From the NCBI GenBank assembly GCA_000004985.1, contig GG738870.1: DNA of 64,000 bases. The stretch is one strand, 5' to 3'. Of this stretch, positions 1 to 64,000 are shown piece by piece. The translations under genes and the position numbers were made by a program. Under the pieces are notes generated by a model. That model worked only from the letters and a program-made list of their open reading frames with translations. It searched no databases and was not told where the DNA came from. This DNA is from Naegleria gruberi. Lineage: Eukaryota. Positions within the stretch are counted from its first letter, which is position 1; every line of letters starts with the position of its first letter.

Positions 1-316
1 TGATACCATCACTTGTTTCCAATTTTAGGCATGTCAATCTGCCTTGATAGAGTTCTTCAAATGATAGTACCTTTCTTTGAAGAGTACCTTTGATAATCGT
101 AATGACACCGGCTGCTTTATCATCCTTATTACAGTGTGATCCAAATATGGAGCACGGTTGAAAGAATTTGGCAGCTTTTGAAACTTGATCCTTGAATTCA
201 TTGTGTGACCAATGAGTTTCTTGGACATTCACTACATTAAGTCCTTCTCTATTAATGTGTTGGAGTAGAATGGCTTGTTTGTCTAGAGAGAAGGACGACA
301 GATTACAAGAGGCCAT
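1..316 (-). CDS. Partial CDS: N-terminus of an EEP/APE-type endonuclease-like protein (possible retrotransposon ORF2 5' end); runs off the left window edge
   Basis: ATG at 316..314 (minus); translation MASCNLSSFSLDKQAILLQHINREGLNVVNVQETHWSHNEFKD...AAGVITIIKG... open to position 1. The LNVVNVQETH and GVITII motifs resemble the start of AP-endonuclease (EEP) domains. Not in the ORF track because it runs off the edge. Confidence 0.4.
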   Translation of the reverse strand, partial: MASCNLSSFSLDKQAILLQHINREGLNVVNVQETHWSHNEFKDQVSKAAKFFQPCSIFGSHCNKDDKAAGVITIIKGTLQRKVLSFEELYQGRLTCLKLETSDGI

Positions 317-336
317 TCTAATGCGAGGGGAGACCA

Positions 337-1800
337 TTATTGTTGGTCGGAAGCTCCGTTCATATCCGTATCATCGTCGGATAGAGTGAGAGCTTCTTTG
401 CCTTGTTTTCTTTGTTTTCTAGGCTTGTGACTTGAGCCAGAAGGTAAAAAGGTTTGCACATCTGTTGACAATTCAGTCAACTTATCGTCTAATGCACCAA
501 TCATAGTATAAGTATTTTCATAGTCCGTATCTAGTTCGGCAAGCATTTCTTGTACTTGAGTATTCCTTTTGTTGCTATCTTCACTGAGTGTATTAATTTT
601 AGTTTCAGTGGTAGTGAAGGAGGATTGCAACTGACTGAGTTGGATTTGGAGGGAAGTAATTTCATCCAAAAGACCGTCAATTTTAGCAACTTTAACTTTC
701 ATTTCATTATTTTCTTTAGAGTGGTTGCTAAGAGTAACTGATTTGTCCAAGACGTTCTTATCGAGGTTAGTGTAGTGGGTTCTAATATTATTAATACTAG
801 TATTGAGTTCCTTAAAATCATTTGTGTGTATAGTATTGATATTTGTAATGGATTTTTCTAACTCATCATTCTTAGTCTTCAGAGCCTGATTTTCTTTGAC
901 TAATGAATCAACCCGAGATTGCAGCTCAGTGTATGCACTGGCAAGAACAAATCTGGTAGGATCTACGAGGGAAGCTTCTGAGATGGCGTGTTGAACCAAC
1001 TCCTTCACTTTGGTGATGAGGGAAGGTTTGTTGAGTCTAGGATTGAAGGAGAGATTTGTGACAACGACATCTCCAACGTAGATAATTTTGGTGAGTGTGC
1101 TTTTTTTCAGCTCTTCACGTTTGACTTTAACATAAGCGGTGTTGTTGTTAATGTCAAGTTCAGGATTAAGTTTCCACGCACTAATAATGACCTTTTTGAG
1201 TGCATCGATTTGTAGTTTTCTATCCGAATCCCAAGTGAGACGTAGAGTAGTGGTACTGACGTCTATTTCAGATAGAAAGTTGGGTTTATTATCTAATAGA
1301 TTTTCAACATTAACAGCCCAGAAATTATTCGAAGGGGAATAATTCATGCTAACAACTGACTTCACCTCACCGATCACCTTTTTAAGGTTTGGAATATTGA
1401 ATGGAAGGTCTACCTTATAGCGATACAGAGTGGAGACTCTTTGAAGAAACATAAATGAGTCTGTACCTTTCCACTCCTTAACAGCATTAAGTGCCATTTC
1501 ATGGCTCACAAAGTAAGCAAAGGCTACTCCTTTGAGGCCCAATGGAATGTGAACACCATTAACCCAACTCAGGTTAATGTTGTAGTGTTCTAAAATTTGT
1601 TGCTGGCTGCTGTTATCAGGATGACCCGCAAGAAGGACCCTGAATCTACGCTTATAAGATGGGAAGATGTGGCGTACCTGTCTACCATCTTTAGCTTCTG
1701 CTTTGGATGTGGCAGGTGTGTTGGCCTTCCTTGCTGATGTGTTGTTGTTGCTTGGAGACTGGTCAAGTTTTCCTCCGGGAGTCGGAGGAGTTTTGCCCAT
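337..1800 (-). CDS. RRM-like plus C-terminal coiled-coil protein (possible retroelement ORF1 / RNA-binding protein)
   Basis: Track ORF 337..1857 starts on TTG. First ATG at 1800 in an aaaaaaaATG context. RNP-like segment LKGVAFAYFVSHEMA, then a long heptad-rich coiled coil. The stop lies only 18 nt upstream of the ATG at 316. Confidence 0.5.
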   Translation of the reverse strand: MGKTPPTPGGKLDQSPSNNNTSARKANTPATSKAEAKDGRQVRHIFPSYKRRFRVLLAGHPDNSSQQQILEHYNINLSWVNGVHIPLGLKGVAFAYFVSHEMALNAVKEWKGTDSFMFLQRVSTLYRYKVDLPFNIPNLKKVIGEVKSVVSMNYSPSNNFWAVNVENLLDNKPNFLSEIDVSTTTLRLTWDSDRKLQIDALKKVIISAWKLNPELDINNNTAYVKVKREELKKSTLTKIIYVGDVVVTNLSFNPRLNKPSLITKVKELVQHAISEASLVDPTRFVLASAYTELQSRVDSLVKENQALKTKNDELEKSITNINTIHTNDFKELNTSINNIRTHYTNLDKNVLDKSVTLSNHSKENNEMKVKVAKIDGLLDEITSLQIQLSQLQSSFTTTETKINTLSEDSNKRNTQVQEMLAELDTDYENTYTMIGALDDKLTELSTDVQTFLPSGSSHKPRKQRKQGKEALTLSDDDTDMNGASDQQ

Positions 1801-1945
1801 TTTTTTTGAACCCCATATATATTGAAGAAAACCCAATCTCAATATCTTTTGACTCAAATTCTTCCCTCAAACTACTGTAAGGACATTAAATTTCCAAAAT
1901 AGTATTAAAAAACGCCAATTTTTCAAGTTCATTTAAGGCACGCTA

Positions 1946-3055
1946 ATGTGCGATCGGATGAATAAGAAAAACAACAATAAAAAAATGGAAACAATCACAG
2001 CGCTTATTCCCTCCTCCGTGAAGGATCATTTTGAAACTCTGTTATCTTGCACGGTGAAGAGTAGTGATAAGATGAATAGGGTGATCTCTTACGGATTTTT
2101 GGGAAGTTTAATGTTGTACTTGGGGCGAAGATTTTTCAGAGGAACTTTCGTTTCTTCCGAATTGATGAATAAGAAGGATTTGAGTGGACAAGTTGTGCTG
2201 GTTACTGGATGTAGTAGAGGAGGAATTGGTTATGAAACTGTAAAGGCTTTGTATTTAAGAGGAGCTCAAGTTGTTGTTGCTGTTAGAGATAAAGCAAGAA
2301 GTGAGAAGGAATTCTTTGAATTGTTGAATCAACATAAGGGAGAACAGAGAGGATTTATTGTTGTAATGAAGGTGGATTTGGATGATTTGGAAAGTGTTAG
2401 AGAATTTGCAAAGGAATTTTTACAGAGATTTAATCGATTGGATATTTTGATTAATAATGCTGGATTGGGAGGAGCTGATGGTGTTTCTAAACAGGGATAC
2501 GAAACTCATTTTGCTGTAAATCACTTGAGCCACTTTTTATTGGTTCATTATTTGAGACAATTGATTTTGGATACTAGTGTTAAATATTATAAGGAATGTA
2601 AAATTATCAATGTTGGATCGGCTGCTCACATGTTTGTTAGAAAGGAGGAACACTTGAATTTTACAAAGGAAAGAATTAGTAAGGCTGACCCTACCATGTT
2701 TGCTTATGGTCAATCCAAGCTCTGTAACTTGTTATTTACAAAATCCCTTGCTAGACAATTACAAGATTCAAAGGTTGGAGTATATGTTATACATCCAGGA
2801 GCTGTGCAAACAAACTTTTTCCGCAGAATGCCAATCATGTCCATTTTGAATTGGATTGTTTGGTACTTTTTCAAGACTCCAGAAGGAGGTGCTCAAACTC
2901 AAATCCATGTTGCCTTGGAAAGTATGGATAAGTTACGTAGTGGAGGATATTATTCAGATTGTGGACTGGCTAGAGAAACCTCTCTTGCAAATAATGTCGA
3001 CATTCAAGACAAGTTATGGAACTTCAGTGAAGAATTGTGCAAGGATTATATGTAA
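1946..3055 (+). CDS. Short-chain dehydrogenase/reductase (retinol dehydrogenase / WWOX-like SDR)
   Basis: TGCSRGGIGYET cofactor motif, NNAG motif, YGQSKLCN catalytic Tyr-x3-Lys, and HPGAVQTNF. ATG at 1946. Hydrophobic N-terminal segment. Confidence 0.9.
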   Translation: MCDRMNKKNNNKKMETITALIPSSVKDHFETLLSCTVKSSDKMNRVISYGFLGSLMLYLGRRFFRGTFVSSELMNKKDLSGQVVLVTGCSRGGIGYETVKALYLRGAQVVVAVRDKARSEKEFFELLNQHKGEQRGFIVVMKVDLDDLESVREFAKEFLQRFNRLDILINNAGLGGADGVSKQGYETHFAVNHLSHFLLVHYLRQLILDTSVKYYKECKIINVGSAAHMFVRKEEHLNFTKERISKADPTMFAYGQSKLCNLLFTKSLARQLQDSKVGVYVIHPGAVQTNFFRRMPIMSILNWIVWYFFKTPEGGAQTQIHVALESMDKLRSGGYYSDCGLARETSLANNVDIQDKLWNFSEELCKDYM

Positions 3056-3554
3056 TGAATGTCATTTCAGAATTTACATTAAAATAATTACAATTAAATG
3101 TTCAAGATAGAAATTTGAAGTCTCTTCGAAACTATTAGGTTAATAATTTATTCATTCCATTTATTTAGAGTGTGAAATATAAGGAATATCCTTTAACTAT
3201 TAAGGAACTTTGAACGGATGTGTATATTAATAAACAGTGCAGCCCCTACCAATTTCTGACCTTCCTCCTTCACTACTGGGTGTATAATCTTAACACAATT
3301 AAATTAGCACATGTCCACCTTGTTAAGGCAGGCACATTTTGTATTACTGGGGATTTATGTTAGGCAAAATCGCCTTATCAGAATGGAAGGAACCTATTTT
3401 GTCTCCTCCTTGGTCTTCTAGAACCACTAAAACACTAGACACAGCACCAGATCGCGTTTCATCAACAACTTCAAATCGTTGTTTAACATCCATGGAACCT
3501 TCTCTCAACAACCACACGAAAAAAAAACAGATGATTCTTCATCGTCATCATTCC

Positions 3555-6500
3555 ATGAAAAACCTCTGCGCATTGCCACTGCTACTAATATTATGCTTTC
3601 AAACAGTATTGCTATTCTTCCATTCATCATGCATTCAGCCAGTCAGAGGTGAAACATGTTTTGGAATTGCATCGAGCAGTTCAAAAACTTGTTCTGGAAG
3701 AGGTGTTTGCACACCAGATAATTTGTGCACATGTAATGTGGATTCATCATTGGGTTCTTCCTCTCCCTATTCTGGATTGAACTGTGAAGTAGATTTGTGT
3801 TTTCCTAATGCAATTATTTCTTATAATTGCAATGGAAATGGACAGTGTGAAAATGGTGTTTGTAAATGTAAGGAGGGAACTTCTGGATTCATGTGCCATT
3901 TGAATAGTACCAAATTGATGTGTTTTGGTGTGAGTGGAGGTGATTCAAGAGTTTGTTCTGGTCATGGAAAATGTTTGGACACGAACGTGTGCTCATGCCA
4001 AGATGGTTATACAGGAACTGAATGTCAAATTCCACTATGTTATGGTATTCCATCAACTTTGACATCAAGCGTTTGCTCTGGTAAAGGTACATGCAAGGGA
4101 CAAGATACATGCGAATGTCAATCAGGTTTTTCTGGAGCTAATTGTGAAGTACTTGGTTCAGTATCTTCGCAAGGCTCATCTATTGCAATTCCAGCATCAT
4201 TTTGTGGATCAATAATTGATAGTGATAACAGAACATGTAATGGAAGAGGAAAATGTATTGCCAATGACACATGTCTATGTATGGAAGGTTACAATGACCA
4301 TGACATGTGTCAGAGTACATTCTGCTTTTCAATTCCACAATATGATGCACTGGTTTGCAGTGGACATGGCAACTGCATCGATTACAATACATGTAATTGT
4401 ACTTCTTCTGGAAATTCTTCATTGAACTTTATTGGAAATGAATGTGAAATAGTTCAATGTTTAGGAAGAAATTTCCATTTTTACAATAGCACAGATTCAA
4501 ATGTTTGCAATGGAAATGGTTTCTGTTCCTCTACCAATGATGGTTGCATTTGTAAGGATGGTTATTACGGAGATGCATGTGAACAATTTTCCTGTTTTGG
4601 TATTTCATCAACAAGTGAAATTTCTTGTTCTGGAAATGGACAATGTTTAGATATTGACACTTGCTCATGCTACTCAAATTTACAACAAGGTTATTGGAGT
4701 GGAGAAAATTGTGATATCTGTGATGAAAATTACTCTGGAACGCATTGTAACGAAACAGTAACTTGTCAATCTGAAACTTTTTGTAATCTTTTAGGATCTT
4801 GCTTTAACAATACATGTCAATGTGAAGAACAATACTCGGGACCATCCTGTAGTTTGTGTCAGGGTGGTTTCTATGGTCCATTCTGTAACCATAGCTGTTC
4901 CAGAGTGGACACATGTCATGGACATGGAGAATGTTCAAGAGATGGAATTTTCTGTGAATGTGATCAATCTAATGAGGATGGTTATTGGGATGATTTGTCA
5001 ATGTGTCAAAAATGTAAGAATGGATATTTTGGATCAAGCTGTTTATTGAGAATCGGTGAAAGTTTCGGTTTAAATTCATTGGGAAATGAAATTGTAATTC
5101 CATTAGTGATTCGTCCAAATAATTTGCAGAATTTACTGAATTGCTCTTTGATATTGGTTTTGGAAAGTAGAAGAATGCTTGGATCCTTCCCTGAATGCTG
5201 GATTGATTCGAATAATATGTTGAGAATTACCATTCCAAAAGATTCGACATTTTCTCCAATTCTTAATTCTGATAGAATTGTTATAATTCCAAGTGGTTTT
5301 GAAAATGGTATTCAGAAAAACGAAACCATTTCCCTTCCTTTTGATTCTATCAATACGAAACTTGTCCTTCCAGTTGCCAAAATCTATTCGAATTCAACTT
5401 ATATTCTTCCAAATAGTGATTTAACTTTAATTGGTTCAAATTTACTAAGAATTGAAAGAGAAAGAAATCTGACATTTGAATGGTCTTTGAAGAGTAGTGA
5501 TTCTGATTTTGCCTTATTTCAATCGAATTTGAATTCAAGAATTTCGAGTGGAAAATTTGGTCAACTGACAATTACAAAATCTGACATTCCATCAACTGTT
5601 ACTACATTCCAGATCCAATTGATTGTTAGAAATCAAATTAATAATATTTCCAGTAATCCTACTCATATGACATTCACTGTATTGAAATCTACAACTTTAC
5701 AACAAGTTTACAATGGAGCTTACAATTTGAAATTCAATTTACCAACTCAAATTCTTTATGTACATAATGACATGTTACCATACAAGTTAAAATACTCTCT
5801 ATTACAAGATAATTCACCTATTTCACTTCCAAACTCTAGTTATTCCATTCAATTTTCAATTAGTCCAACACCTTCGGATAACACTTTCGTTACTTTACAG
5901 AATTCGAATGGTATTTTAACAATTTCCTCAGCGTATAACTATGACAATCAGAATAATGTTTATGAAGGATTCGATGGTCAAGTGTTTAACTCTTCCAAGT
6001 TTTATCAAATTATTGGAACTGTCACTCATGTGCCAAGTGGAAAAATTGTCACTCAAAAATCAATCAAATCATTCTTTATTAACAGAAATAGTGGAGCGAG
6101 ACCTGATTTTGATACTGGTAGTCTAAATCCTCTTCCAACACAAGCAGGTCCCGCAGCCATAACCATCCTAACCAATGGACACACTTTTGATTCAGTTGAC
6201 TGGGATTGTTTCGAATGGTCTGGAGTTGGTGGAAAGTGCAGTAATGAATGGATGGCAGCAATTGCAGCATCCAAAGATTCCAACATCCTAAACGTTCCAC
6301 TCGACACTTTTTTCCTTGCTAAGAATCCTCTTTACGTCAGAGCTAAGGTTGTGATTGCTGGCATTCCCTATTATCTCCAAAGCTCAGTAACCCCATCTCA
6401 GGGATTTGGTTTCAAGACTTTGAATGGAGCAACTTTGTACAGTATCATTGCTGGAATGCAGTTGGCCAAAATTGATCGAACCAATTCTCACACAGCTGTC

Positions 6501-7202
6501 TATTCTTGGATGGATTACCAATTTAAGGATACTGTGAATGGAGCCACACTTACTTATGAAGTTAGAGATCAAGATAATAACTTATTAACGCCAACATCGT
6601 CATATATTACACTGGATACTAATCAGAGAAAGTTTACAATTTCTGGTTCAAATATTCCAACAAGTGTTAAAGTATTGAAAATCTCAGTTCGTTTTACAGT
6701 TCCTAATTTTACCAATTTTAAATATAGAGCTTATCTTTATTTGGTTCCAGATGCAATTACCCAACCTAGTCCAACATCAGTGTTGAATTATACTGTTTTG
6801 GAAAATGGATTGAGAAAGTATACGTTAAATTATCAATTGACCAAAACATATGTTGCTGCCATGTCATCCATTTCATTAAAAATTGGAAGTCATAAGATTA
6901 GTATTGCCAATGTCGGTCCAAGTCAACTTGTGAAATTTATACTTCCACCCCTCTTGGATGCCAGCTCAATAATTGCTGATGTGACATATGTCGATAATAG
7001 ATATGTCGGTGGTGCTAGCTCCATTACACAACAATTCACATTACATTCTCTACCTGCCGAAAGTCAATCATCTGATTCTTTTATTCGTTCCATGCAAGAA
7101 TCCATTCGAACAGATGCCACAACTTATTTAGGTACTAATTTTGTAATGTTAATAATGAATATTAGATATTTGGGTGAGGAATATGATTTCCCTACCATGT
7201 AA
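3555..7202 (+). CDS. Secreted EGF/tenascin-type repeat protein (about 17 Cys-rich EGF-like modules plus a large Cys-poor C-terminal domain)
   Basis: Track ORF 3339 begins on TTG. ATG at 3555 gives the signal-peptide-like MKNLCALPLLLILCFQTVLLFF. Repeated CSGHGKC..C.C..GYTG..C modules fill the first ~500 aa. Confidence 0.8.
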   Translation: MKNLCALPLLLILCFQTVLLFFHSSCIQPVRGETCFGIASSSSKTCSGRGVCTPDNLCTCNVDSSLGSSSPYSGLNCEVDLCFPNAIISYNCNGNGQCENGVCKCKEGTSGFMCHLNSTKLMCFGVSGGDSRVCSGHGKCLDTNVCSCQDGYTGTECQIPLCYGIPSTLTSSVCSGKGTCKGQDTCECQSGFSGANCEVLGSVSSQGSSIAIPASFCGSIIDSDNRTCNGRGKCIANDTCLCMEGYNDHDMCQSTFCFSIPQYDALVCSGHGNCIDYNTCNCTSSGNSSLNFIGNECEIVQCLGRNFHFYNSTDSNVCNGNGFCSSTNDGCICKDGYYGDACEQFSCFGISSTSEISCSGNGQCLDIDTCSCYSNLQQGYWSGENCDICDENYSGTHCNETVTCQSETFCNLLGSCFNNTCQCEEQYSGPSCSLCQGGFYGPFCNHSCSRVDTCHGHGECSRDGIFCECDQSNEDGYWDDLSMCQKCKNGYFGSSCLLRIGESFGLNSLGNEIVIPLVIRPNNLQNLLNCSLILVLESRRMLGSFPECWIDSNNMLRITIPKDSTFSPILNSDRIVIIPSGFENGIQKNETISLPFDSINTKLVLPVAKIYSNSTYILPNSDLTLIGSNLLRIERERNLTFEWSLKSSDSDFALFQSNLNSRISSGKFGQLTITKSDIPSTVTTFQIQLIVRNQINNISSNPTHMTFTVLKSTTLQQVYNGAYNLKFNLPTQILYVHNDMLPYKLKYSLLQDNSPISLPNSSYSIQFSISPTPSDNTFVTLQNSNGILTISSAYNYDNQNNVYEGFDGQVFNSSKFYQIIGTVTHVPSGKIVTQKSIKSFFINRNSGARPDFDTGSLNPLPTQAGPAAITILTNGHTFDSVDWDCFEWSGVGGKCSNEWMAAIAASKDSNILNVPLDTFFLAKNPLYVRAKVVIAGIPYYLQSSVTPSQGFGFKTLNGATLYSIIAGMQLAKIDRTNSHTAVYSWMDYQFKDTVNGATLTYEVRDQDNNLLTPTSSYITLDTNQRKFTISGSNIPTSVKVLKISVRFTVPNFTNFKYRAYLYLVPDAITQPSPTSVLNYTVLENGLRKYTLNYQLTKTYVAAMSSISLKIGSHKISIANVGPSQLVKFILPPLLDASSIIADVTYVDNRYVGGASSITQQFTLHSLPAESQSSDSFIRSMQESIRTDATTYLGTNFVMLIMNIRYLGEEYDFPTM

Positions 7203-7796
7203 AAATATCATCAACTACATACCTTTAAATCCTCATGAGGATATGAAACAAATTCATTCTTTGGTGTTTCTTCCGAATAAATCAAAATTATGGAAATGTT
7301 CAGGTGTTTGTTTACAACATCAACATCAGTCAACCAAGATTTCTACCTCTACATTATCAGATGGGTGTTCAATCCATGTACTATTCAGCTCCTGTATACG
7401 AAAGAAAGATTGAAGTGATGAATATATCAAAAATCAACACCATTCATCTATGTTTACAGAGATTAGAAATATTTATAACAGCTTGACAGATACAGTTCAG
7501 TGGTTGAATGAGTTTTAAACAATTTCTTGGCTGAGAGCATTTCTTAATCATTTCCTCAGAAATGCTCTCAGCCAAGAAACGATTATTCGAAAGTTTAACC
7601 AACTATCACTCAACCATTGGCATTACCACCAAATCCTTTCTCTCCTTTAACTCAATCCATCCTGCACATTGTCACCTCGCACATTTGCTTACAAAATATT
7701 TAAATTCCACCAAAATCCAGAACATCTGCAACAATAAAAAATTCAAAACTTGTTCGATAGAAGAAAAGTATTCGGAAAATTAAAACACATTAAACA

Positions 7797-8498
7797 ATGC
7801 ATCGCTACGTTCTACTCTTGAGAGGAATCAATGTCGGAGGAAGTAAATCCATCAAAATGGCTGATTTGAAAAAGACGCTGAGTAATATTAAATTTAAGCC
7901 TTCTGATGATAATAATAAGTCATCATCAAATAATTCATCAAATACTTCATCATTGAATAATTCTAATAATTCTGATGATTCTGCTGGTGCGGTTGATAAT
8001 ATTCAAAAATTGCAAAATATTAAAAGTTATTTAGCGAGTGGCAATGTAATTTTCGATTTGAATTTAAAATTGCTTTCCAATGATGAGAGAAGACTGGAGG
8101 AGGAAATTACCAATATTCTGATGAAGGAATTTACCTTTGATGTACCAGTAATGATTAGACATGCCACAGAATTTCATCAAATTATTGCCAATAATCCATT
8201 CTACTCGGTGAAGGAGAAGAAGATTGATGATTTGTACATTTGCCTGTTGATTTCAAAACCACAAGGTGAATTGGTGGAGAACATGATGAAGGATAATAAG
8301 GATTCCTATTCACCTGATGAATTTGAAATTGTGGATTCAACAGATGCTGCTGATGCTACTTGTTGCATTTACCTTCGATTGAAAAGTGGTGCTGCAAAAA
8401 CTAAATTGACCAATAACATGTTGGAGAAAAAGTTCAAAGTGAATGCAACAAGTAGGAACTGGAAAACAATGTTGGAATTGAAGAAGTTACTACAGTAA
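7797..8498 (+). CDS. DUF1697 family protein (bacterial-type) with a host-like N/S-rich insert
   Basis: N-terminus MHRYVLLLRGINVGGSKSIKMADLKKTL and later ASGNVIFD match the DUF1697 signature. ATG at 7797. Residues ~35-70 are low-complexity SSNNSSNTSSLNNSNN. Confidence 0.75.
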   Translation: MHRYVLLLRGINVGGSKSIKMADLKKTLSNIKFKPSDDNNKSSSNNSSNTSSLNNSNNSDDSAGAVDNIQKLQNIKSYLASGNVIFDLNLKLLSNDERRLEEEITNILMKEFTFDVPVMIRHATEFHQIIANNPFYSVKEKKIDDLYICLLISKPQGELVENMMKDNKDSYSPDEFEIVDSTDAADATCCIYLRLKSGAAKTKLTNNMLEKKFKVNATSRNWKTMLELKKLLQ

Positions 8499-8699
8499 TT
8501 AACTACAGTTACAAGTCGGCAACAATTTGCATTGTGTTTGATGTCCTTAGTTCACATCGGCTGGTGGTTATATACATAATTGGACAACTTTAAAGCAAAA
8601 AGAGTCGAGTACGAAAGAGGAAAGGTTTTTCGCATTAACACTTGGGGTTTTTATTGAAATAAGATTTCAAGAGTCTTCTGTTTTTGGGGGTGATGTAGT

Positions 8700-9680
8700 T
8701 TATTTGAAAATGATAAACTTTCCTTTTGGATTGGACTTTTTAAACTCAATTTCCTCGAACTTGTTGTGTGAAAACCTTACTCGATAGTTTGGCATGTTAT
8801 TATTGCTGCTTGATGAAGATCTCCTTTTCTTTGAAACCTTCTTGTCATCATTATATGATGTAAAGTTAGAAAAACTAGATTCTGGTTGATGGAAAGATAT
8901 GCAATATGATAATTCTTCATTATTCGAAACTAATTGTTTCTTCATTGGAGAAGAGGAAGCTTTCATTTTCTGCTTTTTAGCAATTTTGCTAGGACTGCCA
9001 GTATACGATAATGAACCATTGAATGGTTTCATACCGTTGCTGTTATTGCATTGGAGGTGTAAATCAGGTTGTTGTGAATTTTCCAAACTAGGAAGGATAA
9101 CGAAATTGGAGGAATCAGGAACAGATGTAATCGGTGTGCTGGATGGTTCCCACACGTTATTGCCGGCAAGAAGTGGAGAGGTTGTTGTGGTTGAGTATTG
9201 ATTCTCATTGTTTGATGAGAAACTATTGAATAATGTATTAGAATTGCTACATGCACTAGTTGTGGTAGTAGTAGTAGGGGAAGATGAAGTTGAAGATTGG
9301 GTGATGGTTCTAGCATTGAATTGAAATTCATTGGTAGTGGAGGAAAGTTTACTCCAAACTAAACCTAATGTGGATGGCACATTTCTCAACTCGAGATCAA
9401 TGAGTTGATGAATATAACTTTCATCGAGAGTGATCATGTCTGATGGTGAAGAGATGGTGGATTGGATCATTTGGCATTCTTGAGGTTTTTGAGGATGAAA
9501 AGTACATGAATTATTGGAAGAATTGAAAGGTTTAGTCGAGGAATCTTCAACAACTTGATCGAGCAAAGACATGAAATCATGTCTGTTCATCAAGTCAATT
9601 AGCACTTCATTGGTCACTTCATCAACAATACTATTACTAGCACTATGATTAGCGAACAACATCAAGTTGGCAGCTGACAT
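8700..9680 (-). CDS. Hypothetical S/T/N-rich low-complexity protein
   Basis: Uninterrupted 326-aa ORF with ATG at 9680; no recognisable domain. Confidence 0.45.
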   Translation of the reverse strand: MSAANLMLFANHSASNSIVDEVTNEVLIDLMNRHDFMSLLDQVVEDSSTKPFNSSNNSCTFHPQKPQECQMIQSTISSPSDMITLDESYIHQLIDLELRNVPSTLGLVWSKLSSTTNEFQFNARTITQSSTSSSPTTTTTTSACSNSNTLFNSFSSNNENQYSTTTTSPLLAGNNVWEPSSTPITSVPDSSNFVILPSLENSQQPDLHLQCNNSNGMKPFNGSLSYTGSPSKIAKKQKMKASSSPMKKQLVSNNEELSYCISFHQPESSFSNFTSYNDDKKVSKKRRSSSSSNNNMPNYRVRFSHNKFEEIEFKKSNPKGKFIIFK

Positions 9681-11065
9681 TCTATTTTACGTTATTTTTT
9701 TTTGCTTGGTTGGTGTAGACTGGACAAATGGGAGCATGTTTTATAATCCTCTTCAATATTTGGTGGGTTTGACTCAAAGATGTCAAGAAAGATTGTGGCG
9801 ACAATATATATGGAAACAAACCATTGTAGCTAGACACCCAACAACAACATTGGTATTCGTATTGCCGTTAGGTTGTCAGATTGTCGTAATGAAATTGTCA
9901 TGAACAAAGAGAACGCCCATTGATCCTTGTAATGAAAAAAATCATTGAAAATTGACAAATTGTTTAACTGGGGGATTTGATCCTGATTTATGTTGATGCC
10001 AAACAATTAATTTCAATGAATTTGGTAGTTACAAATTGCATATCAGCATTATCTTGCGCAATCAAAAGATTGATATAGTGAGAGTTGTTGCCATAAAATC
10101 TGTGGAGATATTGAAGTAAGTTACAGGAACAGACTAGAATTGACAATTTTTAAAAGACACGTAACACAATTTTGATTTGCAATCAATCTTATGGAAAGGT
10201 TGTTCACTGGTTTTGAATTATTGTTGTCTTCAGTAAGAGAACAACAATCGATAGAGAACTAGAGTATCCGAAATTTACAATTTACTACGACAATTTAGAG
10301 CATCTGAAAAAGAATGGAAACAATTACAACATGTTCCATTTTCGAATGTTGAAACCAAATCCTTTGACCTTAGTCGTAATCCATTCACACAAATCCTAAA
10401 ACATGTTTTTATTGGCGGAAAGTCAATTGTAAAGTCTTCAAAGATACCGATATGAAATCGTACTTTCAAACGCATTTTCAATGTCTAAAACCAATGGGAG
10501 ACATCTTTGAAAATGATGTTTACAACGGTAGTGTGTATTTATTGACAGATTTGAATAACACTTGACAGTAGTGCACTATGATATGCGTTGATGGTAAATT
10601 ATTTGTCACCATTTCAATCAAAACAACAAATCTAGAGCGAAAACGAACTAATTTGCTACTTTCCTTCATTGTGTAATTTGCCCCTGATTGTTCATAGCTC
10701 TTTATCCTGAGTTTCGTACAAAAACTGGTTTCGCATATAGGACAAGTACACGATGACAGTGAAAGTTGGGGAATTTGATTTAGCCTCTCAAGAATCTAAT
10801 AACATATTCGATTAGATGTTGCTATTTTATGGTTGAAACACATCTCTTTGAGTTATTCCTGTGTAATCATTTCACATAATGGAAAGTTGGATGTTTAGAG
10901 GATCATCCTAATCAAATTACAATAAGTTTTTGATCATCTACAATTAATTATCGTCATGGTTCACTATTAATACCTCAAAAACAATCTACAGTTTTTTTTC
11001 TGAAACAAACTCTAAGATGTTGGACGACGTCAAAAATCAAACTGTCAAAAATTAACAGCAAAAAA

Positions 11066-13474
11066 ATGAAGAATTTATTCAAAAGAAAGAAGGACTCATC
11101 ACAAAGTGGTCAGTCATCTGCTTCATCATCTACATCAACGCTGGAAATTAGTGGTCCTTTCAATGTCAGATTAGAACATCACGTTGACTTTGACAGAGAA
11201 TTTGGTCTGTCAGGTGTTCCTAAAGATTGGGATTTATCAAATATTCAAGGAATTAACTATACTGTTGATGATGTTAATTCTGAACAGCAACAACAACAAC
11301 AACAATCATTAGATAGAACTATGAGTGAACCTGTCATGGTGTCAACATCAACAACAAATAATAATTCATCAAATTCTACAAGTGTTGCTACTCCTAGTAC
11401 TTCTGCATCATCATTATTTTTCAACAAACTCAGGAATAGAAACAAGGCTGCTCATCAATCCCTTTCAACCTCACCTGTCAATATTTCAACAAATTCTACA
11501 CCAACTTTGACACCAGAAATTGATTCAACAAGTCCAACAACACCTACAAGCACTTCCATTGGTGCTAATTCTAATAATTTAGCAAATTCAAATGTTACAG
11601 AAATGACAATTTCTACCAATTCAGTTTCAACTCCTCAACATGATCGTCAACATTCGCAAAGTTTCTTTTCTAAAATATTTACAAAAAAGAATAGTACAGC
11701 TACACCTCAATCAAATGATGAATCATCAGTTAAAAATGGTCAATTTGTTATGGGATTTACAAATATGAAAAAAACTCAAGCTGGTTACTATGTAGAAGTT
11801 TCACAATTAGAAAATTCAAATCAAAATTCGAAATTTAAAAAGGACAAGTTGTTAATTGATTTGATTAGTCCAGAAAATCCATTTCGTCTATTCACCAAAA
11901 TGAAGAAAATTGGTACAGGAAGTACAGCTGATGTTTACAAGGCAATTCACGTACCAAGTGGAAAGAAAGTTGCCATCAAAGTCATGCCACTGACAAGTGT
12001 GAAAAACACCAATTTTGACATGATTGAAAATGAAATTTTCATGATGAAACATGCCTGCAAATCTTATAATAACATTTTTGAATATGATATTACAAGTGAC
12101 AAGACGTTGATGGTTCAGTATTTTGGAACTTACATGACAGTGAATAATGGAATTTATGAACATATTGGAAGATATTTGGCAGCTTCAAAGAGAAAGAATT
12201 ATCATGATTCAGCTGCTAACAAACCAAACAAGCAAAACGAGAAACCAACACAAGCAAATAATCCATACATGCAACAACAAGTGATTAACAATTCACCGGC
12301 AGCTAAGGAATTGGAAAATATGGCAGAACATCAAAGAAAATCAAATGATGAATTGTGGGTCACTATGGAATACGTTTCTGGGGGTAAATTAACTGATTTA
12401 CTCCACACTAGATTTATGGAAAGTGAAATTGCTGCAATGTTACAACCAATTTTGAAGGGTTTACACATGCTTCATGTAAAATATGGCGTCATTCACAGAG
12501 ATGTCAAATCAGACAATGTACTCATTACAAAAGATGGTAAAATCAAGTTGGCCGACTTTGGTTTTTGTGCTGAAAATACTGGAAGAAGAAGATCAGTTGT
12601 GGGAACACCTTATTGGATGAGTCCTGAAGTTGTTTCTGGAGCTGAATATGATGAAAAGTCAGATGTTTGGTCATTGGGTATTTTAACATTGGAACTGGCA
12701 GATGGTGAAGTGCCACTCATTGAACATCCACCAATCAAGGCACTCTTCTTGATTCGTTCACAAGATCCACCAACCTTTAAGAGTTCATCAGAGTGGTCTG
12801 ATGTATTCCATGATTTCTTGAAGAGATGTTTAGAAAAGGATCCAACCAAACGTGCCACCATTGATGAATTATTGGAACATGAATTTATCAAGAAGGCCTG
12901 TAAATTAGATTTCCTAGCTCCACTCTTGACTAAGATTAGAGCTGAAAAGAAGAAGAAGAATATTAAGGAGAGTGATATTGGTCTCCAAGTGATAAAGCTC
13001 AGAACAGAGGAAGAGCAAGAGGAAGAAGAATATCAGGAACAAAAGAAAAAGAAGAAGGGTATTGGTATTATGGGATTGGTGACATCCTTCTCTGAAATGC
13101 AATCATCTTCATCGAATAATAATGCGGATGATGCTGATAATGCTGAACAAGGTGATTATGATTTGGGAGGTGGAGGTGGTAATTCAGGAATTGATGCCTA
13201 TGATCCAGATTTAATTGATGATCCAGACATGTATTGTGGAGGAGGTGATTATGGTGGATATGATTATGATCAACCACCACAAGAAGAACAACAACAGGAA
13301 GAAGGAGAAGGAAATGAAAATAATGGAGATTGGAATCATGAAGATGCAGTTATAATTGATGACCAAGATCAGAAAGATGAACATCCAGAACAAGAAGGAG
13401 AACATGCTGAAGAAGAGGATGACCATTATGGATCTGGACAATACTATGATAATGATGATGAAATGTTGGTATAA
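11066..13474 (+). CDS. p21-activated kinase (PAK/STE20 family) with N-terminal CRIB/PBD motif
   Basis: CRIB motif ISGPFNVRLEHHVDFD. Kinase motifs HRDVKSDN, DFGFCA and GTPYWMSPEV. N/Q-rich insert inside the kinase domain and an acidic D/E/G-rich tail. ATG at 11066 after an a-run. Confidence 0.9.
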   Translation: MKNLFKRKKDSSQSGQSSASSSTSTLEISGPFNVRLEHHVDFDREFGLSGVPKDWDLSNIQGINYTVDDVNSEQQQQQQQSLDRTMSEPVMVSTSTTNNNSSNSTSVATPSTSASSLFFNKLRNRNKAAHQSLSTSPVNISTNSTPTLTPEIDSTSPTTPTSTSIGANSNNLANSNVTEMTISTNSVSTPQHDRQHSQSFFSKIFTKKNSTATPQSNDESSVKNGQFVMGFTNMKKTQAGYYVEVSQLENSNQNSKFKKDKLLIDLISPENPFRLFTKMKKIGTGSTADVYKAIHVPSGKKVAIKVMPLTSVKNTNFDMIENEIFMMKHACKSYNNIFEYDITSDKTLMVQYFGTYMTVNNGIYEHIGRYLAASKRKNYHDSAANKPNKQNEKPTQANNPYMQQQVINNSPAAKELENMAEHQRKSNDELWVTMEYVSGGKLTDLLHTRFMESEIAAMLQPILKGLHMLHVKYGVIHRDVKSDNVLITKDGKIKLADFGFCAENTGRRRSVVGTPYWMSPEVVSGAEYDEKSDVWSLGILTLELADGEVPLIEHPPIKALFLIRSQDPPTFKSSSEWSDVFHDFLKRCLEKDPTKRATIDELLEHEFIKKACKLDFLAPLLTKIRAEKKKKNIKESDIGLQVIKLRTEEEQEEEEYQEQKKKKKGIGIMGLVTSFSEMQSSSSNNNADDADNAEQGDYDLGGGGGNSGIDAYDPDLIDDPDMYCGGGDYGGYDYDQPPQEEQQQEEGEGNENNGDWNHEDAVIIDDQDQKDEHPEQEGEHAEEEDDHYGSGQYYDNDDEMLV

Positions 13475-13687
13475 ACAGTAAACAGAACTCTTCTCGGTAA
13501 TCTTGGGATGTTCATCTTTCTGATCTTGTTTTGGCCTATTCCAACGTAGATCTCTCCTTGTTTCAGATCTCATATCAGCTATTAAGCACATGTGTATTAT
13601 ATACACATGTATTTATTTGTAATATAATTTGAAAACACGAGTTTATCTAACAGATCACAATTTTAGCAATCCTAGTTGATTTATTAA

Positions 13688-14866
13688 TCATTGCTTTTTA
13701 TTCCGTTGTTTACGAAAGTATTTCTGTGCATGACTAGCAATTTGAGTTCTCGATCTCGAAGGCACATATTCATCAGCAATCTTTGACCAATTCTTTCCAC
13801 ATTCCTCATATCCCAACATGAAGAGATCATGTTCTTCCTCAGTCCATGGTCCTTCGCTCACATTCACCTTCTTTGGTTTTGGTTTTCTTCCACGATTTGA
13901 TTTTCTCTTTGGTGTTACAAATTCAACATTCTCAAATGATGGATTTTTCTTACATGTCGTTGTAAGAGATGAGTTTGTTAATGACCTTTCCAGTGCTTCA
14001 TCATCTTCCTCATCTTCATGTGAAAAATTTGATGATTCAGTCGAACTACAACTATGATTATTTACAGAATGCGATCCATTATTATTAGGCTGCAGCATGG
14101 ATGCATCCATCATGGATGTGATAACTATTTGCTCATCCGTACTCGTTGATGTTTGCAATGTTGTAGGTGAACTTAATGCACCATTTTCACTACAACATGT
14201 AAGCAGTGGAACCACATGTAAAATAGTAGCATTAGCACCTGACCTCGTATTTGGCAATTTAAGAGTTCCCCTTTCAGCCAACAACAAATTATCATCATCT
14301 GTTTCCAATTGATCTTCACGTTGTTTTTTACATGGTGATATTGGCCTTGCACATTTCCTTTTTAAATTTGATTCGCTTGATTCAATTTCACCAAACAAAT
14401 CAAGAGACCCATTTCTAGTCTTTTTTTCGATCATTGTTTTGTATTGCATCTCAGTATGATGTTCATTGTCTTGATTATTTTGTACATTGTTCTTTAATTC
14501 GGACGATAATGCCTCTTTAAGATGTTGGTGATGAAGGTGATGCTGTTTGAATGTTATTTGTTGTCTTGGAAGTGAATCATTATTTAAATATAATTGATGA
14601 TGAGCAAGTGAAGAAGTTGAAGAACAAACATCATTTGTACATGAACAGTAAGGTTTTCTTCTATTGTTGGGAGAAGATATCTTCACCTTGTTGTTATGGA
14701 GTGGGAATAATTCATTCGTATTGGAGAAGGGTTCCAAACATATCGAAGGTTCCATCAATACATGATGTTGTTGCTGATGATGATGAAACCCATTATTCTT
14801 TCTATTTGATGCATCATTATTAGAAAACTTGTTGTTTGCATACTGATGATGATGCTGACCATACAT
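13688..14866 (-). CDS. Myb-like DNA-binding protein, SHAQKYF class
   Basis: C-terminal [44 protein letters not shown]. The rest is H/Q/N-rich low complexity. ATG at 14866. Confidence 0.8.
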
Positions 14867-16109
14867 TTTCTGAATAACACTATTTCCACTTTTTCCAATA
14901 TGTCAACACTCAAAAGAATTGGAGAATGGTTGCCCAGTGAGAAGAGTTGGTTTGTTTTTTTCTAATTGTACAGTTTCATTATGGCCGATTTTGAATATGG
15001 TGAGCCAGGTGTGAATAAGTGTTGCTGATGTGTTCGGTTGCTGGTGGAGTTCTTAATTGATTCACACTAAACATTTGATCCTCTATAGGATGTTGTGGGA
15101 CCTATACGATGAATGCTAGTCTGATATTTCATCATGTTGGTGGAGGAGGTGTTGAGGAGTCTCATATGAAACTGATATAATTCGCTTGCAGATATGGAAG
15201 TGATCTTAAGAAAACGACAGTTTTTCAGAGCGCATAGTCCTGTAATGGAGTTGCTTTAGTGGATCTTGATATTAAGGAAATAAGAGACAGATTTTGGAAA
15301 TTGGTAGCTACACTACAAATTAGCCCCTCATTTCTGTGAGGTCGTGCTTTTGTATCACTCAATAATTGAGGTGGATCCTTAATTGATCTCGATTTATTTT
15401 TAAGGCGATTAGGAACGAACAGAAAATGGTGCTGGAAAATGTGTTATTGAGTTTATAAGAAAAAAAAGGAGGATTGATCTGCGTGCTTGCTCATCGTTTT
15501 TCTATATACTGCGCACTTGTAAAAGCAGATGCTGCGAAATGTTATGGGTATTATCCCTTCATCATGTGAAAAACAATTGAGGACTCACAATATCAACAAC
15601 AAGATGTGAATCAACAATTGAAATATTAAGGAAAGATTGAGAGAGATGTTTTCACATACATTTCATGGCTGGCTTACACGTTTGCTTATAACATGCCAAA
15701 AGACAACAAGATAACATTAATCGCACAAACCATATACATGTGAGAAGGACCTCTCATCATAGAATAGACCAAACCCGTGGCATGTCCATACAACAGAATC
15801 CCAATCTCTTCTCTCTCCCTTACATGTGGTTCTCTCTCACCATAATATTCACATGTGGTTGAATCACTAAACACACAACATGGAATCAATGAGAATATAG
15901 TACTGGAGAGTTCTCAAGAAGAATTAAAAAGAAATACTGAGGTATATAATATCAAAATCCATCTTCATCTAACATGTTACTTCCTTACTACATGTTCAAT
16001 CAGACCACATCAACAACAACAACATTACATGTTTTCCATGTTTTCCTTACTTCTCATTCAATGTGATCTCATTCACAACATGTTCAACCAAAATAACAAA
16101 TTTTAAAAA

Positions 16110-17807
16110 ATGAAAAGAAAACAAGATGAAAATATTGTTGAAAATGATGAAGAAGAAACATTAGAATTGACAAATCAAGAGGAGGAATACCATGAGGGAG
16201 AAGAGGAGGCAAATAATCAACAACGAGAATTTACTCCTATTGAATTTTCTGCTTCCGAATTGATGCAAGATATGAAGAAGAAAAAGAAGAGAAGGAAAAA
16301 GCAGCAACAACAGAAAAATTCAGATGACGATGAACAAGCAGGACAAGCTAGCACTACACAAAAACCATTCTTTGTGGTTGATAAAAAGACAATAGAAAAG
16401 ATTGATTGGAAACCTCCTTCCGATAAGAATTGGTTGAAAGGCTTTTTCCATTCATCGAATGAACAACAACATGACAATCATCATGCTTCATCATCAACAG
16501 GACAACAAATAGCAGAAGAAACAGCATCCACAACATCAGAATTGGACAATGAATATATGGACGATTTGGATGTGGAAGCTCAAAAGTACTTGTTGAATGT
16601 AAGATTTGAGGCACAAAACTTTTGTGTAGGAACTGTTGTTGCTTCCAACATTGATTCCAAGGATTTTGAGAGTAATAGATCGAGCATGAGGGACATGGAT
16701 CAATCCTTGTATAGTACCATACATTTATTTGATGAAAGTAGTGGTAGTATTAATGTGAGCTCGAGTTGGGAAGAGAGTTTCATGAGAAGTTTCAAATCTC
16801 AAAGAAATACTGTACAGACAGATATTGATAAAAGATTGAGAGGATACACAACTGCATCAGCCAGTAGTGGAAATGCAAAGAAATTTCAACATGCCTATCC
16901 ACCATTGAATGGACATTTTGATAAGTGGAAACATGCATGTCTTGGAGAGGAGAATGTATACATCTTGTGGGAACAATACATTAATAAGCAAAATGCTGCA
17001 GATGCATCCAATAAGGAACATCATGTTAAAGATCAAGATCAGAATGAAATTGAGACTACATCTTTGCATGACACTCCTCCGATCGATGAAACAACACATG
17101 CTCCTTCCTCTTCATCATCAACAGCCAACAGCAACAACAGCAGCATGGATGAAACAAGTGATAATCAAACCAATGATACCACCTGTAATACTACAAAAAA
17201 GAAGAATAGGAGAGGAGGTAGAAAGAGACAAAAAAAGGATGCATCCGAAAAAGATGCATCATTAATGGATACTACCTTAGATACTAAAATACCAACTTAT
17301 GCACTCTTGACTGATTATTTGGATTATTTGACGATTCATGCATTGTTCAGCAAGATGATCCATTGGACTGTCAGTAATTTCCACAATAATTCAATTTTGA
17401 GAAGAAAGCCCTCTCTGGTGGCCTCTCTTTTCAATTCCAATAGTGATGATGAAGAAGAGGAGAATGAGGACAAGTCAGAACAATCCACAAACAAGGAAAA
17501 GTGGATTACCAATTATCTCATTAATGAATCAGCCAACTCTGATAATATTTCTCGTTGTAATTGGTTATATCACTTATTCTTGGCAATTGACAAGCCACCA
17601 AATGATACCATCGGTGCCAATATGAATCAACTTTTAGTTTGGATATTGGAACACTTTTCCACATTTACACCAGAAGAAAAGGAAGAATTTAAGAAATTGG
17701 TAATCATTATTATCAAATATTTTGGTCAAGGAAGTCCATCCATAATCAAATATCAAGATGAGACAAATTCCTCTGGTAATCATACAAAAACTTCTCTACT
17801 TGTTTAA
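16110..17807 (+). CDS. Hypothetical acidic / low-complexity nuclear-type protein
   Basis: 565-aa ORF with ATG at 16110 after an a-run. K-rich basic patch KKKKKRRKKQQQQ, poly-S/N and D/E stretches; no confident domain. Confidence 0.5.
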   Translation: MKRKQDENIVENDEEETLELTNQEEEYHEGEEEANNQQREFTPIEFSASELMQDMKKKKKRRKKQQQQKNSDDDEQAGQASTTQKPFFVVDKKTIEKIDWKPPSDKNWLKGFFHSSNEQQHDNHHASSSTGQQIAEETASTTSELDNEYMDDLDVEAQKYLLNVRFEAQNFCVGTVVASNIDSKDFESNRSSMRDMDQSLYSTIHLFDESSGSINVSSSWEESFMRSFKSQRNTVQTDIDKRLRGYTTASASSGNAKKFQHAYPPLNGHFDKWKHACLGEENVYILWEQYINKQNAADASNKEHHVKDQDQNEIETTSLHDTPPIDETTHAPSSSSSTANSNNSSMDETSDNQTNDTTCNTTKKKNRRGGRKRQKKDASEKDASLMDTTLDTKIPTYALLTDYLDYLTIHALFSKMIHWTVSNFHNNSILRRKPSLVASLFNSNSDDEEEENEDKSEQSTNKEKWITNYLINESANSDNISRCNWLYHLFLAIDKPPNDTIGANMNQLLVWILEHFSTFTPEEKEEFKKLVIIIIKYFGQGSPSIIKYQDETNSSGNHTKTSLLV

Positions 17808-18625
17808 TTAAAATTACATCGAGTAAGGTAAAATTTATCTTTGTTGTGAATTGGAAATTATCGAAGCAGCATCTAAATAATTTGAAACACAATTTTCGAT
17901 ACAAATCTTGTCATCTATAATGTTTCATGTCAATAAATTATAAATTCATCATTTTCATCAATAATTAATAGTTCCGATAATTATCCAAAGTAATAATATG
18001 AATTCATTCCGATAAACAAAATTCCGAAGAAATTAAAATTTCATCCTCACCATCATAATACTAACATTTAACTAATCCTTTAGTATTTGGATTTGCAACG
18101 CAAGCTTCAAAGCATTTTTTAGTCAAATCAATAATTTGTTTAGTGACTTGAGTTTTCATCACCAATTCCAATTCTTGTCTTTGCGCTTCCGACATTTTTT
18201 TTTCAAGTTGGGTTTAATTTCTAACATCATAAATAATATTTAATAAGTATTAAATTAATAATCAATTTAATAATAATTAATATTAAGCAACACATTAGTC
18301 AATACGTTCATGATTGAATTCATTTATTTCATCATCAAATCCAAAAAAAGATTACAAAAAAATTTAAAACTAACGCCTCTTTGCATCGTTATAAAATTTT
18401 TATTACATGCTCTTTTCATATTATCACCAAATAATTTAACTACAAACACCATTATTTAAATATCAACAAAGCATTAATTCAATATATCAACAAGATAAAC
18501 GTTAAATATCGGTGATTGGCGCCATTTTAAAAAAACATTTTGAAAAAAAAGAAAATAAGATTCTTTTTTTTTCTTTTGCAATAACATCATATATTATTAA
18601 TTTAAACAACCTCTAAGTGAGCATT

Positions 18626-20725
18626 ATGCTACAAAAGAATAGTCATCAACAACAGCTGCAGCAGCAACATACACATACAACAAATCCAACACCTTCCATT
18701 CTTAGGAGGGTTAATAATCCCCTACGTCCACCATCAACACCACCAAATAACAATAATAATAATAGGTTTTCCTCTCCTTCCTCATCTATAACTACACCAC
18801 CACCTCCTTCTCTAAATTCACCACGAGTTGCAAATTCTTCAATAACACCTCCTCCTCCACCTAGAAGTGGAGTCACACCTTCCCCTCCTAATCCAAATTT
18901 ATTACTTCCAGGAGAAACAAAAATTAATAATAATATTGTCGTTAAAAGGAAGAGGAATAGACGTAGTAAAAATTTCGATACAGTCACAACACCCTCCCCT
19001 ACGAGGTACATCTATCCACAGCCAACATTTCCGACATGTTATTATCCAATTCCTCAAATACCTGTTCATCCAATTCCATCACTTCCTCTAGGTATTAAGG
19101 GACTTTATTCAAATCCCTACTCTGCAACAAATTATTATCCTACTCATCCTTCTTTTCCTCTTCAACAACAACAACTTCAACAACAGCAACAACCTAGGTA
19201 CAATACCACAATACCAGCAACACCACCATCAAAACAAGACTCACATAATAAAACCTCAGCAAGCAAAGAGGAAGTTCTGGCAGAGGGTAACTGTATAATA
19301 GACGATGAAAATGGTTTTAATACTTCCGATATTTGTATGTCTAACGATTCGGAAAATTCAGGGCATAAGAGGAGAAGTATTGTGACCAAGTTGAGGCACC
19401 TTGTCAACAAGACAGGTGAATGTTTGACAAAAACAAGACTTAAGGAAATAGAGAATAGAGAAAAAGAGGAAAAGGAAGAAATACTTGCTTACTTTAAAGA
19501 TGACTCGCCAAAACCAATTCCCGAGAAGGCCCTACTGCCAGAAAATAAGGATAGAAAGAAAATTTTGGATTTGGAATTTTCTCAATTAGTATCCATCTCT
19601 AGGTCAGCATTTTCCCATCTTGCAAGAGAGTATTCAAAAATTGGGATTGATATTTCAATGAATAGATTTGTAAAACCAGAAAAATCATCGGAATCTACCA
19701 TTCCAAGTCTCTTAAGTGATACATCCCACTTCTTCTCAATGGTAGAGTCTTTGGTGGAGGCAAGTAGGAAGGAAATACCACAACAAGATCAAATGGGATC
19801 GACAGTTTTAAATGTTCTTAAAACAATGGAGTCTGTATTGTTGGACGATACAGACACGAGAATACTTTTAAGCCATCCTTCAACATCTGTCTATCCAATT
19901 GAAAATGATTCGGAGGTATATTATGAAGATATTGTACCACAATATCTCTTTTATAATAATAATAATAGTAATGGAATTAAGGAAACAGACTCATTGAATA
20001 GCAGTTTAATTGCAGTAGAAAGATCAGATTTTGCCCAACAAGCAGACGTGAATTGTAGCTCAATAACTATTCAAACAGATGATAAGTCTGTTGAGGAGGT
20101 TTCCCTACAGACCTCACCTATTGAATCAAGTTCTGTCGATATTCAAACAGATGAAGAGCACACGACTAGATCATCAATAGATATTCAAACAGAACATGCT
20201 GTGAATCAGTTATTATCGACTGATGTTCAAACAGAACCAGTTAATTTTGCTGCCCCTAGGAAGCAACATGTCACTATTGAGACCCAAACTGATAGTGTGG
20301 AGAAGATTTGTATTTCTACAATGACTGATGAATTACCAGTTGAAAAATCAGTAATTGAAAAACCAGTAATTGAAACACCAGTCGTTACACCAGAGGTAGA
20401 ACAGGAATCCAACTCTTCAAAAAAGAGGAAAAAGGATGATACCTCTTCATCTTCATCATCAAGCTCGGAAGACTCAGAATCGGAGGAAGAACAAACAAAA
20501 CCAAAACGAAAACTCAGGAAACGAACTATCATCACAACCAAAACAACAACTAAGAAGAAAGATGAACCTGTCTATTTCGTTGAAAAAGTTGTCAAACATG
20601 ACAATATTGATGGCAAGCATTGGTTCTATGTGAAATGGGAAGGTTTTTCTTCTAGGTTTAACTCTTGGGTTGAAGAACATGATATTCTTGATAAGTCCTT
20701 AATACGGAAATATATTAAAAAATAA
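18626..20725 (+). CDS. Chromodomain protein with P/Q-rich N-terminus and internal [IV]D[IV]QT[DE] repeats
   Basis: C-terminal chromodomain EPVYFVEKVVKHDNIDGKHWFYVKWEGFSSRFNSWVEEHDI. Track start 18617 is GTG; first ATG at 18626. Four repeats around SVDIQTDEEH / SIDIQTEHA / TDVQTEP / TIETQTD. Confidence 0.8.
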   Translation: MLQKNSHQQQLQQQHTHTTNPTPSILRRVNNPLRPPSTPPNNNNNNRFSSPSSSITTPPPPSLNSPRVANSSITPPPPPRSGVTPSPPNPNLLLPGETKINNNIVVKRKRNRRSKNFDTVTTPSPTRYIYPQPTFPTCYYPIPQIPVHPIPSLPLGIKGLYSNPYSATNYYPTHPSFPLQQQQLQQQQQPRYNTTIPATPPSKQDSHNKTSASKEEVLAEGNCIIDDENGFNTSDICMSNDSENSGHKRRSIVTKLRHLVNKTGECLTKTRLKEIENREKEEKEEILAYFKDDSPKPIPEKALLPENKDRKKILDLEFSQLVSISRSAFSHLAREYSKIGIDISMNRFVKPEKSSESTIPSLLSDTSHFFSMVESLVEASRKEIPQQDQMGSTVLNVLKTMESVLLDDTDTRILLSHPSTSVYPIENDSEVYYEDIVPQYLFYNNNNSNGIKETDSLNSSLIAVERSDFAQQADVNCSSITIQTDDKSVEEVSLQTSPIESSSVDIQTDEEHTTRSSIDIQTEHAVNQLLSTDVQTEPVNFAAPRKQHVTIETQTDSVEKICISTMTDELPVEKSVIEKPVIETPVVTPEVEQESNSSKKRKKDDTSSSSSSSSEDSESEEEQTKPKRKLRKRTIITTKTTTKKKDEPVYFVEKVVKHDNIDGKHWFYVKWEGFSSRFNSWVEEHDILDKSLIRKYIKK

Positions 20726-20893
20726 TTTTCTCCCCAACCCTTTTCTCATTATAATTTGCATAGCAAATCTGTACTTTACAATCAATTTAGTTTATTAACA
20801 AAATAAATTGAATGGTAGAAGATAGAGAATCATTTCCCGCCTTCTCTGTGGTTGGCGCCAATTAATTTGTTAAAAACAAGCAAATTAAAAAAA

Positions 20894-22141
20894 ATGTCCA
20901 ACTCTCACGACGAAGAACTTGCTGATTTCGAAGAAGATATCGAAGAAACAACAACAACAACAGCTACTGCTACTGCTGCGGAAGTAGATGGTGAAGAAGA
21001 TATCGAAGATGAAGAAGAACATGAAGAAGGTTCTGCTTCTGCCACTCACGATGAAGTCCCATTAGAAGAACATCTCGTTATGAATCAAGATGATATCGTA
21101 AAGGCAATCGGATACTATGAAGAATATAAAACTAGAAAGAATGCTTCAGCCATTGAATTAGTAGGTGAAGAATTACAAGAAGCCTTGTCATTGCTCGATG
21201 AAGGAATTGAATTGTTGGGCAATAACGTTGTGAGGGATAGAGAAGAACAATACGGAGAATCATCCATTGAATGTGCTGAAGTTTTAATTGTCTATGCTGA
21301 AATGTTAATTGAAAGAGGACGTTATCAAGTTGATAATATTATTTCCGGAAGCTTGAAAAAGGCTATTAAAAAGAACATGGATATGCGTAATGAAGAGGAA
21401 GTTGGAGAAGAAGAAGAGGAAGAAGATGAAGATTGTTTTGAACTTGCTTGGGGAGTTTTGGAATTGGCCAGAGTTGCATTTGTTAGAATCCTTGTTTCTG
21501 GAAAGGTATTGTCACCAAGTGAATTGCAATTGAATTATAGATTGAAATTGGCTCGTGTTCATACCTTGTTGGCTGTCTTGAATTCTGAAAATGATAACTT
21601 TAATTCTGCAGTTGTTGAATATCAAAATGCTTTAAAGCTTTATGATATTGTTCTTAAGGATTCTGATAATTTGTGTCTTGGTCTATTTAGAGTTGCTGCC
21701 AATATTTTCCATAAGAGAGATGACTTGAAGGTTGACTTGTTACAAAAGATTGCTGAAACACATCTCGAAATTGCCACATGTCTTTCGATGGGTGGTTCTG
21801 ATGTTCCACCAGTTTTGGAAGCATACAAATTGGCAGAAACTGCTCTCGAAAACTCTGTCAAACTCAGAGAAAAGGCCATTGATAATGACAAGTCAATCAT
21901 TGTTGACTTGAAGGAAAGAATAGCTGAACTTAATGGACCATCAGTGCCTCAGGAAGAAGTTAGCAGAGTCATTAATCAAGTTGTAACCAACAGAATGGGT
22001 TCAGTACAATCAGGATTTGCACCATCTTCTTCTGAACCAACTAAGGAAGTTCACATTCTTCAACCAAGAAAGAGAAAGATTGAACAAAGCACCATCCAAA
22101 ATGCCAACTCTTCTGAAACCAAAAAGACCAAAGAAGAATAA
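20894..22141 (+). CDS. NASP/Sim3-like (SHNi-TPR) histone chaperone candidate
   Basis: TPR-like helices interrupted by the acidic stretch EEEVGEEEEEEDEDCFELAWGVLELARVAF, the hallmark of NASP-family proteins. C-terminal coiled coil. Preferred ATG at 20894 (aaaaaATG); track start is 20852. Confidence 0.6.
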   Translation: MSNSHDEELADFEEDIEETTTTTATATAAEVDGEEDIEDEEEHEEGSASATHDEVPLEEHLVMNQDDIVKAIGYYEEYKTRKNASAIELVGEELQEALSLLDEGIELLGNNVVRDREEQYGESSIECAEVLIVYAEMLIERGRYQVDNIISGSLKKAIKKNMDMRNEEEVGEEEEEEDEDCFELAWGVLELARVAFVRILVSGKVLSPSELQLNYRLKLARVHTLLAVLNSENDNFNSAVVEYQNALKLYDIVLKDSDNLCLGLFRVAANIFHKRDDLKVDLLQKIAETHLEIATCLSMGGSDVPPVLEAYKLAETALENSVKLREKAIDNDKSIIVDLKERIAELNGPSVPQEEVSRVINQVVTNRMGSVQSGFAPSSSEPTKEVHILQPRKRKIEQSTIQNANSSETKKTKEE

Positions 22142-22471
22142 TTTTGTACAAACACCATCCAAACAACCAACACTAAGATAATCTTTATTGTCACTCTCTA
22201 AGAGGATGTGAAAAAAGATTCTAATTATATTATTTCAATAACAACATTATTTATTATCCAAACTAAACATCCATCAAGATATTAAATATGATGTGTTACT
22301 ATTTGATATCAAGCCAAGGGACCAAATATCCTTGTGTTGATGGTTAAATTCAACCTTCCAAATTGCAAAACCATCACCACATCAACTCATTAAATTTCAC
22401 GTGTTAAAAAATCCCGATATTCTTCTTGATCAAATATCACATCATCAACTCGAACAGAAGAATTACTCACA

Positions 22472-25156
22472 ATGAAATATCGACAAGAACGATCGTTGAT
22501 ATCATCACCAACATGGACTTTATCCCTTCTTCTATTATTTATTGTAATTTTATACTATTGTAAACATGATGTTTCATCAACGACAATTATCACAGATGAT
22601 TACCAAAGGATGTTGAATATTAATGATGATGATCAATTGGGAAGTATTGGATCGGGGAAAACAAATCCTACCAACATTAAAACTGTTGGTGAATATTCAC
22701 AACCATTTTCAAGTCATCAATCATTAGATTTGACACGACTTGTTGAGGATGATGATGCATCAACAAATCAAGTTGCAGCATCAAACAGTTCTCAGCACGT
22801 TTGTCCTTTCATATTATATGGAAAACATTGGGATGAATATAAAACAAATTCAAAGAATAGAAATACGAAATTTAATTCCGAAAGAGAACGAATGTTTAAT
22901 GAGAGAGTTTTTCTGTTTAATCAGACAGAGTGGACTTTTAAATTTCCAGAACAGAAAAATCCACTAACATGCCCAAAGTTTACATTAAACAAGTGGAGAA
23001 GATATGTGCCAATGGTCAACCCAGATGAAAATATTCTTTACTATTTAGGAAAGGAGGTTGAATTTTGTAAATCATATGATAAATGGACCTATGAACAAAA
23101 ATTTCTAATTAATGGAACAATAGTTGTGAAGAATGTGACTGAATATTTCAATTTTGGGCAAGTTTGTGATAAATTGTTTTGCTTTCCACAGAATTTACTA
23201 GATTTAGTAAGAAATGACAATTTTAGATATGGATTGAATTTTACAGAACTCATTACCAATTCTACCATTTTCTTGAACATGTTTCCACAACGTGTAGTGT
23301 TACAATTTTTAGAAAAATGGGCCATCAGTTATGATGACAATTTGGAACACGATTTTGATCCTCAAACATTGGAAGTTTCACAACAATTGAACAAGATAAT
23401 GCATCAAATCGTTCCATTCCTACCTTTTAATTTTACAAATTTGAATCAAATTGCAGAATATTATACTGCTTGTAATACTTGCAGAGATTACAACAAGTAT
23501 CCAGTTTTGCCATCGAGAGATGTTTGTATTGCTATAGATTTTCCATTTGAATGTAATTATGGAAATCGAAATTCGACCAATCATTTAAGAGATGGATATC
23601 CACTCATTGAAATGGTCTCTAGAAGAAATAGTATTTTCAGAAATGTCATGAACATGACAGCAGAACCTTTGTGTTATTGTCCAAGGCCTGGCTCTGTAAA
23701 AGTGAATGCTTTAGGAAATGATGTAATATTCTCTGAAGTAAGCTTCTTTTCCACAAAGGTTGCTTCACAATGTGATGTTTTTACTCAATTTTGGTATCCA
23801 TTGCATGATTCAAAATTCTTGAGTATTATTCTGGTCATGTTGGAAATACTTTTGAATTTTCTCTTATTTGGAATTGTATTGGTTCCATTGTTGATTCAAT
23901 TTACTAAGGAAGTATTCATGAAATTGAGAGGAAAACCTTTCAAAATTCCAAAACTGAGGTCAATCCTGTCAAATCATGATAAAACATTTGCCAAAATTAT
24001 TGAGAAGAATAGTCAAGCAAGAAATGCCAACAAGTCAACTGAATTTTCCAATACTCTATTCATGTTCACTACCTCTGCATATAATAAGAGATCTTGGAAG
24101 AGAATTTTGTTTGATTTGAGACTCTACTCTGCATTGGCATTGCAAATGGGCTATTTGTGCTTTTTGGCATCTGACATTCTTGGAACTTCTTCCACCATTG
24201 AAAGTCCTACTGAAATTAATACATCAGAATCAGTCATGTTCTTAACAGGATCTGGATTTACACTTATTGGAACCATGCCAATCCTAGCCATGTGGGTCGA
24301 TGTAATGAAAAAGACTGAAAACAATTCTGAAAGAATTTCACTCAAGATTAGTATTCCTCTCTTTCTATTCATGACATTTGGAGTTGCTGGAGTGGTTGCC
24401 TATGCCATTACTGATTATTTCAGTTCATTCTTCTCCTCTGCTGTTTTCATGTTGTGTTTGGTTGTAATTTTTGTTTGCGTAATTATTGGACTTTTCATTT
24501 ATGGATTTAAAATTTATTGGAATTTGAGAAAGGTTTCGAGAATTAATTTTTTCCAATTCAGATTTACTAGATTTTTGGTGGCTTCCTCATTCTTTGTAAT
24601 CTTTCCAGCATTTTACATGGTTTTTGATATTGCCACAAGTATTTATCAGAGTGAGAGTGGTCTGTATCCAAGTAATCGATTCTATTACTTGTATTCTCCA
24701 TTTATTACAAGTATTTTCCTTCTAGCTTATGGATCTTCATTGATTTATGTTTTGTTTCCATCAATGAAATTATTAATGGAAAGTTACCGATTGTTTGTGT
24801 ATTGTACATTGTGTTGTTGTGGAAAATCACCAAGAGTTAAGGCATTTATGAAGAAACATCAAGAATATAGAGATGAATATGAAGGTTCTTGGGATAATTT
24901 GTCTGAAAATGGAAGTGTACAAGTTGGAAGATTACCTTATTTAGTAACTAAGAGTCAAAAATCCTTAAAATCAGTTGAAGGAACAACATTTGACGATCTG
25001 AGCATTAATTTGAATCATTCCAGTATTACAATTAATGGAGAAAATTTACAAAATTTGGATGCCATTCCAGTAGATGATTCAATTTATTATGAAAATCAAA
25101 TTGATTCATCTCCAAAAACTGAAAAACAAAAAGAACTTTCACAACCACTTCTCTAA
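22472..25156 (+). CDS. Seven-transmembrane receptor-like protein with large Cys-containing N-terminal ectodomain
   Basis: N-terminal signal/anchor, ~430-aa ectodomain, then seven hydrophobic helices in aa ~450-760 and a cytoplasmic tail. ATG at 22472. Confidence 0.7.
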   Translation: MKYRQERSLISSPTWTLSLLLLFIVILYYCKHDVSSTTIITDDYQRMLNINDDDQLGSIGSGKTNPTNIKTVGEYSQPFSSHQSLDLTRLVEDDDASTNQVAASNSSQHVCPFILYGKHWDEYKTNSKNRNTKFNSERERMFNERVFLFNQTEWTFKFPEQKNPLTCPKFTLNKWRRYVPMVNPDENILYYLGKEVEFCKSYDKWTYEQKFLINGTIVVKNVTEYFNFGQVCDKLFCFPQNLLDLVRNDNFRYGLNFTELITNSTIFLNMFPQRVVLQFLEKWAISYDDNLEHDFDPQTLEVSQQLNKIMHQIVPFLPFNFTNLNQIAEYYTACNTCRDYNKYPVLPSRDVCIAIDFPFECNYGNRNSTNHLRDGYPLIEMVSRRNSIFRNVMNMTAEPLCYCPRPGSVKVNALGNDVIFSEVSFFSTKVASQCDVFTQFWYPLHDSKFLSIILVMLEILLNFLLFGIVLVPLLIQFTKEVFMKLRGKPFKIPKLRSILSNHDKTFAKIIEKNSQARNANKSTEFSNTLFMFTTSAYNKRSWKRILFDLRLYSALALQMGYLCFLASDILGTSSTIESPTEINTSESVMFLTGSGFTLIGTMPILAMWVDVMKKTENNSERISLKISIPLFLFMTFGVAGVVAYAITDYFSSFFSSAVFMLCLVVIFVCVIIGLFIYGFKIYWNLRKVSRINFFQFRFTRFLVASSFFVIFPAFYMVFDIATSIYQSESGLYPSNRFYYLYSPFITSIFLLAYGSSLIYVLFPSMKLLMESYRLFVYCTLCCCGKSPRVKAFMKKHQEYRDEYEGSWDNLSENGSVQVGRLPYLVTKSQKSLKSVEGTTFDDLSINLNHSSITINGENLQNLDAIPVDDSIYYENQIDSSPKTEKQKELSQPLL

Positions 25157-25369
25157 TATTTACTTTTTTGATAAAAAAGGCAATAAATATATTAGAAATT
25201 AGAAAATTATTAAAAAAATTCAAATAATTAAATAATTTTAAAATCATCAAATCTTCAAAAAATCAATAATTTTATAACAGTAAAATATTACACAATAATT
25301 ACTTGTTAAATATTCCTTCAATATCAGTGGAAATGGCCACATTTAGTAAAAAACAAAATCTAAAAAAAA

Positions 25370-25819
25370 ATGCAGCAAGACAATCAACATGACGATGAAG
25401 TGGATCCATTCGCTCCTCCACCACCTCCACCATCATCAACACCAACACCAACAAACGGAAGACAACAACATCAAGAAATTGATGACGATGGACCAATGGA
25501 AGTTTTAGTAGAATATTCGTTTAGAGACTTTGAACGTTTTACTCATGTTACTCCGAATGATATGATTTCTTATCAATCGGGTAAAAAGAGTTTTTATGAT
25601 GTGTTGTATGATATCAAGACACCTTGTGGAGAAATTTATAATAACATGATGAATTATGTTCATAATATGGCCATTGCACAACAAAAGGATATTTCTGTGG
25701 ATGATATTAGAGATTCTGTTGAGAGAAAAACATTTTTGGAATGTATTGATTTCCATTCCCATTTATATGAAGTTCGTACAAAGAATTTGGTTCTCAATAT
25801 TGAAGGTAATTCAAAATAA
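25370..25819 (+). CDS. Hypothetical protein (poly-Pro N-terminus)
   Basis: ATG at 25370 after a 10-nt a-run. 149 aa, no known domain. Ends next to a gtaattc donor-like site, so a further exon is possible. Confidence 0.4.
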   Translation: MQQDNQHDDEVDPFAPPPPPPSSTPTPTNGRQQHQEIDDDGPMEVLVEYSFRDFERFTHVTPNDMISYQSGKKSFYDVLYDIKTPCGEIYNNMMNYVHNMAIAQQKDISVDDIRDSVERKTFLECIDFHSHLYEVRTKNLVLNIEGNSK

Positions 25820-26025
25820 GTGTTGTAATGTTTGATATTGTGTTAATACGTGGATAATTTCATCTTGTTGTATTTATATTGAAACGACAATATTAAAGTG
25901 TCAATTAGGATTTGTTTTTTTAATTATTACCATTTCAGCATTGTTTTATATATTATTAATTAATTATTTTTGTCATTCCTCAATATTTTAAATTCAAGAA
26001 TATTCGAATTAGTGTGAAATTAAAA

Positions 26026-27113
26026 ATGCTTCAACAACAATTGGTTACTTCATCATCGTATCATTCCATTCAACAATTAAATCATCAAGCTCTTTTGAAT
26101 ATTTGCCAATATTTTGTCGATTTATCATCTTTATATTCCTTCCGATTGTCATGTAAATATATTCATGAGGAAATTTCCAATAACATTGAAGAGGAATTTT
26201 ACAAGTTTTATATTCAACACACCCTTTCAAAATTCCACTTTTCCAAAATTACTTCTCTATTCGATGAGGAAGAAGATAGGACGTTCGGAATCGAGTTGAA
26301 AAATTGTAGGAAATTACTGCAGGATTTTCTGAGAGAACCATTCATTAATGTTCAATATGATGAAAATGATTCTGATTTTAAAAGATATTTGGGATTGGGA
26401 GGTGTTGTTAGAGTGAGCATGTTTAAACCATGTGAATTGTTACAGATATTGATGAGAAATTTACACATCAAGGAGTGTGAGAAAATTCACAAAGTGCCAT
26501 TCCACAAGTATTTACTCATTTCTTCTCTATTTCCAGTATTGGATTGTCATGGGATTCAAATCAGAATGGATTGAGTGAATGGAATCAAGCTTATTCCAAT
26601 TCTAATAATTGTAATAGTGAAATTGAAAATGAAATTGCAGAGCTAAAAGTTTCACCTGGAAAATTACTCCTCTGGATGTGTAATCGTCCAGTGCATCCAA
26701 ATGATGAATTGGAGGGATCTAGCGATGAGGAGGAAATTTACATAGATGGAGAGTATGAGAGTAGTAGCAGTGATGATGAGGAATATGCCTATGTGGAGAC
26801 TATCGAGAATATCAAATATAATCCTCCATGTGAAATATCTTTCAAACTAAAAGATGCTAAATGGAATCCATATGGAGAGAAATCATTGAAATACCACTTG
26901 ATTTCCAATAAGCCACATGAGGAAAGAGTGGAAGATTACAAAATGTGTGACATTTTTACATTTTGCTCAAGACCTCCAAGTAGTAACTATGTTAGGAAGG
27001 GTCATGAAAAGAATTTTGAATTGGCTGTCAAGAAATTGAGAAGTAACTTGTTCAATAACTTTGAGAATATCTATACTCTCGATTGGTCTGGTACTATTTC
27101 AAGAAATAGGTAA
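26026..27113 (+). CDS. F-box-like protein, probably two or three exons (candidate 29-nt intron at 26508..26536)
   Basis: F-box-like ALLNICQYFVDLSSLYSFRLSCKYIHEEI. Two overlapping track ORFs (26014.. and 26544..) are joined in frame if CACAA|gtatttactcatttcttctctatttccag|TATTGG is spliced. A gtaagt at 27111 hints at a further short exon ending at 27297. Confidence 0.45.
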
Positions 27114-28413
27114 GTTGCATTGTATTATTTCAATGTCATACAAAGTACATTTCTAATATATTTTGGAATGTTTTGGAATAGATGCTGGAGTATCTTTTGG
27201 CAAAAAGGATTGGAATGGTGGGGTTGTTTTGCCTTTACCTTATACAATATTGAAAAGGGTGTATTCATTGTTACTCTTGCATCAGAATCTGACTAAGTTT
27301 TCAATTCAATTTGGATCTATTATTTCCAACCTTGCCAAGTTCATTCCCATCTCAGATTTGATATTCTTATTTAAGGAAACCATCTACGGACGGTATTATC
27401 TCAACAAGCATTTGCATCTCTCATATTCGAAATTTGTATTCAAATGTAAATCTTACTCAACCCAATTTACAATCATTCCATTCAAATATAATTCCATTCC
27501 TTCCAATATTAACTCTCCACTAGTGCTAGTATTGAACTTGCTCCAACGACTATCTGATATCAGACGATTCTACGTATGTGTTGACTTGATTAAAAGAGCA
27601 GTCGTCAACCATCATATGATACATGAACAGTAGACTCACCAACATCAACTAATAACACCTTTCAAAACAATAAAACAACATCAGTACAAGTAGGCTTGTT
27701 GTCTTTGTGGTTACAAGCAAGCCTTGGTTTTGGATTCTTCATCATATTATCGACATTCCTTTTTCTTCCAATTCCTTCAAAAAGCATTAATTTGCCATCT
27801 ATTATCATTCTCGGTCGGTTCATTCTCTATCCATCGATTACTAGTAGGCTTTCTGAAAAACAATCATCAAAGCCTTTTCCCATTCATTGAACTTATAATA
27901 TTCAAAAAGGCTTTTTCTCTCTTTTTCTATTATTATTATTATTAATTAATCTAATATTTAAATATTTATATTATTCATCCTTAATTCTCATCATCGGCTC
28001 AAAAAGCTTCCATCAAATAACTACAAAAACAACGTTGAGAGTTTTTTTCCTTTTGTTTGTTGTTGGCCCGACCTCTGTTTTCAACAAACTTTAAAAAAAA
28101 CCAAGAAATTATTATTCAGCAATACAACTCTTCGGCTTTGTGTTCAGAAAAACAGCGAAGAAGAATATTCAGAGAGTAGTACATTATTCCATATTATTAT
28201 TATATAATTTGAGGAGGATAACAAAGATATCGTATTGTTGTGGTGTACTGAACAATTATTGGCGAAATAGATCGTTTTTAATAATCAATACATATTTAAA
28301 CATTAATAGGAGATAAATATCATCATCATCAGTAAAGAAAATAATAACAAACTTCATCATCAAAATATAATACCTATTACTAATAATAATAGTAACACAA
28401 AAGACAAAATATA

Positions 28414-29951
28414 ATGGGCAATCATAATTCTAGCCACAAAGGAGCACCTCCAAATAATGCCAATCGACAGGATAATAACATACCCAGACCTGGTTCATCA
28501 CACGCTTTTCCAATCGTTATTGATGATTCTGGTAAGTTTTCAAAATAACAAGTATTGACAGCAAACAATAATAATATTAATATTTTCTTCTTCTTTTAAT
28601 ACAATGATAATGATGAACTAATTATACAGGACAAAGAAGGAGTACAATAGCGTCTGGTGGAAACTTGATGGCAACATCTCAAGGCAGGTCTCACTCACTT
28701 GTCAATACAGGACAAAATGGTAGTTTACCAAACAATTCTTTCCACTTGCAAATTAATAATAACACTAATGGAGCTCAAGGTAACTCTGCCGGTACACCTC
28801 ATTCTCCAACAACACCAAATCAAACAATACCTACAACTACAAATAATACAACAACAGCAACACAACCATCAACAAATCCAACTGGTCCTTATCCTGTGGG
28901 ATTGGTGATATCTGGAAAGTATAGATTGATGAGTAAAATAGGAAATGGAGCTTTTGGAGAAGTGTTTTTAGCTGTAAATTCACAAACATCAGACCAACAA
29001 CAAACAACAACAGAATACTATGCTGTCAAATTGGAATTAATGCCAACACGTAACCAACAAAATATGGCAGGAAAACAACAATTGATCTATGAAGCTAAGG
29101 TTATTAATTATTTATTCGGAACACACAGTAGTAATAACAGTAGCAATATGCCACAAACACCAGTTGTGGGAATACCGAGAGTCTATTGGTATGGATCTGA
29201 AGGAGCATACAATATCATGGTTATGGATCTTTTAGGACCATCTCTTGAAAGTCTTTTCAAGAAATGTAATCGTAAATTCTCCTTAAAGACTGTACTCATG
29301 TTAGCTGACCAAATGATTCAACGAGTTGAATTTACACACCGTAGGAATTTTGTCCATCGTGATATTAAACCAGATAACTTTTTAATGGGAAGAAAACCAT
29401 CATCTAGCGGACAAGTTTCTTCATCCACCAGCACGACAGCAAATGGAAACTTGTCAAGTGATAACACTGTGTATATGATAGACTTTGGATTATCTAAAAT
29501 GTACATTAGCGATAAAGGACACATTCCTTTAAGGAAAGATAAACACCTCACAGGTACTGCTCGTTATGCTAGTTTGAATAATCACAAAGGATATGAACAA
29601 TCAAGAAGAGACGATTTGGAATCACTGGGATATGTATTATTGTATTTCCTCCGAGGAACACTTCCATGGCAAGGTTTGACAGGAAAGACTAAAGAAGATC
29701 ACTATAACAATATTTATAACAAGAAGAAGAATATCAAGGTTGTTTCTCTTTGTAAGGGTTTACCTATTGAGTTTGCTACTTATTTGAATTATACCAGAGG
29801 TTTGAAGTTTTTCCAAGAACCTGACTATTTGTATCTGAGGAATTTATTCCTTAATTTATTCGTGAGAGAAAGATACTCATTGGATTATGAATGGGATTGG
29901 ATAGTTCAAGAACGAAAGCAACGCACGGAACAACAATCACAACAAAGATAA
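28414..29951 (+). CDS. Casein kinase I; two exons (28414..28531, 28630..29951) with an N-terminal MGNHNSS myristoylation-type motif
   Basis: CK1 motifs [27 protein letters not shown] and [29 protein letters not shown]. Exon 1 found upstream: ATG at 28414, donor G|gtaagt at 28532, acceptor tacag| before 28630, frame preserved across a 98-nt AT-rich intron. Confidence 0.85.
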
Positions 29952-31022
29952 TTGAATAATGCTATGGCTGTAAATATAGTTCTTAATGCGCGTTATATTC
30001 TCCATGACAATCAAACCCCTAAATCCCTTCCTTTCTCCCCTTTACCACCTTATTGTAATATCAATATAACTCACTTTGTGTTTTGTATTTTATTGTAAAA
30101 TTAAGCTAATTGCTTCTACAGTTCAAGTTGACTGAATCAATTTTGTTTGGTGAGATTGACATGTAATCTTCGACAAGATTTCAGTGATGAATTGACATGA
30201 TAACCTTCCAAACGAATCAACCTTTTGACATGTTTAGTTTATCATCTCGGATTGGATGGAGAACATTTCTTCCTGCTTCTCCGTTGGCTTTTTATAGTAT
30301 CTCATGCTTTGACTTTGTAAAATTAAGCGCAAAACTAATTTGTCCTTAGATTACCAAGATATTCGTTCTCAATCTAGAAAAAGTTGGTGCGAAAGGATTC
30401 GTGAACTTCTAATATGTAAATGTAAATGTAATACAATTACAATTTATTCGAATATTTTGTAATAATTTACAACTATTGAAAAAAGGCCACTTTATATCAT
30501 TATCGATTTTCTATTGCCCCATTTGAACCTGTAAAAACAGGAAATATTTACAGAACCAACCCTATCTCATTAATTTTTTGACACTTTCGTATTTGTGTTG
30601 AGTTTCGGCAACCTCTCTTACCACTAAAACATTTCTCATGCTCATCCATCATTTCCAATATTATCGTAAGAATCGAAAAGCGCCCAAACGTTTAAATCGT
30701 GGTTTCTAAAGGCAGTCCTTTATTCGAAATGGAAGAAACCCTACAATATTAGAGAACAATTTTCGATAACATTCACCAGTCCCGAGTGCACTATTGAAAA
30801 AAAACGAGCTAACTGATCCATCACCACCACATTATCCTCTTCTATTCGAAACTAATTCTCTCTGATTCAATAGAAGAAGAAAAAATCACAAGGTATTTTC
30901 CTACTCCGAGAAGAACAATTATACAGTTTGCCTTGTTTTCCAAATTCACTCTTCATCCCATACAAACATAGTACCGTATTGTGTTTCACCGTAAAGTCTC
31001 CAACTTCATACAAAATCACACA

Positions 31023-32738
31023 ATGAGCATCACCATCGACACGCTGCCTCAACAGCAACAACCTCATCATCAAATCGGCAGCACAAACACTCCAACAACA
31101 CCACAAGCACAAATAACTCCCGCCATTATTACAACACCCACAAACAACGAATCACACCAACAACAACAAACAAACAACTCGACGCCAAATGGTAATACAA
31201 CAAATAACAACAAACATCATCATCACTATACAAGTAGTGGGGGTGGAAATGGTGGATTACTTTCAGTGGCTACTCTGACAACAAATAGTTTCATGTTGAA
31301 TAATACACCATGTACGCCTTCGGTGGTTTCATCAGTGAATACATTGAGTAAGTCTCAATCGAATGGAAATTTGGGCATGTCGACGGCTATTGGTGGAAAT
31401 AGTAATATTGGAATGATGAATATTGGAAATGGTATTCATAATGGTCAACCTCCTGCTTCTACCAATAATCCACAAATGAATTTATGTGGATTTTTACTGA
31501 AAAACAGATGGAAAATTCAAGGTTTATTGGGACAAGGTAGTTTTGGAAGTATTTATTCGGCACACGATTTGGTGACTTCTGAGGAGGTTGCTATTAAAAT
31601 TGAGAAGGTTCAGTCAACGAGTAATCAACCACAAAATGGTCAACCAGTTACACCACAGGCTTCTTCACTGAAGGTTGAAGTTTGTGCATTGAAAAATTTA
31701 CAAAATTGTCGTTATGTTGTCACTTATATTCACAGTGGAAGACAGTACATTACTTATGGCAGTGAAAATGTAGCTCTCAACTTTTTGGTAATGGAAAGAT
31801 TGGGAGAAAATTTAGCAGAATTGAGAAGAAAAAACGCTAATGGTGTTTTTAATCTTGCCACAACAATGAGATGTGGTGTTCAAATGATTGATTGTATAGA
31901 GGAAATTCACAAGTCAGGATTTTTGCACAGAGATGTTAAACCTGCTAATTTTGTTACTGGTAGAACAAGAAATGCGAGAGGAAGAATATTCGTTATTGAT
32001 TTTGGATTGGCACGTGCTTATAAACATGAGGACGGCAATTTGAAACCACCAAGAAGTAGTTGTGGTTTTAGAGGAACACCACGTTATGCGTCGATCAATG
32101 CTCATAACGGTTTGGAATTGAGTAGAAGAGATGATTTGTGGTCGATATTCTATGTGATGGTTGAAATGGCTTCTGGTAATCTTCCATGGAGAAGAATGAG
32201 AGATAAGGCAGTTATTGGAAAGCTGAAAGAACAACACACCATTCAAAATTCAGCTGAACTTTTGAAGGGGCTGCCACAACAATTTGTTACCATGTTAAAT
32301 TATTTGAAAACTCTTAAATTTGAAAGCGAGCCAGACTATGCACACTTGAAGACTATTTGCAAATCATATTTTGCTCCTAACAAGGAAGCTTTAGAAACAA
32401 AAACCTATGAAGAATGTCAATTCGAATGGATTGTCAAAAATTCTGACGAAAACACCAATACTTCTTTAGAGAATGCCAACACAACAAGCACCACAAATCC
32501 TGATAGAACTGATTCCAAATCGAGAACTGGAAAATTGTCAACATCTGTCTTTTTTGGATCGACTAGGTTGAGTACTGTAAGCAATGCAAACCTTGGAAGT
32601 AATGCGTTGGTTGGAAGTCAACAAGAGTTTTCCAAATCTCTTCCTGACATGTCAAAAAAGAGAGGAAACAAGGGAGATGATAATGAAAGAGATGATCGAG
32701 AGGGAAAACAACCACATTGTAAATGTAGTATCATGTAA
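31023..32738 (+). CDS. Tau-tubulin-kinase-like (TTBK) CK1-group protein kinase
   Basis: GQGSFGSIY, HRDVKPANF and DFGLARAY motifs, plus the TTBK-diagnostic KPPRSSCGFRGTPRYASINAH and RRDDLWSIFYVMVEMASGNLPWRRMRDK. Track start 30981 is GTG; ATG at 31023. Q/N/T-rich N- and C-terminal extensions. Confidence 0.85.
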   Translation: MSITIDTLPQQQQPHHQIGSTNTPTTPQAQITPAIITTPTNNESHQQQQTNNSTPNGNTTNNNKHHHHYTSSGGGNGGLLSVATLTTNSFMLNNTPCTPSVVSSVNTLSKSQSNGNLGMSTAIGGNSNIGMMNIGNGIHNGQPPASTNNPQMNLCGFLLKNRWKIQGLLGQGSFGSIYSAHDLVTSEEVAIKIEKVQSTSNQPQNGQPVTPQASSLKVEVCALKNLQNCRYVVTYIHSGRQYITYGSENVALNFLVMERLGENLAELRRKNANGVFNLATTMRCGVQMIDCIEEIHKSGFLHRDVKPANFVTGRTRNARGRIFVIDFGLARAYKHEDGNLKPPRSSCGFRGTPRYASINAHNGLELSRRDDLWSIFYVMVEMASGNLPWRRMRDKAVIGKLKEQHTIQNSAELLKGLPQQFVTMLNYLKTLKFESEPDYAHLKTICKSYFAPNKEALETKTYEECQFEWIVKNSDENTNTSLENANTTSTTNPDRTDSKSRTGKLSTSVFFGSTRLSTVSNANLGSNALVGSQQEFSKSLPDMSKKRGNKGDDNERDDREGKQPHCKCSIM

Positions 32739-33125
32739 ATAATATTATTTTAGAGCGAAATAAATTGACATATTCGAGATTGAAGATTTGTGGATGTTTT
32801 GGTTTTTGGTTAAATATGTGAATTCACATATTTGGTTGTGAATAATGAAATGGTAATTTTAAACCGATCATTTCAAATACCTGTGAAGCCACAAACTAAA
32901 CTTCTATCATTTACTTATCTGTAGAAACAACATAATTCAAGAATTTCACAAGTTCATTCTTACCCATTCCAAAAATACTTCATCCAATGAGAAAGAAAAT
33001 CACGTTTGTGCTAATCTAAGCAAGATTAGGTTGAATGCAATCACGAAACTGCATTTTGAGAATTAAAATTGAAATTCTATAAATCTAGTGCCATTGTTGA
33101 CTAACGTTTAATTAAACTGAAAAAA

Positions 33126-34019
33126 ATGAAAATTTTGAATAGATATGAGGCTTGGTGGCCTGTTAGAATAGTTTTGGATGAAAACTATTCGACGCCACAG
33201 TTGTTTAAGAAGCAGATAGGAAATTCTGATAAGGATGAAATACGAGTGGTGAAGGAATGTATTGTAAGAATGCAAAATGAGCAAATTCATGAGAAGGATG
33301 AGAATGGATGGTTATTAGATATCAAGCGAAACATGACGAAATCAAGAATTCACATATATGAACAAATATTGAATGGATTTACCAATATTAATCAAAAGCA
33401 AAGGACAACCGAACTAATTAAGAAATTGAATTTGTGGGAAAATAGAGATTTTGCCTCATTATTTGTTGTTAAAAGGGATTTTACTGATCTGCCTTTTAAA
33501 TGGCAGCAAGAAAAGGAAATTGCACTGATAGCTATTCGAAGGGAGCCTAGTACATTCCAATTATTATCAAGAGAATTAAGAATGGACAAGGAAGTTATCA
33601 TGACAGCTGTCAAATTAAATGGAGATTTGCTGAGATATGTATGTGCAACGATTGAAAGAGAAATGGTTTTTACAGCCTTCTCTGCACTAATACCAATCAA
33701 ATATTGTGGTTTATATTGGATTATTGGTAAAATGGCTGATGATAGGGATATTGTAATGGCAGCTGTCAAATCTGATGGTCAAGCTCTTAAGAATGCTTAT
33801 GAATATCAAAATGACAGAGAAATTGTAACAACAGCTGTGCAACATAATGGCTGTGCTATTCAATATGCTTCATTTGAATTGCAATTAGATACTGAGATAG
33901 TGCTGACAGCTGTCAAGCAAAATCCTGATGCTTATTTCCTTGCAACATTTGAATGTCAGACAGATCCTGAAATAATGGAAGCTGCTGGTATAACAGAAGA
34001 TATGGGAATTCTATTTTAA
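33126..34019 (+). CDS. DUF4116 repeat protein
   Basis: Tandem ~36-aa repeats of the form EIVxTAVKxNGxxLxYASxELQxD: IVMTAVKLNGDLLRYV, IVMAAVKSDGQALKNAYEY, IVTTAVQHNGCAIQYASFELQLDTEIVLTAVKQNPDAY. ATG at 33126. Confidence 0.75.
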   Translation: MKILNRYEAWWPVRIVLDENYSTPQLFKKQIGNSDKDEIRVVKECIVRMQNEQIHEKDENGWLLDIKRNMTKSRIHIYEQILNGFTNINQKQRTTELIKKLNLWENRDFASLFVVKRDFTDLPFKWQQEKEIALIAIRREPSTFQLLSRELRMDKEVIMTAVKLNGDLLRYVCATIEREMVFTAFSALIPIKYCGLYWIIGKMADDRDIVMAAVKSDGQALKNAYEYQNDREIVTTAVQHNGCAIQYASFELQLDTEIVLTAVKQNPDAYFLATFECQTDPEIMEAAGITEDMGILF

Positions 34020-34286
34020 CAAATTTCAAAATAAAATCTTTGAAATTCATAGAAAATTAAGATTTTATTCAAAATAATAGTAATCAAATTTAATGGTTGC
34101 GTGAAACAAATGGATTCACCTTGCAATTGAAAATATTCATGTTTGGAATTGCGAGAAGCATGTCGTCCTAAGTTCTAATAAATATTCGATTTTAAATTCG
34201 AATCCGAAAAAGGAATTTCTTGTCGTATAACTAGTTTGCATGATATGAGTTTGTTAGCAATTCACCAATTTAAAAAACCGAACCAC

Positions 34287-35710
34287 ATGAAACTCTATAT
34301 CTTCTTATTATTGACATTCCTGTCAGCTGTTCTTGTCAATAATCTTCCAATTAAAAGAAGAAACAAAGACTTAGAAAAATCATTCAATATTTTTCAATTT
34401 GGCAATCCAATCCAACCCTCTACCAAACATCCAATCCACAATATCAAAATTAACAAAGTTTCAAACCTTCAAATGTCACCAATAATTCTTGTTGGTGGAT
34501 TGGGTGGCTCCTCACTCATGTCCCAACGAAATCACAGCACCAACGAGCCACACTGGTGGTGTCAAAGAACCACTGATCCATTTCAGATTTGGTTATCCCT
34601 TCAGGAAATGATCCCCTATCTCTCAGAAGATTGTTTTGTGAACGACATGTCAGTGGAATTAAAAAATGGAATTCTTGGACAGAAAGATAGAAATGTTAGG
34701 ATTTTTGGAAAGGATATTGGTGGTATGGAAGGTTTAAATTCGATTATTGCAGAGTTTCCAAGTAAATGGTATTATATGAAGCCACTGGCTGACTATTTAG
34801 TTTCGAATGGAAGTTACGAAATTGGAAAGAGTTTGAGAGGGTTTACTTATGACTGGAGAGTGGGTGTCAGAGAGAGGGCAAATGATAGTTTGTCACTCGG
34901 AGGGGATTACTTCAAACTACAAAAATTGGTGGAAGAAACTTTTAAATTGAATGGAAGAAAAGTTTCCTTATTAGGGCATTCTATGGGAGGACCTTTCTTA
35001 CAATATTTTCTAGCTAATTTTGTGAGTCAAGATTGGAAAGATAGATATATTTACAAGTATATTCCTGTGGCTGGTCCATTTGATGGAACATCATTTTCTT
35101 TGGTAAGTAATTCAATTAACTTTTATTCGAAACATTTCAGATTCTTTATGTGACTGGAACTAATTGGCAATTTCCAGGATTCAAACCAGAAAATGCAAAG
35201 AAATTACTTAGACAATATCCTTCCATTCTATTCATGACTCCAACCCAATTTCCATACAAGTATCCATTCTTTTCTTATAAAGGAAATGTGAGCTATCATG
35301 TTGACCTTTCGGATATTGAGAAATTCTTGACAGATGCACAAGTTTCCAATGGAGTTGCACTCTACCATCACGAATACTCTCAATATAAGCACAATAGATT
35401 AAATGCACCTAACGTGACCACTCATTGCATGTATGGTTATGGAACTCCAACAGCCACACGTGTCAGATATACTGGAAACAAGGAATTGAAAGATTTAAAT
35501 TACATGGACGTGTTACATAACACCACTGTTGTGAATAGTGAAGATGGAGATGGAACTGTTCCAATATATTCTTTGGAATTATGTGATCAATTTGCCAAAA
35601 GTCAAAAAAAACCAGTTCATGTTCATCGATTTGCAAATGAAACTCACTCAGATATTATTAATTCAGAACAGTTCCAAAAAATATTACTGGAAATTCTCTC
35701 ATATGATTAA
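34287..35710 (+). CDS. LCAT-like phospholipase/acyltransferase (PLA2G15/LCAT family); two exons 34287..35102 and 35141..35710
   Basis: Signal peptide MKLYIFLLLTFLSAV. LCAT motifs PIILVGGLGGS, GHSMGG, HCMYGYGTPT, GDGTV and ETHSDI. The two track ORFs are joined by TTG|gtaagtaattcaattaacttttattcgaaacatttcag|ATT, a 38-nt intron. Confidence 0.85.
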
Positions 35711-36401
35711 AAAATCATTCCATTTTAATAATTATTATTCCATTTATAGAAAAATGTGTGAACTTTAAATTTAAACTTTCTTGAAAATGCAAAAGAGGAA
35801 ATTTTGAGTACATACTACACCTAATTTTTCTCAGCCTGTTGTTGTTGCCAATATTTTCACTAAAATCATTATCACTGTCAGATTCGCATGATAATTCGGA
35901 AAACTTTCAATCTAATATTGTTCAACAACATGATCGATTCCATCAGGTACTTCCGAACATTTTCCTATTGGTTATCATGATGATATAGGTATTATTGTTT
36001 GCATTCCAATGATTTTGTAAAACTGTCTTTAAATTTGATATTTGGTTCTCTTGTCGATCGACAATATCTTCTGTATCTTTGTTTTCTTGTTTTTCTTGAG
36101 GGGATTTCCTGTTAGTGTTCCCTTCTCACTGGCTGTTGCTGTTGTTGTTTCATAGCATCCTTAATTTGTTGTTGGACGTCAACAACCAATTCATTACTTG
36201 TTGACATTTTTCAAAGTAATTATCAAATTAATAAATATTCAATATTGAAGTATATAAAATTTCATTCAAAACAAATATTTTGAGGAATTGAATTTAAGAA
36301 TGGATCGGGATCCCTCAATCATGTAATATTTAAATATCAAATTTAATATTTAAATTATTTTGATATTACAATTTCGGAAGTTTACAAATCAAAAAAAAAA
36401 A

Positions 36402-39400
36402 ATGAAAATTCAAAATTTACCTTGTGATTTGTGTGCCGAACACTTGCTATGTTTTTTCAATGAATACCACTTGCTGCAGATGAGATTTATTTCAAAGGCT
36501 TTTGATGAGTGGATCTGGTACTATTTCCTGAATAACAAGACTCGCTACTTGATTCACATCGCATTGGGTAATCATAGGATCGGAGGAGTTGTCGATAATT
36601 TACTGATCAAGATGAAACGATTGAAGGTTATTGATTTGTTTACATTCAATTCTTTGGATTTCTTGTCATTAACAGGTAATTGTTTATTAATTTATTATTA
36701 TTTATTGATGGTCGATTAATATTTGCTGCTTTTTTAGATGTGGGTTTGTGTGAGCTTGGACGATTGTCAGTGGAAGAGTTGAGGTTGAGAGCTGCAACTT
36801 TGTGTTTCTGGAAGTTTCATTGTTGAGTGGATAATGAATGCAAGTCCATTGTTGGAATCTTTGACAGTATTGACACTTACTAATCTTAAAACTGAATATT
36901 TTCACTTGTTGAAAGAGTTTAAGAATTTAAAAACTCTCGAGTTGATACGTCTTGTATCTGAACGAAATCTCCATGAAGAAGAAATGGATCAAACCATGAT
37001 TGGGTTTCCTCAATCTTTGACAGAGTTTCGTTCTAACTATCCACTAACACGCAAGAATATTGAGGACATCACACAACAATGTCCAAATTTAACAGTTTTG
37101 GTTATCAACCCTATTTATTTTGATGATTCTATCATGTCATTAGTACTTTCCAATGTTTCACAAAAGATTGAACAATTTTCTCTCTTTTCTCGAGACACAC
37201 TATCAAATATAACTGGTTCATACTTTTCAGTATTTTCATCCAATTCATTCTCCCATTTGAAAAAGATCAAGGTGGTATGGAAATCAACTTCTGATGAAAC
37301 AATATTGAATCTTCAAAAGAATTTGAGTCTCCTTTCAAGAACATTAGAAAGATTGAAAGTTGTTTTCACTAATGAATATGATTCCTCATATGAATTAGAT
37401 ACATTGTTAGGTTGTCTCTGTAATCTCTCCAACTTGTCTAAATTAACATTAGACTTTCCAAGAAATTTTCAATTTACCATTGTAAAAGAAGATATTTTGG
37501 AACAATTGAAAAGTTGTTTACAACTCAGAATTCTGAAAATTTATGGAGGTACTAACGAAATAGTTTGTTTTAATGTTGTTAAGGCTTTGGCAGGACAACA
37601 TTTGGAAAAACTGTTGTATCATACTGATACTTATTTTGATATTGAGGAGGAACCATTCTTTTTCCATGAATGTGAAGATTTAAAAATTTTGGATCTGCAA
37701 GGTGAACAGCTCCAAGATAAAATTATTCATCAAAATATCCAAGCAATAGTAAATTGCAAACTGGAAGAAGTTTTAGGTGAGGCCATTGAAGCTTCAGTTA
37801 TTCCTCATTTACCTAGGAGTTCTCTAAAGGTTCTTAATGTAAGGGTAACCAACGAGAATGTTGAATATCTAAAATATCTTGGAGAATTCAAGAATTTGAC
37901 AACATTGAAAGTATGCTTTGGTGAGCAGGTTACTAACTTACAAGAGTGCACTTTTCCAAGTAACATTACTAATCTTTCTTTTGTTGGAGAGATTACTGGA
38001 GCAGAAATTGGATTCAAAGACTGGCTGCTCTCTACAAAAATTTTAAAAGAATTAGTGTTTTCAAGATGTAAGATTCAAGATGAATTTATTAAGGATATTA
38101 TTCCCCTATCTGATGAATTGGATATCCTAAAAATAGAGTACAACAACGGCCTTACACAAGAATCAACACAATATTTCAGACAATTCACCAATTGTAGAGT
38201 TTTACTGTTGGAATGCTTTGACTCTAGAGTATTGAGCGCAGATTATTCTCTTTTTGAACAAGAAGTTAACAGGGTTACCGTTATAATGAAAGAAGAATCA
38301 CCAAGCACAAAATGGATTTGCCCAACAATTGATTATAATGATATTGATCAAGGTCTTTCCTATGTAAGAGAAAGAATGCATGTAAGAGAAATGAAAGATG
38401 CATGTTTAGCTATTGAACAACTATCCAGACATGTTTTTTTAGACATTTCGAAAGCCGAAATTTGTAAACTTTTTCTGAGTGCTTTTCAATATGAAACTAA
38501 TGTGGACTTTTATGGAATAATTGATCTTTTGGATGTACTATGGAAAGAAGGAAAAATTGTATTTGAGGAAAATAATATTCACGATCTGGAAAAGTTAATA
38601 CCTCTAATATTATCTCAAACTGAATTTTGTGTTGTTGCTAATATTTTAATGGATTTAGGGAGGTTCACCAGTTTTTTCAATTGTTTTGAGTATATCATAC
38701 AATGTTTGAATGATATTGAGTATAATATTCATAATTGCACACAAAAGATGATCAGTAGAGTTTTACATCAGTTTATTGATGGGAAACAAGATATTTGTAA
38801 TTTTTCTGGACATGTTGTTATTAATACTGTTATTGCAGTAGTGGATTATTTCCCACAAAATGATAGCATTTTGGACTTTATCAACCTAGTCATGTCCAAT
38901 GAATTTTTCAAATCTTCGAAGAAAACCTTAGAACTTATTGCAGAAAAGAAAGCAAAAATAGATGCAGAGTTCACAGAAACAGAAATTGAGCCAATATTGA
39001 AACCTATAGGAGAGGACCTTTTCCAATTTGTGCAGGAGAATATTCCACCACAGAAAAAAGATTATACCATTCATATTGCAGATGTTAAGGTACCAAAAAC
39101 TGGCCCTTTTAATACTAGCTATTATTCTGAACCTTTCATACGGTTTGGACACGAGTGGGTTGTGGAGCTTCTGCCAGGTATGTTACGTTTTATTAATTTT
39201 CTAATTATCTAATCGGAAACAGATGATGAAGATGAATGTTTGGGCAATTCTACAGTATTTTTAACACTAAATTCCACAATTCCAGTAGAGAATAAGCAAC
39301 AGGTATTTGATAGAATAAGACTCGACTTTTTTATTTGTAATTTTGATCTAGAACCTCAATCCTATCTTGTTCACAGTAGAAAATTCATTATGCCTGAAGC

Positions 39401-40133
39401 ATCTTATGGAGTATTTCTTGATAAAACTCATATTGCCGCTTACTCAACAGATGAGGATGATTTTCTCAAGTTTAAATTTGTGGTTGGGATGAAGAAAGTT
39501 GAGGAAGAACCATTCAAACCTTTCAATAATATTGAAATGTTCCATGTTGGAAGTAAGGAATTATCCTCAACTAATTATCCTCCTATTGTTCATAGATGGG
39601 CAGCAGAGTTTCCATTATCCATCCATACTTTGACATTTCGTGTTAGTCCTGATAATATTGATAGGTGTTGTTATTCAGATAAGTTCACAGCATTTGGAGC
39701 CAAGTTTTCAGCTTGTTTCAATCACTTGGGTGTTGCCAAAAGTAAGTAGTTTTATGAAATTAGTTACAAACACGTGTATTTCACTACGCGATAATTAACA
39801 GAGGTTAAGGATTTTAGAGAAAACTCATCAATATATCTATATCTATCTTCCTTTGATTACAATGACAAAGAAAATGAATTGGAATCAATCAAAGTTAAGG
39901 CAATATTTGCAAATTCTGATTTCCACACAGAATCATTCTATGTTTTCAAAAATACATTTCAATCACTTACAAGTTCAGGAAGCACAATACAAAGAGCCTA
40001 CTATCAACCCAAACTAATCCATGTAGATGGAAAGCCTTACTATGAATATGTTGTAAATTGTTGTCTTGCCTTAATGAGTAGAAAAACTTGTCATCCATTT
40101 GGATACAATAAAGAGGAAGAAGAGGATGTTTGA
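36402..40133 (+). CDS. F-box / leucine-rich-repeat protein, multi-exon (F-box exon, large LRR exon, two C-terminal exons)
   Basis: Exon 1 from ATG 36402 (a-run upstream) encodes an F-box-like segment and ends at CAG|gtaattg (36675). The large ORF 36834..39212 is LRR-like. It ends at CCAG|gtatgt (donor 39178) and joins in phase to the 39240 ORF after aaacag| (45-nt intron), then A|gtaagt at 39742 joins to 39817..40133 (75-nt intron). The exon1-exon2 join near 36676-36790 is unresolved. Confidence 0.55.
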
Positions 40134-40141
40134 ATGAATAG

Positions 40142-40550
40142 ATTAAATAAAGAATTCCATTAGAAATGTTAGGATTTTTGGAAAGGATATTGGTGTGGTA
40201 TGGAAGGTTTAAATTCGATTATTGCAGAGTTTCCTATTAAATGGTGACTATTTAGTTTCGAATGGAAGTTACGAAATTAGAAAGAGTTTGAGAGGGGAAG
40301 AAACTTTTAAATCACATATTTGCCAAAAGTCAAAGAAAACCAGTTCATGTTCATCGATGTGCAAATGAAACTCATTCAGATATTATTAATTCAGAACAGT
40401 TCCAAAAAATGTTACTGGAAATTCTCTCATATGATTAAAAAAACTTTCCAATTTAATAATTATTATTCCATTTATAGAAAAATGTGTGAAATATAAATTT
40501 AAACTTTCTTGAAAATACAAAAGAGGAAATTTTGAGTAGTATTGAAAGGT
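40142..40550 (+). pseudogene. Mosaic, internally deleted copy of the upstream LCAT-like gene (pieces of 34686-34941 fused to its 3' end/3'UTR 35590-35815)
   Basis: Near-identical strings such as gaaatgttaggatttttggaaaggatattggtg, ggaaggtttaaattcgattattgcagagtttcc, and ccagttcatgttcatcgat..gcaaatgaaactca...tccatttatagaaaaatgtgtgaa, with several internal deletions. Begins 9 nt after the stop of the F-box/LRR gene. Confidence 0.6.
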
Positions 40551-41227
40551 GTAGTATGCACTTGTTCGAAACTTTCAACAAGTTCAAACTTGCACTCAAC
40601 ATTCTCAAACATTTTCATCCATTTTCCAGTGTCGTATTGAGTAATAGGAAGACCGCTGCATTTAGTTGGTCCACCATTTGATGAAAATGTGGAAATGAGA
40701 AAGTAACCGCCCTTCTTTAACAATTTGCACATAATTTTTAAGTACTGAACTTGATCTTCCATAGAATTCAAAAAGTGAAAAGTGGCTCGGTCATGCCAAA
40801 TGTCAATTATTTGCTCTTCTTTCAAAACCGAGTCCAATTTCAAAATATTACTTTCAATGAATGAAACTCTTTCCAATCCATTCAAAGCTTTCATTAATTC
40901 TCGACTTCTTTCAAGAGCTGCCTTTGAAATGTCAATCAAGAAATATTCGCCAAATGTCACTTTTTCTCTCTTGATTATTTCATAGCTCAGATGGGAATTT
41001 CCGCAACCAACATCGATAAATGTCTTGTTGGCATCAGAAACATCGAGAGCGGAACCAAACTTTTCTATTAATTCCAATGAAGTTTCCGGAATTTCCTGAA
41101 ACCAACTTGTTTGTGAATCTGCTTTGGTTTCGTAAACATTTTCCCAGTGCGATTTCAAATCAGTGCTTGCTTCTTGAAGAGCTGAGCTTGCCACAAGTGT
41201 TGGTGTTGTTGAGGATTCTTGTTGCAT
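40499..41227 (-). CDS. Class I SAM-dependent methyltransferase
   Basis: Motif I IDVGCGNSHL, acidic motif II and LKKGGYFLIS. The track start is a GTG start; ATG taken at ~41227 (aaaaaaaaATG context). The last ~10 codons are encoded by sequence shared with the LCAT 3'UTR copy. Confidence 0.8.
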   Translation of the reverse strand: MQQESSTTPTLVASSALQEASTDLKSHWENVYETKADSQTSWFQEIPETSLELIEKFGSALDVSDANKTFIDVGCGNSHLSYEIIKREKVTFGEYFLIDISKAALERSRELMKALNGLERVSFIESNILKLDSVLKEEQIIDIWHDRATFHFLNSMEDQVQYLKIMCKLLKKGGYFLISTFSSNGGPTKCSGLPITQYDTGKWMKMFENVECKFELVESFEQVHTTPFNTTQNFLFCIFKKV

Positions 41228-41611
41228 TTTTTTTCTTACTGTCGGCTGAACACCAGTATTATTGCGCCATTTCACAAAACATACTATTATGGTGTGAAGG
41301 TTGGGCCGATTATCCTCATGACTTGTAAGGTGTGGAGCATTAACGTGAGAATCAGGATATCAAAATTGATGAAAATTGCAGAGATATCTATAGATATTTA
41401 CAAAATTATACTATGCCTTGATTCTGATAAATTGTTATTTATTTACAATAAAGAAATGTTGTTAATATATTATAAGGTACATTAACAGAGATTGGATTAC
41501 ATGACTAGGTGGTGTGTGTTATGGGGTTGGAGATTAGGTGGTTATATTACATTGATTCACTCGCTGGGACTATATAGAGTTTCATTCTCAAGAGAAAGTT
41601 GACCAAATACT

Positions 41612-41905
41612 TTACAACATTGAAAATGAAGCAGTAGGGCCAACTACATCCTTCGTACAAGCTGCATACGGACTATCACATGAAGAAAGTGCAGGTAAAA
41701 GAAAGACTGAAATGAAAGTTTTCAATGTAGCGACACTCAATCTCTTCTTCTTTTCAACCTTCTTCTTCTTATTGTATGTAGTTGATGATGAGGAGGAACA
41801 AGTCAATACATCATCTTCATCGGCATCATCACTAACTCTTTCATACTTGTTTGATTGTTCTTCCAATTGAATGCTTGAGGTTTTTGTTTGTTGTTGCGGA
41901 GCCAT
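41612..41905 (-). CDS. Small hypothetical protein with C-terminal hydrophobic segment (tail-anchor-like)
   Basis: 97-aa ORF with ATG at 41905. Acidic and K-rich middle, then FISVFLLPALSS. Confidence 0.3.
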   Translation of the reverse strand: MAPQQQTKTSSIQLEEQSNKYERVSDDADEDDVLTCSSSSSTTYNKKKKVEKKKRLSVATLKTFISVFLLPALSSCDSPYAACTKDVVGPTASFSML

Positions 41906-42698
41906 CTTATTATATTATATCAATTAATTGTTTTGTATTTTGTTTTAATTTGTTATTGTTGTGTGGCCAATAAACTGAATGTTGTTTAAATTACATCACA
42001 CAACAAGCATTTGTAACTTACTTGCCATTGAAAAGTCTCACCCGTGAAATTATTGTGATGAGAGATGCAATGTTGATGAGAGATAAAAATTATCTAAAAG
42101 GCTAAAAATTGCTTATTGGATGAAAGAGTAACATGTTCACCTCAAAAGAACCTTGCATTGGATAGGTTAGGTTGTCATCTATGATTGTTTTTTTTGGCGC
42201 CAAATTTTTAGATGAACTCTTTCGAGGAGAAGTTCCTTATTCATTTTAATTTGAGTATTCATTGCAAACTAGAGTAAAATCATGTGTGATATGAAAATAA
42301 ACGCAAAGTTCACATATCAATAATACATGTTTAATTTTTGTGTTTCCACTATGTACTGGATTCGATTTTGAAGTTGATTCACTGAAGAAAATATTGAGGC
42401 AAGAGCTCACATTGCTGGTTGACAATGCCATGTGTTTATACCATGTTTGATAATGGCAATAAATGCATTTTGTTAAGGGAGTTGTAAATTAAACTGATGA
42501 CTATTCTTTTGAATATTGTGGAAAATGATAAAAATGTAATTCTTAATATGGAATTTATTTTAATTGCTTATTTTGGTATGTACAGATAAATCCATGGCAA
42601 AATTACCGCAATATTCTTGGTGTGGAAGAGTTTGATTTCTTCAGTCTTGCTTGCTTGATCTTATTTTGTCGAATTTTCTTCAATCTGTAAATATCTTC

Positions 42699-43319
42699 CT
42701 ACTCAGTTTGTTCTAATTCTTCATTAATATACGAAATGGTATTGGAAAGCTTTGGTTGAATGATCTTTTCCAAGGCATTAACACGACGATTGGTTGACTT
42801 GATGGCTTGATCCAATGAAATGAAACTTGTTTGCAAATTTGCTAAACGAATCATTTTGTGAAGAGTTTCAGAAAATGTCAATTTGCAATTTTGAATTTCT
42901 TCACCTCCTCTTGAGAGGAATGAAAGTTGCTTTCTTGAAGGTGATTTCTTAAATTGCAATTTCTCTTCTTGATTATCAACTTGAGTAAATACAGCAAATT
43001 TGACACCTGACACATTTTCCATATGACTTGTTACTCTTACAGCTGCAGATTTAACACTTTCAGTAACTGCAAATGATAAATCTCCAGCACTATATCTTGC
43101 CTCAGTCAATGAAAAGAATGATTTACGAAACAAGCTTGTCATTCCTTCCTTTTCTTCCTTGATTTCGTTCACAATCGAATAAAACTTATTTCTCAAAGCA
43201 TCTGATTTCTTTCTAAGCATCGATTGACCACGTTTAGCACTATTCAAACGATTCTCCATTAATTGTAAGGTCATTCTATTCGGAACAACAGCCAATCTAT
43301 TATTAATAGTTGCAGACAT
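42699..43319 (-). CDS. vatD: V-type proton ATPase subunit D
   Basis: PNRMTLQLMENRLNSAKRGQSMLRKKSDAL, FSLTEARYSAGD and NRRVNALEKIIQPK align along the whole of V-ATPase subunit D, though divergent. ATG at 43319 after an a-run; the track start at 43343 is an upstream in-frame ATG. Confidence 0.85.
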   Translation of the reverse strand: MSATINNRLAVVPNRMTLQLMENRLNSAKRGQSMLRKKSDALRNKFYSIVNEIKEEKEGMTSLFRKSFFSLTEARYSAGDLSFAVTESVKSAAVRVTSHMENVSGVKFAVFTQVDNQEEKLQFKKSPSRKQLSFLSRGGEEIQNCKLTFSETLHKMIRLANLQTSFISLDQAIKSTNRRVNALEKIIQPKLSNTISYINEELEQTE

Positions 43320-43550
43320 TTTTTTATGTTTTGAAAATTTCATCTCCTGAAAATGTTTGTGAATTTAAAGTTTTTGCGATTTTGCTTTATTTTTAGTTTT
43401 TGAAATTTTCATGTTGTTTCAATTTGGTTGCTGTAACACGGAAAGTCGTTGGAAAAGGATAGTATGGAGTTTAGTTTTGGATATTTGCATTAGAATGGAA
43501 TTTCAATGAACATTTTTTGAACTTTATTGTAAATTTTCTTGTTAAAAAAA

Positions 43551-44686
43551 ATGTCATCAAACTGTATACACTCCCTCTCACTCGATGAAATTTTCAACGT
43601 GATGGAATTTCTCCCACTGAAAGATATTGGAAATGCTTTATGTGTTTGTCGAGAGTGGAATTCCCTAGATCAATATGAACCGTTTTGGAAGGCAAAGCTC
43701 AACCATTTTCTCTCCTCTAATATTATTCATTATTTCAGAAAATGCCAAGAGTTGTGTGGTTCTGACTTGAAAGTTTCGAATAACTTGAATGCTCAACAAA
43801 TTATTTCCATTCTAAACTCGGACGATTCCAAGAAGAAATCAATGGTCATTATTGCACTCAAATCCATGAAATGTGTTAACAAGACAATAATGGAACGTAT
43901 TGATTATCAAATTAACAAATCTATTTTAACAATGTTGGTCAACTCGTTTGATATGAATGTTTTGAAAGATAAAGTTGCGAATAGAATTTCACTCAGAATG
44001 ATTAAACAACAAGAATCTCAAAAAGAAGAACAAGTGATTGATCAGGAAAATGATTTCTTTGCATATGTCAGTGATGAGGAACAAGAGAAGAAGAATGATG
44101 AGGAATTAATTGGAGGACGATTCAAATACCTATTGGAAAGGCAAATCTTGTCAATTATTTCAACAACTATTTCCACATTCCTTTCCAAAAAGGTTAATAG
44201 AATAGGATTGTTTCCATTATTTATCAGAATTTTAACAAATAAGGAGTATAGATTCAAAGAAACTGAAATAAGTGATGATATTGACCTAGTGGAATATAAT
44301 GTCTTGCTTCAACTTGTGAAATTTCACAAAAAGTCAGAAATTCTCCTCAGGTATTGGACAGAATTGATTGACATGTCTATTAACAGATTGACATTAGAGG
44401 TAAGAGAGGAGGATTTTGGAGAAATATTGGAAACATTAATTGAGAAATATGACAACATATACTCTCTCACCATCCTTGGAGATATTTTCGATGAATTGGA
44501 ATATTTTGAACGTTTCTTACCACATTTAAAGAAATCAATTCAGAAGAATGGAATTGAGAGTGAATTTCTCATTTCCTACCTCGGTCGTTTGTCAAGATTG
44601 GAAATTCCAATTTCAAAAAAGTGGGAACGGGCTCAAATTTATTTGGAATACATTTTAGATTTTGCTCCCCCAGCCATCACAAACTT
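43551..44686 (+). CDS. F-box-like protein, 3' end lost in the assembly gap
   Basis: ATG at 43551 (aaaaaaaATG); the track start is TTG. LSLDEIFNVMEFLPLKDIGNALCVCREWNS is F-box-like. The ORF runs open into the N-run at 44687. Confidence 0.55.
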
Positions 44687-45052
44687 NNNNNNNNNNNNNN
44701 NNNNNNNNNNNNNNNNNNNNNNNNNNNNNNNNNNNNNNNNNNNNNNNNNNNNNNNNNNNNNNNNNNNNNNNNNNNNNNNNNNNNNNNNNNNNNNNNNNNN
44801 NNNNNNNNNNNNNNNNNNNNNNNNNNNNNNNNNNNNNNNNNNNNNNNNNNNNNNNNNNNNNNNNNNNNNNNNNNNNNNNNNNNNNNNNNNNNNNNNNNNN
44901 NNNNNNNNNNNNNNNNNNNNNNNNNNNNNNNNNNNNNNNNNNNNNNNNNNNNNNNNNNNNNNNNNNNNNNNNNNNNNNNNNNNNNNNNNNNNNNNNNNNN
45001 NNNNNNNNNNNNNNNNNNNNNNNNNNNNNNNNNNNNNNNNNNNNNNNNNNNN
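44687..45052. other. Assembly gap (run of N, 366 nt)
   Basis: Contiguous n characters; ORFs reported across it are artefacts. Confidence 0.99.
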
Positions 45053-45249
45053 GATCCAAAATTTTATATTTGTCTTTACAATGCTTGCCAATTAAGATTC
45101 AACCACAATGTTTAATATTTAGCATCATTGCCAAATCTACAGTGCATCTTCCTGAAACTTTACAATTTCTTCAAGAATCTGGCAAGTGCAACCACCAAAT
45201 GGAAAATTCTAAAAATAAAACAAAACATTTCAAAAAAAAAAGCCACAAA

Positions 45250-45777
45250 ATGAAAATTGGTATTTTCGGCGGATGTAACACCACTCGTCTGACTCCAGTT
45301 CTAGAGGAAGAATTGAAGGTTCTCGCCTCACTGATCAATACGGAACAACACCTCGTTGTATACGGAGGTGGAAAGAAGGGAGTGATGAGTATTGTTCCAA
45401 AGTATTTTCATGAGAGAGGAGGAAGGGTGATTTCGATCAATACAAAGGAGGCTAATAATGGATTGGATGAGTGTTATGGTGAGAATTTTCTGTATGATAC
45501 ACTGCAGGAGAGACAGAGGAGATTGATTGAGAATAGTGAGTTGGTGATTTGTTTGCCAGGAGGAATTGGAACGATTAGTGAATTGTTTGATGTGATGGCA
45601 ATGAATAATAACAAGATTAGGAGTGTCAAGATTTTATTGTATAATTTTGAAGGATTTTTCAATCACATGATTGAACAAATTAAATTATTGGGAAAGAATA
45701 CGGATGAATATTTGATAGTGACAAATGAAGTGAATGACTTGATGGAACGTTTGAAGGAATTAATTAAAATTGAATAG
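45250..45777 (+). CDS. LOG-family protein (cytokinin riboside 5'-monophosphate phosphoribohydrolase / TIGR00730-type)
   Basis: VVYGGGKKGVMS and ICLPGGIGTISELFD signature motifs. ATG at 45250 after an a-run. 175 aa. Confidence 0.8.
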   Translation: MKIGIFGGCNTTRLTPVLEEELKVLASLINTEQHLVVYGGGKKGVMSIVPKYFHERGGRVISINTKEANNGLDECYGENFLYDTLQERQRRLIENSELVICLPGGIGTISELFDVMAMNNNKIRSVKILLYNFEGFFNHMIEQIKLLGKNTDEYLIVTNEVNDLMERLKELIKIE

Positions 45778-45925
45778 ATAAATTATTAAATTATTAAATT
45801 ATTATATTTGTGAATTATTTAGTTCACTCTAAACTGATTATTTCAATTTCAACAAATTTCAATAATTATTTTGAAAAAGGAAATTTCAGTTATTAATTAC
45901 ATGGTTGAAATACTAGTGACAGGCT

Positions 45926-46533
45926 TCAATCCTTCACATGTCCAATGGCATGTTTATTTTGTGAAATGGCAATATGAACAGTCTTGTTGATAAATCTGTC
46001 AGCAAGTCTTCTCAAGACAAGTCCATTTATAGAGACAGCAACCTTTACCATATCTTCACTGATACGGTTGGCATGTTCGATGAGGAATGGATTCTTCTTG
46101 ATAATAGGGGTCATAAGTTCAATGTCAGATCTGTGGAATATTGAAGCATAACGAATGGAATTCCCACATTGATTAGTGGCAACGGTAACGAGTTCCTTAT
46201 CATAGGTATATTCTGTTGGAAGATATTCCAACAATCTACATATCTCTTGACAGACTTTCTAATAAATTCATCATCGTTTCTCAAATATTCGTCCCAAAAT
46301 TCGAATGATTTACCATTACTTGTCTTGAGTGATATCTTGACAATTTCCAAATCCTTCTTCAATTCTGATGAAGCAAACCTGACAGCCAATCCACAATTCT
46401 TGACACCATCCAAAACAATTTGCTTGCTGTTTTGCAAATCAGCAGAGGCAAACTTTAAGGCACGATCATTTACTGAAACTGCCTTTTGAACAATTTCATA
46501 ATCACTTCTGAATGGAATCGCCAAATATCCCAA
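45926..46533 (-). pseudogene. DUF4116-repeat gene with an internal frameshift (probable pseudogene or sequencing error); degenerate remains continue to ~47090
   Basis: Two overlapping minus-strand ORFs (46111..46533 and 45926..46234), both with DUF4116-type repeats (IVQKAVSVNDRALKFASADLQ, DKELVTVATNQCGNSIRYAS). The frame switch between KSVKR and LLEYLPTEY is too short for an intron. ORF 46875..47090 also carries a DUF4116-like repeat but is separated by stops in all frames. Confidence 0.5.
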
Positions 46534-47141
46534 GGCGAGATCATTAGTGGTAATTAGAGTGAAAATTCTCTGTCTTGTTTGAGGGTTTCACTGGCATGCT
46601 TTAGGGAATTTCAATTCTTCTTGAAACAATCGATTACAAACCTGGAATCACTCTTCAAATCATCAGAGGCGAGTTTGAGGATAGTAGCTGATTCTTACGA
46701 GCAAGTGAGAGTTTGACATCTGAATCTTGTTGTAATTCCTTTGAAAGATAAACGAATGATTTTCCACTTTGATTTAGAGTTACCAAAGCAACTTAGCAAT
46801 GAGAAATGATCCAAAACTTGTCAAGATTGCCTTGCCTTCATGTGGTTTAGAATATTTTATCAGTCACGATTATATTATGAATGCTGTTGAATGTACAAGT
46901 CTCTACTGCTATCAGATATGCCTGTATTAATAAAATTGATAAGCAAATTGATCACTTGTTGGACTGAATGGCAGTCATGTAGACGTCTCTTTGTAAGGCA
47001 AGATGAGTTTGCACCACTCTTTCCAATGGCAGTCATGAGAATTTCCCTATTCCACTGGAAAATATTCATAAATATTTGGTTCCTTTTCAATAATTACCTA
47101 AAATATTTGTGAATGATTTAAAATTTCTAAAAAGAACAACC

Positions 47142-47146
47142 AAAAA
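47142..47146 (-). terminator. Pol III oligo-T terminator downstream of tRNA-Arg
   Basis: TTTTT on the minus strand, 4 nt past the tRNA 3' end. Confidence 0.5.
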
Positions 47147-47150
47147 CATT

Positions 47151-47224
47151 TACCGACAATGGGGCTCGAACCCACGACCCCAGGATTAGAAGTCCTGTGC
47201 TCTATCCAACTGAGCTATGACGGC
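47151..47224 (-). tRNA. tRNA-Arg (anticodon UCU)
   Basis: Minus-strand sequence GCCGTCATAGCTCAGTTGGATAGAGCACAGGACTTCTAATCCTGGGGTCGTGGGTTCGAGCCCCATTGTCGGTA folds as a cloverleaf: D-stem GCTC/GAGC, anticodon stem CAGGA/TCCTG with loop CTTCTAA, T-arm GTGGG-TTCGAGC-CCCAT. One U-U mismatch in the acceptor stem; no intron. Confidence 0.85.
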
Positions 47225-47326
47225 TTCACATTGAATTAAGCCAAAAGTAGGAATGACTGCTAAGTAATTCCACTGAAACTTTACATTTTGTGTAAATTGA
47301 TTTCTTAAAAATGTTGGAAAAACAAA

Positions 47327-48778
47327 ATGAAAAGAAAAGAAACAACTTCTCCCTCACAACACGATGACGTACAAGAATGCAAAAAGGCAAAACATGAATC
47401 AACCACGACAAGTAGTACTTCCCATTTCTTCTCTACAATTTCCAATGATGAATTCCTATGTATTTTATACTCTTTAGAATCGGAGAGTATTCTCTCACTC
47501 TCCCGAACATGTAAATCGATGCAACATTTGATCAAGAATAATGTACTTGAATATTTGTGTAAATATTCCATCATCAATCAAGATGGTACGAACCACATTG
47601 ATAATGATACAACAATAGCTATTGATCATGTTAGGGAGGATGAGAAAATTCTGAAAGCATTGAAGAATAGAGAATTATTTAGAGTTGATGATAAGAATTA
47701 TGAATCTGTTTTGGATATTATTGAGGATATTTGTGATAGGAATGGGACTTTGAGTGATTTTACTCATCATTTGAAATTTGATAGAAAGGTTACTTTTGAA
47801 GAAGTATTTGACTTGATGGATTGTCGTCTAATGAAGCATTCCTATAGAAAGGAATATTCAAATAATCAAGAGGATATTCTTGGAGATTTCTATCATGAGG
47901 AAATGATTGTCAATTGCGTTTTAATTGAAGAATTACTCTATGAATTCGATCCCTACTCATTTGATGAGGAAGAATGGATGAGAGAACCAATTGAAGATAA
48001 TTCTAAAAGTTTTCAATTGGTGAAAATTATTGGAATACCTATTGGGTATACGCTTAAAGAGTTAACACTTGCTAATGTTTCATTTAATGAATTGTTTTTA
48101 ATTCTTTCTAAATGTAATCAATTAGAAAGTTTGATAATCTCTGATTTTTATTTATCAATGAGACGTTACAAGGAAGAAGATGAAGAAGAATCAACCAAAA
48201 TTACAGAGGAATATGAAGAACATTGTTTTTTCATTCCTACTTTGAAATCAATGAAGAAATTTGAATTGAGATACTCTCGCTTACTTCCACGTGAATCAAC
48301 ATTATTGAACATCTTGAAATGTTGCCCAAATTTAGAGACTGTTTACTTTTGCTTCCTTACCCGATTAGATAAGTATTTATTACAAAAGATTCCACAATAT
48401 TGTACCAATCTTACAAATGTAACTTTCCTGTCAGATAGTGGAAGCACTCCTTTAGAAAGCATTATAACAGATTCTCAAGTATATGAATTCATGAAATCTC
48501 AACCAAAATTGAAATATTTGAAAATCAGTCCTTGCATCAACATTAATGGGTCAATTTTTGCAAATATTGGAGAATTTCAAAAGTTGGAATATTTAGAACT
48601 TGATGTACATGCCTATAATTCGTATAGAATTCCTCAAATTGAAGAGATTGTATTTGGTGGAGGTGAAGGAATCTTACCTAATCTCAAACATCTCAATGTA
48701 GGGAAGTTAGAAATTGATGAAGATGCCTTGTACAAATTTGCACCAAATTTAATTTCTTTCGAGTGTGATGAGTGGTAA
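47327..48778 (+). CDS. F-box/LRR-like protein
   Basis: ATG at 47327. N-terminal F-box-like DEFLCILYSLESESILSLSRTCKSMQHLIKNNVLEYL. C-terminal leucine-rich repeats (LKELTLANVSFNELFLILSKCNQLESLIISD...). Architecture similar to the 36402 and 43551 genes. Confidence 0.65.
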   Translation: MKRKETTSPSQHDDVQECKKAKHESTTTSSTSHFFSTISNDEFLCILYSLESESILSLSRTCKSMQHLIKNNVLEYLCKYSIINQDGTNHIDNDTTIAIDHVREDEKILKALKNRELFRVDDKNYESVLDIIEDICDRNGTLSDFTHHLKFDRKVTFEEVFDLMDCRLMKHSYRKEYSNNQEDILGDFYHEEMIVNCVLIEELLYEFDPYSFDEEEWMREPIEDNSKSFQLVKIIGIPIGYTLKELTLANVSFNELFLILSKCNQLESLIISDFYLSMRRYKEEDEEESTKITEEYEEHCFFIPTLKSMKKFELRYSRLLPRESTLLNILKCCPNLETVYFCFLTRLDKYLLQKIPQYCTNLTNVTFLSDSGSTPLESIITDSQVYEFMKSQPKLKYLKISPCININGSIFANIGEFQKLEYLELDVHAYNSYRIPQIEEIVFGGGEGILPNLKHLNVGKLEIDEDALYKFAPNLISFECDEW

Positions 48779-49202
48779 TTGTCTATCTTGCCTTATAATA
48801 TTTTGTAAAGTATTTTCCTCTTCCGAAAAAACAACTTAATAATATTTAATTTCTCTTCCTTGTCCACCAATTGGTGGTTATTATTAATATATTCAATTTT
48901 AATTTTCTACATCATAATGTTCACATATTAAAATGCAAACTCCAACTTGTTCACTTCATATCCATCAATGCACTTTTATCAATGAACATTGCCTTGTTCA
49001 TTCTTCTTTCTCAATTTTCAATATCGTGAAAAGCTAGCTGCAACTTTGAAAAGTCTCGTTTTTGACTGAATGATGATAAACAAGCTCGGAAAAGTGTTGT
49101 CGAGGTCACCACAGAGAGATAAAATTTACAACGAAAATTTTTTAAATAAATATTAAAATTTATTTCCTTGCTGAAAAAAAAATTCAACAACAAATCATCA
49201 CA

Positions 49203-49682
49203 ATGGATATTAACGAATTCAAGAGAAAGTACTCCAACGAAAGCGACACCAAGGCTGTTATGGAATGGGCTTTTGAAAAGATTGCTGCTGCTCCAGAAAC
49301 TTATTCTTTCTGGTTGGCTGAATACAATCAACCTGATCTTTTGACTGGTCCTGCTTGGATGCAAAACAACTTGGTTGAAGGTTACTTCAGAAACATTGAA
49401 GGTTTGAAGAAGAATTGTTTCGCTTCTGCTTTGGTCCTCACTAACGACGAAGGTGCTCAAAGAATCTCCATGGTCTGGTTGGTCCCAACCCAAACTGTTC
49501 CAAAGGAATTCACTTCTGATGATATTGCTGGATCCAAGATTGGTGATGGTTTCAACTTGACTCAATTGAAGCCTGCTGAATCTGAAGAAGATAAGACCAC
49601 GATTATCAACTACATGATCTGGAATGAAGATAAGGGTGCTTTCGGCGGTTACACTTATGCTTCTGGTAAGATCTTCAAGTAA
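49203..49682 (+). CDS. Stand-alone elongation factor 1-gamma C-terminal domain protein
   Basis: INEFKRKYSNES, SFWLAEY, KNCFASALVLTN, ISMVWLVP and the terminal GKIFK align with the EF1G C-domain. Strong bias to C-ending/optimal codons (ttc, aag, aac, tac, acc, gct, ggt). No GST-domain exon upstream. The 237-aa minus-strand ORF 49011..49724 is its antisense artefact. Confidence 0.8.
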   Translation: MDINEFKRKYSNESDTKAVMEWAFEKIAAAPETYSFWLAEYNQPDLLTGPAWMQNNLVEGYFRNIEGLKKNCFASALVLTNDEGAQRISMVWLVPTQTVPKEFTSDDIAGSKIGDGFNLTQLKPAESEEDKTTIINYMIWNEDKGAFGGYTYASGKIFK

Positions 49683-49840
49683 ACTATTTGAATTTTTCTT
49701 CCAACATGATTGTATTATTATCAAATTGTTCTTTCTTATTATTAATATTTAAAAAACAATACAATTACCCTCTGGCTTACTTATCGGAATGAACAATTTA
49801 AAATTAATTATTCACAATTTTAATATCATCATATTAATAC

Positions 49841-51229
49841 TTATAATATTTCCAACAATTTGATAAAGAAACGTTCCTCCATCATGATACCAATGTGATG
49901 AGCACCCGGTAACACTGTAGTTTCAATCTTCTCCTCCTGCTTAAATTGTGAACACATCTCCAAGCAATAATCAGGCAAAGTATCATCACCACGTTCCCAT
50001 CTCGAAGCTTGAATATCTGCAGAGGTCAACTCTTCCATTCTCTTTGGACCAGTATAGGAATATTGAGTTGGAGTCCAATTATTGGAACCATAGATACATT
50101 GTGTTGGAACACCTGGAGCTGCAAATTTAATATCGAGAATGGATTGAGATTCTTGCATGAATAATTCCCAACCATTGGTCATTGAAGCATCTTTCATGAA
50201 TTGACCATAACTTTCAACTGTTGCAAAATAGTTGGCTTTCTGATTGGTTTGATTATTGGTATATTGGAACATTGGATAATTGGTGAATGGGGTTTTGAGT
50301 GGATACATGTATGAAGGACTGCCAAATGTACGAACCATCTTTTTGAATTGTTCTCTACTAAGGAAGAATAATCCATAAGTATCGCCTGTCATGTGAAGAA
50401 TTGGACTTTGAATTTCACCATCGTATGATCCTGAAACACTAATGAATTGTTTGATGAATTTTTGTTTCCATTCCTTAGAAACATGAGTGGCAAGAAAGAG
50501 TTGAGTGAATGGAGCTCCCAAGCTATGTCCAAGTAAGCTCACTTGAGTTCCATTGTTGAGATAGTAGGTATCTTCAACGAGTTTTTGAAGAATATCATAA
50601 TCTCCTCCAGTATTATTCATTCTTTTTGATTTCCACTCAATTGGACCAGTTCTCCAATCATAGGTCATTGCTCTCAATGTTTTTCCTCCAATATATCCAC
50701 CATGTTTAATTAAATAGGAAGTTAACAATTCCATATAGACTGCCTGATTAATAAATTCATAATTAGTAATGTAATTCACTCCACTCAGACCACCAACATC
50801 CTTTCCAGTGATGGAAACACCTGCATCTAATGGATGTAATTTTCTCGGTTGTCCCCTCAAATCCAATGTCAAATCATGCACTGTACATTCCTCTGTTACA
50901 TGTGGAATTAATTCATTCAAATTGGCCCACACTTGAAATGGCTCACTCGTTGTACTTTCACACCAAAAGTGTGGTTCCTTTGCATTGGTTCTTTGTGCAT
51001 TGAGAGCTGATCCACCAAATCCTCCCAATAGAATCAATGGACTCAATGTTGTGGAATTGTTTGTTGAGATGGCTCTTCTTGGATTTGGTGGTCCCTTGAA
51101 GGTCTTCCAGATTTCACTTGCTCGTTGACGAGTAATGACTGGTATTGGCAAAGAGTGAACTGTTAAAGATAAACAAATAATGACAACAAAGAGTGCCGTA
51201 AACAATTGTGCAATCAGATTGCTAGACAT
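49841..51229 (-). CDS. LCAT-like phospholipase/acyltransferase paralog (intronless)
   Basis: ATG at 51229 after an a-run, then a signal peptide. SPLILLGGFGGSALN, GHSLGAP, CIYGSNNWTPTQ and GAHHIGIM motifs. A single 462-aa ORF. Confidence 0.85.
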   Translation of the reverse strand: MSSNLIAQLFTALFVVIICLSLTVHSLPIPVITRQRASEIWKTFKGPPNPRRAISTNNSTTLSPLILLGGFGGSALNAQRTNAKEPHFWCESTTSEPFQVWANLNELIPHVTEECTVHDLTLDLRGQPRKLHPLDAGVSITGKDVGGLSGVNYITNYEFINQAVYMELLTSYLIKHGGYIGGKTLRAMTYDWRTGPIEWKSKRMNNTGGDYDILQKLVEDTYYLNNGTQVSLLGHSLGAPFTQLFLATHVSKEWKQKFIKQFISVSGSYDGEIQSPILHMTGDTYGLFFLSREQFKKMVRTFGSPSYMYPLKTPFTNYPMFQYTNNQTNQKANYFATVESYGQFMKDASMTNGWELFMQESQSILDIKFAAPGVPTQCIYGSNNWTPTQYSYTGPKRMEELTSADIQASRWERGDDTLPDYCLEMCSQFKQEEKIETTVLPGAHHIGIMMEERFFIKLLEIL

Positions 51230-51512
51230 TTTTTTTGATTTTTCTCAATCTTTCATTGTAATTTGGTAGGAGATAACAATCGAATTCATAAACGAGTGGA
51301 GTAACACGGTAAAATAGGAGCTGTACACTACAAGTAATAGTACAGTGAGTTGAAATTAGAAATTTTCTTGTTTTTAATGTTGAAAGTAGTTAAAAAAAGA
51401 GGAAGGATTTAGTTGGAGGTAAGAAAAGGATAGGGAATGGAATGTTACTATTGTTTGAGAATTTGAAATATTGGAGCGTGTGAAAAACATCATTGTAAAA
51501 TCATTTCTAATA

Positions 51513-52046
51513 TTACATTGACTGAGTACGTTCATGTCTTGGAATAAAATCAAATTCAGTATCCACTTCCTTGACATTGTATTTTGGAAAACCGAATTGA
51601 GGTGGGTCCAAAACTTCACCTGGTTCAACAGCTCCTTGTTGTTGAGCCATCATTGTCTTTGAAACCAAAATGTTAACACCTTCAATCATACCCAAGAAAA
51701 TACCACCAAATAGAGAACTTCTCATGACAGCTTTCCAGCCACCTCTCAAAGCCAAAGCACCACCTGTTAAAGCTCCCGAAGCTACTGAATTAATAAAATC
51801 TTCCTTTCCTCTATAATATAAGAAACAACATTCAAATGATGAAAACAATCCAGACCACATGGCAAAGTTACCACCAAGCACTGGTCCTTTAGCTTTTAAA
51901 GTTTGAATGGCTCCTGCAAAACGTTCTCCACGTGGAGCATTTCTGGCACCTTTACCGAAATGCCATATCGATCCCATAACACCACCGAGGGCATAACCAG
52001 TTCCCAAGTCATCATAAATACGGTGTGGACAAGGTTGCTTTTCCAT
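51513..52046 (-). CDS. tim17: Mitochondrial inner-membrane translocase subunit Tim17
   Basis: QPCPHRIYDDLGTGYALGGVMGSIW, GPVLGGNFAMWSGLFS and YRGKEDFINSVASGALTGG match the Tim17/Tim23 family. ATG at 52046. Confidence 0.9.
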   Translation of the reverse strand: MEKQPCPHRIYDDLGTGYALGGVMGSIWHFGKGARNAPRGERFAGAIQTLKAKGPVLGGNFAMWSGLFSSFECCFLYYRGKEDFINSVASGALTGGALALRGGWKAVMRSSLFGGIFLGMIEGVNILVSKTMMAQQQGAVEPGEVLDPPQFGFPKYNVKEVDTEFDFIPRHERTQSM

Positions 52047-52356
52047 TCTTATTAATCTTGTTGATGATTATTTATATTATTGTTGTTAAAGATGAAGAAA
52101 AATATATCCTAAGAAAGTGTTGTTATTGTTGTTGTTATTCTCTTGGCAAGTGGTAGTAGAGAATTATTCAATCCGAGAGAGAAAAAGCAGCAACAGGCGG
52201 GTTGTGTATGATGATGGATATTTTTTTTTCTTTTAAAAAATGAATTGGTTTTTTGATTGAATTCGCAAAATCGGAGATGATGTTTTTGATATTGGTATTG
52301 ATGTTGGCTGTGGAAACTATTTGATATATTGAAAATTGTTAATTTATTTACAATTT

Positions 52357-55300
52357 TTACAAAAGTAAGTTGACATTCTTGGACATTTTGACCAATCTCT
52401 TTACAGAAGGAATGACATCCTCAATTCGTTTAACATTCAAGCCAATGCAAAGCTCGTTGATGAGACTTTGGAACTTTGGGAAGATTCGTACATATTTCTC
52501 CAATTGAGAAACAATGGTTTCACATTCTTCCACAATTTGGTGGGTAAATTGAACATTAAGTGTCCTTTTCAGTTTTGAAATTACTTCACGTTCTTCGTTG
52601 GCTTCATGATTGTTACCAAATACCTTAGTTTGTTTTTTCAATTCAACAATGGCAGCCTTCATCTTAAAGTAGAGAGGGCTTTGTTCAGTCTCTTCTGCCG
52701 TGACCAATTCCTTCTTTAACTTTTCATATAATCTTCTGTACCATATGATATCCAAATAGAGTCCATCCAAATCAATTACCTTTTCTCCATCGAGCAAGAA
52801 ATAGCCAAACTTCTTATCGCCACTATAATTTGTAACATTGATGAGTGAAAAGATGAAAGAGTACATTTGAGCATTGTGTTCGAGAATGCTTCTAACCTTA
52901 GGTATTACATCACTAATGCTCTTGACTCTCAAAATGTCATCTCTGAGAGCTGTCAAAATTGCCTTGTATCTAGTTTCGAGTTTCTTGGCTAGAGGAGAGC
53001 TGATAAACCGTTCTTCCTTATCATCGATATCGAGAGAAATTCTTTCATCATTATTGGAAACAAAGTAAAAGTTTGGATCATCAAAGCCAACAGTCTTGTG
53101 GCGAAGTGGATGAGGTGTCCAATTATCATCACTATTCTTCGAAGGCTTGATTGGACTGGCAACATCTACACCTCTTGATCCTCTCTTTCTTGGAGTAAGA
53201 TCTCCATCACTCTCTGAATCATCATCTCCATTCATCCATCTTTGAATTGACATTGGAAGTTGATCATTAACTTGTCTGGAGGCATGAATCTTCTTGGATT
53301 TGAGTTCTCCCTCCAGAGATTTAATTCTAGATTCTGTTGTATCAACCAATTCTTTCAATTTCTTCATCAAGTCGTTTTCTGATTTTGGTATTTCATCAGA
53401 TTGACCAACAACTTTGCAGAAATCTTTCAATCTAGCTTGTAACTTTTCAAGAATCTTTTCTTCTCTTGAATTCATCAAGTTGGAGAGGGATGTTGAGAGC
53501 AGTGAAGATTGAATATCCAAAAACTTGGACAATTGCTCTTCTCTCATAAAAACCAATTCAGCCAATTTGGAAACATCACCGGAGCTATTATTTGACTCAT
53601 TAATAGCCTTGAACATCTTTGATCTAATGGTATTCTTATCTTCCTTGTAGAGAGATTCGATTTGGAGGAGGCATTGCTTGAGTAAGTTCTTTTCATTTTG
53701 CTTATCGCTCTGTAAATCAATACGCCTAACGGCATCTGAGAGGGAGGAAAGTTGTCTTTCTTGTTCTTGTACATATTCCTTGGTTGATTCGATGGCAAAT
53801 TCTTGTTGAGTGAGGAGACGATCGTTCGAATCGCTTGTAATTGTAGACACAAATGAGCGAGCACGTGAAACTTCTCCTTCGTACATCTTTTCGAGATCCT
53901 TAACATTGAAATCTCTAGTATCTTCAGACATAGTCAAAGTTGAGACTTGAGACATGAAATGAACATCCATTCTATCAATGGCATTTGAGAATGCCTTCTT
54001 TGCTTTTGGAACCTTTGAGACAGAACTATTTGGTTTAAGTCTCAGTTTTCTTACATTGGTCCAGTATTCCATTTGAAGAATCTTTTTCATTTGGGTATGC
54101 TTCTTCTTTAAACTTTCAATCATGTCTTCATGTTTATCGGAAGGAACAAAAACATTTTGAAGGAATTGTACAATCTTTTCGTCACTATCTTGAAGTGTTT
54201 CAGAGTTGACCTTGTTGAGAAGTTCCATTTGTTCATCGAATGTATTTTGGTTAATAATGGATTGATCGAGACCAGCTCTATCATCTTCACTGTTGTTAGT
54301 TGAAATACTGTCATTGAATTCTCTTCTGAGACTCTTTGAAGGTTCTTCAGTGACCAAGGATTTGGTAATATTTCTCACCTTACCACAGAGTTGTCTATTT
54401 TGCTCTACCAGAGTGGTGATTTCTCCTTCCAAGTGGACACAATATTCCTTTAGACCCTTCATATCTTCAGCAGTATGGATATAGTTTGATTCCTCTGAAT
54501 GCTCAACAACCTTCTTTAAACGATCAAGTTCTTTGAAGAAGATATCTCTAATGTATCTCACATCTGATTCGTCTCCACTTGAAAATCTTAAAGAACTCTT
54601 CAAGCTTTCCAATGAATTGAGGTGATCCTTGTGAATCTTCATCATTTGCTTCTTTGTGTTACTTTCATTCTTTTCAAAGAACTTGCTTTGAGTATTGTCA
54701 GAGACGAGCTTTTTGGTCAATTGTTGATTCTCAGATAATAATTTTTCATATTGAGCTTCCAAAATTGACTTTTGTCTCCTCTCACCAGACACTTGATCCT
54801 TCAATTCTCTGGATTGTCTTTCCATTTCCGAGTTGAGATCATTCATTTGCTCTTGGAAGTCCTCTGTTGCTCTCTTGAGGTCATCCTCAAACTTGAGTTG
54901 TTGTACTCTCTTAGAGTATTCATGTTGCTCCTTCATGTTTTGAATATCACCTTCATATTTGACACTTTCAATCTTCAAAGCAGCCTTCTCCTTTTCGAAT
55001 GATTCCTTGAGCTTCATGACTGTAATATCATTTTCATGCTTGATACCATCAATAATTTTAGAATACTTGACTTCTATGGCATCAATTTCTCTTTGGTGTG
55101 CTTGTTTGAGAATTTCATTGCTATCTCTGTGCTTTTCAACATCATTTGCAACTTTTGACTTTTCCAATTCCTTGTGCATGATTTCTTCATCTCTTTCCTT
55201 GATTGCTTGTTCTAATTTTTGAATGGTGGAGGTCTTTTCCTTAATGGACTTTTCCTTTTCTTCAAGTAAAAGTTCCATGTGTTTCTTTTGAGTATTCAAC

Positions 55301-57006
55301 TCCTTCTCAAAGTTAGACATGAGTTGTTTTCTTTCATGTTCAAAGGATTGCTTTTCAGTTTCCCTCTTTTCGACTTCTAGTTCTATTAACTTGTTGAAAT
55401 CATTAACAATTTTGGTCTTTTCATCTTCCTTCTCTGATGAAGACTTGAGTTGCAGAATTTCTGTTTGTTTTTCGTAACGAGACTTGAGGGTATTGATTTC
55501 TTCTTGGTGAAGAGTTTTGATTTCCTTCTTTTCAGCTTCAAATTCTTGGAGGAGAAGTTGCTTTGTTTTTTCAAAGGATGATTTCAAGAGGTCAATTTCT
55601 CCCTTGAAGGTATCACTATTATTGTTCAGCTCATTGTTATACTTGTAAACGAGACGTTCCTTTTCCTTGATAAGATCTTCCTTTTCCTTCATGGAGGCAG
55701 TAATCTTTTCTATGAGGGTTTCTTTCTCCTTTGCATGTTTATCGAGGAGGGTGTCCTTCTCTTCATTGAACTTTTCTCTGTCAATCCTCATCCTTTCAAC
55801 GTACTGTTCAATTTCTTTTCTATGCTTTTCAACGAGGGTTTCCATATCAGCCTTATGTCTTTCAATCATTCCATTCTTATCACTGATGGCATCTTGCATA
55901 ATCTTGATCTTTTCTGCATTGAGTTGCTCCAAAACAGAATGCTTATCAACAGAGGATTTTTCAAACAATTGCTTTCTTTCTTCATTTTGTTTTTCTAGCA
56001 ATTGCTTCTTTTCTTCATTGAATTTCTGAGACAGTTCCATCTTTTCAGAGTTAAAGCTTTGAATCATTTGCTTCTTTTCTTCTTGGAGTCCATCAATTTC
56101 ATCCTGTAACATTTTGATAACATTACTATTCTCTACTTTGATGTTGGAGAGTCTTTTATCATAGTCAGACTTTAGTTCCACTTTTTCAATATCAAATGAT
56201 TTTTTAGCAGTATTGAACTTGAGTTCAAAATCAGATTGTTGTGAAGTTAATTTGTTTTCCAAATCAAGTTTTAGCACATTGAGTTTGTCTATTTCCTTTT
56301 TCAATTGATTTACTTGTCCTAGTTTGCTACTTAGTTCGCTTCTTTCCTTTTCTTCCAATTCATCAATTCTTTCAGAAAGGGAGTTATTTTCATTGGAGAG
56401 ATCATTCACTGTCTTTTGATAGCCAGCGACTTGATCTTGAAGCCTTCTGATATTATCCTTGAGAATTTGATTTTCAGAATCGGTGGTTCCCATCATGGTT
56501 TTGAGCTGTCTGTATTCCAATTCAAGTCTCTCATAATCTTGATTTTTAATTTGGAATTCTTCCTGGAGCTCGCTTAGTTGTTTCTCAATTAGAGTATTTC
56601 TTTCCTTTAACTTGATGAATTGAGTATTTTGTTTTGGAGGTAAATTCTGCATTTGTGATGTAATAAAATTCAATTGGTTTTGTATTGCGCTCATACTACT
56701 ATCCCCACTCACAGAAGAGTCGGCAAAGGAGCTTGTCAAGGAGCTAGCCTCTAACCCTCTTCTTGCTGATCTTATTGGTGATGTTCCGACACTGATTAAA
56801 TAATAGTCCAATAACAATCGTGATGAAAAAACCTACCCATTTTGTAATGATTTGATGGTTTCCTTTGCTCTCTCCAATAAGAGATTGGTTTGTTGAAGTC
56901 TTTCCTCTCCACTTTGTAAAGCCTTTTTAAGTTGTTCCTTATCCAACGACTCGTCCATAGAACGTTCCGAGTCGGTTGAATCAAATTCTGAGAAATTCAT
57001 AGACAT
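52357..57006 (-). CDS. Giant coiled-coil protein (~1535 aa), two exons: 56837..57006 and 52357..56791
   Basis: ATG at 57006 with in-frame stops just upstream. Exon 1 ends AATGG|gtaggt. Acceptor aatcag| gives a 45-nt intron with phase continuity into the 1486-aa track ORF. About 1000 aa of heptad-rich E/K/L sequence, then a ~400-aa non-coiled C-terminal domain. Confidence 0.7.
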
Positions 57007-57251
57007 TTACTAAGGACACCTCAGAGGGATACAGTGACGAAGAAGGGTAGTGGAGTTTGTTAGGGGATTTTTTTGTTGTTGGATTGAATTTTTTGAGGCG
57101 CCAAATAAACACTTCACCTTCCTTCAACATCAGGCAGACTTGATTTGCCAATTGTTTGGTGTTTTGATATTGAAGCAGAACTCTATAACTTACATGTTGT
57201 TTGATGTGATGTAAATTTAAACTTGTAATAATTGTAATAATTTAAATAGAT

Positions 57252-58052
57252 TTATCTGTGTTGATTAGATGCGTATGGATCATTGGCATGAGTGAGAACA
57301 TCCTTATTAGCAAAGTATGGATCAGCAAAGTCAACATTGAAATTACTATCATAGTATTCGGTTTGCCAACTTTGATCATTCACTTCATCACCATAACCAT
57401 CTCTTCCTTCTCTATTGACCTTTCTCTTTCCTTGAGAGAGTTCATCAACAAGATTGTCGAAATATTGTAAATGTTCCTCTTTTCTCAAAGTTGGAAGCCA
57501 AAACTTGATTAAAGAGTCACGAGCATTTTGCAAATTATTGTACTTGAACATTTCAACAACCATATGATTCAAAAAGTGTGGTTTGTAATGTTCGAAACCA
57601 GTAACACCCAAACACTTCATAATACGAGTAATTCTCAAATAATTGTGGAAGGAACTATTCAAATGACTATATCTCTTCTTGTATGTGACTGGATTTCTAC
57701 TGATCTTTCCACTGACTTCATCTTCCAAAACTAAACCATAAAAATCGAGCATTAATCTATAGGATTGAATGATACGAGCCTTGACAGCAGCATCGGATCT
57801 CAACAAGGAGGCTTCATGTTTAGTGAGTGGTTGAGAGGAAGCATTCATTCCTTGTAATCTAATTGGGAACAAGTATTGAATATAGGCGTGATGTTCTTCC
57901 AACAAATCCCAATCACCAAACCAATTCTTGTGAATATTTTCAATTAAATCTCCTTGTGGACGAGAACGAAGTTTGTTAATGTAAAAATTGTAATTATCGA
58001 GGCTTGTTGTATCATCTTCTGGCAAAGCAGAGGAACCAAAGAAACGGAACAT
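57252..58052 (-). CDS. OGFr-like conserved-domain protein
   Basis: WFGDWDLLEEHHAYIQYLFPI, SYRLMLDFYGLVLED, TYKKRYSHLN and HNYLRITRIMKCLG match the opioid-growth-factor-receptor N-terminal conserved region. The track ORF starts on TTG at 58283 with a hydrophobic leader. First ATG at 58052 (aaaaaagaaATG). Confidence 0.7.
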   Translation of the reverse strand: MFRFFGSSALPEDDTTSLDNYNFYINKLRSRPQGDLIENIHKNWFGDWDLLEEHHAYIQYLFPIRLQGMNASSQPLTKHEASLLRSDAAVKARIIQSYRLMLDFYGLVLEDEVSGKISRNPVTYKKRYSHLNSSFHNYLRITRIMKCLGVTGFEHYKPHFLNHMVVEMFKYNNLQNARDSLIKFWLPTLRKEEHLQYFDNLVDELSQGKRKVNREGRDGYGDEVNDQSWQTEYYDSNFNVDFADPYFANKDVLTHANDPYASNQHR

Positions 58053-58615
58053 TCTTTTTTGTGTGTTGTTTTGTATTGTGTGTTGTTGATGAGTTGTAGA
58101 TTTTAACAAATTCCTGATGAAAAGAATTTGTGATGGAAAGTTTTGTTTTAGCACGTTAAATATTTGGGTAAAATATTGATTTTCAATGTTGATGTTCCTA
58201 TTATGATGATTGTTATCTTGTTCAATAATAATGACTAATAACAAAAATGTGGATAACAGGATCAGCAAGAAGAAACCAATCAAACTTTTGGGTGTTAGGT
58301 TGCAAAAATTGCGTAGTGACGTCTTCGTCTTTTTTTAAAGGTTATTTTTAGGCTAGTTTTCTTTTGTTCCAAACTTACATGGAACATTCAAAAGAATTTC
58401 GTTTTCAATTTTGCTTGGTATATTTCCTTACAGGAGGTGGAGAAATAACTCCACAGCATGTTAGCTATTCCACGAACAGAAGGACTTGTATTGTGTTTCG
58501 ACCACTCAATTTGAATAAATGATTAGGGGAATTTTTCTATCTTCTACGTCTTTTAATTGGATTAATACAGGATTTAACTTCTTACATGACGAGGAAGAAA
58601 AGAAAATACAATAGT

Positions 58616-60994
58616 TTAATCAAACTCAAAGTCGCTCCTTTCTACAATTGGTGTTCGTGTACTATAAATTGGACTAAGGGAATCATCACTATCATAATCT
58701 TCATCGTCGCTATCAGAATCTCTCTTGCTAGGAGTGTAGAACTTGAAAGGCTCTTCATCTCTCAACAGCAGAGTTTCATCCACAAGCGATTGTTGTGAAG
58801 AGTTTGTTGCTAAACAACTTTGTCTCACAGAATCTTCCTGAACCTTGCCCACACCACATCCAAAACCACCCTGACTTGGACTATATGCTCTCGATGAAGA
58901 AACAATCAAATCTTTTTGAAGGGATTCAGCTTCCAATGGGATTGTTTGAACCTGATTCAAAATATCTTGTATTTGCCTTGGTGTTGGTCTCTCTGATGGA
59001 TCCTTATTCACCATCATACGAATTACTTGTTTGAATTGCGTGTTTTTCCATTCTAGACGGTCAACCATCTTTTGCAAATCTTCCTTCTTTGAACAAACAA
59101 ATCTCTTTCTATCAAGACAACACAATATTGATGCTCCCAGCGAAAACACATCAATTTTCTCATCATAACAATCTCCTGTTAAAACCTCTGGTGCCTTATA
59201 AGAGTTGGTTCCATAATTTTCATTAGCAAGAACTCGAGTGAAGGTGTCTATGTATCCACTGTCTGTTTTTTCAAAATGGAAACTCATACTAAAGTCAATC
59301 AGTACAAATCTTTGTAATGTTGGATTATTGTCTGGATTTCTTATCATGATATTTTGCATCTTTACATCTCTATGAATAATATTTAAGGAATGCAAACATT
59401 CAAGAGCATGGCAAATATCCAAACACAGACTATACAGCTCACATTCCATCAATCTATTAGAGAGTGGTAATAACTCTTCATACTCAATAAAGGAATTATA
59501 AATATTCATCACTTGTGGAAGACATCGGGAAATATTTCTAGATTCCAATAATTTTGAAACAATATACTTTTCCTCCTTCTCAATCCTCTTTACAAATGTT
59601 GTGTTTTGAATTTTACAACTGTATCCAATCTCATTCTTTGCCTCTGAAATGATTCTCTTATTAATTGCCATATTCGGAACAAGACACAATTTCTTGATCT
59701 GATTCTGAATCTTGAATAGAACATCATCTTCATCACTTCTTGAATCTATAAAGGGTTTCAAATTCCAATAACTTAAATTCTGATGCTGTGGTATTTCCTT
59801 CATTATCGACACTGCACTCTGAACATTATAGGAGGAAAGGAATATCTTTGAAAAGTTCAGAATATCCACCCACAATATCAACAAATCCACTTCTGACTTG
59901 ACTCTATACTTTTTATAATACAGTTTCATTGAAATATTAATGCTATTGTCCACTTCTTCCTCCGAGTTGCGTTCTTTGAGAAAACCTCTCAAAATAAACA
60001 TGTGAATCAATTGCTTTGAGTAACTCACTCCAATAACAGTTGAACTTCTATGGAATTCCTCTTCATTATTCATTGCTGTTGAAATATTTCTTCGTAGTAA
60101 ACTCTTTAGTGATAAAATCATTTTCAGTGTTGATGTATTCTCCCATGAAGATGATGAAGTTAGATAGGAATGTTTGATTTCTTCCAAGAGAAGGAAGGTT
60201 GTCCCATTTTGTGTCCTTAATTCTCCTTCGATTTTAAGCATGATCGGATCAACATTCTTTTCCAATTTAATTTCAAACTTTGATTTACTGTATTAATTAA
60301 ACATTAAATATTAAAAAATTAAAGTATTAAATAAGGCTTACCTCAACTGAAAATGATTTAAAACATCACATAGTACATTAAAATAGGACCACATATAACT
60401 TCTTAAAGCTCCATGTCTTTCCTCTGTTCCGATAGCATACTTTTTCAATTGATCCACAACACCGAATATTAAAACAAGATGATGATATGAAATTTGAAAT
60501 CCTAAGGCACTGCTTAGTAAATGAATACAATCCAAAAGAGGTTCCAAAGACTTTCTCAAACTCTTATAGAATTTGAAGGTGAGAATGAGTACTTCTATAA
60601 TTTCCGAATCGATGACTATGCAATTCAATGGATTTTCCTCATCATTTGCATTATCTATTGCATCGAGTCCCTCTATTAAGAATAGCTTTTTAGCCAATGA
60701 TCCGATAACCCACTTGGAATCACAACTCCATCCCTCTGCTATATCCAGACACATGATCACATCCAACAAGTGTTGAATTTTCATCTCAGATGTGTTATTT
60801 ACATTGGAGCAATTCTGAACAATTCTCGAAAGGACATCATTAAGCGAAAGTGGTCCTTGTTCAACCACAACAGCCTGTGAACCTATTCTACTCATTGCAA
60901 AACAAGCACTACCACTACTCGATATCATCAGCACTGGATTGGTTGCAGAATTCTCCATAGTGATATTCTCAGAGTTTGTTGTAGTGAACAACAT
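58616..60994 (-). CDS. Divergent protein-kinase-like protein, two exons (60342..60994 and 58616..60287)
   Basis: Exon 1 has ATG at 60994 after an a-run and ends TTGAG|gtaagc. Acceptor ttaattaatacag| gives a 54-nt intron. The C-terminal half has HRDVKMQN, IDFSMS (DFS instead of DFG), APEVL and DVFSLG. No canonical glycine loop or VAIK lysine is recognisable in the N-lobe. Confidence 0.65.
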
Positions 60995-61199
60995 TTTTTT
61001 CAGTCTTTTTCTATTTCATGAGGGCGAAGATCCACTTTCTTATTAAACAACTTAAGGGGCGCTTCTTATTTTCCAACCAAAATTTTTGTAATGATGAGCC
61101 GTACTGTCGTTTAGTGGGATGAAATATTGTGGTGCCTTAATAATTCCAAAATGAGAACAGTTTTAGAAATACATAGTTTTCAATAAGGTTTTTGTATTG

Positions 61200-64000
61200 T
61201 TATTGGTCTGCAGTGGTGAGTTTGTTGGATTGTTGAATAATTTTCCAAAAGTAAAGTCCACATGAGAGAAGAGCCATGCATGGTGTTGATGAATGTAATA
61301 TGCCAGTTTTTGGAAGAGCAATTTTGAGTTCGTAATGTTCGCTGGTGAGATCTAGGGTTTGACTCAAAGAGGAGAGCTTCTTGGTGAAGAGAGATACTTT
61401 AAGTATGGTTATTTCGAGCATTTGATTGTGATGTTCATAAGTGTAAATTTGCTTTTCTAATTTTCTGACAACATTAACAAGTGATAGCTCGGAATGATGG
61501 GTCAATTGTTGAGGTGAATCTATTCTGATTATCCACTGATCTCTATTGAGGGAGTTCACCAACCTGCTGATACTGTGATCTTCTGGAAGAAATCTAGAAT
61601 GATTAATGTAGAATCTCATATCACTTGTTTTTCCAATAAATGTTGTAGCCATTACTCTGGTACGACGGCTCAATATTCCATCTGGTTTCAATTTCAAATT
61701 TTCATCCAATTTCACCTTGTATTCAACTGAGTTTTTCCTTTCAACATTTTCAATCTCACATACGTTATATTCTGTAAATTCTTGCTTGGTACATCCTGCA
61801 AGCTCTTTCAATATTAAAGCAATGGCTTCTGAATCTACAAGGGTTAGGAAAGAATCTGAGGGTGCCTTCTTTTCTTGTTTCTTCTTTATAATTTCTGGAG
61901 TTTCATTCTGGCAACCTACTTTACTTTTTGATTTGCTAGAGCCACGTTTGTTAGGTTGTAAATAATCAATTAAAGGCCATTCTTTCTCAAAATCATTCGA
62001 AGTCTCAACTGGTTTCTTTTCTTCTTTGTATTTTTTGACCTCCTCGATACTGTGGAAATGATTCTTTTTCATTAGAGAGTTGTAGTGTTTCGAATCTTGT
62101 GGAATAATCTCAGAAAATATTGACTTTTCAATATTAATCAAATAATAGGTTCCAAATTTGATAGAGTATGTAAAATGATTTGGGTCCAAATCAATTGCTA
62201 ACGTTTTTTCTAATTGTGTTAACAAATTTTGATAAAAATCATACATTGGAAGAACTTCTTCCTTGTAAACCTTCAATTTTGGTTGGTGTTTGGTTATTGG
62301 TTCAAGCACATGTTTTGGATTACATTTTCCTAAATATGGCTTGAACTCAATTGGACTGTCTAAAGAATCTCCCTCATAAATTGCCAAAGTAGAGCCCTCT
62401 AAAAACAATCTATGATTGTTGGCTCTGAAATATTTACAATTTGCATTCCAAAGAGCTAGCTTTCGCTTCAGTCTTGAGCTGATTCCATGTTCTCCAGTGG
62501 CATTAATTATATAATTACCATTTTTCATTTCAAAAAGATTGGTAATTTTACAATTGCAACTCTTTTCCAGCTCAGACTTCAGGACCGTCTCTATCATTGA
62601 GTTTCCAAGTACTTTTCGTAGAAGGCTCGGTACATAAACTTGTGATTCCTCCATCTCTTCAATGCTTAATTTGGTAAAGTCGTGAAGAAGGAAAAGATTA
62701 AGTATACAAGAATCAAGTAAATCCCTGGCATGGCTTACTTGCTCAATAGTCAAAATGACAGCGGTGATTTTCCCATCCAGATTATCCACGAACTCCATAT
62801 TTTCTTTGAATATTAAACGCTTCAAAAACAATACAATCAGCTCGGTTTCATGTTGGAATTCGCTATTCAAACATTTACCTAGAATTTGCTTCATAAACAC
62901 AGAGTCTTTCTCCATTTCACCATCAAATGCTTGCTGCTCAGTTGGTGGACTTTCTTGTACAAGGTAGTTCTTTTCTAGGCAAAATGTCACAATTCTCCAT
63001 GTCAATTGATAAGTTTTGATGTGAGGGCATATTTTCTTGAGAAGATCAATCAATACTTTAAGGAGGACAATTAATTTAGGTTTTTGTTTCAAATAGAGTC
63101 TCAAGTGGTGCTTTTTTCTCAATCCTCTACTGGAATTGGTAAAATCAATCGATTCTATAAACGGAAGATCGGTGACCTTTGCAAATATCCTGAACATTGG
63201 TACTGATTTTTGCCAATCAGTAGCACTGGATCCAAACTCAGATGACAGTACTGAACAAACAGGTGGACAATTTTCATCTCCTTTTTCTGCTTTGAAATCG
63301 AAAAAGGTGTCACAATCCGAACTAAATGAGTTATGAAGGAGGACTGGTAAAGAACCAAACATGTGAATTCTATATTCTTGATTAGTTTTGTACTTAAGTT
63401 GCTCCAATCTTTTTTCCATGATTTCAAGCTGTTCCAAATTCATATGCTCTACAAAGCTATTGAGAGATTTGGCCAGATTCTTATAAATATCCAACTTGTT
63501 GAATTCTGTAATTCTTCTTGAAGGAATAGTCAATGAGAAAATATTGGCAATTGGTAAGTTTTGAATGGCTAGTTTACAATTTTCCTCTCTTGCAATTTCT
63601 CTGAATTGTTCTATTAAATGTGTGAATTCTTTTCGTTCAATCCCATTCCCAACAAACAGATCAAACAATGTACAATAATGAACTTGTTTCAAATATTCAA
63701 TAATTTGCCAAAATCTTCTATTCCATTCATTAACCTTTTCATCTTGGATAATAAATTCTGGTTCTTTAAATTCTGATGGAATGCCAGATTTAATGCTTGT
63801 GCACTTCTCATAGATTCGTCCAATAATGGAGTTTGATTTGATAGAAATTGATCCACGTTCCATAAAATCTGGATAAATAATATCTTTAAACCAGTTTGGT
63901 AGTGAAATTTGCTTTCCATTTTTTGGGAAATCAACAGCTTTTACAAACAAGTCGGCCAATTCTAGTGCTCTGTCAGAGTCAGCACCTTCAGAATCAACTA
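61200..64000 (-). CDS. Large hypothetical protein, 5' partial (open beyond the right window edge)
   Basis: The 919-aa track ORF starts on TTG at 63959. The same frame stays open to position 64000 (…VDSEGADSDRALE-LADLFVK), so the N-terminus lies outside the window. No confident domain. Confidence 0.55.
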   Translation of the reverse strand, partial: VDSEGADSDRALELADLFVKAVDFPKNGKQISLPNWFKDIIYPDFMERGSISIKSNSIIGRIYEKCTSIKSGIPSEFKEPEFIIQDEKVNEWNRRFWQIIEYLKQVHYCTLFDLFVGNGIERKEFTHLIEQFREIAREENCKLAIQNLPIANIFSLTIPSRRITEFNKLDIYKNLAKSLNSFVEHMNLEQLEIMEKRLEQLKYKTNQEYRIHMFGSLPVLLHNSFSSDCDTFFDFKAEKGDENCPPVCSVLSSEFGSSATDWQKSVPMFRIFAKVTDLPFIESIDFTNSSRGLRKKHHLRLYLKQKPKLIVLLKVLIDLLKKICPHIKTYQLTWRIVTFCLEKNYLVQESPPTEQQAFDGEMEKDSVFMKQILGKCLNSEFQHETELIVLFLKRLIFKENMEFVDNLDGKITAVILTIEQVSHARDLLDSCILNLFLLHDFTKLSIEEMEESQVYVPSLLRKVLGNSMIETVLKSELEKSCNCKITNLFEMKNGNYIINATGEHGISSRLKRKLALWNANCKYFRANNHRLFLEGSTLAIYEGDSLDSPIEFKPYLGKCNPKHVLEPITKHQPKLKVYKEEVLPMYDFYQNLLTQLEKTLAIDLDPNHFTYSIKFGTYYLINIEKSIFSEIIPQDSKHYNSLMKKNHFHSIEEVKKYKEEKKPVETSNDFEKEWPLIDYLQPNKRGSSKSKSKVGCQNETPEIIKKKQEKKAPSDSFLTLVDSEAIALILKELAGCTKQEFTEYNVCEIENVERKNSVEYKVKLDENLKLKPDGILSRRTRVMATTFIGKTSDMRFYINHSRFLPEDHSISRLVNSLNRDQWIIRIDSPQQLTHHSELSLVNVVRKLEKQIYTYEHHNQMLEITILKVSLFTKKLSSLSQTLDLTSEHYELKIALPKTGILHSSTPCMALLSCGLYFWKIIQQSNKLTTADQ

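Follow-up and report, generated by a model that had tools for sequence, protein, structure and literature searches.

Positions 1 to about 1930 of the window, the whole 64,000-nt stretch of Naegleria gruberi DNA analyzed here, very probably represent the 5′ portion of a single APE-type, LINE-like (non-LTR) retrotransposon copy, read on the minus strand. A first reading of these letters had proposed the 5′ half of a candidate non-LTR retrotransposon, and this proposal is now supported by relatives whose ORF2 continues into a reverse transcriptase domain (RVT_1 in the contigs L001, L004 and L005). Gene order and domain content establish a bicistronic layout. An intact element of the family is about 5.3 kb long, and its ORF2 leads from an endonuclease through a reverse transcriptase to a C-terminal CX2CX7HX4C motif, without RNase H.

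The element is of the ordinary LINE class, yet it belongs to a new, undescribed family with an unusual order of ORF1 domains. Full-text literature searches aimed at Naegleria, with Repbase outside their scope, returned no description of such a family. Beyond the family, the nearest proteins found with ORF2 are only about 25% identical, an ORF2 profile search of proteins for relatives in a named clade returned family members only, and JGI metagenome contigs scanned with the ORF2 and ORF1 profiles held no relatives.

Two reading frames and the 5′ region

The ORF1 coding sequence lies at 340..1800 on the minus strand, with a TAA stop at 339-337. The open frame can be read from a TTG (337..1857, 506 residues) or from the ATG at 1800, and translation from the ATG bears out the 487-residue minus-strand frame with a stop at 337-339 that had been described before. 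The 487 residues match N. gruberi XP_002676789.1 (EFC44045.1, NAEGRDRAFT_67931), annotated at NCBI as a "predicted protein", with 100% identity. ORF1 is under purifying selection, with a dN/dS of 0.18 against the relative L002 over 357 codons.

ORF1 is followed on the minus strand by a 20-nt spacer (317..336), between its stop and an ATG at 316; the gap had earlier been counted as 18 nt, and runs in fact from 336 to 317. ORF2 is in frame +2 relative to ORF1. In the window, the ORF1 stop also shares bases with an in-frame ATG at 337-335 (TAATG, 339-335), and this stop/start overlap was considered as a conserved coupling signal. It is ruled out in that role, being absent from three relatives in which ORF1 ends in TAG with a 14-nt spacer (L001), TAG with 17 nt (L002) and TAA with 11 nt (L005). 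Because the overlap is not kept in relatives, the conserved ORF2 start is the ATG at 316. The order of the two ORFs and a spacer of 11-20 nt are retained among lineages with ORF1 identity as low as 32%.

From the ATG at 316-314, a frame of 105 codons extends without a stop as far as base 2 and reads MASCNLSSFSLDKQAILLQHINREGLNVVNVQETHW...AAGVITII...SDGI, exactly as the earlier note had it, in a second frame running to the window edge. These first codons of ORF2 (2..316, minus strand) include a QETH motif expected to hold the catalytic Glu, and they probably encode the N-terminal part of an APE/EEP-type endonuclease, a reading based on weak Pfam scores and on collinear motifs. The ORF2 N-terminus is collinear with the endonuclease of human L1 ORF2p (CIQESH/CIQETH, ILGDLN/IMGDFN, RPDHI/KIDHI). 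It is also 35% identical (E=7e-13) to a region of the N. gruberi gene model P0030 that reaches the Pfam Exo_endo_phos cut-off (24.6 bits, cut-off 24.5). Both results agree with the AP-endonuclease/EEP start that had been read from the same residues. Family members match Exo_endo_phos and Exo_endo_phos_2 with E values from 2e-3 to 5e-6. The fragment alone has no Pfam match, an endonuclease-only profile found nothing among PDB sequences at E<=1, and hhalign against single EEP-containing LINE proteins gave weak probabilities of 0.4% and 14%. Identity of the fragment is 67.6% to the N. gruberi model P0005, 60% to the ORF2 of L001 and 54% to the intact 1121-residue ORF2 of L005. Its dN/dS of 0.087 against L002, over 105 codons, reflects purifying selection.

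On the other side of ORF1 lies a putative 5′ UTR (1801..1932, minus strand) with an upstream limit that is not defined. The ORF1 start context GGGTTCAAAAAAAATGG (18 nt), whose 15 nt adjoining the ATG lie at 1801-1815, is identical in four diverged copies, namely the window, L001, L002 and L003. Upstream of this context, similarity to other 5′ UTRs does not rise above that of shuffled sequences, with the borderline exception of a 15-nt match between the window and L002 that was reached by 11 of 500 shuffles. The sequence preceding the ORF1 ATG measures 100-121 nt in L001, L002, L003 and L005. A weak GAAyTTGAAAAAT-like motif is seen at 1918-1932 of the putative 5′ UTR. Tandem repeats were sought in positions 1-3000 and none were found.

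The neighboring SDR gene (1946..3055, plus strand) is confirmed by its Pfam adh_short match (E=4e-28). Its divergent placement had been noted correctly, but not the distance: the former estimate of about 90 bp was counted from the mechanical TTG at 1857, and 145 nt separate the ORF1 ATG (1800) from the first SDR ATG (1946). The window gives no sign that the element targets tRNA or small-RNA genes, since its sole tRNA gene is about 45 kb from the element and it has no other Rfam match; the insertion or 3′ junction of this copy is off the window.

Relatives, reverse transcriptase and copies

Linkage to a reverse transcriptase is provided by relatives. Four environmental contigs carry an ORF1 homologue and, 11-17 nt further on, an ORF2 beginning MAS(C/F)NLSSF, and a reverse transcriptase domain (RVT_1, E down to 2e-34) is present in the ORF2 of three contigs. 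In L001, an ORF1 homologue 32% identical to that of the window precedes a 982-residue ORF2 (RVT_1 E=1e-33). L005 is intact, with an ORF1 of 569 residues and an ORF2 of 1121 residues that combines endonuclease, reverse transcriptase (RVT_1 E=2e-34) and CX2CX7HX4C. L004 has a 934-residue ORF2 with RVT_1 and a frameshifted C-terminal part that bears the Cys/His motif, and L002 shows an ORF1 homologue and then the start of ORF2. ORF1-like and endonuclease sequences are fused in the N. gruberi models P0006 and P0030 and in the environmental models P0027 and P0031. Each ORF1 homologue with readable DNA is followed immediately by an ORF2 with an N-terminus homologous to the fragment in the window. 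By analogy with these family members, the reverse transcriptase of the window copy would lie beyond base 1, as would its Cys/His motif, its 3′ end and any target-site duplications.

These relatives bear on the possibility that the window merely holds two ordinary cellular genes lying close together, one for an RRM/coiled-coil RNA-binding protein and the other for an EEP-family phosphatase or nuclease. Such a pair would fit the noncommittal NCBI label of ORF1, the ORF2 fragment without a Pfam match of its own, and the frequency of RRM and EEP folds in host proteins. We consider it highly unlikely, as proteins with a homologous ORF2 N-terminus run on into RVT_1 in three independent contigs, and the order and compact spacing have been kept at ORF1 identities as low as 32%. 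The copies are also multiple, truncated and nested. ORF1 homologues are rare, forming 19 clusters among 1.84 billion representatives; the named ones are N. gruberi models and the others environmental sequences. These clusters contained no identified cellular orthologue; the one exception is a multi-qRRM protein of fish, whose match is confined to the RRM.

Gag-pol elements likewise place a pol-like ORF2 after an ORF1, and one could take ORF1 for a gag analogue in a retroelement of a different class, be it LTR, DIRS or Penelope-like. The repeat table for Naegleria lovaniensis does report DIRS and Gypsy elements. Here, by contrast, ORF2 begins with an APE-type endonuclease, followed by the reverse transcriptase and the Cys/His motif, and the 1121-residue ORF2 of L005 has no match to a protease, integrase, tyrosine recombinase, GIY-YIG or RNase H. 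Terminal repeats are likewise not seen in this contig. The family reverse transcriptase scores higher against R2 proteins (E=1e-30) than against L1 ORF2p (E=5e-17), in terms of search scores and not of phylogeny; R2 and L1 are also the closest solved reverse transcriptases. Membership of another class is extremely improbable on this evidence.

The LINE-like element is present in multiple dispersed copies, including 5′-truncated ones. At least four N. gruberi gene models on four scaffolds belong to it and represent diverged subfamilies; the possibility, raised at the outset, of two single-copy ORFs with conserved cellular orthologs does not agree with this count or with the absence of a cellular orthologue among the ORF1 clusters. 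The 64-kb window itself holds one copy. A second copy, L003, matches the window at 99.7% identity but has indels and upstream sequence of its own. L003 may be a chimeric metagenome contig. The window and L003 differ at 5 aligned positions in 1,760 nt, so these copies are young. L004 is 5′-truncated and adjoins a copy of the element's own 3′ end that is inverted and 96% identical. The elements in L004 and L005 have no poly(A) and end at ...AATAAATACACACTTTATTATTTTT, the point from which these contigs differ.

Whether the window copy is complete is a separate matter. It could be a dead or partial copy, with an intact ORF1 and a broken or truncated ORF2, in which ORF1 is decaying or has been kept as a host RNA-binding gene. 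Several observations fit this. The ORF2 of L003 carries a 31-nt frameshifting deletion and leaves the family sequence for unrelated sequence after about 175 codons. Relative to L003, the window ORF1 lacks 26 codons (78 nt, in frame) directly after codon 3. Each of the gene models P0005, P0006 and P0030 is either partial or a fusion, which suggests that the copies are damaged or that the models were made to fit around damage. Protein searches with ORF2 and ORF1 queries found no N. gruberi gene model that matches the window ORF2 fragment at 100%; such a model may never have been called, or the ORF may be interrupted beyond the visible part. We nevertheless regard a dead copy as less likely than not. 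Both frames are intact over all that the window makes visible (487 and 105 codons), the 31-nt deletion of L003 is absent from the window, and the few differences between the two copies argue for youth. Gene models in transposon regions are unreliable, and any chimerism of L003 would weaken its testimony. Finally, there is no sign of domestication of ORF1, because its readable homologues, as DNA or as gene models and with L006 left out, are all linked to the transposable element.

ORF1 domains and comparison with known LINEs

The ORF1 protein begins with a basic, low-complexity tail rich in Pro, Ser and Thr (residues 1-43; 1672..1800, minus strand), which has 8 Lys plus Arg and 5 Pro and is variable and rich in indels among homologues. 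Residues 53-130 (1411..1644, minus strand) are assigned to the RRM superfamily on a predicted fold and on profile matches. An AlphaFold model of moderate pLDDT, built from a 3-sequence alignment, gives them the RRM topology (beta-alpha-beta-beta-alpha-beta), with RNP1-like KGVAFAYF and RNP2-like RVLLAG, and their profile matches qRRM domains at E=0.0085 in the PDB and at E=1e-7 in the library of 1.84 billion. Pfam RRM_1 matches are sub-threshold and occur in homologues of ORF1 only. A second region of RNA-binding type, with a predicted RRM/xRRM-like fold and a C-terminal helix, follows at residues 131-282 (955..1410, minus strand) and contains the most conserved motifs of the family (MNYxPS..FWA, WK and NLSFNPR).

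Residues 283-455 (436..954, minus strand) form a long region of about 170 residues that is predicted, from composition and periodicity, to be helical and prone to coiled coils. Only 1 Pro and 3 Gly occur among these 173 residues, and hydrophobic periodicity of 3.5 residues rises above the 95th percentile of shuffles in 28% of the 28-residue windows. Many sub-threshold matches to Pfam coiled-coil families fall at residues 285-450. A coiled coil in the C-terminal half is thus supported by heptad-type periodicity, scarcity of Pro and Gly, and sub-threshold Pfam matches, and the RRM-like segment with a long C-terminal coiled coil described in the earlier note is upheld on both counts. The C-terminal tail (residues 456-487; 340..435, minus strand) has a basic patch, KPRKQRKQGK, and then an acidic stretch whose LSDD(D/E) core is kept in L001, L002 and L003 and absent in the L004/L005 family.

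This arrangement does not correspond to a described ORF1 type. Comparison with Transposase_22/L1 ORF1 models had been suggested as a check, and Pfam searches of ORF1 returned no Transposase_22, no RRM above threshold, and coiled-coil noise at 285-450 only. The 487 residues include no cysteine at all, and ORF1 therefore has no CCHC knuckle. Because it has neither cysteines nor a Transposase_22 match, it falls outside both the L1 type and the zinc-knuckle types.

The element shares several features with human L1. Both are bicistronic, with the two ORFs on the same strand and with an RRM and a helix of coiled-coil type in the RNA-binding ORF1, and ORF2 in the family relatives leads, as in L1, from an APE-type endonuclease through a reverse transcriptase to a C-terminal Cys/His motif, without RNase H. 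With phmmer, residues 13-845 of the L001 ORF2 align to residues 23-870 of human ORF2p, with QE(S/T)H, GD(L/F)N and DH in register. The Cys/His spacing of L1 is CX3CX7HX4C, whereas that of the Naegleria family is CX2CX7HX4C, and the relatives end in ...TTTATTATTTTT, without the poly(A) tail of L1. In the ORF1 of L1, the order is coiled coil, RRM and CTD (PMC4120745); the Naegleria order is reversed, with the RRM first and the helical region last. ORF1 accordingly does not show the L1-type (type II) combination of PF02994 and a coiled coil upstream of a single RRM and a CTD.

LINEs with a type I ORF1 (I, Jockey, R1, Tad1 and plant L1) have one or two RRMs and then CCHC zinc knuckles. Our ORF1 shares with them the RRM-type domains on the N-terminal side, and its tandem RRM-like arrangement resembles the version with two RRMs. 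It differs in having a helix prone to coiled coils at the C-terminal position in place of the CCHC knuckle, and the type I hallmark of a knuckle directly after the RRM is absent. The TRE/Tdd elements of Dictyostelium, named in the earlier note and compared here by description only, are likewise APE-type LINEs from an amoeboid protist and have two closely spaced ORFs; the analysis turned up no sequence link to them.

Proposed mobility and significance

Established LINE biology suggests how the element may move. A promoter within or close to the 5′ UTR would drive a single bicistronic RNA, and ORF1p, presumably oligomerized via its helical region, would coat its own RNA in cis. Translation of ORF2 would be infrequent and would depend on ribosomes that reinitiate past the 11-20-nt spacer once they have terminated on ORF1. 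ORF2p would then nick chromosomal DNA and copy the RNA from the nick. Such target-primed reverse transcription would explain the 5′-truncated and abutting copies in relatives. SART1, of the R1 clade, couples its ORFs through a UAAUG stop-start, and human L1 uses termination-reinitiation. In the window too, the ORF2 start is very near the ORF1 stop, and a TAATG is present there. Unlike in SART1, however, the TAATG is not conserved in relatives, where ORF2 starts 11-20 nt past the ORF1 stop.

The near identity of copies (99.7%) and the strong purifying selection suggest recent activity of the element. In a genome otherwise poor in repeats, this would be relevant to a native insertional tool or to studies of genome defense in Naegleria. 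For annotation, at least four N. gruberi "predicted proteins" (NAEGRDRAFT_67931, _68513, _46456 and _75389) become retrotransposon ORFs, and NAEGRDRAFT_67931 and _68513 are flagged as parts of the element and not host genes.

For LINE biology, the gain is a family from an excavate (heterolobosean) whose ORF1 lies outside the described types I-IV. This lends support to a modular view of ORF1 proteins, in which they have been reinvented time and again around RRM and oligomerization modules. It is tempting to go further, although the balance of probability is somewhat against it: the element may represent an undescribed, deep-branching LINE lineage, so far seen in N. gruberi and environmental contigs, with a new ORF1 architecture and no poly(A). 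The ORF1 type of such a lineage would be a tandem RRM/xRRM-like arrangement with a C-terminal coiled coil and no zinc knuckle, a plan resembling a circular permutation of that of L1 ORF1p. If the element is indeed deep-branching, it would be an independent solution to the need for a multimeric, RNA-coating retrotransposition protein, and would provide a useful outgroup for tracing the origin of ORF1 proteins.

Two adjoining reading frames and their relatives

ORF1, the upstream minus-strand frame of the candidate LINE, runs from ATG 1800 to TAA 339-337 (487 aa; a mechanical version from the TTG at 1857 has 506 aa). It is 100% identical to N. gruberi XP_002676789.1 / EFC44045.1 (NAEGRDRAFT_67931), a model on a 418-kb scaffold annotated only as 'predicted protein'. 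A 20-nt minus-strand spacer (336..317), rather than the 18 nt of an earlier note, follows the stop, and ORF2 then opens in the +2 frame at ATG 316 and continues for 105 open codons to the window end. The residues quoted for it in that note match the translated frame exactly. An additional in-frame ATG overlaps the ORF1 stop (TAATG at 339-335), an arrangement absent from the relatives. Composition is AT-rich, at about 34% GC, in keeping with N. gruberi, and the 64-kb window holds no second copy of the element.

ORF1 has very few homologues: three among 5.8 billion proteins in a word-indexed search, and 19 clusters when 1.84 billion representatives were searched exhaustively with a profile. In every case where the DNA or a gene model was readable, an ORF2 beginning MAS(C/F)NLSSF lay directly downstream. 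On the environmental contig L001, an ORF1 homologue (32% identity) and a 14-nt spacer precede an ORF2 of 982 aa with RVT_1 (E=1e-33) and a weak Exo_endo_phos match, while L002 (56% identity, 17-nt spacer) retains only the ORF2 start. The spacer is 11 nt in both L004, where a 5'-truncated ORF1 is followed by a 934-aa ORF2 with RVT_1 and a frameshifted C-terminal ORF2 piece bearing CX2CX7HX4C, and L005, where ORF1 (569 aa) and ORF2 (1121 aa, RVT_1 E=2e-34) are intact; RNase H was not found in the latter ORF2. Relatives' ORF1 adjoins ORF2, with reverse transcriptase (RT) in L001, L004 and L005, and the earlier reading of window 1-1945 as the 5' half of a non-LTR retrotransposon is upheld. The window element is very probably a LINE-type retrotransposon copy, represented here by its 5' half, with its RT known from relatives. 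In the comparison with L002, ORF1 has a dN/dS of 0.18 and the ORF2 fragment one of 0.087; on these values, selection has maintained both as genuine coding sequences.

Protein comparisons

The 105-aa ORF2 fragment shares 67.6% identity with the N. gruberi model P0005 (NAEGRDRAFT_68513), 60% with L001 ORF2 and 54% with L005 ORF2. It also matches a region of a second model, P0030 (NAEGRDRAFT_75389; 35% identity, E=7e-13), which reaches the Pfam Exo_endo_phos cut-off. The endonuclease is divergent when taken alone: Pfam gave no match for the window fragment by itself, and an endonuclease-only profile found none in PDB. Human L1 ORF2p residues 23-870 align with L001 ORF2 residues 13-845 (phmmer), and the motifs pair as CIQESH/CIQETH, ILGDLN/IMGDFN and RPDHI/KIDHI (L001 first). 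The family RT also matches R2 proteins (E=1e-30).

ORF1 begins with a basic, low-complexity tail (residues 1-43). Residues 283-455 are nearly without proline or glycine, are enriched in 3.5-residue hydrophobic periodicity, and match many coiled-coil Pfam families, all below threshold. The C-terminal tail has a basic patch and then an acidic end; L001-L003 keep its LSDD(D/E) core, which the L004/L005 family lacks. The comparison with Transposase_22/L1 ORF1 that the earlier note had suggested gave no Transposase_22 match, and window ORF1 contains no cysteine. The Khazina-Weichenrieder scheme, summarised in PMC4120745, defines type I ORF1 as RRM plus CCHC and type II as coiled coil, RRM and CTD. 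Window ORF1 fits neither and would count under that scheme as 'unclassified'; its layout is one of RRM modules with a predicted oligomerisation-type helix after them.

Copies, ends and the 5' flank

At least four N. gruberi models with ORF1-like or ORF2-like sequence, or both (P0001, which is window ORF1, P0005, P0006 and P0030), lie on four scaffolds and represent diverged subfamilies. A near-identical copy, L003, shares its source metagenome with L001; over window 1-1791 its aligned positions agree with the window at 99.7%. After ORF1 codon 3, at window 1791/1792, L003 has 78 nt more (26 codons of the basic N-terminal tail; L003 121-198), a segment also found, diverged, in L001 and L002. L003 ORF2 is frameshifted by 31 missing nt and departs from the family sequence after about 175 codons. 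Upstream of 1791/1792 the window and L003 have 22 nt in common (GGGTTCAAAAAAAATGGGCAAA), beyond which their 5' UTRs are dissimilar. The indels, differing upstream sequence and loss of family sequence make L003 a separate, damaged or chimeric copy. The 5' UTR mismatch, despite 99.7% identity in the ORFs, could stem from recombination between subfamilies or from replacement of the 5' UTR. At L003 2170-2410, ORF2 sequence is lost after ...LSLSDL and an unrelated frame starting LVVLLLALVGCGN, resembling a bacterial lipoprotein signal, takes over; L003 may be a chimeric metagenome contig or a 3'-truncated copy.

At the start of L004, 391 nt repeat the 3' end of the same element in inverted orientation at 96% identity (1-391 versus 5234-5626) and abut the 5'-truncated element. 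The point where L004 and L005 part, after ...AATAAATACACACTTTATTATTTTT, defines the 3' end of the element in their subfamily, and this end has no poly(A) tail. In the 3' flank of L004 (5878-6172) a 145-nt sequence occurs twice, 150 nt apart and with 98.6% identity. About 100 nt of the window (35888-35985, minus strand), located between ORFs, matches the final 100 nt of L001 (5450-5550) at 85.6% identity; that part of L001 is non-coding and lies downstream of the point where L001 ORF2 stops resembling the family. The window stretch resembles a short repeat dispersed in N. gruberi-like genomes rather than any part of the LINE that can be recognised.

Upstream lies a divergent SDR gene (1946..3055, plus strand; adh_short, E=4e-28), its first ATG separated from the ORF1 ATG by a 145-nt gap. 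A distance of ~90 bp, as proposed earlier, holds if counted from TTG 1857, which is no demonstrated 5' end. The SDR ORF opens MCDRMNKKNNNKKMETITAL, and its first 13 codons are low-complexity (1946-1990, plus strand). These codons may overlap the LINE 5' UTR, with the real SDR start at ATG 1985, which would place the insertion no more than a few tens of bp from the SDR start codon. A window 5' UTR at least as long as those of relatives (100-121 nt) would likewise bring the element to within that distance. The conserved sequence at the ORF1 start, GGGTTCAAAAAAAATGG, may act as a signal for starting translation or as a promoter-proximal one. L001 has a perfect 10-bp hairpin, CCCACCACTTCGTGAAGTGGTGGG, at positions 6-29, at the extreme 5' end of the contig and ~95 nt upstream of ORF1; it has no counterpart in the window, L002 or L003.

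Elsewhere in the window, a 1287-aa ORF (3339-7202, plus strand) adjoins the SDR gene. By eye, its N-terminal half has many cysteine-rich EGF/tenascin-like repeats, and it is a candidate gene for a large protein of the secreted or surface type. Rfam and ARAGORN gave a single match in the 64 kb, a tRNA-Arg(TCT) gene (47151-47224, minus strand).

Proposed life cycle

Gene order, domains, short conserved spacers, selection and multiple truncated copies are shown here, and the steps that follow draw on established LINE biology. One bicistronic RNA would be made and coated in cis by oligomeric ORF1p, and ORF2 would be translated inefficiently, through reinitiation past the ORF1 stop. The ORF2 endonuclease would nick target DNA, and the RNA would be copied by target-primed reverse transcription, frequently failing to reach the 5' end and so leaving truncated copies.

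No description of a Naegleria LINE was found in the literature searched. The element is of an ordinary kind and belongs to an apparently new, unannotated family, one whose ORF1 layout is non-standard.

What the first reader, a model, noticed from the sequence alone, without database searches (positions are those of the whole stretch)
40142..40572. Mosaic fragment of the LCAT-like gene copied 5 kb downstream now supplies the C-terminus of the methyltransferase gene; a 12-nt inverted junction
Positions 40142-40550 are near-identical to four discontinuous pieces of the LCAT-like gene: about 34686-34760, 34790-34856, 34926-34941 and 35590-35815, the last including its 3'UTR. On the opposite strand, the final ~10 codons of the SAM-methyltransferase (QNFLFCIFKKV-stop) are read from the copied LCAT 3'UTR sequence. 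Immediately next to that, the methyltransferase codons CAT ACT ACA CCT (HTTP) are the exact inverted copy of the 12-mer catactacacct that follows gagta in the original LCAT 3'UTR. This suggests a fold-back or template-switch duplication breakpoint and exaptation of UTR-derived sequence into coding sequence.
Basis: seen in the sequence. Interest (0 to 1): 0.55.

Follow-up and report, generated by a model that had tools for sequence, protein, structure and literature searches.

The report
Decaying LCAT gene fragment beside methyltransferase
A broken leftover copy of one Naegleria gruberi gene sits next to a methyltransferase gene as the scar of an old 1.1-kb duplication; the methyltransferase tail is ancient and original, so nothing was borrowed from the neighbour.

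Summary
The repeat is real. Window 40161-40538 matches four ordered pieces of the LCAT-like gene region (34688-34770, 34790-34841, 34931-34947, 35590-35810) at 96.5% identity. The inverted 12-mer is also real, and extends to 15 of 16 bases.

The proposed direction of transfer is wrong. The methyltransferase C-terminus (HTTPFNTTQNFLFCIFKKV) is conserved in Willaertia, N. fowleri and bacterial homologues, none of which has an LCAT gene beside it. So the methyltransferase tail is ancestral. The last 40 nt of the "LCAT 3' UTR" (35771-35810) is an antisense copy of that tail, and 35811-35822 is an inverted copy of its HTTP codons.

The two genes once lay tail-to-tail, 60 nt apart. A 1123-nt segment spanning that boundary was duplicated. 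The two copies now flank 4.35 kb carrying one F-box/LRR-family gene. Both inner junctions carry an exact 12-nt fold-back copy of sequence 8-11 nt outside the duplicated segment, which is a template-switch signature.

The copy next to the methyltransferase is an unprocessed pseudogene fragment that is decaying by deletions. A related strain (metagenome contig L006) still has sequence across the 642-nt deletion.

This is an ordinary rearrangement scar that can be read in unusual detail. There is no exaptation and no assembly artefact.

The parts
34287..35710 (+). Intact LCAT-like gene (exon 1 34287-35102, 38-nt intron 35103-35140, exon 2 35141-35710; 461 aa). Equals N. gruberi XP_002676697, which is annotated from an internal Met as 341 aa.
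   Evidence: Pfam LCAT hits on both exons. Splice and translation. 100% match to P0121 and a full-length 63% paralogue P0122. A related-strain contig, L005, is 99% identical over 34014-35441.
34665..34676 (+). Template 'a' (AATGGAATTCTT), 11 nt upstream of the duplicated segment. Its reverse complement sits at 40150-40161.
   Evidence: 12/12.
34688..35810 (+). Duplicated segment D, copy A (complete, 1123 nt). It holds LCAT codons about 134-461, the stop codon, the 60-nt former intergenic spacer (35711-35770) and an antisense copy of the methyltransferase tail.
35771..35810 (-). Antisense copy of the methyltransferase stop codon plus its last 12 codons and 1 nt, now non-coding inside the LCAT 3' flank. 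It has one difference from the real tail (35789 G versus 40517 A; TGC versus TGT, both Cys).
   Evidence: Polarity comes from the conservation of the methyltransferase tail.
35807..35822 (+). Fold-back junction of copy A. AGTACATACTACACCT is the inverted copy of methyltransferase codons (V)HTTP at 40547-40562, with 15/16 matching. AGT(A) overlaps the end of the direct repeat as microhomology.
   Evidence: (I17). The A at 35810 matches the GTA Val codon seen in Willaertia.
35823..40149 (+). Stretch between the two copies (4.33 kb). It holds one F-box-like/LRR-family gene (about 36402-40133, + strand, with introns near 36720-36833, 39178-39213 and 39745-39800) and about 580 nt upstream of it. 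It has no terminal repeats.
   Evidence: Paralogues P0138 and P0139 (84-96% aa) lie on another N. gruberi scaffold.
40150..40161 (+). Fold-back junction of copy B. AAGAATTCCATT is the reverse complement of 34665-34676.
   Evidence: 12/12; chance about 1.5e-5 per 60-nt target.
40161..40538 (+). Duplicated segment D, copy B: a decayed, unprocessed pseudogene fragment of the LCAT-like gene. Relative to copy A it has a 2-nt insertion (40196-40197) and deletions of 20, 89 and 642 nt. All three reading frames contain stops.
40311..40318 (+). Junction of the 642-nt deletion. There is a 5-nt filler CACAT (40313-40317), and ATCACATA is the reverse complement of 35580-35587, 2 nt from the retained flank. 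The deletion is absent from the related strain.
   Evidence: 8-mer chance about 2e-3; the 5 free nt alone about 0.09.
40499..41227 (-). Class I SAM-dependent methyltransferase gene (242 aa; N. gruberi XP_002676792 / D2VGE6). It is intact and its C-terminus is ancestral.
40547..40562 (-). Template 'b': methyltransferase codons GTG CAT ACT ACA CCT (VHTTP) plus 1 nt. This is the original of the inverted 12- to 16-mer, 8 nt outside the duplicated segment.
   Evidence: H224, T226 and P227 are invariant across 13 homologues.

Best explanation
In an ancestor of this N. gruberi lineage, the LCAT-like gene (+) and the methyltransferase gene (-) lay tail-to-tail, with about 60 nt between their stop codons. 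One rearrangement duplicated a 1123-nt segment D spanning that boundary: the last 328 LCAT codons, the spacer, and the stop plus last 12 codons of the methyltransferase. The two copies are now separated by 4.35 kb carrying a single F-box/LRR-family gene.

Each gene stayed joined to one copy. LCAT keeps the complete copy A (34688-35810). The methyltransferase keeps copy B (40161-40538).

At each inner end of D, the synthesising strand jumped 23-24 nt ahead onto the strand of its own sense and copied 12 nt back towards D. This gave 35811-35822 (inverted methyltransferase codons HTTP) and 40150-40161 (inverted LCAT codons about 127-130). It is a fold-back template switch of the kind described for replication-based (FoSTeS/MMBIR) or polymerase-theta-type repair.

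Copy B was redundant as LCAT coding sequence. It has since decayed as an unprocessed pseudogene through a 2-nt insertion and deletions of 20, 89 and 642 nt.

Shown by the data: the repeat, its extent, the inverted junction copies, the ancestral status of the methyltransferase tail, the pre-split age of the duplication, and the later date of the 642-nt deletion.

Inferred: that the duplication and the intervening 4.35 kb arose in one event (my estimate is about 50%, against about 35% for a larger duplication later trimmed by deletions), and which enzymes were involved.
For: The repeat is real and unique in the window.

The methyltransferase tail HTTPFNTTQNFLFCIFKKV is conserved down to bacteria. 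It is present, with partly identical DNA, in Willaertia and N. fowleri, where no LCAT lies within 10 kb. So 40499-40562 is native, and 35771-35822 is the derived copy.

LCAT coding runs continuously across 34665-34700 in copy A. It does so in the related strain as well. So the left flank is native at A.

There are two exact 12-nt reverse-complement copies with mirror-image geometry at the two inner junctions (chance about 1.5e-5 each).

Copy B has stops in all three frames.

An independent metagenome assembly of a related strain (L006, 97.5% identical) shows the same methyltransferase-plus-LCAT-fragment adjacency. It shares 5 of the A/B differences but still carries sequence (A 35562-35589) that the window has lost. 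So the duplication is older than the strain split and copy B decays stepwise.

The intervening gene belongs to a young multi-copy family, which fits a recently inserted paralogue.

Literature: flank-templated inserts of under 25 bp, primed within about 10 bp of breakpoints, with reverse-complement ones arising by snap-back synthesis (PMC5068794). Leading-strand switches to the lagging template at both forks of a bubble (PMC4689423).
Against: No genome with the pre-rearrangement arrangement (LCAT and methyltransferase adjacent) was found. N. fowleri and Willaertia show no synteny at either gene.

DNA of the paralogous F-box/LRR loci could not be retrieved. It is therefore untested whether homology to a donor starts and stops exactly at 35823 and 40149.

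The strain-specific 642-nt deletion also carries a short inverted filler. Fold-back junctions may therefore be a general feature of repair in this organism. That weakens the argument that the two 12-mers must come from a single event.

Part of the left 12-mer is the palindrome GAATTC.
Confidence: 0.75

Rival explanations
1. Larger duplication followed by trimming. Either the whole LCAT gene plus its 3' flank was copied from beside the methyltransferase to a site 4.35 kb upstream, or the methyltransferase plus the LCAT 3' part was copied downstream. Independent later deletions then removed the redundant outer parts. One of those deletions created the 40150-40161 fold-back junction. On this view the 4.35 kb between the copies is ancestral sequence, not an insert.
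For: Copy B demonstrably loses sequence through later deletions, and one of them also has an inverted filler. So a fold-back at a later deletion junction is plausible. No donor boundaries for the 4.35 kb could be tested.
Against: It needs at least one extra large deletion that ends exactly where a fold-back of the same geometry is found (a 23-24 nt jump and a 12-nt copy) as at the other junction. It also treats as coincidence that the intervening gene belongs to a recently expanded family.
Confidence: 0.2
2. A mosaic fragment of the LCAT gene and its 3' UTR was copied next to a methyltransferase gene. The methyltransferase then recruited the UTR-derived sequence as its last 10 or so codons.
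For: The stop codon and last 12 codons of the methyltransferase do lie inside the repeated block.
Against: Those residues are invariant or conserved in Willaertia, N. fowleri and bacterial homologues that have no LCAT neighbour. Homologue lengths end at the same position. The Willaertia DNA for this tail is largely the same.
Confidence: 0.02
3. Assembly artefact: a chimeric or collapsed assembly placed LCAT-derived reads beside the methyltransferase.
For: None beyond the general possibility. Raw reads were not available.
Against: The copies differ by 3.5% plus four indels, unlike artefactual duplicates. An independent metagenome assembly of a related strain shows the same junction between the methyltransferase tail and the LCAT-like sequence.
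Confidence: 0.02
4. Processed pseudogene: copy B, or the gene at A, is a retrocopy of LCAT mRNA.
For: Copy B contains 3' UTR-like sequence and lacks the region that holds the intron.
Against: Gene A retains its intron. Copy B has no poly(A) tract and runs directly into the methyltransferase coding sequence, which is the ancestral neighbour. The intron region is missing because of a deletion that is absent from a related strain.
Confidence: 0.01

Closest known systems
Unprocessed (duplicated) pseudogene fragments left by small segmental duplications
   Same: It is a partial copy of a parent gene that includes non-coding flank. It has no poly(A) tract, its frames are disrupted, and it is being eroded by deletions while the parent stays intact.
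   Different: The duplicated unit straddles two convergent genes. Each copy therefore remains useful on one side: as the 3' end of LCAT in copy A, and as the tail plus downstream region of the methyltransferase in copy B.
Template-switch or fold-back junctions: FoSTeS/MMBIR, and snap-back synthesis in polymerase-theta-mediated end joining (SD-MMEJ)
   Same: Short (12-nt) reverse-complement copies of sequence lying within about 25 nt of the breakpoint, with 1-4 nt of microhomology at the switch point (compare PMC5068794, PMC5728401, PMC4912351).
   Different: The templates lie just outside the duplicated segment, on the un-rearranged flank, and the two junctions mirror each other. The enzymes are unknown in Naegleria, and nothing here shows polymerase theta involvement.
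ODIRA (origin-dependent inverted-repeat amplification)
   Same: At both ends of a short replicated segment, the nascent strand appears to switch to the same-sense template a few tens of nt ahead. This is the initiating step proposed for ODIRA (PMC4689423).
   Different: The outcome here is a direct duplication separated by 4.35 kb of other DNA, not an inverted triplication. No pre-existing inverted repeats at the switch sites and no origin are shown.
Tandem duplications from staggered breaks or over-synthesis during double-strand-break repair, with filler DNA captured between the copies
   Same: A direct duplication flanks foreign or filler DNA, and each copy is contiguous with its native flank.
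   Different: The filler is gene-sized (4.35 kb, one complete family member). Its origin could not be traced with these tools.

Membership tests
Exapted UTR-to-coding sequence / chimeric gene C-terminus | The C-terminal residues encoded by the acquired sequence are absent from orthologues that lack the acquisition. | tested here: not met
   The tail HTTPFNTTQNFLFCIFKKV is conserved in 12 homologues, including bacterial ones. Eight positions are invariant. There is no LCAT flank in Willaertia or N. fowleri.
Unprocessed (duplicated) pseudogene fragment | Nucleotide-level homology to a parent gene, extending into its non-coding flank. | tested here: met
   96.5% identity over 373 nt, including 100 nt downstream of the LCAT stop.
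Unprocessed (duplicated) pseudogene fragment | The reading frame is disrupted and the copy evolves without coding constraint. | tested here: met
   There are four indels, none a multiple of three (+2, -20, -89, net -637), and stops in all three frames. The related strain has further indels of its own.
Processed pseudogene (retrocopy) | Intron loss, a 3' poly(A) tract and short target-site duplications. | tested here: not met
   There is no poly(A) tract at 40538. The copy abuts the methyltransferase coding sequence. The intron position lies within a secondary deletion.
Fold-back / template-switch rearrangement junction (FoSTeS, MMBIR, snap-back TMEJ) | The junction insert is a reverse-complement copy of sequence close to the breakpoint, beyond chance expectation. 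| tested here: met
   12/12 at both inner junctions, with templates 8 and 11 nt from the breakpoint. The empirical chance is about 1.5e-5 each. 15/16 at the right junction (I17).
Fold-back / template-switch rearrangement junction (FoSTeS, MMBIR, snap-back TMEJ) | Microhomology at the switch point. | tested here: met
   AGT(A) is shared at 35807-35810 / 40559-40562. 1 nt (T/A) is shared at 40161.
Fold-back / template-switch rearrangement junction (FoSTeS, MMBIR, snap-back TMEJ) | Dependence on a specific polymerase or pathway (Pol theta, Pol32/Pif1-dependent BIR). | not testable with these tools
   This needs genetics in Naegleria.
ODIRA | The product is an interstitial inverted triplication that contains a replication origin. 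| tested here: not met
   Only two copies are present, both in direct orientation. Origin status is unknown.
Transposable-element insertion with target-site duplication | Terminal inverted or direct repeats and a short TSD of fixed length, plus transposase or RT coding. | tested here: not met
   The ends of the 4.35-kb stretch show no terminal repeats above shuffled controls. The flanking duplication is 1123 nt. The only gene is an F-box/LRR-family protein with no Pfam transposase hit.
Class I SAM-dependent methyltransferase (Methyltransf_31-type) - identity of the neighbouring gene | Pfam domain above the gathering threshold, and full-length alignment with homologues. | tested here: met
   PF13847 scores 95 bits against a cut-off of 27. 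The alignment with 12 homologues runs to the last residues.

The most novel reading that the evidence does not exclude
Two more novel readings are not excluded.

(a) The mirror-image geometry of the two junctions (a 23-24 nt jump ahead and a 12-nt copy back, at both ends of a 1.1-kb segment) could record a single aberrant replication or repair bubble. Both of its leading ends would have switched templates and then captured a complete paralogous gene. That would be a replication-based route for inserting new gene copies between convergent genes while duplicating their shared 3' region, so that both keep their terminators.

(b) The methyltransferase 3' UTR now runs antisense through a 95%-identical copy of the last 120 coding nt and the UTR of LCAT. 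The two unlinked transcripts could therefore form dsRNA and couple their expression through RNAi.
Probability: 0.1. Interest if true: 0.5.

Novelty: new member of a known kind. Interest (0 to 1): 0.25.

Why it matters
It removes an attractive but wrong story of UTR-to-coding exaptation. In its place it gives a clean, base-resolved example of how a compact protist genome separates two convergent genes: the shared 3' region is duplicated, so each gene keeps its own end, and the redundant half then erodes. The two mirror-image fold-back junctions, together with a datable later deletion seen by strain comparison, could serve as reference cases for template-switch repair signatures in Heterolobosea, where such mechanisms are essentially undescribed. 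The event itself belongs to well-known classes (segmental duplication, pseudogene decay, templated junction insertions).

Tried and rejected
- Exaptation of UTR into the methyltransferase C-terminus: rejected by the orthologue alignment and the Willaertia and N. fowleri loci.
- Synteny test for an ancestral LCAT-methyltransferase adjacency in N. fowleri and Willaertia, starting from either gene: uninformative, because no gene order is shared.
- Retrieval of N. gruberi DNA for the methyltransferase and for the F-box/LRR paralogues P0138 and P0139: not on record. Donor boundaries of the 4.35-kb stretch remain untested.
- JGI metagenome scan with a 21-mer common to both junctions: three hits, all chance. 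L011 is a bacterial locus with only a 29-nt match.
- Chimeric protein query to find further contigs of the related strain spanning the other junctions: only N. gruberi paralogues came back, and no new ENA contigs.
- Transposon-like ends of the intervening stretch: none.
- Simple in-place inversion at the right junction: rejected. After the inverted 16-mer, copy A continues AATTTTTC, not the TTCAATAC expected from inverting the adjacent 8 nt.
- Retrocopy: rejected. Gene A keeps its intron and copy B has no poly(A) tract.
- More diverged homology between the flanks of the two loci by tblastx: none beyond the repeat.

Full report
**Organism and genes.** The window is Naegleria gruberi. The minus-strand ORF 40499-41227 is 100% identical to the N. 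gruberi predicted protein XP_002676792 / D2VGE6. It is a class I SAM-dependent methyltransferase (PF13847, 95 bits). The plus-strand LCAT-like gene has exon 1 at 34287-35102, a 38-nt intron at 35103-35140 and exon 2 at 35141-35710. It matches XP_002676697 / D2VGE4, which is annotated from an internal Met.

**The observation.** The repeat finder and BLASTN confirm that 40161-40538 is collinear with four pieces of the LCAT region.
- 40161-40195 = 34688-34722.
- 40198-40245 = 34723-34770, following a 2-nt insertion.
- 40245-40296 = 34790-34841.
- 40296-40312 = 34931-34947.
- 40318-40538 = 35590-35810.

There are 13 mismatches in 373 nt, which is 96.5% identity. Relative to the gene, the copy lacks 20, 89 and 642 nt. 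These are the only repeated segments in the 64-kb window. All three frames of the copy contain stops. The methyltransferase stop codon and last 12 codons lie inside the repeat. The inverted 12-mer is exact: 40547-40558 is the reverse complement of 35811-35822, and the match extends to 15/16. The observation therefore stands, with small corrections to the coordinates.

**Polarity.** I aligned the protein with its closest relatives: Willaertia magna (69-71% identity), N. fowleri (about 50%) and ten metagenomic or bacterial homologues. The tail HTTPFNTTQNFLFCIFKKV proved to be one of the best-conserved parts of the family. H224, T226, P227, F228, Q232, N233, F234 and F239 are invariant, and all the proteins end within a few residues of the same position. 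In Willaertia the gene is followed by a convergent ribosomal protein L28 gene, and in N. fowleri by an unrelated gene. tblastn finds no LCAT-like sequence within 10 kb in either species. The Willaertia DNA for this tail reads GTA CAC ACT ACA CCT ... CAAAATTTTCTCTTTTGT. The tail is therefore native to the methyltransferase. It follows that 35771-35810, downstream of the LCAT gene, is an antisense copy of that tail, and that 35811-35822 is an inverted copy of its HTTP codons.

**The ancestral arrangement.** The repeated unit D (34688-35810 in its complete copy) contains genuine LCAT coding sequence at one end and genuine antisense methyltransferase coding sequence at the other. The two genes must therefore have been tail-to-tail neighbours, with about 60 nt (35711-35770) between their stop codons, when D was duplicated. 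At its left end copy A is continuous with the native flank; LCAT coding runs straight through 34665-34700, and does so in a related strain too. At its right end copy B is continuous with the native flank, the methyltransferase. The present structure is:

L - a - x - D - b' - [4.33 kb] - a' - D* - y - b - R

- a = 34665-34676 and x = 11 nt.
- y = 8 nt and b = 40547-40562.
- b' = 35811-35822 and a' = 40150-40161. These are exact 12-nt reverse complements of b and a.

An exact reverse-complement 12-mer in a specified 60-nt stretch of this window occurs with an empirical frequency of about 1.5e-5.

**Geometry of the junctions.** The two junctions mirror each other. A strand leaving D rightwards at 40538 resumes 24 nt ahead on the same-sense strand, pairing AGT(A) with (T/C)ACT. 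It then copies 12 nt back towards D. A strand leaving D leftwards at 34688 resumes 23 nt ahead and also copies 12 nt back. The one mismatch in the 16-mer (A at 35810 against G-complement at 40559) corresponds to a synonymous GTA/GTG Val codon. Willaertia has GTA, so the inverted copy may preserve the older state.

**What lies between the copies.** 35823-40149 carries about 580 nt of upstream sequence and one intact multi-exon gene at about 36402-40133. This gene has an F-box-like N-terminus and LRR-like repeats, with no Pfam hit. It has close paralogues on another N. gruberi scaffold, P0138 and P0139, at 84-96% amino-acid identity. It therefore belongs to a recently expanding family. The ends of the stretch carry no terminal inverted or direct repeats.

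**Independent assembly and timing.** An ENA metagenome (ERZ929261, PRJEB11402) contains a closely related strain.
- Contig L005 matches 34014-35441 at 99%.
- Contig L006 matches the methyltransferase locus, 43155-40318, at 97.5%. It continues from the methyltransferase stop into the LCAT-derived block. The adjacency is therefore not an assembly artefact of the reference.
- The two B copies (window and L006) share five differences from copy A. The duplication therefore predates the split of the strains.
- L006 continues with CATTATATTCTTTGGAATTATGTGATCA, which corresponds to A 35562-35589. At that point the window has the 642-nt deletion and a 5-nt filler. That deletion is therefore later and lineage-specific.
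- L006 also has its own 4-nt deletion.

Copy B is thus a pseudogene being eroded step by step, not a mosaic made in a single step. At the 642-nt deletion junction, ATCACATA (40311-40318) is the reverse complement of TATGTGAT (35580-35587), which lay 2 nt from the retained flank. This is suggestive of another fold-back fill-in, but it is weak on its own: the 8-mer chance is about 2e-3, and only 5 nt are free, with a chance of about 0.09.

**Mechanism.** The shown facts are the duplication across a convergent gene boundary, reverse-complement junction copies with microhomology, and later decay. The rest is inferred.

My preferred model (about 50%) is a single replication- or repair-synthesis event. 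Two 3' ends copy an intact template past each other over 1.1 kb. Each aborts with a fold-back template switch. They are then joined with a captured 4.35-kb paralogous gene between them. This needs no extra deletions at the outer borders of D. It explains the mirror symmetry, and it fits the youth of the intervening gene family.

The main alternative (about 35% of my belief, counting both directions) is a larger duplication of a whole gene plus the neighbour's tail, followed by independent deletions. One of those deletions would have produced the 40150-40161 junction. The later 642-nt deletion also shows an inverted filler, which makes this alternative credible.

Literature context:
- Flank-templated inserts are usually under 25 bp and are primed within about 10 bp of breakpoints. 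Reverse-complement inserts arise from snap-back synthesis (PMC5068794; see also PMC4912351 and PMC5728401).
- Switching of leading strands to the lagging template at both forks of a bubble is the first step of the ODIRA model (PMC4689423). ODIRA predicts an inverted triplication, which is not what is seen here.
- FoSTeS and MMBIR are cited from my own knowledge.

**Consequence for the genes (inferred).** The duplication let each convergent gene keep its own downstream region after they were separated. LCAT keeps the old spacer plus 40 nt of antisense methyltransferase tail as its 3' flank. The methyltransferase keeps the old spacer plus antisense LCAT 3' sequence. Whether these stretches still act as 3' UTRs or terminators is untested. 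So is the possibility that the antisense overlap (221 nt at 95.5%) links the two transcripts through dsRNA.

**Verdict.** The fold-back breakpoint idea is supported and extended to a second junction. The exaptation claim is refuted and the polarity is reversed. The feature is an ordinary kind of event (segmental duplication scar plus unprocessed pseudogene fragment) that can be reconstructed unusually well. Interest is low to moderate.

Noticed in passing
window 34287-35710: The NCBI model of the LCAT-like gene (P0121, 341 aa) starts at an internal Met (MSVELKNG...). The ORF extends upstream to MKLYIFLLLTFLSAVLV..., which looks like a signal peptide, giving 461 aa. This longer form is supported by the full-length paralogue P0122 (464 aa) and by the related-strain protein P0123. 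The annotated protein appears to be N-terminally truncated.
   Followed up: partly
window 36402-40133 (+): An F-box-like/LRR gene with no Pfam hit belongs to a young N. gruberi family. P0138 (831 aa) and P0139 (948 aa) on a 207-kb scaffold are 84-96% identical in parts. Both look like mosaic or mis-joined gene models: P0139 carries an unrelated 340-aa C-terminal half, and both skip internal blocks.
   Followed up: partly
L005 and L006 (ENA ERZ929261, PRJEB11402, run ERR1078381): An environmental metagenome contains a strain 97.5-99% identical to the N. gruberi reference at both loci. It could be mined for population-level structural variation in this region.
   Followed up: partly
L006 2615-2859 (= window 40318-40538 region): The related strain's pseudogene copy has its own 4-nt deletion (CATCGATG becomes CATT) and several private substitutions. 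This shows independent decay in the two lineages.
   Followed up: yes
window 33126-34019 (+): A gene with five DUF4116 repeats (PF13475, E = 2.7e-52) lies immediately upstream of the LCAT-like gene. Its internal 38-nt repeat family was reported by the repeat finder (D2).
   Followed up: no
window 35823-36210 (-): The stretch just right of the fold-back junction holds only short minus-strand ORFs (for example 36112-36207, MSTSNELVVDVQQQIKDAMKQQQQQ...). It is unclear whether this is a small spliced gene or the upstream region of the F-box/LRR gene.
   Followed up: no
window 42699-43343 (-): A V-type ATPase subunit D gene (PF01813, E = 2e-48) lies two genes beyond the methyltransferase. It is also covered by the related-strain contig L006 at its start.
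   Followed up: no
methyltransferase family: Outside Heterolobosea, the closest relatives of this methyltransferase are about 203-208-aa bacterial proteins (Chryseobacterium and Chitinophagaceae types) at 40-48% identity. This hints at a bacterial origin of the gene in the Naegleria/Willaertia lineage.
   Followed up: no

Follow-up and report, generated by a model that had tools for sequence, protein, structure and literature searches.

A stand-alone eEF1B-gamma C-domain gene, conserved and under selection, in Naegleria gruberi and its relatives

Results

A gene for the EF1G C-domain alone

The window analysed here, a stretch of 64,000 nucleotides from Naegleria gruberi contig GG738870.1 (assembly GCA_000004985.1), carries on its plus strand an intron-less coding sequence at 49203..49682, which runs unbroken from ATG to TAA and encodes a stand-alone eEF1B-gamma C-domain of 159 amino acids. 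The product is 100% identical to a protein already in public databases under the label 'predicted protein' (NAEGRDRAFT_67954; XP_002676701.1, EFC43957.1 and UniProt D2VGF1; catalogue entry P0001), where both the gene and its Pfam domain are annotated, and our analysis confirms that model. A sequence-only reading of this DNA had extended the locus to 49724, but that position is the end of an open reading frame (ORF) on the opposite strand and the gene itself ends at 49682.

The same reading had assigned the product to elongation factor 1-gamma, which is borne out by a match to the Pfam EF1G profile (PF00647) that scores 65.5 bits (E = 4.7e-18), where the gathering cut-off is 23.3. Profile positions 14-104 of 107 are covered by residues 1-95. 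The further claim that the protein aligns end to end with the conserved C-domain holds at the C terminus, where both share GKIFK, and very nearly at the N terminus, where the first ~13 profile positions, representing the segment PLxxLP..F.LD, are missing. A sequence search of the PDB returned a single entry, the human eEF1B-gamma C-domain 1PBU, with residues 3-159 of the query aligned to 15-162 of the chain and both ending in GKIFK; residue 1 of the N. gruberi protein falls opposite position 13 of the human construct, which has 162 residues. An AlphaFold2 model predicted from nine family members (mean pLDDT, 87.3; pTM, 0.85) was matched by Foldseek to chain A of the human EF1 complex (9a9s_A; TM, 0.83) and to 1pbu (TM, 0.82), with the next match at E = 0.03 and only two PDB entries, 1PBU and 9A9S, having this fold.

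The core motifs FKRxYSN, M..NL..G, F.S, W and GK.FK are all present in the N. gruberi protein and the N-terminal P..L.P motif is absent. At the 51 columns that are at least 70% conserved among 65 canonical C-domain sequences, the protein has the same residue at 27 and a similar one at 32, and several canonical residues are replaced in the stand-alone clade (for example, FQRL by FRNI and RG by PT). Sequence score, core motifs and predicted fold together place the protein within the EF1G C-domain family.

The upstream neighbour on the same strand (47327-48778) had been called an F-box gene. An F-box/LRR identity is plausible and is unrelated to EF1G, but every Pfam match is below threshold (F-box, 15.8 bits against a cut-off of 20.5 at residues 40-73; LRR_At5g56370, 21.3 bits against 27). 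About 4 kb upstream of the locus, 366 N at 44687-45052 mark an assembly gap. Two long minus-strand ORFs elsewhere in the window, at 52357-56694 (1445 residues) and 61200-63863 (887 residues), have no Pfam match at E ≤ 0.001.

Codon usage

Codon bias in the gene is the most extreme in the window. Its effective number of codons (ENC, 28.8) is the lowest of the 32 window ORFs of at least 140 residues (34.4-50.3 for the others), its GC3 of 0.45 is the highest of the 32, and its PC1 score, on RSCU axes drawn from 27 other ORFs, lies farthest to the side of TTG, ACT, AGA, GCT and GGT. The gene is an extreme case along the general axis of bias in the window and does not define a separate axis of its own. 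Several amino acids are encoded by one codon throughout, including alanine (GCT, 14/14), lysine (AAG, 13/13), glutamate (GAA, 14/14) and arginine (AGA, 3/3), while leucine (TTG, 8/10), glycine (GGT, 9/11) and phenylalanine (TTC, 8/9) are nearly as uniform. The strong bias seen in the sequence-only reading is confirmed by these measures, but its description as a preference for C-ending codons fits only Phe, Asn and Tyr; T-ending codons dominate (third positions, T62/C39/G32/A26), being favoured for Ala, Gly, Thr and Ser, with G preferred for Lys and Leu and A for Glu and Gln.

This codon bias is our basis for inferring that the gene is probably highly expressed. The N. gruberi and Naegleria fowleri genes use the same codon at 84 of the 103 positions with identical residues, and the codon preferences of the short-form orthologues vary by genome. 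The second-strongest bias and second-highest PC1 score in the window belong to a minus-strand gene at 57252-58052, which encodes 266 residues with the conserved region of the opioid growth factor receptor (OGFr_N; E = 1e-54) and has an ENC of 34.4.

Orthologues, selection and gene order

Short proteins of the same kind are found in N. fowleri (FDP41_012664; 157 residues, two introns), where the product was automatically named 'EF-1-gamma C-terminal domain-containing protein', in N. lovaniensis (C9374_009457; 157 residues), in Willaertia magna (ABK040_001614; 156 residues, one intron) and in Acrasis kona (KAL0487251.1; 167 residues, three introns at other positions), where it is named 'elongation factor 1-gamma'. 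Further relatives occur in Eukaryota sp. GEM-RC1 (KAL0232877.1; 145 residues) and on metagenomic contigs of 150-428 kb (161-174 residues), giving a range of 145-174 residues over the listed relatives. Identity to the N. gruberi protein is 60-71% within Naegleria and Willaertia and 35-38% to Acrasis and GEM-RC1. The Naegleria, Willaertia and GEM-RC1 forms begin with a common MDIN.FKR, whereas the Acrasis and metagenomic forms have an N-terminal extension of 10-25 residues, including an F.LD motif, which is absent from N. gruberi. A phase-0 intron placed directly after codon 7 is common to N. fowleri and Willaertia and has been lost in N. gruberi.

Pairwise dN/dS values were 0.40 between N. gruberi and N. 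fowleri, 0.16 between N. gruberi and Willaertia and 0.10 between N. fowleri and Willaertia, and the short EF1G C-domain gene is under purifying selection. An 824-nt metagenome contig (L007; ENA ERZ929261, ERR1078381) is 98.4% identical to the window, with all 480 of 480 coding nucleotides identical and all six differences falling in the flanks. The locus is a real, functional gene and not a fragment. Sequences identical or nearly identical to N. gruberi occur in environmental assemblies, as shown by L007 and by the protein P0279, and may come from Naegleria in the environment or from contamination.

Gene order around the locus is partly conserved. The EF1G C-domain gene adjoins Tim17 in Willaertia, and in N. 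gruberi only an LCAT-family gene lies between the two; the partial microsynteny involves window positions 49841-51229 and 51513-52046 (both minus strand) together with 6650-7210 of related locus L002, 4810-5495 of L001 and 8506-8831 of L008. In N. fowleri and Willaertia the immediate upstream neighbour is a Tctex-1 gene, 275-500 nt away and on the opposite strand; in GEM-RC1, which is unclassified, a Tctex-1 gene lies 2 kb downstream of the EF1G C-domain gene, and tblastn found no Tctex-1 in the 64-kb window. The placement of Tctex-1 hints at a relationship between GEM-RC1 and Heterolobosea.

When 1.84 billion representative proteins were searched exhaustively with HMMER, the best non-heterolobosean match had 72 bits and 34% identity. 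A neighbour-joining tree of 80 C-domains groups the listed short proteins apart from 65 full-length EF1Gs, with long branches and with the full-length EF1G of Giardia adjoining the short-form cluster; monophyly of the stand-alone clade is, on these sequences, provisional. Short EF1G matches scattered among the full-length sequences (P0021, P0031, P0033, P0073, P0065 and others) were considered as further stand-alone lineages and rejected as likely fragments, being found on contigs of ~1-2.5 kb or in records with no contig. Two predicted proteins of one EukProt species, of 1852 and 3374 residues (P0007, gene12021-8275_t; P0148, gene12019-8274_t), also match the EF1G C-domain, the former with four reported matched stretches, and may be either gene models fused in error or a true repeat architecture.

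The long antisense ORF

On the minus strand, a 237-residue ORF (49011..49724) covers the entire gene. It had been read as lacking any domain and as an artefact of the sense-strand codons, and our results agree on both counts. The ORF is codon-aligned with the sense frame, such that its stops would be sense TTA, CTA and TCA; the sense gene contains none of these codons, where codon usage in the other ORFs, each with 2.3-7.9 of them per 100 codons, would predict 5.65, and the antisense frame is consequently open over the gene. The ORF also contains no in-frame ATG, because the sense protein has no histidine, and in the ORF list it begins at a TTG, which counts as a start in the bacterial table. 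We found no Pfam match. The equivalent frame is not conserved, with 12 stops in Willaertia, 9 in Acrasis and 13 in a metagenomic relative, interruption by introns in N. fowleri, and shortening to 187 residues in L007 by a 1-nt deletion beside the A-run. Beyond the coding sequence the frame stays open for 63 codons into the AT-rich upstream flank (49011-49202), as in only 0.16% of mononucleotide shuffles, a continuation that we regard as chance and that is certainly not conserved coding sequence. The antisense ORF is best described as a non-coding by-product of sense codon bias, and annotators should not call it.

It is extremely improbable either that the locus is a decaying fragment or retro-copy, as the loss of introns found in its relatives might suggest, or that the minus-strand ORF is the real gene, as its length and rare upstream continuation might suggest, given on the one hand an intact sense ORF of constant length in more than six taxa, dN/dS of 0.10-0.40, the strongest codon bias in the window and a coding sequence identical in two strains whose flanks differ, and on the other an antisense frame with no ATG, no domain, 9-13 stops in three more distant relatives and a frameshift in L007.

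Absence of a GST-like half

Two marks of canonical eEF1B-gamma, GST_N and GST_C on the same polypeptide and a Lys-rich disordered linker, are lacking from the N. gruberi protein, in which nothing precedes the C-domain. In tblastn searches with the first 240 residues of each of 21 full-length EF1Gs, the best E values were 0.24 in the 64-kb window and 0.12 over all loci searched. A profile HMM of 13 EF1G N-domains, applied without filters to 3,492 six-frame pieces, reached at best E = 0.22 overall and 1.9 in the window, with no GST domain in any frame; as a positive control, a C-domain HMM recovered every orthologue. Overall, no GST-like sequence was found in any frame of the 49 kb upstream of the N. 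gruberi gene, nor within 6-8 kb of the orthologues at five related loci, GEM-RC1 among them. One 20-residue, 8.7-bit match to the GST profile at the start of the GEM-RC1 gene lies on the wrong strand and was rejected as chance. The earlier view of the gene as stand-alone is supported by the absence of a GST domain from the window in both searches and by the conservation of its start codon and the following MDINEFK.

The 5' end of the gene

As had been noticed from the sequence, the gene starts at its own ATG after an A-run (GA(9), 49173-49182). The start itself is common to N. gruberi, N. fowleri and Willaertia (ATG GAT AT(T/C) AAC GAA TTC AAG, encoding MDINEFK), and the same frame is closed by a stop 21 codons before it. 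Among the same three species, the only conserved upstream stretch is a plus-strand block, AATAAA...TT.G.T.GAAAAAAAA, at 49146..49182, which is a putative core promoter or transcription-start region; nothing farther upstream can be aligned. An element of the type (T)TGCT(G/C)GAAAAAAAA occurs 20-35 nt upstream of the ATG in the three genera (L001, ~5940-5990; L002, ~5940-5975), and in Acrasis an A-run abuts the ATG (L006, ~7980-8000). This element is a candidate initiator or core-promoter motif of Naegleria.

Additional information on the 5' end comes from P0279, a 172-residue protein in the same 90% cluster (source 'merc', ERR1712137) that reads MG, then AEKKIQQQIIT, then the full protein. Since AEKKIQQQIIT exactly matches the in-frame translation of genomic 49170-49202, P0279 follows the genome without a break as far as the conserved block; where it reads MG, the genome encodes FL. 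We take the 'merc' source to be RNA-derived and MG (ATGGG.) to be the 3' end of the SMART template-switch oligo, and from this reading we tentatively infer a transcript start near 49169, which would give a 5' UTR of ~34 nt, colinear with the genome, on the plus strand at 49169..49202.

These observations bear on whether the ORF could be only the final exon of a canonical EF1G, its upstream GST exons having been missed by annotation. The Pfam match begins at profile position 14, with a few N-terminal residues missing, and introns are possible in Naegleria genes, two being present in the N. fowleri orthologue. Nonetheless, the 49 kb upstream and the 6-8 kb upstream in four other species are free of GST-like sequence, the reading frame is closed by the stop 21 codons upstream, no AG acceptor immediately precedes the ATG, which is conserved in three genera, and P0279 carries a translated 5' UTR that is colinear with the genome. 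The upstream neighbours are also unrelated, being on the same strand in N. gruberi and represented by the opposite-strand Tctex-1 gene in N. fowleri and Willaertia. We consider a missed upstream half very unlikely and already largely refuted.

N. gruberi and N. fowleri have the same first ~56 coding nucleotides (MDINEFKRKYSNESDTKAV, 49203-49258), from which Willaertia differs by three synonymous changes (compared segments, L001 6001-6021 and 6197-6231; L002 6001-6021 and 6076-6110), in contrast to the overall protein identity of 60-71%. This could be due to codon bias combined with conserved residues, or the start of the mRNA could be under some additional constraint.

Discussion

In our judgement the locus is very probably a complete, independently transcribed gene whose whole product is the EF1G C-domain with neither GST-like domain nor linker, a short form that is ancestral at least to the heteroloboseans sampled (Naegleria, Willaertia and Acrasis), is kept under purifying selection with codon bias such as an abundant protein would have, and would act as a free, elongation-linked factor. 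The advance is modest: the form without a GST domain is no mis-annotation but an architecture that is conserved, under selection and probably abundant across Heterolobosea. A literature search found no paper on the NAEGRDRAFT_67954 locus, its architecture, Naegleria EF-1-gamma or EF1G, or GEM-RC1, and a clade-wide stand-alone EF1G C-domain architecture appears to be undescribed.

The odds are roughly even on whether these amoebae have no gamma-derived protein other than the short form or also encode a canonical EF1G. One possibility, to which we give a little under an even chance, is that Heterolobosea discarded the GST-like half altogether and retained only the C-domain, as a free protein that is abundant and under selection. 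The other, also a serious contender though we would not bet on it, is that the short form is a truncated, sub- or neo-functionalised paralogue with a side role, encoded beside a full-length EF1G elsewhere in heterolobosean genomes that assembles eEF1B normally. A paralogue would be consistent with the divergence of the protein from its best non-heterolobosean match (72 bits, 34% identity) and with its altered conserved residues, which are typical of a duplicate under relaxed or shifted constraint. Against a paralogue, no heterolobosean protein is present among the 97 matches to the profile of 13 EF1G N-domains, that is, to the EF1B-gamma-class GST half, in a word-indexed, non-exhaustive search that sampled a collection of 5.8 billion proteins; word-indexed searches of this kind also returned no canonical EF1G, although many score above 50 bits in the exhaustive HMMER search. 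Furthermore, the annotators of Acrasis kona gave the name 'elongation factor 1-gamma' to its 167-residue form, and the extreme codon bias is expected of a main, abundant form, not of a side copy. If the GST-like half was indeed discarded, the C-domain would do something important by itself, with no need of a tether to eEF1B-alpha or eEF1B-beta, and Naegleria would offer a natural separation of function through which to find this domain's partner and role.

eEF1B-gamma is usually described as a scaffold, with its GST-like half assembling the nucleotide-exchange complex, and we know of no agreed function for the conserved C-domain, although its structure was solved in 2003. In the human protein, the GST-like N-domain alone builds the eEF1B complex, residues 228-437 (linker and C-domain) bind neither eEF1B-alpha nor eEF1B-beta, and hydrogen-deuterium exchange (HDX) protection of the C-domain is unchanged on complex formation (PMC9458455). 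Sensing of glutathione as GSSG has likewise been assigned to the GST-N domain of eEF1B-gamma (preprint, PMC12632765). Lacking the GST-like half, the heterolobosean protein would perform neither canonical eEF1B scaffolding nor redox sensing; such scaffolding would be impossible for it because, in human, docking of eEF1B-alpha and -beta is a property of the N-domain alone and the C-domain binds neither. Its most likely role would be that of a free, abundant cytosolic factor tied to translation elongation, with an autonomous C-domain activity exerted through the retained conserved core (FKRxYSN, NLxxG, FxS and GKIFK). Judging from the conserved residues that are replaced in this divergent clade, which is 34-39% identical to canonical C-domains, the binding partner may differ from the canonical one.

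A lineage that has the C-domain alone, under purifying selection and with codon bias of the type associated with abundance, argues for an autonomous function of this domain. Naegleria offers a simple handle on the C-domain, free of interference from the GST scaffold.

Compared with canonical eEF1B-gamma, represented by human EEF1G and by Tef3/Tef4 in yeast, the N. gruberi protein shares the PF00647 family, the predicted alpha/beta fold and a sequence that can be aligned from FKRKYSN to GKIFK. It differs in being without GST_N/GST_C, the Lys-rich linker and the first ~13 Pfam residues, in its 31-39% identity to canonical C-domains and in its separate clustering with other short proteins. The glutathione-binding site of the canonical protein (PMC12632765) is also missing. 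The opposite half is found in Phytophthora, where PPTG_02396 (229 residues) consists of the EF1B-gamma-class GST half only, with no EF1G C-domain, and shows that the two halves of EF1G can be separate genes in eukaryotes.
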